Below the pieces are notes generated by a model, which was not told the origin of the DNA, searched no databases, and was given only the letters and a program-made list of their open reading frames with translations. This document shows, in pieces, positions 1-26,826 of a stretch of DNA of 26,826 nt; the stretch's first letter is position 1; every line of letters starts with the position of its first letter. Source of the DNA: a virus. Taxonomy: Duplodnaviria; Caudoviricetes. The DNA lies in IMG/VR virus record IMGVR_UViG_3300037721_000033, positions 1-26,826 of that record; one strand, 5' to 3'. The position numbers were made by a program, and so were the translations under genes.

Positions 1-1
1 T

Positions 2-253
2 GACGGGCAGATCCGCAACCTGCAGCGTCAGGTGCCGTTCGACATGGTGGTCAACGGGCAGCACATCTGCACCTGGATCGCTGATGCCGTGTATGAGCGC
101 GTGCGACTCCATTACCCGGGATCATCCCAAAAGCAATGGGAGATCGTTGCGGAAGACAGCAAGTCGGTAATCACGCGCAAGAGGGCAGAATATTCCATCA
201 AGCGCAAGCTGATGGCCGCCTGTCACGGCATCACGATCCAGGAGATCCTGTGA
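2..253 (+). CDS. DUF1064-family (PD-(D/E)XK-like) phage endonuclease, 5'-truncated by the window edge
   Basis: The frame is open from base 2 (DGQIRNLQRQVPFDMVVNGQHICTWIADAVY...VAEDSKS...KRKLM...HGITIQE). The LQRQV-F, (W/Y)IAD, EDxK and KRKLM motifs are typical of DUF1064, and the position upstream of the terminases fits. Confidence 0.75.
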   Translation, partial: DGQIRNLQRQVPFDMVVNGQHICTWIADAVYERVRLHYPGSSQKQWEIVAEDSKSVITRKRAEYSIKRKLMAACHGITIQEIL

Positions 254-576
254 CCCGCACCCGATTCGAGGCCTGGCGAGAGCAACGGCGCGTCGTCGTC
301 GGCGACAGCTACCTCACACCTCGCGAGTACCAGGTGATCTCGATGTACATCGATGGCCTGCGCCAGGCCGAGATGCCGAACAAGCTCGCCTGCAGCGTCA
401 AGACCATCAACGCCCACATACGCGTTGCCAGGGAGCGCGTTGGCGCCAGGACCCTTAACGAACTCATCGCCATGGTGGCGGCGAGCGATGCACTCAGAGG
501 ACGCGGCAGATCCAGTAACCGGGTTGCCGTTACAGGTACTAACGGGCCTGGAACTGCCCCGAGCCGCGTCCTCTGA
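250..576 (+). CDS. LuxR/GerE-type helix-turn-helix DNA-binding protein
   Basis: The GTG start overlaps the previous stop (GTGA). LTPREYQVI...G...EMPNKLACSVKTINAHIRVARERVGARTLNELI is a LuxR-type C-terminal HTH. Confidence 0.8.
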   Translation: MTRTRFEAWREQRRVVVGDSYLTPREYQVISMYIDGLRQAEMPNKLACSVKTINAHIRVARERVGARTLNELIAMVAASDALRGRGRSSNRVAVTGTNGPGTAPSRVL

Positions 577-633
577 CCTTTCACCAACGGAGAGCAGAGT
601 AATGGCATCACAACATATTGAATTGAGTCAAAA

Positions 634-930
634 ATGAGCGGACGAGGAGCGCCAGTTGGCAACCAGAACGCATCTCGAGCCAAGGTATGGAGAGCGGCCA
701 TTGAGCGCGCCTTGGAGCGCAGGAAGCCACTCAGAGAGCGCCTCAAGGCCATCGACGACCTTGCGGATGCGCTGCTCGACAAGGCGCTTACAGGCGACCT
801 TGCGGCACTCCAGGAGTTCGGCAATCGGATGGACGGCAAGCCGGCTCAGTCGCTGCACGTCACGAGCGAGGATGGCTCAAGCGATTTGGTGGATGTTCTG
901 AAGTCTCTCGCAGAGAGGTTGCCAGTCTAA
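634..930 (+). CDS. Putative terminase small subunit
   Basis: N-terminal GAPVGNQNA motif and GDLAALQE...RMDGKPAQ, typical of small phage packaging/DNA-binding proteins located just before TerL. Confidence 0.65.
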   Translation: MSGRGAPVGNQNASRAKVWRAAIERALERRKPLRERLKAIDDLADALLDKALTGDLAALQEFGNRMDGKPAQSLHVTSEDGSSDLVDVLKSLAERLPV

Positions 931-1199
931 TGCCAATGCCACGCAAGGTAGTCGGTGAGCACGCCCAGCTATTCGCTCGAGTCTTTATGGCTCGCCAGGA
1001 GTTGCCGAGCGACAAGGAGCTGGCGCGTTTGGCTGGCGTCTCGCCTGAGACGGTACGTAATTACATGCGCGGCATTAGACAAGGGACTGTTGCTTCTAGT
1101 GAAACAACATCCGCCACAATAGCCGGCAATGTCAGCGCTGGCCATACCCTCGCACCCCGAAGCACAGAAGTGCCTGGACCGCTGGTATCGGCTGACTGA
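930..1199 (+). CDS. Small HTH DNA-binding protein
   Basis: The start overlaps the previous stop (TAATG). SDKELARLAGVSPETVRNYMR is an HTH. The 3' end overlaps terL. Confidence 0.55.
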   Translation: MPMPRKVVGEHAQLFARVFMARQELPSDKELARLAGVSPETVRNYMRGIRQGTVASSETTSATIAGNVSAGHTLAPRSTEVPGPLVSAD

Positions 1200-2493
1200 T
1201 CACGATACGCAACTCTCTCTCGTCAACGACGAGGTTCGATTCAAAGTTGCGCCATGTGGTCGACGCTCAGGAAAATCTGAGCGGGCCAAGCGGTACATGG
1301 CCCGGGCCTGCATGTCAGCGCCTGACATGTACTTCATAGGCGCGCCAACCTACGACCAGGTACGGCGCATCTACTGGGAGGATATGAAGCTGCTGTGCTT
1401 CGCTCCCTTGTTCGGCCCGCGGGCTGTATCCGAGGTAGACCTCACGATTCGCTTCCCGAACGGATCGATGCTCTGCCTGATCGGCTTCGACAAACCTCAG
1501 CGCTTCGAGGGAATTCCCTGGGGCGGCGGCGTCATCGATGAGGTGGCCGATCTAAAGGCCAACGCATGGCCCGAGAACATCGGGCCGGCACTCGACACCG
1601 TCGACCCACGAAAGCCGCATCGCCGTGCATGGGCATGGCTGATCGGCGTGCCGAACGGGCTGAATCACTACTACGACCTGGCCGAGTACGCGCGCAACTC
1701 AGGGGACAGCGACTGGAAGCTCTACCACTGGAAGTCCAGCGAGATCCTGCCGGCCGACGTGATCGATGCAGCCAAGCGACGCATGAGCGCTCGGCAGTAC
1801 CGCCAGGAATACGAGGCCAGCTTTGAGGGTGCGAGCGGCCGAATTTACGAGGACTACGGTGATGCGAATCTCAGCAGCGAGACCATCGGCAGTGCTGAGC
1901 GAATCCACTGGATGCACGACTTCAACTACAGCCCGCTCTCCAGCTGCATAGGCGTGCGCAGAGGCGAGTCTCTCTACTGCCTGGACGAGATCATCTTGGA
2001 GTCTGCGGTCGCACGACAGACGGCCCTGGAGTTCGTCGATCGCTACAAGGCGCACGAGAACAAGAACCTGCTGCTGTACGGCGACCCGGCTGGCAAGGCA
2101 GGCGAGAAGCACGGCCAGATCTCGAACTACACCGAAGTAGAGAAGGTGCTGCGCGAGCATGGCTGGAGCGTGCAGCGCAAGGTCAAGCCAGCGGCGCCGG
2201 CCATCCGCGACCGGCAGAACGCGGTGCGCGCCAAGCACTGCAATGCCGCAGGCCAGCGCTCGCTGTTCTGCAATCCCGTGCGCGCGCCCTACACGCACAA
2301 GGGATTTAGCACTGTGCAGATGAAGGACGGCTCGACGTTCCTCGAGGCCGAGAGCGACTACCAGCACGTCACCACCGCGGTGGGCTACTGCGTTGACTAC
2401 GAGTGGCCGGTGCTGGTCGATACGAGCGTACCGCGCCCCGTTGCGCGGCCTATACCGAACGTCAATCACTACAACAAGGCGGTACGGCGGTGA
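1129..2493 (+). CDS. terL: Terminase large subunit (Terminase_6-like)
   Basis: Walker A CGRRSGKS, GAPTYDQ, Walker B GVIDE, G(V)PNG coupling motif, RQEYEASF, and an RNase H-like nuclease part (HDFN...LDEI...GDPAG). Confidence 0.95.
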   Translation: MSALAIPSHPEAQKCLDRWYRLTDHDTQLSLVNDEVRFKVAPCGRRSGKSERAKRYMARACMSAPDMYFIGAPTYDQVRRIYWEDMKLLCFAPLFGPRAVSEVDLTIRFPNGSMLCLIGFDKPQRFEGIPWGGGVIDEVADLKANAWPENIGPALDTVDPRKPHRRAWAWLIGVPNGLNHYYDLAEYARNSGDSDWKLYHWKSSEILPADVIDAAKRRMSARQYRQEYEASFEGASGRIYEDYGDANLSSETIGSAERIHWMHDFNYSPLSSCIGVRRGESLYCLDEIILESAVARQTALEFVDRYKAHENKNLLLYGDPAGKAGEKHGQISNYTEVEKVLREHGWSVQRKVKPAAPAIRDRQNAVRAKHCNAAGQRSLFCNPVRAPYTHKGFSTVQMKDGSTFLEAESDYQHVTTAVGYCVDYEWPVLVDTSVPRPVARPIPNVNHYNKAVRR

Positions 2494-2996
2494 GCCCGAA
2501 ACAGTTTCTGGAACGCATTATTGTTGGAAAGGCAGGCGTCCTGCATGAGCCAGCCTTACCTGAAGGCCTGACGCTTCGTCGAAATGCCGAGATGGGTAAC
2601 AGCCGCGAAATCCTGTTCATGGGCGAAGTTGTCTGCGAGCAATACGGCGGCGATCTGGGGATGTGGGTTTGGGCAAATGAGCCGCTGACATCCGAGAAGG
2701 CTTCGGCGTTCGACGCGGAGTACCCGGATGCCGGAAAGCTTGAGAAGCCGCTGGGCTTTGAACTGCACGACAAGAGAGCTACTAAGGCGAGCGATCCAGC
2801 CAGCTGGACGCCGGCCGATGCTGTCTACGATGCGAGCCTGCGCATGCAGGGCAAGGAGGTCACCCAGCTCGTTGTGTACTGGTGGGAGAAGCAGGAAGGC
2901 CGTGAGGTGTTGAAGTGGTCGAATGCGACCAGCGGCATTGCCGAGCACGGCTGGCTGCTGCAGAGGGCGCTCAACGCCCTGATGGAGCCGAAATGA
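2490..2996 (+). CDS. Hypothetical protein (accessory gene between terL and portal)
   Basis: The GTG start overlaps the terL stop and the stop overlaps the next ATG; the composition is protein-like. Confidence 0.65.
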   Translation: MSPKQFLERIIVGKAGVLHEPALPEGLTLRRNAEMGNSREILFMGEVVCEQYGGDLGMWVWANEPLTSEKASAFDAEYPDAGKLEKPLGFELHDKRATKASDPASWTPADAVYDASLRMQGKEVTQLVVYWWEKQEGREVLKWSNATSGIAEHGWLLQRALNALMEPK

Positions 2997-3211
2997 GCAA
3001 ACACAAACCAGCGGCGGCGGGACTTCAGGCGTCGACCCCTGCGGCCTACATCCTGGTCTCGCACGTCGACCACACCCTCTTCCAGGATCGCGTAACAGCG
3101 CTCATGGCCGAAGGCTGGCAGCCAATAGGCGGCGTCGCGCTCGGTGAGTACCACGAGCCCGAGAGTCGGCGGCGCATGCCTGGATATCACCAGGCGATGG
3201 TGCGGCGATGA
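2993..3211 (+). CDS. DUF1737-like small protein
   Basis: YILV...FQDRVTALMAEGWQPIGGVAL...YHQAMVR matches the DUF1737 pattern; ATGA overlaps at both ends. Confidence 0.7.
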   Translation: MSKHKPAAAGLQASTPAAYILVSHVDHTLFQDRVTALMAEGWQPIGGVALGEYHEPESRRRMPGYHQAMVRR

Positions 3212-3312
3212 GCATATGGATTGAGAGACTGCTGGTCCTGCTGGCCGTGCTCGCCCAGCTTGCGCTCTGGGCGCAATTCATAGTGGTTGCCAAGAAGGTT
3301 TTACGGCGATGA
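3208..3312 (+). CDS. 34-aa single-pass membrane peptide (not in ORF track)
   Basis: MSIWIERLLVLLAVLAQLALWAQFIVVAKKVLRR; ATGA overlaps with both neighbours. Confidence 0.55.
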   Translation: MSIWIERLLVLLAVLAQLALWAQFIVVAKKVLRR

Positions 3313-3437
3313 CCGAACACATCAGCTTCGTACAGATGATCGGCGCCACTCGCTGGCTGGGCACCTACACCGTGCGCTACGACGCTGAGGGCCAGCCAAT
3401 GGCTGGCACGCTGATTGAGTGGGAGCGCCTGCCGTGA
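3309..3437 (+). CDS. 42-aa hypothetical peptide (not in ORF track)
   Basis: MTEHISFVQMIGATRWLGTYTVRYDAEGQPMAGTLIEWERLP; ATGA start overlap, and its stop overlaps the portal GTG. Confidence 0.5.
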   Translation: MTEHISFVQMIGATRWLGTYTVRYDAEGQPMAGTLIEWERLP

Positions 3438-5518
3438 CCAAGCCGCAAGCCGAGACCTGGCCCGACATCCACGCGCGCGCCCTCGAGAACTTCAAAGCCT
3501 CCTGGGATGCGTGCTGGGAGGAGCGGGCGCAGTGCCTGGAGGATAGGCGCTTTATCTGCGTGCCCGGCGCTCAGTGGGAAGGCCCGCTGGAGTTGCAGTA
3601 CGAGAACAAGCCGCGGCTCGAGGTCGACAAGATCGCGCTCGCGGTCACCAAGATCTGCAACGAGTACCGCAACAACCGCGTCGACGTGATGTTCGCGCCG
3701 AAAAACGGCGAGGCCGCGGACGAGCTTGCCGATGCGTGCGCGGCTCGCTACCGGGCTGATGAGGCCGACAGCTGTGCCGAGGATGCGCGCGACAACGCGT
3801 TCGATGAGGGTGTGATGGGTGGATTCGGTGCGTGGCGACTGCGCTCTCAGTACGAGGACGATGCCGACAGCGAGAACGAATACCAGTGCCTGCGCTGGGA
3901 GGCGATCTACGAGGCCGACCAGTACGTATTCTTTGACGCCAACGCGCGCCGGCACGACAAGTCGGACGCCAAGCATGCGTGCTTGCTCACTCCGATCACG
4001 CGCGCCGCATACAAGGCCGAGTACGGCGATGACCCGTCGAGCTGGCCGATACAGCGCTGGGACAGCGGTCATTTCCAGTGGTGCACGCCCGACCTCGTAT
4101 TCCTCTGCGAGTACTACGAGGTCGAGCAGAAGCGAGATGTTGTCGAGGTATGGGCCAGCCAGATCTCAGGGGATGAAGAGCGGCACCTGAAGTCCAAGCT
4201 GGACGCGAGCGAGGGCGATCCTCGATACGACATGGAGGTCAAGGGGTACAAGCTCGCTCGCACCAAGAAGATCAAGCGGCCCGTCGTGCACAAGTGGCTG
4301 CTCAACGGTAATGCCGTGCTCGAGGACTGTGGACTGATCCCCGGTGAGCACATCCCGATCATCCCCTTCTATGGCAAGCGCCGCGTTGTCGATGAGGTGG
4401 AGCGCTGTACCGGCCACGTGCGCAAGTGCAAGGACTCTCAGCGGCTCAAGAACGTGCAGCTGTCCAAGCTCGCGGAGATCTCGGGCAAGTCCAGCGTCGA
4501 GAAGCCGATCATGTTCCCCGAGCAAATCGCTGGGCATGAAGTGCGCTGGTCCGAGGACAACATCAAGGACTATCCGTACCTGCTGATCAATCCGATCTAC
4601 GACGCCAACGGGCAGCCGATCTACTCCGGCGCCATTGGGTTCACGAAGCCCCCGGTCATACCCGAGGCGCTCGCGGCTCTGCTGCAGATCACCGAGACCG
4701 ACATCAAGGAGATCCTTGGTAACCAGGAGCAGGGTGAGTCGGTCGAGCCGAACATCTCAGGCAAGGTCATAGAGCTGGTGCAGGCGCGTCTGGACATGCA
4801 GACCAGCGGTTACATCGAAAACATGAAGAAGGCCTGCAAGCGCGCAGGCGAGGTCTGGCTATCGGCGGCGAAGGACATCTACGTCGAGGAAGGCCGCAAG
4901 CTCAAGGGCATCACCAACACCGGTGACACGGTGCCGCTGGTCGTCGGAAAGATCACGGTGAGCAAGTCCGGCAAGACCGTCGCCGAGAACGATTTCAGCA
5001 AGGCCAACTTCGAGTGCCGGGTCGATGTCGGGCCTGCCACCGCGAGCCGCAAGCAATCGGTGGTGCGCAGCATGGCCAACATCCTGCAGGTGACGCAGGA
5101 CCCGCAAGACCAGCAGGTGATCACCGCCACGATGTTCGCCAACATGGAAGGCGAGGGCCTGGGAGACCTGCGCAAGTACTACCGCAAGAAGATGCTCAAG
5201 CTTGGCGTTGCACAGCCGACCGAGGCGGAGAAGGTCGAGATGGACAAGGAAGCCGAGGGCGAGAAGCCAGACGCCAACACCGAGTTCTTACAGGCCTCAG
5301 CGCGCCAGGCCGATGCCGAGGCGAAGCAGGCAACCGCCAACGTCGTCCTCAAGGTCGCGCAGGCCGGCAAGACCGAGGCGGAGAGAGTCAAGATCGAGAG
5401 CGAAACCGACCAGCAGCAGCAAAGCCAGGGACTCGAGATCATCGATCGCGTGGCCCCGAACCTGCTGCCCGGTCAGCCACAACAATCCCAGCCCCAGCCC
5501 CAGCCCACAGGAGCGTGA
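3434..5518 (+). CDS. Portal protein, P22 gp1-like
   Basis: About 694 aa. DRRF...GAQW, GGFGAWRL, IPGEHIPIIPFYG and VDVGP...SRKQ motifs plus a long helical C-terminal barrel. Probable GTG start at 3434 overlapping the upstream stop. Confidence 0.93.
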   Translation: MTKPQAETWPDIHARALENFKASWDACWEERAQCLEDRRFICVPGAQWEGPLELQYENKPRLEVDKIALAVTKICNEYRNNRVDVMFAPKNGEAADELADACAARYRADEADSCAEDARDNAFDEGVMGGFGAWRLRSQYEDDADSENEYQCLRWEAIYEADQYVFFDANARRHDKSDAKHACLLTPITRAAYKAEYGDDPSSWPIQRWDSGHFQWCTPDLVFLCEYYEVEQKRDVVEVWASQISGDEERHLKSKLDASEGDPRYDMEVKGYKLARTKKIKRPVVHKWLLNGNAVLEDCGLIPGEHIPIIPFYGKRRVVDEVERCTGHVRKCKDSQRLKNVQLSKLAEISGKSSVEKPIMFPEQIAGHEVRWSEDNIKDYPYLLINPIYDANGQPIYSGAIGFTKPPVIPEALAALLQITETDIKEILGNQEQGESVEPNISGKVIELVQARLDMQTSGYIENMKKACKRAGEVWLSAAKDIYVEEGRKLKGITNTGDTVPLVVGKITVSKSGKTVAENDFSKANFECRVDVGPATASRKQSVVRSMANILQVTQDPQDQQVITATMFANMEGEGLGDLRKYYRKKMLKLGVAQPTEAEKVEMDKEAEGEKPDANTEFLQASARQADAEAKQATANVVLKVAQAGKTEAERVKIESETDQQQQSQGLEIIDRVAPNLLPGQPQQSQPQPQPTGA

Positions 5519-5519
5519 T

Positions 5520-6362
5520 ATGCACGCAGAGACCACGACCGACGCAGCTGCCGAGATCGAGATCGAAGCCGAGCCCATCGAGGGCGAGGAGGCCGCGGCA
5601 GAATCGGCAAAGGAAGCCGAGGCCGGCGAGCTCGTTGTAACGATCGGCGAAGAGGCCGCCGAGGCCGATCCATTCGTCGGCCAACAGGCGCCGAGTTGGG
5701 TCAAGGACCTGCGCAAGCGCGAGCGGCAGCTTGCAAAGGAGAATCAGAAGCTACGCGAGCAGGTGCAGTCCGCTGTGCCAGCATCGCAACAGCAGCTGCC
5801 CAAGGAGCCTGACCTTGAGGACTTCGACTACGACGCCGCCAAGTTCAAGGCGGCGCACCGCGAGTGGATGCAGAAGTCGAACGAGATCGAGCAGCGCAAC
5901 AAGTCAGCCAAGGAGCAGGAGACAGCAGCCGAGCGCGCGTGGCAGGAGCGGCTGACCAACTACGGCACCAGCAAGGCCAAGCTGGGAGTTGCCGACTTTG
6001 ATGAAGCCGAAGAGACGGTCTTTAGTGTTTTGAACAAAACACAGCAGGGAATCATTCTGCAGGGTAGCGACAAAGCAGAACTGTTGATATACGCTTTGGG
6101 TCGTAATCCCGCGAAGTTGCAAAGTCTCGCGTCGATTCAAGACCCGGTTCGCTACGCATTCGCTGTAGCCCAACTGGAGACGCAATTGAAGACGACGCGA
6201 CGCCCCACCACGCAACCCGAAGGCCGTATCGAGCAGCGCTCATCCGGCAAACCTACGACTAGCGAGGCAGGGCTCGAAAAGCTTCGCGCTGAAGCCGCCA
6301 AGACCGGCGACTATTCCAAAGTCACTGCCTACAAGCAGCAGATGCGCGCAGCGAAGAAATAG
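5520..6362 (+). CDS. Capsid scaffolding protein
   Basis: Acidic N-terminus, coiled coil, P-LEDFDYD, and a C-terminal helix-turn-helix (LRAEAAKTGDYSKVTAYKQQ) like the P22 gp8 coat-binding domain; located between portal and coat. Confidence 0.88.
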   Translation: MHAETTTDAAAEIEIEAEPIEGEEAAAESAKEAEAGELVVTIGEEAAEADPFVGQQAPSWVKDLRKRERQLAKENQKLREQVQSAVPASQQQLPKEPDLEDFDYDAAKFKAAHREWMQKSNEIEQRNKSAKEQETAAERAWQERLTNYGTSKAKLGVADFDEAEETVFSVLNKTQQGIILQGSDKAELLIYALGRNPAKLQSLASIQDPVRYAFAVAQLETQLKTTRRPTTQPEGRIEQRSSGKPTTSEAGLEKLRAEAAKTGDYSKVTAYKQQMRAAKK

Positions 6363-6363
6363 C

Positions 6364-6415
6364 ACTTCGCCCGTTGGCTTGAGCCCGTGCGAAGTATCGC
6401 AACTTCGCATAGGGC
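6364..6415 (+). promoter_or_regulatory. Structured coat-gene leader with mutually exclusive hairpins
   Basis: ACTTCGC occurs at 6364-6370 and 6402-6408; both copies are complementary to GCGAAGT at 6389-6395. GCCC (6383-6386) can pair with GGGC (6412-6415). Confidence 0.45.
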
Positions 6416-6421
6416 CAATAG

Positions 6422-7696
6422 ATGTCCAACGATTTCAACAAAGAGGAACGCGTAGCCTTCGAGGATATGCTCGAAGGGTTCCAAGATGCGCTGGTTCTCA
6501 GCCGCATGGTCTCCAAGTACAACGTCGGAGCTCAGGAGAGCGAGCGATCGAGTGACACCAAGTGGCGGCCGATGCCGTACATATCGCAGTCCTTCGCCGG
6601 CCGCGACCAGACTGCCAACTTCGTTCGCAACACACAGCTTTCGGTGCCCTCGACCGTGGGCTTCGAGCGCTCCGCGCCCTGGGTGATGACTGCAACCGAG
6701 CTGCGCGATGCGATCCAGGAGAAGAGCCTGGGCATTGCCGCTGCTCAGAAGCTGGCCAGCGACATCAACGTGAGCGTGATGAACGTTGCCTGCAACCAGG
6801 GCACCTGCGTCGTGACCAGCACGACCACGCCGGTGGGATTCAACGACGTAGCGCTGGCAGAGGCGGTCTTCAACGAGATCGGCGTCCAGCGAGAGAACCG
6901 CCACCTGGCGCTCTCGACGCGCGACTACAACTCGATGGCCAGCAACCTCGCGAACCGCGCAGACATCAGCGCGCAGCTGTCCAGCGAGGCATGGCGCAAG
7001 GCGTACCTGGGCGAGGTGTCCTCTTTCAGCACGTGGAAACTCGACTACGCAAACCGCATCCAGGCGGCAGGTGGGGGCGGATCGATCACCATCAGCACCC
7101 TGGCATCCAGCGCGAACAACTACATCCCGGTCAGCACGCGCACGGCGACCACCGGTGAGACCTCGAACGTCGACAACCGCTACCAGCAGGTCACGGTCTC
7201 GAGCACGACCAGCGTCCTGCCGGGCGACTGCTTCACGATCGCGACCAGCCAATCGGTGCACCTGATCACAAAGCAGGCGACCGGCCAGCTGAAGACGCAC
7301 CGCGTAATCTCGGTCGACAGCTCCACCACGATGACGATCAGTCCGCCGATCATCAGCGGCGCATTCGGCACCGATGCGGAGCTGCAGTATCAGAACGTGT
7401 CCATTGGCACGCGCGCATCGAACTCGGCCATTGTGTTCATCAACTACGACGCGGCTGCAATCAACCCGTTCTGGCACAAGGATGCGATCGAGCTTCGCCC
7501 CAGCACCTACGAGGTACCCAGGGACAGTGGCGCAGGCGTGATGCGCTCCACCACTGACCAGGGCATCGAGGTCGTGTGGACGAAGTTCTTCGACATGAAG
7601 ACCTTCGAGACGCTGTTCCGCGCGGATGTGCGCTACGGCGTGACCAACAAGCAGCCCGAAATGACCGGCATCATGCTGTTCAGCCAGACCCCGTAA
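6422..7696 (+). CDS. Major capsid (coat) protein, P22 gp5-like
   Basis: 424 aa. MSNDFNKEERVAFED, WRPMPY, AAQKLASDIN, GDCFTIA insertion domain, and C-terminal R-D--YGV----PEM-G. Confidence 0.95.
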   Translation: MSNDFNKEERVAFEDMLEGFQDALVLSRMVSKYNVGAQESERSSDTKWRPMPYISQSFAGRDQTANFVRNTQLSVPSTVGFERSAPWVMTATELRDAIQEKSLGIAAAQKLASDINVSVMNVACNQGTCVVTSTTTPVGFNDVALAEAVFNEIGVQRENRHLALSTRDYNSMASNLANRADISAQLSSEAWRKAYLGEVSSFSTWKLDYANRIQAAGGGGSITISTLASSANNYIPVSTRTATTGETSNVDNRYQQVTVSSTTSVLPGDCFTIATSQSVHLITKQATGQLKTHRVISVDSSTTMTISPPIISGAFGTDAELQYQNVSIGTRASNSAIVFINYDAAAINPFWHKDAIELRPSTYEVPRDSGAGVMRSTTDQGIEVVWTKFFDMKTFETLFRADVRYGVTNKQPEMTGIMLFSQTP

Positions 7697-7708
7697 GGAG
7701 CAACCATC

Positions 7709-8353
7709 ATGACTGCAGGCGTTGTTTACCCGCGCGGCACTGGCGTTATCTCAGTGCCTGCCTCCCAGAAGATCGGCGTGGTATCGGCCGGTACGTTCCG
7801 TATCTTCCGGCGCAACGGCTATCCGAATCTGCCGGCAACTCGCTCGCTGGTGGGCTCGTTCTCGGCGACGAGCACGATTCAAGGGACGTTCTCTACCACC
7901 ATCGCAACCACCATTGAGATCGAGGCCGACGAGGCCGAGGTGCGATACGACTATGCGACGGACCCCGACGTGCGCGGCCTGGAGATTGTCTTTCAGGGTG
8001 CCCCGAGCGCCAAGACGGTTGCCGTCACGCTTACCGCGGCAGAGTTGCTGACGAAGATCATTACCGGCGTGCATACCGCCGGCGCGACGCAAGCGTACAC
8101 GCTGCCCACCGGCACGCTGTTGGATGCGGCTGTCGACTTCGACATCAACGACAGCTTCGACTGGACCCTGATCAACAACTCACTGGCTGCGGCCGACACC
8201 ATTACCGTTACCGCTGACACGGGTCACACCGTGGTCGGCACGATGGTGTGCCAGTCGCTGCACTCCACCACCGGGCTGATTCACGGCAACGCGCTGTCAC
8301 TGCGCACCCGCAAGACCGCCGCCAACACGTTCGTGACCTACCGCTTGGGCTGA
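7709..8353 (+). CDS. Virion structural protein (probable head decoration/accessory protein)
   Basis: Strong RBS (TAAGGAG) immediately after the coat gene; Thr/Ala/Val-rich, beta-type composition. Confidence 0.7.
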   Translation: MTAGVVYPRGTGVISVPASQKIGVVSAGTFRIFRRNGYPNLPATRSLVGSFSATSTIQGTFSTTIATTIEIEADEAEVRYDYATDPDVRGLEIVFQGAPSAKTVAVTLTAAELLTKIITGVHTAGATQAYTLPTGTLLDAAVDFDINDSFDWTLINNSLAAADTITVTADTGHTVVGTMVCQSLHSTTGLIHGNALSLRTRKTAANTFVTYRLG

Positions 8354-8359
8354 GGCATT

Positions 8360-8388
8360 CGGGCCGGTTGTGAGCCGGCCCGCTCTTT
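8360..8388 (+). terminator. Probable weak intrinsic terminator/attenuator after the head genes
   Basis: CGGGCCGG-TTGTGAG-CCGGCCCG hairpin followed by CTCTTT. Confidence 0.55.
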
Positions 8389-8877
8389 ATGGGCTGGACC
8401 AAGCAACAATTCCTTGAAGCGGCCTACGAAGAGATAGGCCTTGCCGGCTATGTGTTCGACTTGGACCCCGAGCAGCTGCAGACGGCGGCGCGAAAGATGG
8501 ATTCGATGATGGCCTCGTGGAATGCCCTAGGCATTCGCATCGGTTACCCGATTTCCAGCAACCCCGGCAACATCGATTTGACCCAGGCCACTGGCGTGCC
8601 TGACTACGCCAACGAGGCCATCTACTGCAGCCTCTCTGTCCGCTTGGCTGGCGGTCTGGGCAAGCAGCCATCCCAGGATACGCGCTCGACGGCGCACCGC
8701 GGCTATGCGGCGCTACTGACCCGTGCCGTACGTCCGCTGCCGGTGCAGCAGCCGGTGACCATGATTGCCGGCCAAGGGCACCGAGGCTATGGCCACCATG
8801 CGCACGTGTTTTTGACACCGCCGAGTGATCCGCTCACCGCCGGGCCTGACTCCCAGATCGATGACATCGAGGTGTGA
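8389..8877 (+). CDS. Head-to-tail adaptor / packaged DNA stabilization protein, P22 gp4-like
   Basis: WTKQQF...A..EIGLA...LDPEQLQTA.RKMDSMMASW...GIRIGYP...LSVRLA, plus position after the capsid genes. Confidence 0.85.
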   Translation: MGWTKQQFLEAAYEEIGLAGYVFDLDPEQLQTAARKMDSMMASWNALGIRIGYPISSNPGNIDLTQATGVPDYANEAIYCSLSVRLAGGLGKQPSQDTRSTAHRGYAALLTRAVRPLPVQQPVTMIAGQGHRGYGHHAHVFLTPPSDPLTAGPDSQIDDIEV

Positions 8878-8880
8878 CCC

Positions 8881-9357
8881 GTGACGACGATTGACAGGCT
8901 ATCGGCGCTGGATGAGTTGGCCGCCGGTGACAGCCTGGTGCTGTACTCATCGGCCAACAGCGATGCGCGGCGGGCCACGCTGACGACGCTGTTAGAGTTC
9001 CTGGCCGAGAACCAGACGAGCACAGCCCGGCCGTTCTTCAGTCAGTACTCAGCGCCCAGCGGCAACTTCACCGTTGCAATCGGCGCCACGCACGACGATG
9101 CGGACGGATCCGAGAACGTCCACCTGATCTTGACGCCCACGGGGACCATCACCACGGGCGCTATAACGCTGCCTGCCGTGGCCGGTTGCGTGGACGGGCA
9201 AGAGGTGCTGCTCAACACAACTCAGATCGTGACGAACTTCTCCGTGGCCGGGAATGGCGCTGCCGATGTGATCGGCGAGCCTTCGACGCTGGCGGCTAAC
9301 GCGTTCGTGCGGTTGAAGTTCGACGAGGTGACGACCAACTGGTACCGCGTGGGCTGA
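8881..9357 (+). CDS. Structural protein of unknown function
   Basis: 158 aa between the gp4-like and gp10-like genes; beta-rich C-terminal half ending in WYRVG. Confidence 0.7.
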   Translation: MTTIDRLSALDELAAGDSLVLYSSANSDARRATLTTLLEFLAENQTSTARPFFSQYSAPSGNFTVAIGATHDDADGSENVHLILTPTGTITTGAITLPAVAGCVDGQEVLLNTTQIVTNFSVAGNGAADVIGEPSTLAANAFVRLKFDEVTTNWYRVG

Positions 9358-9361
9358 GGCG

Positions 9362-10792
9362 ATGCAGATACCACTATTGAGCGGCATCGTCACTGACGGC
9401 GATGCAGAATTCAGAACTGCGTATCCAGTAAATCTGGTTCCTTGCCCAAAGCAAACGGGAATCTCAAACGGCTATCTGCGCCCCGCAGACGGCATTCTGC
9501 CGCACGCCAGCGGCACCGGCATCGACCGCGGCGGGATCAACTGGAGCGGCTCGCACTACCGCGTACTGGGCACAAGCCTCGTTCTGATCTCGCCCGGCGG
9601 CGCTATCGGCGGATCGCTCGGTACCGTGGCCGGCGTCGACCGGGTGAAGTTCGATTACTCACCGAGCCGGCTCGCCATTGTCGGCGGCGGTAATGCCTAC
9701 TACTACGATGGATCGACCTTCACGCAGGTCACAGACCCTGACCTGGGTACCGTCTTCGATGTCATCTATATCGACGGCTTCTTCATGTTCACGGACGGCG
9801 AGTTCCTCATCGTTACCGAGCTCGTAGACCCGACGCAGGTCGACCCGCTCAAGTACGGCACGGCTGAGACTGACCCGGATGCGATTCGGTCCATCCACAA
9901 GATCCGCAACGAGCCGAACGCGGTGGGCCGCTACACCATCGAGACGTATGAAAACGTCGGTGGCAGCAACTTTCCATATCAGCGCATCGAGGGCGCGCGC
10001 GTGAGCCGCGGCGCGATCGGTCGCAACTGCGCGTGCGTGTTTGGTGACGAGAATAGCGCTGACGCAGCGATTGCGTTCCTGGGTTCGGGTCTCAAGGAGC
10101 CACCATCGGTTTACCTGGGCAGCAATGCCGCCTCCCGGCGCATCGCCACGCGCGAGATTGATACCCTGTTGCAGACCTATTCGGAGGCGGAGCTGTCGAC
10201 CAGTGTCGTAGAGTCCCGTTTCGATAAGGGGCACCAGCATCTGCTGATACACCTGCCTGACCGGACGATCGTCTATGACGCCGCCGCGTCCGCGGCAGCC
10301 GAAGAGCCGGTGTGGTTTACGCTCACCTCGACGCTCGGGGGGTTCGAGCCGTACCGCGGCCGGAATCTGGTGTGGGTGCACGACAAGTGGATCGTTGGCG
10401 ATCCGCTCGAGGAGCGCTTGGGCGAGCTCACGCTCTCGGTGTCGTCGCACTATGGCGCTGATGTGCGCTGGGAGTTCGCCACCCTGATGGTCTACAACCA
10501 AGGCGCATCAGGCCAGGTCCATGAGCTGGAGCTGGTGGCCCTCACTGGGCGTACGGCGTTCGGTGTTGACCCCTACATCGCGACCTCATACAGCAAAGAC
10601 GGGCTGTCCTGGAGTCAGGATCGTCCCATCAAGGTGGGCGCCCGCGGCGAGCGGGACAAGCGCCTTGTGTGGCGTCAGCAGGGCACGATCGGGCACTTTC
10701 GGGTTCAGCGCTTCCGCGGGGACTCGCAGTCCTTTGCCAGCTTTGCGCGCCTCGAAGCACAGATCGAGCCGCTCGCCTTCGCGACACCCTGA
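9362..10792 (+). CDS. Tail hub / DNA stabilization protein, P22 gp10-like
   Basis: 476 aa. PVNL-P-PK...NGYLRP, AETDPD, TIE...N.G, HQHLLIHLP--T-VYD, S-DG--W motifs. Confidence 0.92.
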   Translation: MQIPLLSGIVTDGDAEFRTAYPVNLVPCPKQTGISNGYLRPADGILPHASGTGIDRGGINWSGSHYRVLGTSLVLISPGGAIGGSLGTVAGVDRVKFDYSPSRLAIVGGGNAYYYDGSTFTQVTDPDLGTVFDVIYIDGFFMFTDGEFLIVTELVDPTQVDPLKYGTAETDPDAIRSIHKIRNEPNAVGRYTIETYENVGGSNFPYQRIEGARVSRGAIGRNCACVFGDENSADAAIAFLGSGLKEPPSVYLGSNAASRRIATREIDTLLQTYSEAELSTSVVESRFDKGHQHLLIHLPDRTIVYDAAASAAAEEPVWFTLTSTLGGFEPYRGRNLVWVHDKWIVGDPLEERLGELTLSVSSHYGADVRWEFATLMVYNQGASGQVHELELVALTGRTAFGVDPYIATSYSKDGLSWSQDRPIKVGARGERDKRLVWRQQGTIGHFRVQRFRGDSQSFASFARLEAQIEPLAFATP

Positions 10793-11814
10793 TGCCAGAT
10801 CGTAAGCCGCTACGACGAGACAAGCTCGAGTCCTTCCTCGGGGACCGGCGCTCCATCATCAAGATGGAGCAGATGATGAACAACGTCGAGGTATTGATAC
10901 CCGCGCAGATGTCAGATCTGGTCCGCAAGGACACGCTGCTGGCCCGCGGGGATCTGTTTGTGCGCGGTCCGACCGATGTGCAGCGCCTGGTGCTGGGTAG
11001 CGTCGGTCAGCTGCTACGCTCAAACGGGACCGATGCGCTGTGGACGTCCATCTCCCCGACGATTAGCTTGGGGACCGACCTTACCGGGTCGCTTACACTC
11101 ACCGATCTGGCGGGCGGCACGCTCAATGCCACCCTGGTCAACGATTCGGTGGGGAATTCGAAGCTGCGGGACAGCGCCGCGCTTTCGGTCATCGGTAGGT
11201 CGGCGAACAGCGCCGGGGATCCGGCTGACATCGCTGCGGCCAATGATGGCGAGGTATTGCGACGCAATGGCACTGCCGTTGGATTCGGCACGGTAGCCAC
11301 GGCCGGAATTACGAACGATGCGGTGACCAACGCTAAGCTCGCGGACATGGTCCAGGACACCATCAAGGGCCGCACCTCGGGTGCTGGCACAGGTGATCCG
11401 GTGGACCTCACTGCGACCCAGGTGGCCACAATCATCTCGAGCGCGATCGCCACAGCGCTGACCCTGCCGGTGGTCGCCTCGTACACCCCGACGTTGACCA
11501 ACGTCACCAACGTATCGGCCAGCACCGCCAACCTCTCGTACTACATTCGGCTGAGAGACATGGTGTTCGTCTGGGGCTTCCTGGCGGGGGACGCAACCGC
11601 CGCCGGCGCCGCGGAGATCGGCATCAGCCTTCCCGTGGCGTCAAACTTCACCGGGCCTGCGGATCTGATAGGCATTGCCTCAACGATTTCGGTGGCCGGC
11701 CAGGTCGCAGGCATCCTGGCGGACGTCACCAACGACAGGGCGCGTCTGATCTGGATCGCGGTCGACCTTGCCAACAACAACATGTTTTATCTATTCGCGT
11801 ATCGGGTGATCTGA
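10792..11814 (+). CDS. Tail needle/fibre-like protein (in the P22 gp26 position)
   Basis: The start overlaps the gp10-like stop (TGATG). Two NDxVxNxKL...GR...GDP fibre repeats and a C-terminal YTPT...Y.R..DMV...SLPVAS beta domain. Confidence 0.7.
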   Translation: MPDRKPLRRDKLESFLGDRRSIIKMEQMMNNVEVLIPAQMSDLVRKDTLLARGDLFVRGPTDVQRLVLGSVGQLLRSNGTDALWTSISPTISLGTDLTGSLTLTDLAGGTLNATLVNDSVGNSKLRDSAALSVIGRSANSAGDPADIAAANDGEVLRRNGTAVGFGTVATAGITNDAVTNAKLADMVQDTIKGRTSGAGTGDPVDLTATQVATIISSAIATALTLPVVASYTPTLTNVTNVSASTANLSYYIRLRDMVFVWGFLAGDATAAGAAEIGISLPVASNFTGPADLIGIASTISVAGQVAGILADVTNDRARLIWIAVDLANNNMFYLFAYRVI

Positions 11815-11888
11815 TAGGCTTCCGCCTTAGCTGAGCGCCTTCACGGCACCCTACGCATCCAGCGGCGATTCCGATCGGAGTCATCCGC

Positions 11889-12260
11889 TTGAGTTCAGCC
11901 GAACCCCTCATTGATATCCCAGCCTTGCGCGCCCAGATGGAAGGGCACGAGCAGGTGCATTGCCCGTCCACCCATGAATTCCAGGACGGCTATTACCTCC
12001 GCCAGACCTTCATCCCAGCGGGCACGCTGGTGGTGGGCCGCAAGCACCGCAAAGACACTGTCAACATGCTGCTCTCGGGCCGCGTGGTACTGATCATGCC
12101 CAGCGGATCGACGGTTGCGCTTACGGCGCCAGAGTCTTTCATCAGCCCGGCAGGTGAGCAGAAGGTTGCGTTCACACTGACCGATATCCTATGCGCCAAC
12201 ATATTCCAGGCCGAAGCCACGACTGTCGAAGCAGTAGAAGATGAGGTATTCGAGCGATGA
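11889..12260 (+). CDS. Hypothetical cupin-like protein
   Basis: H-F-DG-Y-RQ--IPAG--VVG-KH pattern recurrent in this position in podophage tail operons; TTG start is uncertain. Confidence 0.7.
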   Translation: MSSAEPLIDIPALRAQMEGHEQVHCPSTHEFQDGYYLRQTFIPAGTLVVGRKHRKDTVNMLLSGRVVLIMPSGSTVALTAPESFISPAGEQKVAFTLTDILCANIFQAEATTVEAVEDEVFER

Positions 12261-12895
12261 GCGGTATCGCAACCGCTGTAACAGCGGGCGTTGTGGGCGT
12301 GGCCGGCGCAGTAGCGCAGGACCGAGCAGGGTCCAGGGCCGCTAGCGCTCAGAACAGGGCGAGCCGAGACGCAATCGCCAACGAGAAGGATCAGTTCGCT
12401 CAGATCCAGCAACTGCTAGCCCCTTACGTCGAGGCGGGGGACAAATCCACTGAGGCGCAGCTAGCGCTGCTGGGTCTACTCGGGGACGGGGAGCAGCGAA
12501 AGTCCATCCTGAACGTGCAGAACGGTTTTGAGTATCAGACCCTACTCAAACAGGGGGAGGAAGCAATCCTGCAGAACGCCTCCGCTACCGGCGGGCTGCG
12601 CGGTGGCAACACACAGAAGGCTCTCAGTGAATTCCGCCCGCAGCTGCTCAATCAGCTGATCAACGAACGCTTCGGCAAGCTGGGCGACCTTGCTGGTCGG
12701 GGCCAGGCGGCCGCGGCTGGTCAGGCGAACCTTCAGGGCCAGTCCTCCGCAAACGTTAGTCAATTGCTGGGATCGATTGGACAAGCGAACGCCGGCCGTG
12801 CGATCGCGGGCGGTAATGCGATCGCTAGCGGGCTTGGCGCCGCTGGCGATGCCGTGGGTACTTTCCAGACTCTCAAGCTGCTGAAGTCATTCTAA
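12257..12895 (+). CDS. DNA ejection (transfer) protein, P22 gp7-like
   Basis: Gly/Ala-rich hydrophobic N-terminus, LAPYVEAG, QNASATGGLRGGNTQ. Confidence 0.85.
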   Translation: MSGIATAVTAGVVGVAGAVAQDRAGSRAASAQNRASRDAIANEKDQFAQIQQLLAPYVEAGDKSTEAQLALLGLLGDGEQRKSILNVQNGFEYQTLLKQGEEAILQNASATGGLRGGNTQKALSEFRPQLLNQLINERFGKLGDLAGRGQAAAAGQANLQGQSSANVSQLLGSIGQANAGRAIAGGNAIASGLGAAGDAVGTFQTLKLLKSF

Positions 12896-14202
12896 TGCCA
12901 CAACCATTCGATTACAGCTTGAGCGTGCCGAATCCGGCATCGAGCCTCACGCAGGGCATCCAGAAGGGCTTGGGGCTTGCGCAGGGCCTGACACAGGTGA
13001 GGCAAGTCAAGGCCGACGCCACTGCAGCCGCACAGGCCAATGAGCGCCGCGCTGCCTTCAATGCGGACCTGTCCAAGATCTCGTCTGCACCGACTGCTGC
13101 CGGCTATGCGTCACTGTCTGCGCGATATCCGGAGTTCGGCAAGGTCCTGAAAGAGAGCTATGACGTTCTCGGCGCTGAGGAGCAAAAGCAGAACCTCTCA
13201 GACGCCTCCTCGGTCTACTCCGCGCTGTCGGCGGATGAGACTGAGTTTGCCGAAGAGCTATTGACCAAGCAGGCCGAGGCGCTGCGCAGCGGCGGGCGTG
13301 AGAAAGAAGCCAAGGCGCGCGAAGATCTGGCAAAGCTGGTGAAGCTCAGCCCGGAGACGGCGCGCACCACGGCGGGGCTGTATTTGTCGACGGTGATGGG
13401 GCCGGAGAAATTCGTCGAGGGCTTCAGCAAGCTGGAGAGCGATAGGCGCGCGCGGGATCTGGAGGGAGCGACGCTGACTGAGGCGGAAGCCAAGGCGGAG
13501 AAGGCCGCGGTAGGTGCGAAGTACGCAGAGAGCGAGGCGGTCATCGAGCTCCAGAAGAAGGGCTATGACATCGAGAAGATCAAAAACGACATCGTAGTCT
13601 CTCGGGAGAATTCGCGGCTTGCCGCCATCAATGCCGCCATCGCCAAGGAGAACAGCCAAGTACGCAGGGAGGCGCTCGAAATAAAGCGTGAGCAGTACGC
13701 CGCGCAGCGCGACGAGAAGATCCGAGAGCGGGTCGCTAACGCAGATGCAGCGCGTGGTCAGGTGGACAATTTCCTGGACACGGCCGACAGAGCCCTGAAG
13801 ACATCACTGGATGTCGTTGGCAACGCCACCGGCCCGATCGACAAGCGCTTGCCTACGCTGCGCCAGTCTACAGCCGACTTCGAAGAGCTCATCAACACGC
13901 TCGGCTCTCAGGCGTTTCTTGCGCAGGTCCCAAACCTCAAGGGCATGGGGGCACTATCCAATGCCGAGGGCGAAAAGCTGCAGTCGGCTTTGCAGAACCT
14001 GTCGCTGCGGCAGAGCCCGGCGCGCCTGCTGAACAACTTGCGCGAGGCGCAGCGACTATTGCTCAAGGCTCGCGCCAACATCTCCACACGCTTTGGCGTG
14101 CCGGAGAACGTGCCGGATACGCCGAGTGCCGATCCCGAGGATCGTGAGCTGAATGCCCTGTTGGACGAGTACGGCGCCGGGGAACTCAGTGGCAACCCGT
14201 GA
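12895..14202 (+). CDS. DNA ejection protein, P22 gp20-like
   Basis: Helical Ala/Glu/Gln-rich sequence; C-terminal FLAQV--LKGMGALSNAEGEKL; second gene of the ejection trio. Confidence 0.8.
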   Translation: MPQPFDYSLSVPNPASSLTQGIQKGLGLAQGLTQVRQVKADATAAAQANERRAAFNADLSKISSAPTAAGYASLSARYPEFGKVLKESYDVLGAEEQKQNLSDASSVYSALSADETEFAEELLTKQAEALRSGGREKEAKAREDLAKLVKLSPETARTTAGLYLSTVMGPEKFVEGFSKLESDRRARDLEGATLTEAEAKAEKAAVGAKYAESEAVIELQKKGYDIEKIKNDIVVSRENSRLAAINAAIAKENSQVRREALEIKREQYAAQRDEKIRERVANADAARGQVDNFLDTADRALKTSLDVVGNATGPIDKRLPTLRQSTADFEELINTLGSQAFLAQVPNLKGMGALSNAEGEKLQSALQNLSLRQSPARLLNNLREAQRLLLKARANISTRFGVPENVPDTPSADPEDRELNALLDEYGAGELSGNP

Positions 14203-16057
14203 GCAGATAGGGCTCGCGCTGAAGCGCGCTGCTGCCGCGGGTGACCAGGAGGGGGCTCGCAGGCTGGCGGCCGCCTATCAGAAGGCCGACGGAAAGTTGT
14301 ACCTGGGTGCTCTCCCGGGCATGGCTACCGATCCCTCCACCTTCCGAGCTCCGCTTGAGGAGCCCAAGCCAATCGATCCGCTGGGCGAGGCCGCCGGCGC
14401 GCTGGAGACCGGCGCGACGCTCGCCACGGGTATGACCACCGGTACCGCTGGCATGATCGGCGGCATGCTCAAGGGCATGGCTGAGCAGATCCTGCGTGGA
14501 GACTTTGGCACGCCACAGGCCTCTGACCTCATTGCCAAGAGCGCGCAGGAGGGCGCAGAGGCGCTCACGTACGCACCGCGCAGCGAGGCCGGCCAGCGCA
14601 ATGTCGGCGCCATTGGCGAGGCAGCGCAGAGCCTGGCGCCATTGATTGCAGTCACGCCGGTAGAGGGTGCGCTTGCAGCGTCCAGCCTGGGCAAGGCTGT
14701 GGCACCGGCGGCCAGCGTAGCGCGCTCCAAAGTGGGCGAGGCCGCAAAGTCCGTGCGCGCGGCAATCACGCCTGACGCTCCGCCGGCATCCGGTGCCGGA
14801 CCGCGTAGCGCAGGCGCTGCAGAGGCCGGCGCAGCTTTGATTCGCGAGACCAACGCGTCACAATTGCCTGTTCCAATCAAGCTGACGAGAGGGCAGAAAA
14901 CACGTGAATTCTCGGATGTGCAGTTTGAGAGAGAGGCGGCGAAGAATGCCAAGGTCGGCGCCCCGCTGCGAGAGCGTTACGACACGCAGCGCGCGCAGCT
15001 CGTGCAAAACATCGACGCTTTCGTCGACGGAACAGGCGGTATTGCGCCGGATCTACGCAGCGTTGGCCTGAGCGTCGAGAAGGGACTACGCGTCAAGGCA
15101 GTCCGTGACAAGCGCCGCATCCGAACGCTGTACAAGGAGGCCGAGAAGCGCGGCGAGCTCGATGCGCCGGTGCAGCTCGATGGCCTCGTCAAGCACCTGA
15201 ATGACTCCAGATCGTTGGAGGGGACGGCCAAGAACCTGCCCGCGGTACGCAAGGAGTTGCTCAGGCTCGGCGCTGCAGCCGAGGACGCAAACGGCAACCT
15301 GACTGCACAGCCCGTCTCGCTCAAGGATGGCGAGTTGCTGCGCAAGTTCGTCAACAAGGCGACCGGCAACGATAAGACGGAGCAATTTCAGGCCGTCGAA
15401 ATCAAAAAAGCCTACGACGCCGACACGGCGGGAGCCGGCGGGCAGCTGTACCAGAAGGCGCGCAAGGCGTACTCCAAGTACCAGGACGATTTCCAAGGCC
15501 AGTTGACCGTCAAGAACATCCTGGGCACAAAGCGCGGCGGGAAAGACCGCCAACTCGCCTACGAGGACGTGTTGAATCGCTCTGTGCTCGCGCCATCCGC
15601 CTCGCTGGACCAGGTGGAGGGCATGTTTCGGCTGCTCGAGAAGAGCACCGCCGGTAAGCAGGCCGTGGCCGACATAAAAGCCGGCGTGCTTGAGCACCTG
15701 AAGACGCAGGCTACCAAGAATGTCGGCACCGACAGCGCCGGCAACAAGCTTTTCAGCGCCGCGGGCTTCGATAAGGCAGTCAAGCAGCTGGATTCCAGCG
15801 GCAAACTCGACTTCGTGTTCGGCAAGAAGGGCGCCGAGCAGTTGCGTACGCTCAACGAGATCTCCCAAGACGTTCTCACCGTCCCGCCCGGCACTGTGAA
15901 CACCAGTAACACCGCCAGTGCGCTGGCCGCGCTCGCGGATATCACGCTCTCCGCCGGTACCGGCATCCCGGCGCCCATCGTGAGCGCAATCAAGATACTC
16001 AGGACCCAAGTGAAAGACGCGAAGCTGAAAAAGCGCCTGGATGACTCACTCCAATGA
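14189..16057 (+). CDS. DNA ejection protein, P22 gp16 position
   Basis: About 622 aa helical protein, third ejection gene. Probable GTG start at 14189 (ATREQIGLALKRAAAAGD). Confidence 0.7.
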   Translation: MATREQIGLALKRAAAAGDQEGARRLAAAYQKADGKLYLGALPGMATDPSTFRAPLEEPKPIDPLGEAAGALETGATLATGMTTGTAGMIGGMLKGMAEQILRGDFGTPQASDLIAKSAQEGAEALTYAPRSEAGQRNVGAIGEAAQSLAPLIAVTPVEGALAASSLGKAVAPAASVARSKVGEAAKSVRAAITPDAPPASGAGPRSAGAAEAGAALIRETNASQLPVPIKLTRGQKTREFSDVQFEREAAKNAKVGAPLRERYDTQRAQLVQNIDAFVDGTGGIAPDLRSVGLSVEKGLRVKAVRDKRRIRTLYKEAEKRGELDAPVQLDGLVKHLNDSRSLEGTAKNLPAVRKELLRLGAAAEDANGNLTAQPVSLKDGELLRKFVNKATGNDKTEQFQAVEIKKAYDADTAGAGGQLYQKARKAYSKYQDDFQGQLTVKNILGTKRGGKDRQLAYEDVLNRSVLAPSASLDQVEGMFRLLEKSTAGKQAVADIKAGVLEHLKTQATKNVGTDSAGNKLFSAAGFDKAVKQLDSSGKLDFVFGKKGAEQLRTLNEISQDVLTVPPGTVNTSNTASALAALADITLSAGTGIPAPIVSAIKILRTQVKDAKLKKRLDDSLQ

Positions 16058-18087
16058 GCGAAGTGCTAAACCCGTATCCGCTTTTCTTTGCTCGCAACGG
16101 CGAGCCGCTCGATTCGGGCGATGTGTACATCGGCTCGGACGGGCAGAACCCGCAAAGCAATCCCGTCGATGTTTTCTTCGATGAGGCCATGACTGCGCCC
16201 GCCTTCCAGCCCATCAAGACTATGGGCGGGTACCCGATGAACCGCGGCACGCCGGCGCGGCTCTTTGTAGCCGCCAGCAGCTATTCCGTCCTGGTAAGAG
16301 ATCGCGCGGGCGCGCTGGTGTGGTCTGCGCTGTCGGTCACCTCGATACCAGAATTCACGCAGCAGTTCATTGCGCAACTGCTCACCCCGCAGACGCTTGC
16401 AGAGGACGCCGCCAGCGTCACGCCCGTGAACTACGCGCTGCCCGAAGGCCACGTCGAGCGCTACTTGGCATGGTCCAGCTCCAGCACCGACTTCACCACC
16501 GCTTTCCAATCAGTCGCCGCAGTCGCGCGCAACAAGCCGGGCCTCACGATCACGTTCACGCATGGTCGGACCTACGCCGTATGGCCGCTGGGCACCGGCT
16601 CGACACTGTTCGATCTCAGCTCAGCGCGCGGGGTGACGGTTGAGGGCAATGATGCACTGATCAGCGCCGGCAGCGTCAGCGCATCGATTCTCGATGTCTT
16701 CGATATCAAGGGCGCGGAAGGAATCATCGTTCGCAACCTTCGCCTTACGCAGAGCTACGCGACATTGGATGCCAACAACGGCAGCCGGTTTTTCAGGATC
16801 CGTCAGGGGTCGAGTCGCATCCTGCTGGAGAATATCCAGCAGACCAATGGGCTGTACGGGATTGGAGTGTTTGGTGAACTGACCTCGGACGGGCCGCGGT
16901 CCAACTGCATCAATGCGATGAATTGCGTGTTCAGCAATGTGTTCTATCCGCAGAATTTCCAGGTCAGCGGTGACAACTACTTCGCCAGGGGAATACGCGC
17001 CATCGGCTGCGGGCGGTCGTACTTCCCGTACAACGTCCACAGTCATGACGTGGAGCTGACTTCGCAGCACGGCGGGCAATTCGACGACTGTTTGCTGAAG
17101 GTGTTCTGCGATCCGGCTCTCAGCTACAACAAGCTGGAGCACATAAAGCTCAAGTATTGGTCTGATGGCCGATTCGCCACAGCCTCGAATCAGGGCGTTG
17201 GACAGTCATTGGTGAGCTTCGATCTGCAGCAAAACACAGCCGTCTCGACGCCCGGACAGATCAACGACGTTCAGATCACGGTGACGCACGAGCCACAGGC
17301 TAGCCCGACCACGGACAGGCTCGTGATATTCCGCAAGTTCACCTCTGCCGGCACGGCGGACACTACAGCGCGCGGGCATATCATCTCCAACATCAAGATC
17401 AGCGGTAGCGTGAGGAGTTGGCAGAACGCGACCGGGCCATGCATCGATCTGTTTAACACAACCGAGGGTTTTACGTGGACAGGAGATGCCGCGCTGAACA
17501 TCCTCATTGAGAACTTTTATGCCGTAAGCAGCAACGCCGCTCAGGTTGCCATCCAGATCAATGGCCAGCCCTTCGGGTCCGGCAGCGGCGTGATACTCCA
17601 CAACGTCATGACAGAGATGCGGGTTGACCGCGCGAACTGGAACGAGCAAAAAGCATTTGAGGCAATCAATGTTAGCTCTGCAACTGTCGTGGCGCGCGGC
17701 GCCTACGACAGTTACACGCCGGTATGGTCAGGATCTGGAGGAGCCGCAACGCTGGGCAATGGCGCCATATTCGGTCGCTTCACTCGGCGTGGCGATCGAG
17801 TTACAGGGTACGTCCAACTCACCATTGGCAGCACCTCGTCTGCCGGCGCGGGCAACATGCAGTTCTCGCTTCCGGTGGCTTCCGCAAGCGGCGAGGGTGA
17901 TCAGCTGGGATCTGCGGTGCTATTGGATACCGGCGCTCAGTTTTATGTTGGCACGAGCTACATCGCCGATGCAGCGAGCGTCGCAAACATCGTCTCGAAC
18001 ACGGCATTTGTGACCGGTACTGCGCCTTTCACGATCGCCAATGGCGATGTGTACCGGCTCAACTTCGACTACATCTGCGCGCCGTGA
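16054..18087 (+). CDS. Tailspike / receptor-binding protein
   Basis: N-terminal P22-type head-binding domain (F..RNGEPL.SG.VYIG....NP...QPIKT..GYP), then T.AFQ followed by a beta-helix-like region and a C-terminal beta domain. Confidence 0.88.
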   Translation: MSEVLNPYPLFFARNGEPLDSGDVYIGSDGQNPQSNPVDVFFDEAMTAPAFQPIKTMGGYPMNRGTPARLFVAASSYSVLVRDRAGALVWSALSVTSIPEFTQQFIAQLLTPQTLAEDAASVTPVNYALPEGHVERYLAWSSSSTDFTTAFQSVAAVARNKPGLTITFTHGRTYAVWPLGTGSTLFDLSSARGVTVEGNDALISAGSVSASILDVFDIKGAEGIIVRNLRLTQSYATLDANNGSRFFRIRQGSSRILLENIQQTNGLYGIGVFGELTSDGPRSNCINAMNCVFSNVFYPQNFQVSGDNYFARGIRAIGCGRSYFPYNVHSHDVELTSQHGGQFDDCLLKVFCDPALSYNKLEHIKLKYWSDGRFATASNQGVGQSLVSFDLQQNTAVSTPGQINDVQITVTHEPQASPTTDRLVIFRKFTSAGTADTTARGHIISNIKISGSVRSWQNATGPCIDLFNTTEGFTWTGDAALNILIENFYAVSSNAAQVAIQINGQPFGSGSGVILHNVMTEMRVDRANWNEQKAFEAINVSSATVVARGAYDSYTPVWSGSGGAATLGNGAIFGRFTRRGDRVTGYVQLTIGSTSSAGAGNMQFSLPVASASGEGDQLGSAVLLDTGAQFYVGTSYIADAASVANIVSNTAFVTGTAPFTIANGDVYRLNFDYICAP

Positions 18088-18770
18088 CGACCAAATACAA
18101 CCCGGCCGCGGAAGGTGCGGTACAGCCAGCCAGACAAGGGCATGCGCGCCAGCATGCGCAGCGCTCGCTGCGGGCTGTGCGGCAGGTAGTGGCGCTCGAC
18201 AAAAATGCACGCACCAAGATGCCGGGTGAAGTAAGCGCGGATCTTCCCGCGGCTCGGGTAGTGTGTGTTGGCCATCAGGTAATCACGGTCCCTGCGGGCC
18301 ACCTCGGCCGCGCTCATGCCGCGCTGGAATGCATTGCGCACGCCCAGCGCAGCCCACAGGCGCAGCCAGCCCGGCGCACGAATGATCGTGCCCAGCGGCA
18401 TCCACGTATGCGGCTCGATCGGCATCAGCCGCGAGGGGAACAGGTGCAGGAATACGCCACCGGGCCGCAGCACGCGGCGCATCTCGGCCAGTGCGGCGTC
18501 GTAGTCCATGACGTGCTCGAGCACCTGGTCGCTCACCACGCAGTCGAAATGCGCATCTGGGTAGGGCAGGCGGTACGGCGTCTCGATGGTCGAGCAGTGA
18601 TTCCCGGCCAGCTCGGCCGCGAAGTCGCAGCCATAGGCCTCGTAGCCCGCGGCGCGCGCCTGCCGCACCAACTCGCCGCGGCCACAGCCGAAGTCGAGCA
18701 CCCGCGAGCCCTTCGCCGGCATAGCGTCGAGATCGGCGAGTACGGCGAGGTACCGGTGGAATTCGTCCAT
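18069..18770 (-). CDS. Class I SAM-dependent methyltransferase (Methyltransf_11-like)
   Basis: RVLDFGCGRG, YGCD, LPYPDAHFDCVVSDQVLEHV, EMRRVLRPGG. RBS AAGGAG precedes the ATG at 18770. Confidence 0.92.
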   Translation of the reverse strand: MDEFHRYLAVLADLDAMPAKGSRVLDFGCGRGELVRQARAAGYEAYGCDFAAELAGNHCSTIETPYRLPYPDAHFDCVVSDQVLEHVMDYDAALAEMRRVLRPGGVFLHLFPSRLMPIEPHTWMPLGTIIRAPGWLRLWAALGVRNAFQRGMSAAEVARRDRDYLMANTHYPSRGKIRAYFTRHLGACIFVERHYLPHSPQRALRMLARMPLSGWLYRTFRGRVVFGRHGAQM

Positions 18771-18814
18771 GAGGGCTCCTTCTGGGCTGGCGAGCATAGC
18801 CAGGCAGGTGCCCG

Positions 18815-19114
18815 ATGACCACCCCCGACACCCGCCCCGCGATCACGGAAGAGCAACTGCAGCGCTTGGTGCAGTCGATAGAGCGCATGCGCTCCGAGGG
18901 AAACGTGAGCTTGACTGATCCGCGCGTGTCCCAGGTGCAGACGTGGATTCTCGGGCTGGTCGGCATGGGCTTGATCGCCGCCGGCTGCTGGGTGGCGCAG
19001 AGCATCAGCACCCTGAGCTCCACCGTCGCCGCCTCGGTGCAGCGTCTCGACCAGTACGGCACCACGCTCGAGGACCACGAGCAGCGACTCAGGGATCAGG
19101 AGCGAAAGCCATGA
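18815..19114 (+). CDS. Single-TM protein with C-terminal coiled coil (lysis cassette)
   Basis: TM segment WILGLVGMGLIAAGCWVA; C-terminal LEDHEQRLRDQE. Confidence 0.7.
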   Translation: MTTPDTRPAITEEQLQRLVQSIERMRSEGNVSLTDPRVSQVQTWILGLVGMGLIAAGCWVAQSISTLSSTVAASVQRLDQYGTTLEDHEQRLRDQERKP

Positions 19115-19458
19115 GCGGAGATTCGCAGTACGAGCACGAATTCCTGCCGCCCAACACCGGCTGGCAGCACCGCGGCAATGGCGGGGTGTACGCGCCGATC
19201 GATGCCAGCACCAACAGGCCGATGCCTTGGGTAGCACTGGCCTGCCTATGCGGCGGGCTGGGATTCGGTGGCCTCATCATCCTGTGCATCCTGGCGCCAT
19301 GGCGCGCCCAGAGCGAACTGTCTGAGGCGCGCATGCGTGCTGAGTTCAGCGATCGATTCGCGAAGGTAGAAAAGAACGCCGCTGACGCCGCAACCGTGAG
19401 CGAGATCTGGCGAAACCGAGTGAACAAACTGGAGGCCGAGGCCAATGCCAACCGATGA
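19111..19458 (+). CDS. Single-TM protein with coiled coil (lysis cassette)
   Basis: ATGA overlap; TM segment WVALACLCGGLGFGGLIILCILA followed by a helical tail. Confidence 0.65.
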   Translation: MSGDSQYEHEFLPPNTGWQHRGNGGVYAPIDASTNRPMPWVALACLCGGLGFGGLIILCILAPWRAQSELSEARMRAEFSDRFAKVEKNAADAATVSEIWRNRVNKLEAEANANR

Positions 19459-19705
19459 CGACGATGACGAAATCATCATAATCCGCCGCTCCACCGCTGT
19501 GGAGATCGTGCGCAGGATCTACCGCGAGCACATGACCAAGGTCATCGGCTATGCGACGGTGGCCGCAGGGGCGATTGCAGTTATGGATCCGGCGCTCGTG
19601 GCGGATACGCTTGGGCCAAATGCCGTACGCTGGGCTCTGGTCGTCACGGGCGTGCTGACCGCGCTGCGCGGCCACACTAACAAAACGCAGCCGGCCCCAA
19701 AGTGA
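19445..19705 (+). CDS. Putative holin (2 TM)
   Basis: Two hydrophobic segments with a basic C-terminus, directly upstream of the endolysin. Confidence 0.6.
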   Translation: MPTDDDDDEIIIIRRSTAVEIVRRIYREHMTKVIGYATVAAGAIAVMDPALVADTLGPNAVRWALVVTGVLTALRGHTNKTQPAPK

Positions 19706-20055
19706 AAGAGACGCTCAGGCAAAAGCAATCGCGCTTCGCTCTTGGCGTCGCCCTGCTCATCCAGGAGGCAGACAAGCGCGGCTATGCCGTGACCCTTGGC
19801 GATGCTTACCGCACGCCAGGGCAGGCCGTGGCGAACGCCCTGAGCGGCTCTGGCATCGCCAGTAGTCTCCACTGCGAACGCCTGGCTATCGACCTGAACC
19901 TGTTCAAGGACGGGCGCTACATCATTGACGGCGAGGGGCATGCGGAACTCGGGCGCTGGTGGAAGTCTCTGGCACCGGATCATCGGTGGGGCGGGGATTT
20001 TCAGAAGCGCGATTTCAATCACTACAGTCTATCAAGCGATGGCAAGCGCGCTTGA
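19702..20055 (+). CDS. Endolysin, M15-family Zn peptidase
   Basis: GDAYRT, SLHCERLAID (SxH...AxD), RWGGDF...DFNHYS. Confidence 0.9.
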   Translation: MKETLRQKQSRFALGVALLIQEADKRGYAVTLGDAYRTPGQAVANALSGSGIASSLHCERLAIDLNLFKDGRYIIDGEGHAELGRWWKSLAPDHRWGGDFQKRDFNHYSLSSDGKRA

Positions 20056-20059
20056 TGGC

Positions 20060-20209
20060 CTAGCCCGTCCTGAGCCTTCTGGCGCGCCGGGTACGACACC
20101 GCACCCGGCAGTACAGATGGTCACGCCGCTGGGCGTAGAACAGCCCTCGGCACTCCACGCAGCGCCGTAATTTTGCCCCGCACTTGACGCATTTTTTGTC
20201 CGCTTCCAT
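20060..20209 (-). CDS. 49-aa Cys/Arg-rich zinc-finger protein
   Basis: MEADKKCVKCGAKLRRCVECRGLFYAQRRDHLYCRVRCRTRRARRLRTG contains CxxC, CxxC...F...YCxxxCR, a pattern typical of small DNA-binding Zn fingers. Confidence 0.6.
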   Translation of the reverse strand: MEADKKCVKCGAKLRRCVECRGLFYAQRRDHLYCRVRCRTRRARRLRTG

Positions 20210-20217
20210 GGCCAGGG

Positions 20218-20249
20218 CTGTACGGTAATACAGCTGTAAATCCGTACTG
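20218..20249. promoter_or_regulatory. Tandem LexA (SOS)-like boxes
   Basis: CTGTACGGTAATACAG (20218-20233) is a perfect CTGT-N8-ACAG; it is immediately followed by CTGTAAATCCGTACTG (20234-20249), which has one mismatch. Confidence 0.6.
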
Positions 20250-20362
20250 TGTTCGGCACCGAACATAGCAACAGATATGCGTTACATTTGTTCCCGCGGT
20301 GGGGTCGTTGGACAACGATGGGGAGTACAACAGTGGGCGAACAATCACTCACCGGAGAGTCC

Positions 20363-21061
20363 ATGGACAGCGTCGTCATACCGCCCGCCAGCGCGAGCAC
20401 CAACGGTTTCATTGCATCTGACAACGATCACGGCCGCCACCACGGCGGGCATGGTCATCACGGCTACCAAGATAGGGACTGGCCAGAGCGTACCGCTGAG
20501 CGCGTAAGGGGTGAGGTATTCGATTCAGAGCGCACGCGGAACGAGGAGACGCGGGACATCCTGGCTGCGGTGGGGCGCGAGGGCGCGGCCGGATCACTCG
20601 CGACTGAGAAAAACGGTGCGGCTGGGATCTTGGCCACCAACGTTGCATCAGGCGCGATCGGAGTCGCCATCGAGCGCACGAGCGCGGCTGGGCAGCTTGC
20701 CACCAACGTGGCCGGCCAGCAGGTGCAAAATCTGGCTTTGCAGCAGTTCAACCTCTTGACGGTCCAGGCCGCGACCAACGTGGCCGCGACCAACCTGGCA
20801 ATTCAGGTGGCCTCGAGTGCCGGGCTGGTGCAGGCCGTGAAGGATGCCGCCGCGGCCCAGCTGTATGCAGCGCAGAATCACGCGGCTGCATTGGCTCAGG
20901 CAGCGGCCTGCTGCTGCGAGATCAAGGAGCGAATCCGCGAGGACGGCGAGAAGACTCGAGACCTTGTGAACTCGTTCCAGGCCACGAACCTTGCGGTGCA
21001 GTTGGCAGACGCAAAGCAAGAGGTTCTTGTGCTTCGAGCTCGGCTGCCGCTCGCGGCGTGA
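20363..21061 (+). CDS. Hypothetical His-rich, Ala-rich coiled-coil protein with CCC motif
   Basis: RBS GGAGAG before the ATG at 20363. HGRHHGGHGHHG, 11-residue repeats, AACCCEIKERIREDGEKTRDLV. Confidence 0.85.
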   Translation: MDSVVIPPASASTNGFIASDNDHGRHHGGHGHHGYQDRDWPERTAERVRGEVFDSERTRNEETRDILAAVGREGAAGSLATEKNGAAGILATNVASGAIGVAIERTSAAGQLATNVAGQQVQNLALQQFNLLTVQAATNVAATNLAIQVASSAGLVQAVKDAAAAQLYAAQNHAAALAQAAACCCEIKERIREDGEKTRDLVNSFQATNLAVQLADAKQEVLVLRARLPLAA

Positions 21062-21109
21062 GCTGAGTCCCGGGTACCGCTGGCCTGCAGAGGGCGGCAG
21101 GCTTTCCGG

Positions 21110-21136
21110 CAGTGGTCAAGGATTCCTTGACCACTG
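21110..21136. terminator. Perfect 13-bp inverted repeat between convergent operons
   Basis: CAGTGGTCAAGGA-T-TCCTTGACCACTG, with no clear U-tract. Confidence 0.6.
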
Positions 21137-21140
21137 GCCC

Positions 21141-21407
21141 TTATTGACCGAGCACCTTGGAAATACAAGAGATCGAATACGCGGCCTCTCTCTTCTGTCG
21201 GTCCACGGCACCGTGATGGTGGTCAGGATCGTAGAATATCTCAGGCTTCAGGCCGTCTTTTTTCAGACGGCGGAGATAGCCGGCCCTCACGGCATCCATA
21301 AGCTCCTTTCGGACCGCGGCAGGTATGCGAGCACGTATGACGCGCGTCGCCTGCTTTCGGGTCTGCTCGGCATTCGGGCCAGGTATATAGCCATCTTTTA
21401 CGCTCAT
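21141..21407 (-). CDS. Hypothetical basic protein
   Basis: 88-aa ORF, last gene of the leftward operon; plausible composition. Confidence 0.7.
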   Translation of the reverse strand: MSVKDGYIPGPNAEQTRKQATRVIRARIPAAVRKELMDAVRAGYLRRLKKDGLKPEIFYDPDHHHGAVDRQKREAAYSISCISKVLGQ

Positions 21408-21440
21408 TGCTTGTAGCCTGCAGAGGGCGGCGGTACCGCC

Positions 21441-21650
21441 CTAGAAATCTGCCGGCGCAGGCTGCCCAAGCTGCTCTCGCAGATAGCAGCTGCGGCAGAT
21501 GATCTCTCGATGCTGGACGCGCAACTGCTGCAGCTCCCGCAGCGCCTCCACCGCCTGCTCGCAGATCCGAGGATAGTCATCCGACCGCCCAAACTGGCGG
21601 GCTACCTGTGCCTCCTGCTGCCATGCGGCGATGAGTTCGGGGAGGGTCAT
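21441..21650 (-). CDS. Hypothetical protein
   Basis: 69 aa, ATGA overlap with the upstream gene, one CxxC. Confidence 0.65.
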   Translation of the reverse strand: MTLPELIAAWQQEAQVARQFGRSDDYPRICEQAVEALRELQQLRVQHREIICRSCYLREQLGQPAPADF

Positions 21651-21841
21651 CTCAGCACCATCGCCTGCGTGTACAGCAGGCCCTCACTATCCATGAGAGC
21701 AGCTACGCTCACCCCGCCCAGCGGCACATGCTTGCCGACGGCCATGACGGCCTCGACGCGCTCCTGTACTCCGCGAGCATCGTAGGCCTGGACGAGGATG
21801 TAGGGCGCGCCGTTGCTCGCCATGGATTCTAGGATTGTCAT
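21647..21841 (-). CDS. DUF1737-like small protein (second copy)
   Basis: YILV...VQERVEAVMAVGKHVPLGGVSV...YTQAMVLR. Confidence 0.7.
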   Translation of the reverse strand: MTILESMASNGAPYILVQAYDARGVQERVEAVMAVGKHVPLGGVSVAALMDSEGLLYTQAMVLR

Positions 21842-22290
21842 TGCTTGATCCTTTCATTCGCTAGCCACCGCATGGCCAGTAGGGTTCGTGTCTCGACGCG
21901 CTTCTCGCCGCTCACGTAGTACTGCAGCATGCGGCGGGACATGCCTAGCGCTTCGGCTGCAGTGGTCTGGTTTAGGCCGGCGGCTGCGATCAGGTCTCGC
22001 AGTTCTTCAGGGGTTGCTGTTGGCAGAGGTTCTATTTTTCTCTTGATCCTAGGAGGCAAATTGTGAATTGGATTTTCGGATAGGATCGCTTGCAGCTCAG
22101 CGTCCATCGCGTCCTTTTTGCCCGAGTATGCTTGAACCTCGAATTTAACAGCGCAGGAAAACCATTCAGACCCAGAGCAGTGCTGGAGCAACCGGGTCTG
22201 GCAATTAGATGTCATCCCGACGTAAAGAAGCCTGCCCTGGGAATCGAAGGCTCGGTATACGTCGTGCGGCCTGTCTTTACTGTCTCTCAA
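21838..22290 (-). CDS. GIY-YIG nuclease domain fused to a C-terminal XRE/Aca1-like HTH
   Basis: VYRAFD...LLYVGMT...RLLQH...AE...I..ENP.HN (GIY-YIG), then TPEELRDLIAAAGLNQTTAAEALGMSRRMLQYYVSGE (HTH). TTG start with AGGAGG RBS. Confidence 0.85.
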   Translation of the reverse strand: MRDSKDRPHDVYRAFDSQGRLLYVGMTSNCQTRLLQHCSGSEWFSCAVKFEVQAYSGKKDAMDAELQAILSENPIHNLPPRIKRKIEPLPTATPEELRDLIAAAGLNQTTAAEALGMSRRMLQYYVSGEKRVETRTLLAMRWLANERIKQ

Positions 22291-22487
22291 TTGCAGCCCT
22301 CCTGGATTTTCTCAATAAGCCGCTCGTAGATGGCCCGGTGCATCTGTCTCTGCCCGCCTAGCCAGTCCTGCATAGTCCGCAGACCGGTGTAGACCAGTGC
22401 CGCCGCTTGCTCCTGGGTCAGCCCAGCCGACTCGATGCGAGCGCGCAGGTCTAGGCGCTCGCGTTCTGAGATGTTCCTTGATTTCAC
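22287..22487 (-). CDS. XRE-family HTH regulator (Aca-like)
   Basis: LRARIESAGLTQEQAAALVYTGLRTMQDWLGGQRQMHRAIYE. The GTG at 22487 overlaps the stop of the upstream 47-aa ORF. Confidence 0.85.
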   Translation of the reverse strand: MKSRNISERERLDLRARIESAGLTQEQAAALVYTGLRTMQDWLGGQRQMHRAIYERLIEKIQEGCN

Positions 22488-22627
22488 TGCTGCGCAGCCC
22501 ATGTTTTGTAGTCAGCCAAGGACTCAAATGCCATATAGCCGCCTTCGACTTCGACGATTTCAGCGGCCCAGGGCGCTGCGTCGTGGGCTGCTTCGAGGCT
22601 CTCGGCTTGGATGAACTGGCTGCGCAT
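22484..22627 (-). CDS. 47-aa acidic protein, candidate anti-defence (Acr-like); missing from ORF track
   Basis: MRSQFIQAESLEAAHDAAPWAAEIVEVEGGYMAFESLADYKTWAAQQ; strong RBS AAAGGAGAG and its own promoter. Confidence 0.8.
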   Translation of the reverse strand: MRSQFIQAESLEAAHDAAPWAAEIVEVEGGYMAFESLADYKTWAAQQ

Positions 22628-22673
22628 GAAATCTCTCCTTTGGCCGGCCCGCTGAATCGCTTACCGTGGAGAG

Positions 22674-22712
22674 AATGTACACGCATATGGCGGTGCACGC
22701 AAGTGGCGTATA
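22674..22712 (-). promoter_or_regulatory. Sigma70 promoter overlapped by tandem operator-like repeats
   Basis: Minus strand TTGCGT (22702-22697)-N17-TACATT (22679-22674), with an AT-rich upstream tract. CACGCATATGGCG (22680-22692) and CACGCAAGTGGCG (22696-22708) each contain an ACGC-N5-GCG dyad. Confidence 0.75.
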
Positions 22713-22726
22713 GAATTATTTCTCTG

Positions 22727-22996
22727 TCACCTACTGCGGCGGGAGGGAGGAGGGAGGACTTCTCCGCGGACTGAGATAGCGTAGATTGGATTTTGCGGCT
22801 CCGCTTGGCCAGCATCGATCTTGGCCTTCAGGGCCTCTGCTGCTTGGCACAGCCTGTTGTAGCCCTCGATCGTCCCGAGCTGTGCTTCCAGCGCCTGCAT
22901 CGCCAGCACAAGGCTGTAGTCGCAGGGACGGCTGATGGGCTTCGGTGGCTCGACTGGTCGGCCCGTCGGGTTCGGCCATGCGGTTACGTTGCTCAC
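22727..22996 (-). CDS. Hypothetical protein
   Basis: 89 aa; GTGA overlap with the upstream gene. Confidence 0.65.
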   Translation of the reverse strand: MSNVTAWPNPTGRPVEPPKPISRPCDYSLVLAMQALEAQLGTIEGYNRLCQAAEALKAKIDAGQAEPQNPIYAISVRGEVLPPPSRRSR

Positions 22997-23136
22997 GGCG
23001 CCACCCGTGGTGCTGGCACCGCATAGAGCGGCGTCACGGTCTCGCCGAAGTCCGGCGGGCGATCCTCGGCGAAGTGCAGCTCGCGAGAGCCGTCCTCGAA
23101 CTCGACGAGGTAGGCGATGGGCTGATTCTCGGTCAT
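22993..23136 (-). CDS. 47-aa hypothetical protein (not in ORF track)
   Basis: MTENQPIAYLVEFEDGSRELHFAEDRPPDFGETVTPLYAVPAPRVAP shows the P-AY...PLY pattern of small phage early proteins; 4-nt overlaps at both ends. Confidence 0.65.
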   Translation of the reverse strand: MTENQPIAYLVEFEDGSRELHFAEDRPPDFGETVTPLYAVPAPRVAP

Positions 23137-23366
23137 GGGGACACCGGGTTGCAGTTGGGACATGGGGCGCCTCGCTTGGCCTCGGTAATCGTGCGGAACG
23201 GTAGCCAGTCAGTCTTGTGGCCGCACTTGCCGCACTCGAGTATTACAATCAGCGGGTCGTCGCCATCCATGTCCGCGCACGGTGCGCAGCCGGCATCGAT
23301 GACGTGCATCATGACGCGAGCCTTGCGGCGCGGGCGAGCGGGTGCGAATAGATCGGCGGTGGTCAT
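23133..23366 (-). CDS. Zinc-ribbon hypothetical protein
   Basis: MHVIDAG...CGKCGHKTDW...EAKRGAPCPNCN; ATGA overlaps. Confidence 0.7.
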   Translation of the reverse strand: MTTADLFAPARPRRKARVMMHVIDAGCAPCADMDGDDPLIVILECGKCGHKTDWLPFRTITEAKRGAPCPNCNPVSP

Positions 23367-23578
23367 GGGGACACCCGCAAGGTGGTGGCCCCGACGTCGA
23401 GGGTGATCGAGGTTCGCCGAACACAGCTGGTGCGGCTCCTGGCGTCGAGCATGATTACGCACATGCCCGTCTTGGTGCGCCTGAGATAGATGCCGCCGGA
23501 TCTCCAGTAGGTGATTCGGTCGCCGGGCTGGAGATCGTCGCCGACCACCCGCTGGCCACTGGTGGCGGGGGAGGTCAT
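23363..23578 (-). CDS. Hypothetical protein
   Basis: 71 aa starting MTSPATSG; ATGA overlaps at both ends. Confidence 0.55.
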   Translation of the reverse strand: MTSPATSGQRVVGDDLQPGDRITYWRSGGIYLRRTKTGMCVIMLDARSRTSCVRRTSITLDVGATTLRVSP

Positions 23579-23772
23579 GGCCGGCTCCCGGCGCTGGGCG
23601 GATCTGGCATCGGCATCCAGTGGCTCGGTTTGCGCCTCATTACCCAGCTGGAGTTCGCGAACTCCCAGGTCCGCAAATGCGATGCGTACCAACCTTCTCC
23701 GACTGCATCATCCTGTCGCAGGAGCAGCGGAGTGTAGCCGCGGGGCGCCGTTTCAATCGGCTGCCAGCTCAT
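23575..23772 (-). CDS. DUF551-like protein
   Basis: WQPIETAP...PSHWMPMPDPP signature. Confidence 0.8.
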   Translation of the reverse strand: MSWQPIETAPRGYTPLLLRQDDAVGEGWYASHLRTWEFANSSWVMRRKPSHWMPMPDPPSAGSRP

Positions 23773-24029
23773 GCCCGCCTCCCCGAGAAACCTAGCCGCG
23801 CAGTGGTTGGAAATCCTCCATATTCCTGGGCCGCGTCGATCATCCGCTTGGCCCGAGCTTTCTTGCGAGGCGAATGGCTGCGCATCAATGCCAGTGCTTG
23901 GCGTGCTTTTTTCGATCTGTGCTGGATGAGCTCAATCCCGAGATCGCAGCACTCGACCGCGACGGCTTCGTAGCCGACGCCAATGTCGACGTAGTGGAAT
24001 GGATCGCGCTTGCAGAAGGGGCACCTCAT
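23769..24029 (-). CDS. Hypothetical Cys-containing protein
   Basis: MRCPFCKRDPFHYVDIGVG...VECC; first gene after the att-like region. Confidence 0.65.
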   Translation of the reverse strand: MRCPFCKRDPFHYVDIGVGYEAVAVECCDLGIELIQHRSKKARQALALMRSHSPRKKARAKRMIDAAQEYGGFPTTARLGFSGRRA

Positions 24030-24103
24030 GGCCGGCCCCTGGAGAATCCTAGCCACAGCCTAGCCAGCCAGCTATTACTATTTCCGCAAGTCGTTGATTG
24101 TGT

Positions 24104-24158
24104 TGTGGGCGCGACAGGGATCGAACCTGTGACCCCTACCATGTCAAAGTTGTGCTCT
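24104..24158 (-). pseudogene. tRNA-Val(GAC) 3' fragment (att-like core)
   Basis: Minus strand AGAGCACAACTTTGACATGGTAGGGGTCACAGGTTCGATCCCTGTCGCGCCCACA has the anticodon loop TTGACAT, an intact T-arm and the 3' acceptor strand, but no 5' acceptor strand and no CCA. Confidence 0.85.
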
Positions 24159-24173
24159 GCCTGAATCTGCATA

Positions 24174-25649
24174 TCAGCCGCCCCGCCGTGTTGGCATAGA
24201 CGAAAAAATCACGCCCCCGCTACCATCGTATCTACCGCCACCGGTACCCGTCGCAAGCCACACCGCGCGGGCCCGGATGGTGGCCACGTACCGATCGCCG
24301 TCCGGCTGCATCGGGATCTCGCCCAGATACTCCATCAGCACCTCACGCGCCGCGGTGATGTCCTCGCCCTCGAGCACGCTGCGTATCTGAGACACGGCCT
24401 CGCGCCACATCCGCTCGGAGGGTAGGGCGATCACGGCGGATCGGCCGGACCGGCGCTGCGCCTCCGCAATGGCTGGCGCGGCAACCTCAGCGCTCAGCAT
24501 GCCCTCACGCACCATTCGCCGCAGCTCGCCCACCTGGGGATCCTCGAGCTCGGCCTGCTGCTCACGGGCCAGCGCACGCATCTGGCGCATGGCCTCGGCA
24601 ATCGAGTCAGGGTCAAGTAGCCGCGTCATCACCGGCTCGAGCACGTACTGCTCGACGGTCGTGCGCGGCACCGTCAGTGCGTTGACACAGGCATGTGGCC
24701 CGCCGTTGCGGTGCGTGCTGCAGGCGTACCGGTGCTGGCTGCCGCCCATCACGGTCATGTGCGAGCCGCACAGGGCGCACTTGAGCAGCCCGGACAGAAG
24801 GTACCGGCGCGGCGCGGCGGGCAGCGTGTTGCGGCGGAAGCGCGCCTGCGCCATGCCCCAGGTCTCGCGGTCAACCAGCGGCTCGACTTGCCGTTCAATC
24901 CACTCGGACTGCGGCCGTTCGATCCGCTTGCGCACGCCGCTCACCGGGTCTTTGACCCACTGCGAGCGGTTGTAAATCAGTCTGCCGACATAGCGATCAT
25001 TCTGCAGCATCGCCCTCACGCAGCTTCCAAGCCATCGGCCATGCCGTGCGCGGCGCTCGCGGGTCCAGCTGGCACCGGGTGCAGGGATTGCGCGCGCGTT
25101 CAGGGTGGATGCGATCTGCTTGAGCGACTGGCCGGCGGTCCAGAGCTCGAATATCTCGCGAACCACATCCGCCTCACCCTCGCGGTACCCGTACGCGCGC
25201 CCGCCGGTCGGATCTCCATGCTCGGCGCGCATCACCAGGGCTGAGCGCGTGCGGTCTGCAATACCGGCCCGGAGCTCCTCGCTCATGATCCCGGACAGCC
25301 CGGCCTGCATCCGCGCGGTGCGGCTGCTGCTGTCGTAGCCATCCTGCACCCCAACCACGCGCACGCCGCGGAATGTCTGCTGCGAGATCATCGGCCCAAT
25401 GTCCTGGCTGCGCGACAGGCGCGACAGGTCCATCACCAGCAGCACGTCGCCACGCTCGAGCTGCGACAGGGCAGCGCGCACCGCCGGCCGGTTGCCGATG
25501 GCAGCACCGGATATGCCCTCGTCCCGGTGCTCACCTACGACCTGCCAGCCGTGTTGCTGGGCGTACTGGCGGCACACGCGGAGCTGGTCCGCGATCGATG
25601 AATCAGCCTGACGGTCGGTGCTGTACCGGGCGTAGATGATGGCTCGCAT
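24174..25649 (-). CDS. int: Large serine recombinase (integrase)
   Basis: MRAIIYARYST (catalytic Ser), DEGISG, DLSRLSR, recombinase domain (GGRAYGY...Y.G...YNR), and zinc ribbon YLLSGLLKCALCGS...YAC. Confidence 0.96.
   Translation of the reverse strand: MRAIIYARYSTDRQADSSIADQLRVCRQYAQQHGWQVVGEHRDEGISGAAIGNRPAVRAALSQLERGDVLLVMDLSRLSRSQDIGPMISQQTFRGVRVVGVQDGYDSSSRTARMQAGLSGIMSEELRAGIADRTRSALVMRAEHGDPTGGRAYGYREGEADVVREIFELWTAGQSLKQIASTLNARAIPAPGASWTRERRARHGRWLGSCVRAMLQNDRYVGRLIYNRSQWVKDPVSGVRKRIERPQSEWIERQVEPLVDRETWGMAQARFRRNTLPAAPRRYLLSGLLKCALCGSHMTVMGGSQHRYACSTHRNGGPHACVNALTVPRTTVEQYVLEPVMTRLLDPDSIAEAMRQMRALAREQQAELEDPQVGELRRMVREGMLSAEVAAPAIAEAQRRSGRSAVIALPSERMWREAVSQIRSVLEGEDITAAREVLMEYLGEIPMQPDGDRYVATIRARAVWLATGTGGGRYDGSGGVIFSSMPTRRGG
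24206..24225 (+). other. tRNA-fMet-like 3' end inside the integrase C-terminus (candidate attP core)
   Basis: AAATCACGCCCCCGCTACCA resembles the initiator tRNA end TCAAATCC(T/G)GCCCCCGC(T/A)ACCA. Confidence 0.55.
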
Positions 25650-25744
25650 TGCGGTCCCTGTTGTTGCTGTTCGCGGGCTCGGCGGATGGCTGCGCGCGCG
25701 AGTATACCGATCAGGCGGCAGATGGCAGGCTCGGGCTTGTTCAT
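25535..25744 (-). CDS. Small basic helical protein overlapping the integrase start (candidate directionality factor)
   Basis: ATGA overlap with the HAD gene; RLIGILARAAIRRARE helix directly before the serine integrase. Confidence 0.45.
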   Translation of the reverse strand: MNKPEPAICRLIGILARAAIRRAREQQQQGPQCEPSSTPGTAPTVRLIHRSRTSSACAASTPSNTAGRS

Positions 25745-26238
25745 CGAAGCAACTCAATGCAGCGGTCCGCGTGCGCAGCGGTAAGCCCGATTTGATTGTC
25801 CGTCTGCACTAGCGGCTGGCTCGGCAGAAAGTCACTGTCGTCATCCAGGCAAACGAACTTGCCATCGAAGCCCGTATTCTCGATCCACTCAGCGATCTGG
25901 TTGCCGCGGAACCCGCCGCCGCCCGGGGTCCTGTCGATAACCGGGCAGGGGCTGCGCATGCCGGCTTTAACCAAGATCTCTCGAAGCTCCACCGCTCCCC
26001 GGCCGATGCGCCAGGTAGACGACACCACGATGTTGCAGCCACTCTCGTCCACGATGCGCTGCAGGTGCGGGATTGTGTCAGGGTCGATGCCCCATATGCT
26101 GCGCTGCTTGGCGCGTATCGCCCACTGCACGCTGTTCAGCACGCCGTCGATGTCGAGGAACAGCACCGGACGCTGACTGCAGTCCAGCGCATGCGCCGCA
26201 GCCTGGTAGTCCAGGAGCTTTGTCAGGTCTGCGATCAT
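25741..26238 (-). CDS. HAD-superfamily domain protein (HAD_SAK_2-like)
   Basis: VLFLDIDGVLN, IVVSSTWR, RG.QI..W, FVCLDDDSD, GLT. Confidence 0.9.
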   Translation of the reverse strand: MIADLTKLLDYQAAAHALDCSQRPVLFLDIDGVLNSVQWAIRAKQRSIWGIDPDTIPHLQRIVDESGCNIVVSSTWRIGRGAVELREILVKAGMRSPCPVIDRTPGGGGFRGNQIAEWIENTGFDGKFVCLDDDSDFLPSQPLVQTDNQIGLTAAHADRCIELLR

Positions 26239-26486
26239 GGGGCGGCCTTGGCGACCACCAGCCAGTGTTCATGCCTGCGCAGAGAATCTCTCTTCGAGGG
26301 GTCCCACGTGCTTCTGCAAGCCATGAGCGGATAGGATGCACCCTGGAATCCCCAGACAGTTTCCATGCGTCCGGCGTCCATGTCGGTCAGCGTGCTGAAG
26401 ATTATCAGCTGTGATTCGTGCTGAATGTAGAGCGTCGCGTAGACACTCTCGCTAGTCTCTAAAACATGGTAGTCATGGAATTTCAC
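26235..26486 (-). CDS. Hypothetical protein
   Basis: GTG start (VKFHDYH...) with a GAGGGAGG RBS, overlapping the upstream stop. Confidence 0.65.
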   Translation of the reverse strand: MKFHDYHVLETSESVYATLYIQHESQLIIFSTLTDMDAGRMETVWGFQGASYPLMACRSTWDPSKRDSLRRHEHWLVVAKAAP

Positions 26487-26716
26487 AACCCCTCCCTCAC
26501 CAACACCGGGCACCAGCTCGGCGTGACAACCCGGCCGTCTTGACTGCGGTTGACCTGCCGAGCAGCCAGAATGACGAAACTCGCCACAACAGTCGGCTCG
26601 GCGCAGGCGCCTCCTGCCGATGAGTCGCGTTGTCGGAAGTGCCTGCAGCCCTGGCAGGACTTCCAGGCCGGTATCTCTACCGGGCCGTCGTTGAGGTGGG
26701 CGCGGTGGGGGCTCAT
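26483..26716 (-). CDS. Cys-rich hypothetical protein
   Basis: SCQGCRHF...C..P...TPSWCP pattern; ATGA overlap. Confidence 0.6.
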   Translation of the reverse strand: MSPHRAHLNDGPVEIPAWKSCQGCRHFRQRDSSAGGACAEPTVVASFVILAARQVNRSQDGRVVTPSWCPVLVREGL

Positions 26717-26826
26717 GTGCACGCCCTTTTATTCCACTGCTCGATAACAAAATGCACGTCGGGCACGCCATTTATTTCGCCACTCCAATGGCCAAAATCT
26801 ACCTGCCCACCGCATTCAACCGTGTC
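26713..26826 (-). CDS. C-terminal fragment, possibly Lar-like restriction alleviation protein
   Basis: ...DTVECGGQVDFGHW...VIEQWNKRACT*. A CG...WNxR ending is typical of Lar-like proteins; truncated by the window. Confidence 0.4.
   Translation of the reverse strand, partial: DTVECGGQVDFGHWSGEINGVPDVHFVIEQWNKRACT

Follow-up and report, generated by a model that had tools for sequence, protein, structure and literature searches.

The locus lies within a window of 26,826 bases (the whole stretch of DNA analysed), a linear virus record that is about 73% complete and has about 62% GC. The plus strand of the window carries terminase, portal, scaffold, capsid, head-closure, DNA-ejection and lysis genes, and the minus strand carries a serine integrase and a series of small genes. 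The phage reads as temperate and short-tailed, and we interpret it as P22-like. The cassette belongs to the minus-strand series, and its features are as follows.

22709..22723, minus strand: AT-rich tract 5' of the -35 box, a possible UP element judging from its sequence
22674..22702, minus strand: sigma70-type promoter candidate TTGCGT-N17-TACATT, with 7/12 consensus bases, conserved in locus L140
22694..22712, unstranded: putative operator 1, an imperfect 9-1-9 inverted repeat over the -35 box (6/9 pairs) that may bind the regulator
22678..22696, unstranded: putative operator 2, a second, weaker copy displaced by 16 bp and covering the -10 box, that may also be bound
22635..22640, minus strand: ribosome-binding site AAGGAG, spaced 7 nt from the ATG at 22627
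22484..22627, minus strand: 47-aa cargo gene (P0001), an acidic member of an undescribed phage family, from family searches and predicted fold
22287..22487, minus strand: 66-aa Aca10-like XRE HTH gene with a GTG start, from PDB and sequence comparison
21838..22290, minus strand: 150-aa GIY-YIG nuclease domain with a fused C-terminal XRE HTH, from Pfam, PHROG and PDB
21141..21841, minus strand: three small genes of unknown function (64, 69 and 88 aa), probably cotranscribed with the cassette, judging from overlaps

Consecutive genes from 24056 to 21441 overlap by 4-7 nt, and the only break in this chain is a 99-bp gap (22726-22628) that contains the AT-rich tract, the promoter candidate and the AAGGAG site. 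The internal promoter and AT-rich tract that a previous sequence-only reading had proposed as an interruption of the overlapped operon are indeed located there (22702..22674 and 22723..22709), as is the ribosome-binding site said to follow them. That reading also called the promoter strong. Since the candidate matches only 7 of the 12 consensus bases and is missing from the list of our promoter scanner, which needs 9/12, its strength is not established. The promoter region is nevertheless shared with L140, where it stands upstream of a close relative of the HTH gene, and none of 2000 base shuffles reached the observed score. Two tandem 9-1-9 (19-bp) repeats appear to cover the -35 and -10 boxes, as judged from two loci (the window and L140), the second being derived from a direct repeat (D4, 16 nt, 81%). 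Inverted-repeat operators had been expected, and two repeats do lie over the promoter boxes, but they are imperfect; the core promoter of the window holds no perfect inverted repeat, and the best has 6/9 pairs. The 5' UTR of the window cassette forms no notable hairpin (z 0.01). The L140 leader carries one (z -2.25).

The promoter-like site could be a chance match, its genes being ordinary members of a long early operon read from upstream. The low consensus score would suit this account, as would the absence of a listed terminator-like site from the stretch that separates the candidate from the upstream gene. We consider it quite improbable given that the site is conserved with L140 and fills the only gap in the chain of overlaps. 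Note that the L140 cassette stands divergent from its upstream gene and therefore needs its own promoter.

The 66-aa HTH protein had a single significant match in the PDB, 7XI5 (E 8.7e-8; next match E 0.07), which is the structure of Aca10 (PMC9410881), with 20 of 45 aligned residues identical. Our reading of the alignment places Q22, R34, Q37 and R44 of Aca10 against Q25, R37, Q40 and R47. Three of these, Q22, Q37 and R44, matter for DNA binding according to the portion of that study used here (PMC9410881), and these DNA-reading residues are kept as Q25, Q40 and R47. The protein is further from Aca10 than is the regulator of L013 (E 1.9e-18), and its match to NCBIfam VC1465 falls below the cut-off (27 vs 70 bits). 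The published 19-bp Aca10 operator finds at best 12/19 bases in the window promoter, at putative operator 1 shifted by one base, a level of agreement that unrelated upstream regions also reach (11-12). Consequently, we class the regulator as Aca10-like and not as Aca10. Its nearest relative found, 73-76% identical, is in L140, which has the window-type promoter, an unrelated 74-aa cargo and no GIY-YIG gene; promoter and regulator stay together across the two loci, and the cargo is exchanged.

The acrIC7-acrIC6-aca10 operon of Pseudomonas citronellolis, as far as it is described in the sections of PMC9410881 and PMC7913775 drawn on here, shares with the window a small cargo gene placed ahead of an HTH gene (65-66 aa, same group) and a 9-1-9 repeat over the promoter boxes whose half-site starts with ATACGC. 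However, the window cargo is unrelated to named Acr families, its promoter reads TTGCGT-N17-TACATT (7/12) instead of TTGCAA-N16-TATTCT, and its repeats are imperfect and doubled in tandem, with ACGC/GCGT cores 5 bp apart and not 7. Furthermore, the dimer-interface residue G49 of Aca10 is Ala in the window protein, and the HTH gene is followed by the GIY-YIG-HTH gene and three more genes.

The stop of the 47-aa gene overlaps the GTG start of the HTH gene (GTGA), and the GIY-YIG-HTH gene is in turn coupled to the HTH gene by a TTGA overlap and an AGGAGG site. In the 150-aa protein both Pfam domains lie above their cut-offs (GIY-YIG, 28.3 bits against 22.6; HTH_3, 24.4 against 23), and PHROG 16880 and 3312 are matched. 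The translational coupling and gene order of the sequence-only reading are thus confirmed. Its placement of the end of the unit at 21838 is not, since two further small genes extend the overlap chain past this point, and another one, separated by 33 bp, takes the series to 21141. Judging from these overlaps, the 64-, 69- and 88-aa genes are probably on the same transcript as the cassette. The HTH of the 150-aa protein is Aca1-like (E 1e-4). It is conceivable that the GIY-YIG-HTH protein is the effector of a nuclease module, either a toxin or a homing-type endonuclease, and that it is restrained by the 47-aa protein or the HTH regulator. The coupling of the three genes, the GIY-YIG match above the Pfam cut-off and the lower GC of the gene (0.54 vs 0.64 upstream) would agree with such a role. 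Against it, none of the 528 scanned neighbours of the 47-aa family matched GIY-YIG, L140 has the promoter and the HTH gene without it, and a single full-length relative of the protein was found (47%), which together make a nuclease module very unlikely.

Several other features of the window were recorded. Contigs from one sediment run, the probable source of the record, span the cassette region, the main pieces without differences. The same contigs omit positions 22980-23767 and 21435-21646, which suggests related phages with gene loss on either side of the cassette. An Ala-rich ORF with a His/Gly stretch (20249-21061), which matches PHROG 9288 of unknown function, converges on the early operon, and a reverse-oriented SAM methyltransferase gene (18069-18797) lies between a tail-fibre-like gene and the lysis genes. 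Beside the serine integrase gene (24174-25757), many unrelated, loose-ended contigs cover positions 24100-24160, which are probably a tRNA-derived attachment site; ARAGORN revealed no tRNA gene there. A HAD_SAK_2 phosphatase-like gene (25741-26238) is found upstream of the integrase.

The 47-aa gene had been described as hidden from annotation. It is a real gene, but one already recorded in the protein collection (P0001) and in the ESM Atlas. Its product contains 8 D/E and 2 K/R, as had been counted before, with 17% D/E and a pI of 4.16. In all 80 comparisons of the window copy with a relative pN was below pS (medians 0.35 and 0.84), and the gene is under purifying selection. A single-sequence search recovered nine proteins, itself included, whereas a profile search returned 355 clusters at 90%, and the full library clustered at 50% gave 835 representatives at E 0.001, with 212 at 1e-10. 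Most members have 47 residues, a ribosome site ahead of the start and an end one residue past Q46. Thirteen positions (A14, P19, W20, A21, V27, G29, G30, F34, E35, S36, D39, W43 and Q46) are conserved in 93-99% of members, and the family is conserved across loci of 27-68% GC. Some of the invariant residues are probably structural, and S36-x-x-D39 resembles a helix cap. AlphaFold2 run on 107 sequences predicted, with a pLDDT of 95, a beta-alpha-beta-beta-alpha fold with strands at 3-6, 23-27 and 30-34 and helices at 11-17 and 37-46.

The protein had no match in Pfam, PHROG, NCBIfam or PDB, fold searches with the predicted structure found no match, and a full-text literature search for motifs of the family found no paper. 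Two queries against 50,697 deposited phage records did not recover the family. The earlier suggestion that this could be a new family is supported, and we regard the family as undescribed on the strength of the Pfam, PHROG, NCBIfam, PDB, fold and full-text searches, dedicated Acr databases being outside their scope. Four proteins (P0121, P0142, P0159 and P0186) carry two copies of the domain per chain, a hint of function as a dimer.

Charge was analysed in 238 distinct members of 44-50 aa, taken from the best 120 of the 355 clusters, the best 150 of the 835 representatives and the loci. Net charge was -4 or less in 75 members, between -3 and 0 in 19, and +1 or more in 144. Two charge components described the set better than one, an acidic mode with a mean of -6.7 that comprises 37% of members and a larger, basic one with a mean of +4.0 that comprises 63%, both on one conserved core. 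Charge at position 26 covaries with that of helix 1; E26 is replaced by Lys in 64% of the family, and positions 23 and 26 are mostly Lys. On a tree built without seven charge-variable columns, which with 40 columns is weak, the acidic or basic state changes 29 times, compared with 63-76 times when labels are shuffled, so charge state appears clustered yet repeatedly switched.

These patterns bear on the argument from acidity of the sequence-only reading, in which the 47-aa protein would be a DNA mimic, an acidic anti-CRISPR plugging the site at which a type I Cascade, or an effector like it, binds DNA. Like AcrIF2 and Ocr, the window protein is small and acidic, although its 17% D/E compares with 24% in AcrIF2, and seven of eight AcrIC proteins are acidic, aca10 itself being named beside acrIC7/acrIC6, in the sections consulted of PMC7913775. 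The clustering of acidic members beyond chance also fits, and acidic members could thus form a sub-lineage with a distinct function. However, most relatives are positively charged, and DNA imitation is therefore probably not the mode of action. Acidity is not a family trait, and a conserved acidic surface is not found family-wide, since 144 of the 238 are basic. Neither in sequence nor in fold was a match to such mimics found, and no solved Acr was among the matches listed for the fold. The member coupled to Aca1 in L077 has a net charge of +1, and that of L056 a charge of +4. We consequently hold the DNA-mimic account to be improbable.

Genomic neighbourhoods were compared across the family. 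Scans provided 138 loci, of which 106 unique ones were left once duplicates, three false and two truncated loci were dropped, and 97, the window included, were kept as independent, a few pairs still having common neighbours. Neighbour genes, called by our own simple script, are nearly all different. A promoter with at least 10/12 consensus bases occurs within 150 nt upstream in 15 of 94 loci. Shuffled sequences give 1.1 such loci, the opposite strand gives 5 and downstream regions give 1 of 89; the family favours the first position behind near-consensus promoters. HTH or RHH domains (Pfam, E 0.01) were detected in 13/240 downstream and 5/192 upstream proteins, an excess that is not significant (Fisher p 0.22). 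When local profiles, NCBIfam and a later round of Pfam are included and one excisionase is set aside, an HTH or RHH gene is present within 900 bp downstream in 17 of the 97 loci, as the next gene in 9, and upstream in 5; at least 400 bp of downstream sequence is available in 83 of the 97. Further RHH-like genes, outside this count, are visible by eye near the family.

Homologs adjoining aca or acr genes had been named as the check to run, and the aca half of this expectation is borne out at some loci, as is the acr-aca-like architecture inferred for the window. In L077 the family gene is coupled to Aca1 (E 7.7e-22; PDB 7C0G/7FA3/7VJN), as in acr-aca1 operons, and the promoter has 14 of the 17 bases of the published Aca1 repeat. 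The GIY-YIG-fused HTH of the window weakly resembles Aca1, but the stand-alone regulator of the window is not Aca1, and the L077 cassette lacks a named acr. In L012 and L013 an Aca10-like gene lies two genes upstream of the family gene (E 1.9e-18 in L013), with 15/19 bases of the Aca10 site. These two are near-identical prophage cassettes that differ in their first cargo, with two Aca10-type repeats upstream of the Aca10-like gene. In L056 an Aca10-like gene lies two genes downstream (a link based on the unpublished genome G001). Of six family-locus regulators compared with the PDB, not counting the GIY-YIG-HTH of the window, named-Aca matches account for four independent loci; the coupled HTHs of L081 and L114 had no PDB match. 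The acr half was not borne out: Pfam scans of 528 neighbours and an NCBIfam scan of 300 proteins, run without a positive control, revealed no member of a named Acr family, and none is seen beside the window cargo either.

Other neighbours can be named. In L042 the family gene is first behind a 12/12 promoter and is followed by Csx16 (Pfam 63 bits, cut-off 25). The latter (L042:3189-3479) is a phage-borne ring-nuclease homologue and a candidate type III anti-CRISPR. Csx16 is a confirmed cA4 ring nuclease family, found in two phage genomes in the part of PMC12409355 used here. An ArdC anti-restriction gene (L067:338-1210) lies 2.3 kb upstream of a family gene. DUF7249 is found near the family gene in L129, L007 and L086, DUF7222 in L006 and L033, and two tandem CsrA homologues (L010:5973-6394) lie downstream of a member. 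A second cargo type recurs (L140:1690-1914, L077:732-926, L019:1-195); those of L077 and L019 are related, and those of L140 and L019 match DUF5710 below the cut-off. The anti-defence operons of Aca14, an RHH protein, including csx20-rhh, offer a further possible parallel within the text of PMC13551039 that we used: RHH-type genes follow the 47-aa gene in L005, L010, L031, L095, L113 and L126, and a ring-nuclease homologue follows it in L042. The regulator of the window is, by contrast, an HTH.

The window cassette is an Aca-type early unit with an undescribed cargo family; the kind of cassette is known and the cargo family is new. We favour, with a probability of roughly 0.45, a coupled, self-repressed unit whose 47-aa protein counters defence through a conserved target and not by imitating DNA. 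RNA polymerase would use the internal 7/12 promoter early, and translational coupling would allow cargo and regulator to be made together; cargo would be produced in a burst when phage DNA enters the cell or a prophage is induced. A dimer of the HTH protein would then bind the two imperfect repeats of 19 bp that cover the -35 and -10 boxes, occlude the promoter and shut the unit off. In cognate Aca pairs the regulator represses its own promoter, as stated in the sections of PMC9410906 available to us. The cargo may bind its target through W20, Y/F31, F34, E35, W43 and Q46, and positions 23, 26 and helix 1 may flip charge while these residues stay. Against this reading, only 17/97 loci have a downstream regulator and only 4 a named-Aca match, the window promoter is weak by consensus, and the operator proposal draws on two loci. 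Strong promoters and small variable genes are typical of any early phage region.

A competing explanation is that the protein serves early host takeover or phage competition and has no immune target, binding a conserved housekeeping protein or blocking superinfection, and that it is self-repressed because early over-expression is costly. Conservation across 27-68% GC would be easier to reconcile with a target that changes slowly than with immune proteins, which evolve fast, most loci have no Aca-type neighbour, and neighbours are nearly all different. Also in line with it, the passages used of PMC9410906 leave 85% of aca-like genes without a known acr in their vicinity. However, the regulators and neighbours that can be named (Aca1, Aca10, Csx16, and ArdC in L067) indicate counter-defence. 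Furthermore, the L027 member (L027:4001-4144), 91% identical to the intact L023 copy, has a nonsense codon near its start, as expected of conditionally useful cargo. Host takeover thus remains a less probable, if serious, competitor. Taking the favoured mode and DNA mimicry together, a counter-defence role for the 47-aa protein has slightly better than even odds.

The narrower anti-CRISPR reading is tempered by base rates. Known, candidate or putative acr neighbours accompany 15% of 2599 aca-like genes (PMC9410906), and 6 of 27 aca-associated candidates were type I-C inhibitors (PMC7913775), as given in the portions of both studies used. Aca-regulated operons also carry predicted non-Acr anti-defence genes and unannotated clusters, and the 47-aa family could be among the latter, in so far as PMC13551039 was accessible to us. 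CRISPR-Cas, by whatever mechanism, is an unlikely target of the protein, restriction or signalling systems being other candidates.

We tentatively extend these patterns to the family. This large cross-phylum 47-aa family, with its unmatched mini-fold, may possibly represent a new broad class of counter-defence proteins, used in Aca1, Aca10-like and RHH cassettes. Its members, probably as dimers, would use invariant aromatics to bind a single conserved component or signal of immunity, and charge-reversed forms would track host or target. Many Acr families are narrow. Near-constant over 27-68% GC and linked with two of the named Aca families, the 47-aa protein is an inexpensive candidate for a broad immunity inhibitor, and its natural acidic and basic forms provide a direct test of the Acr-mining rule that small and acidic means DNA mimic.
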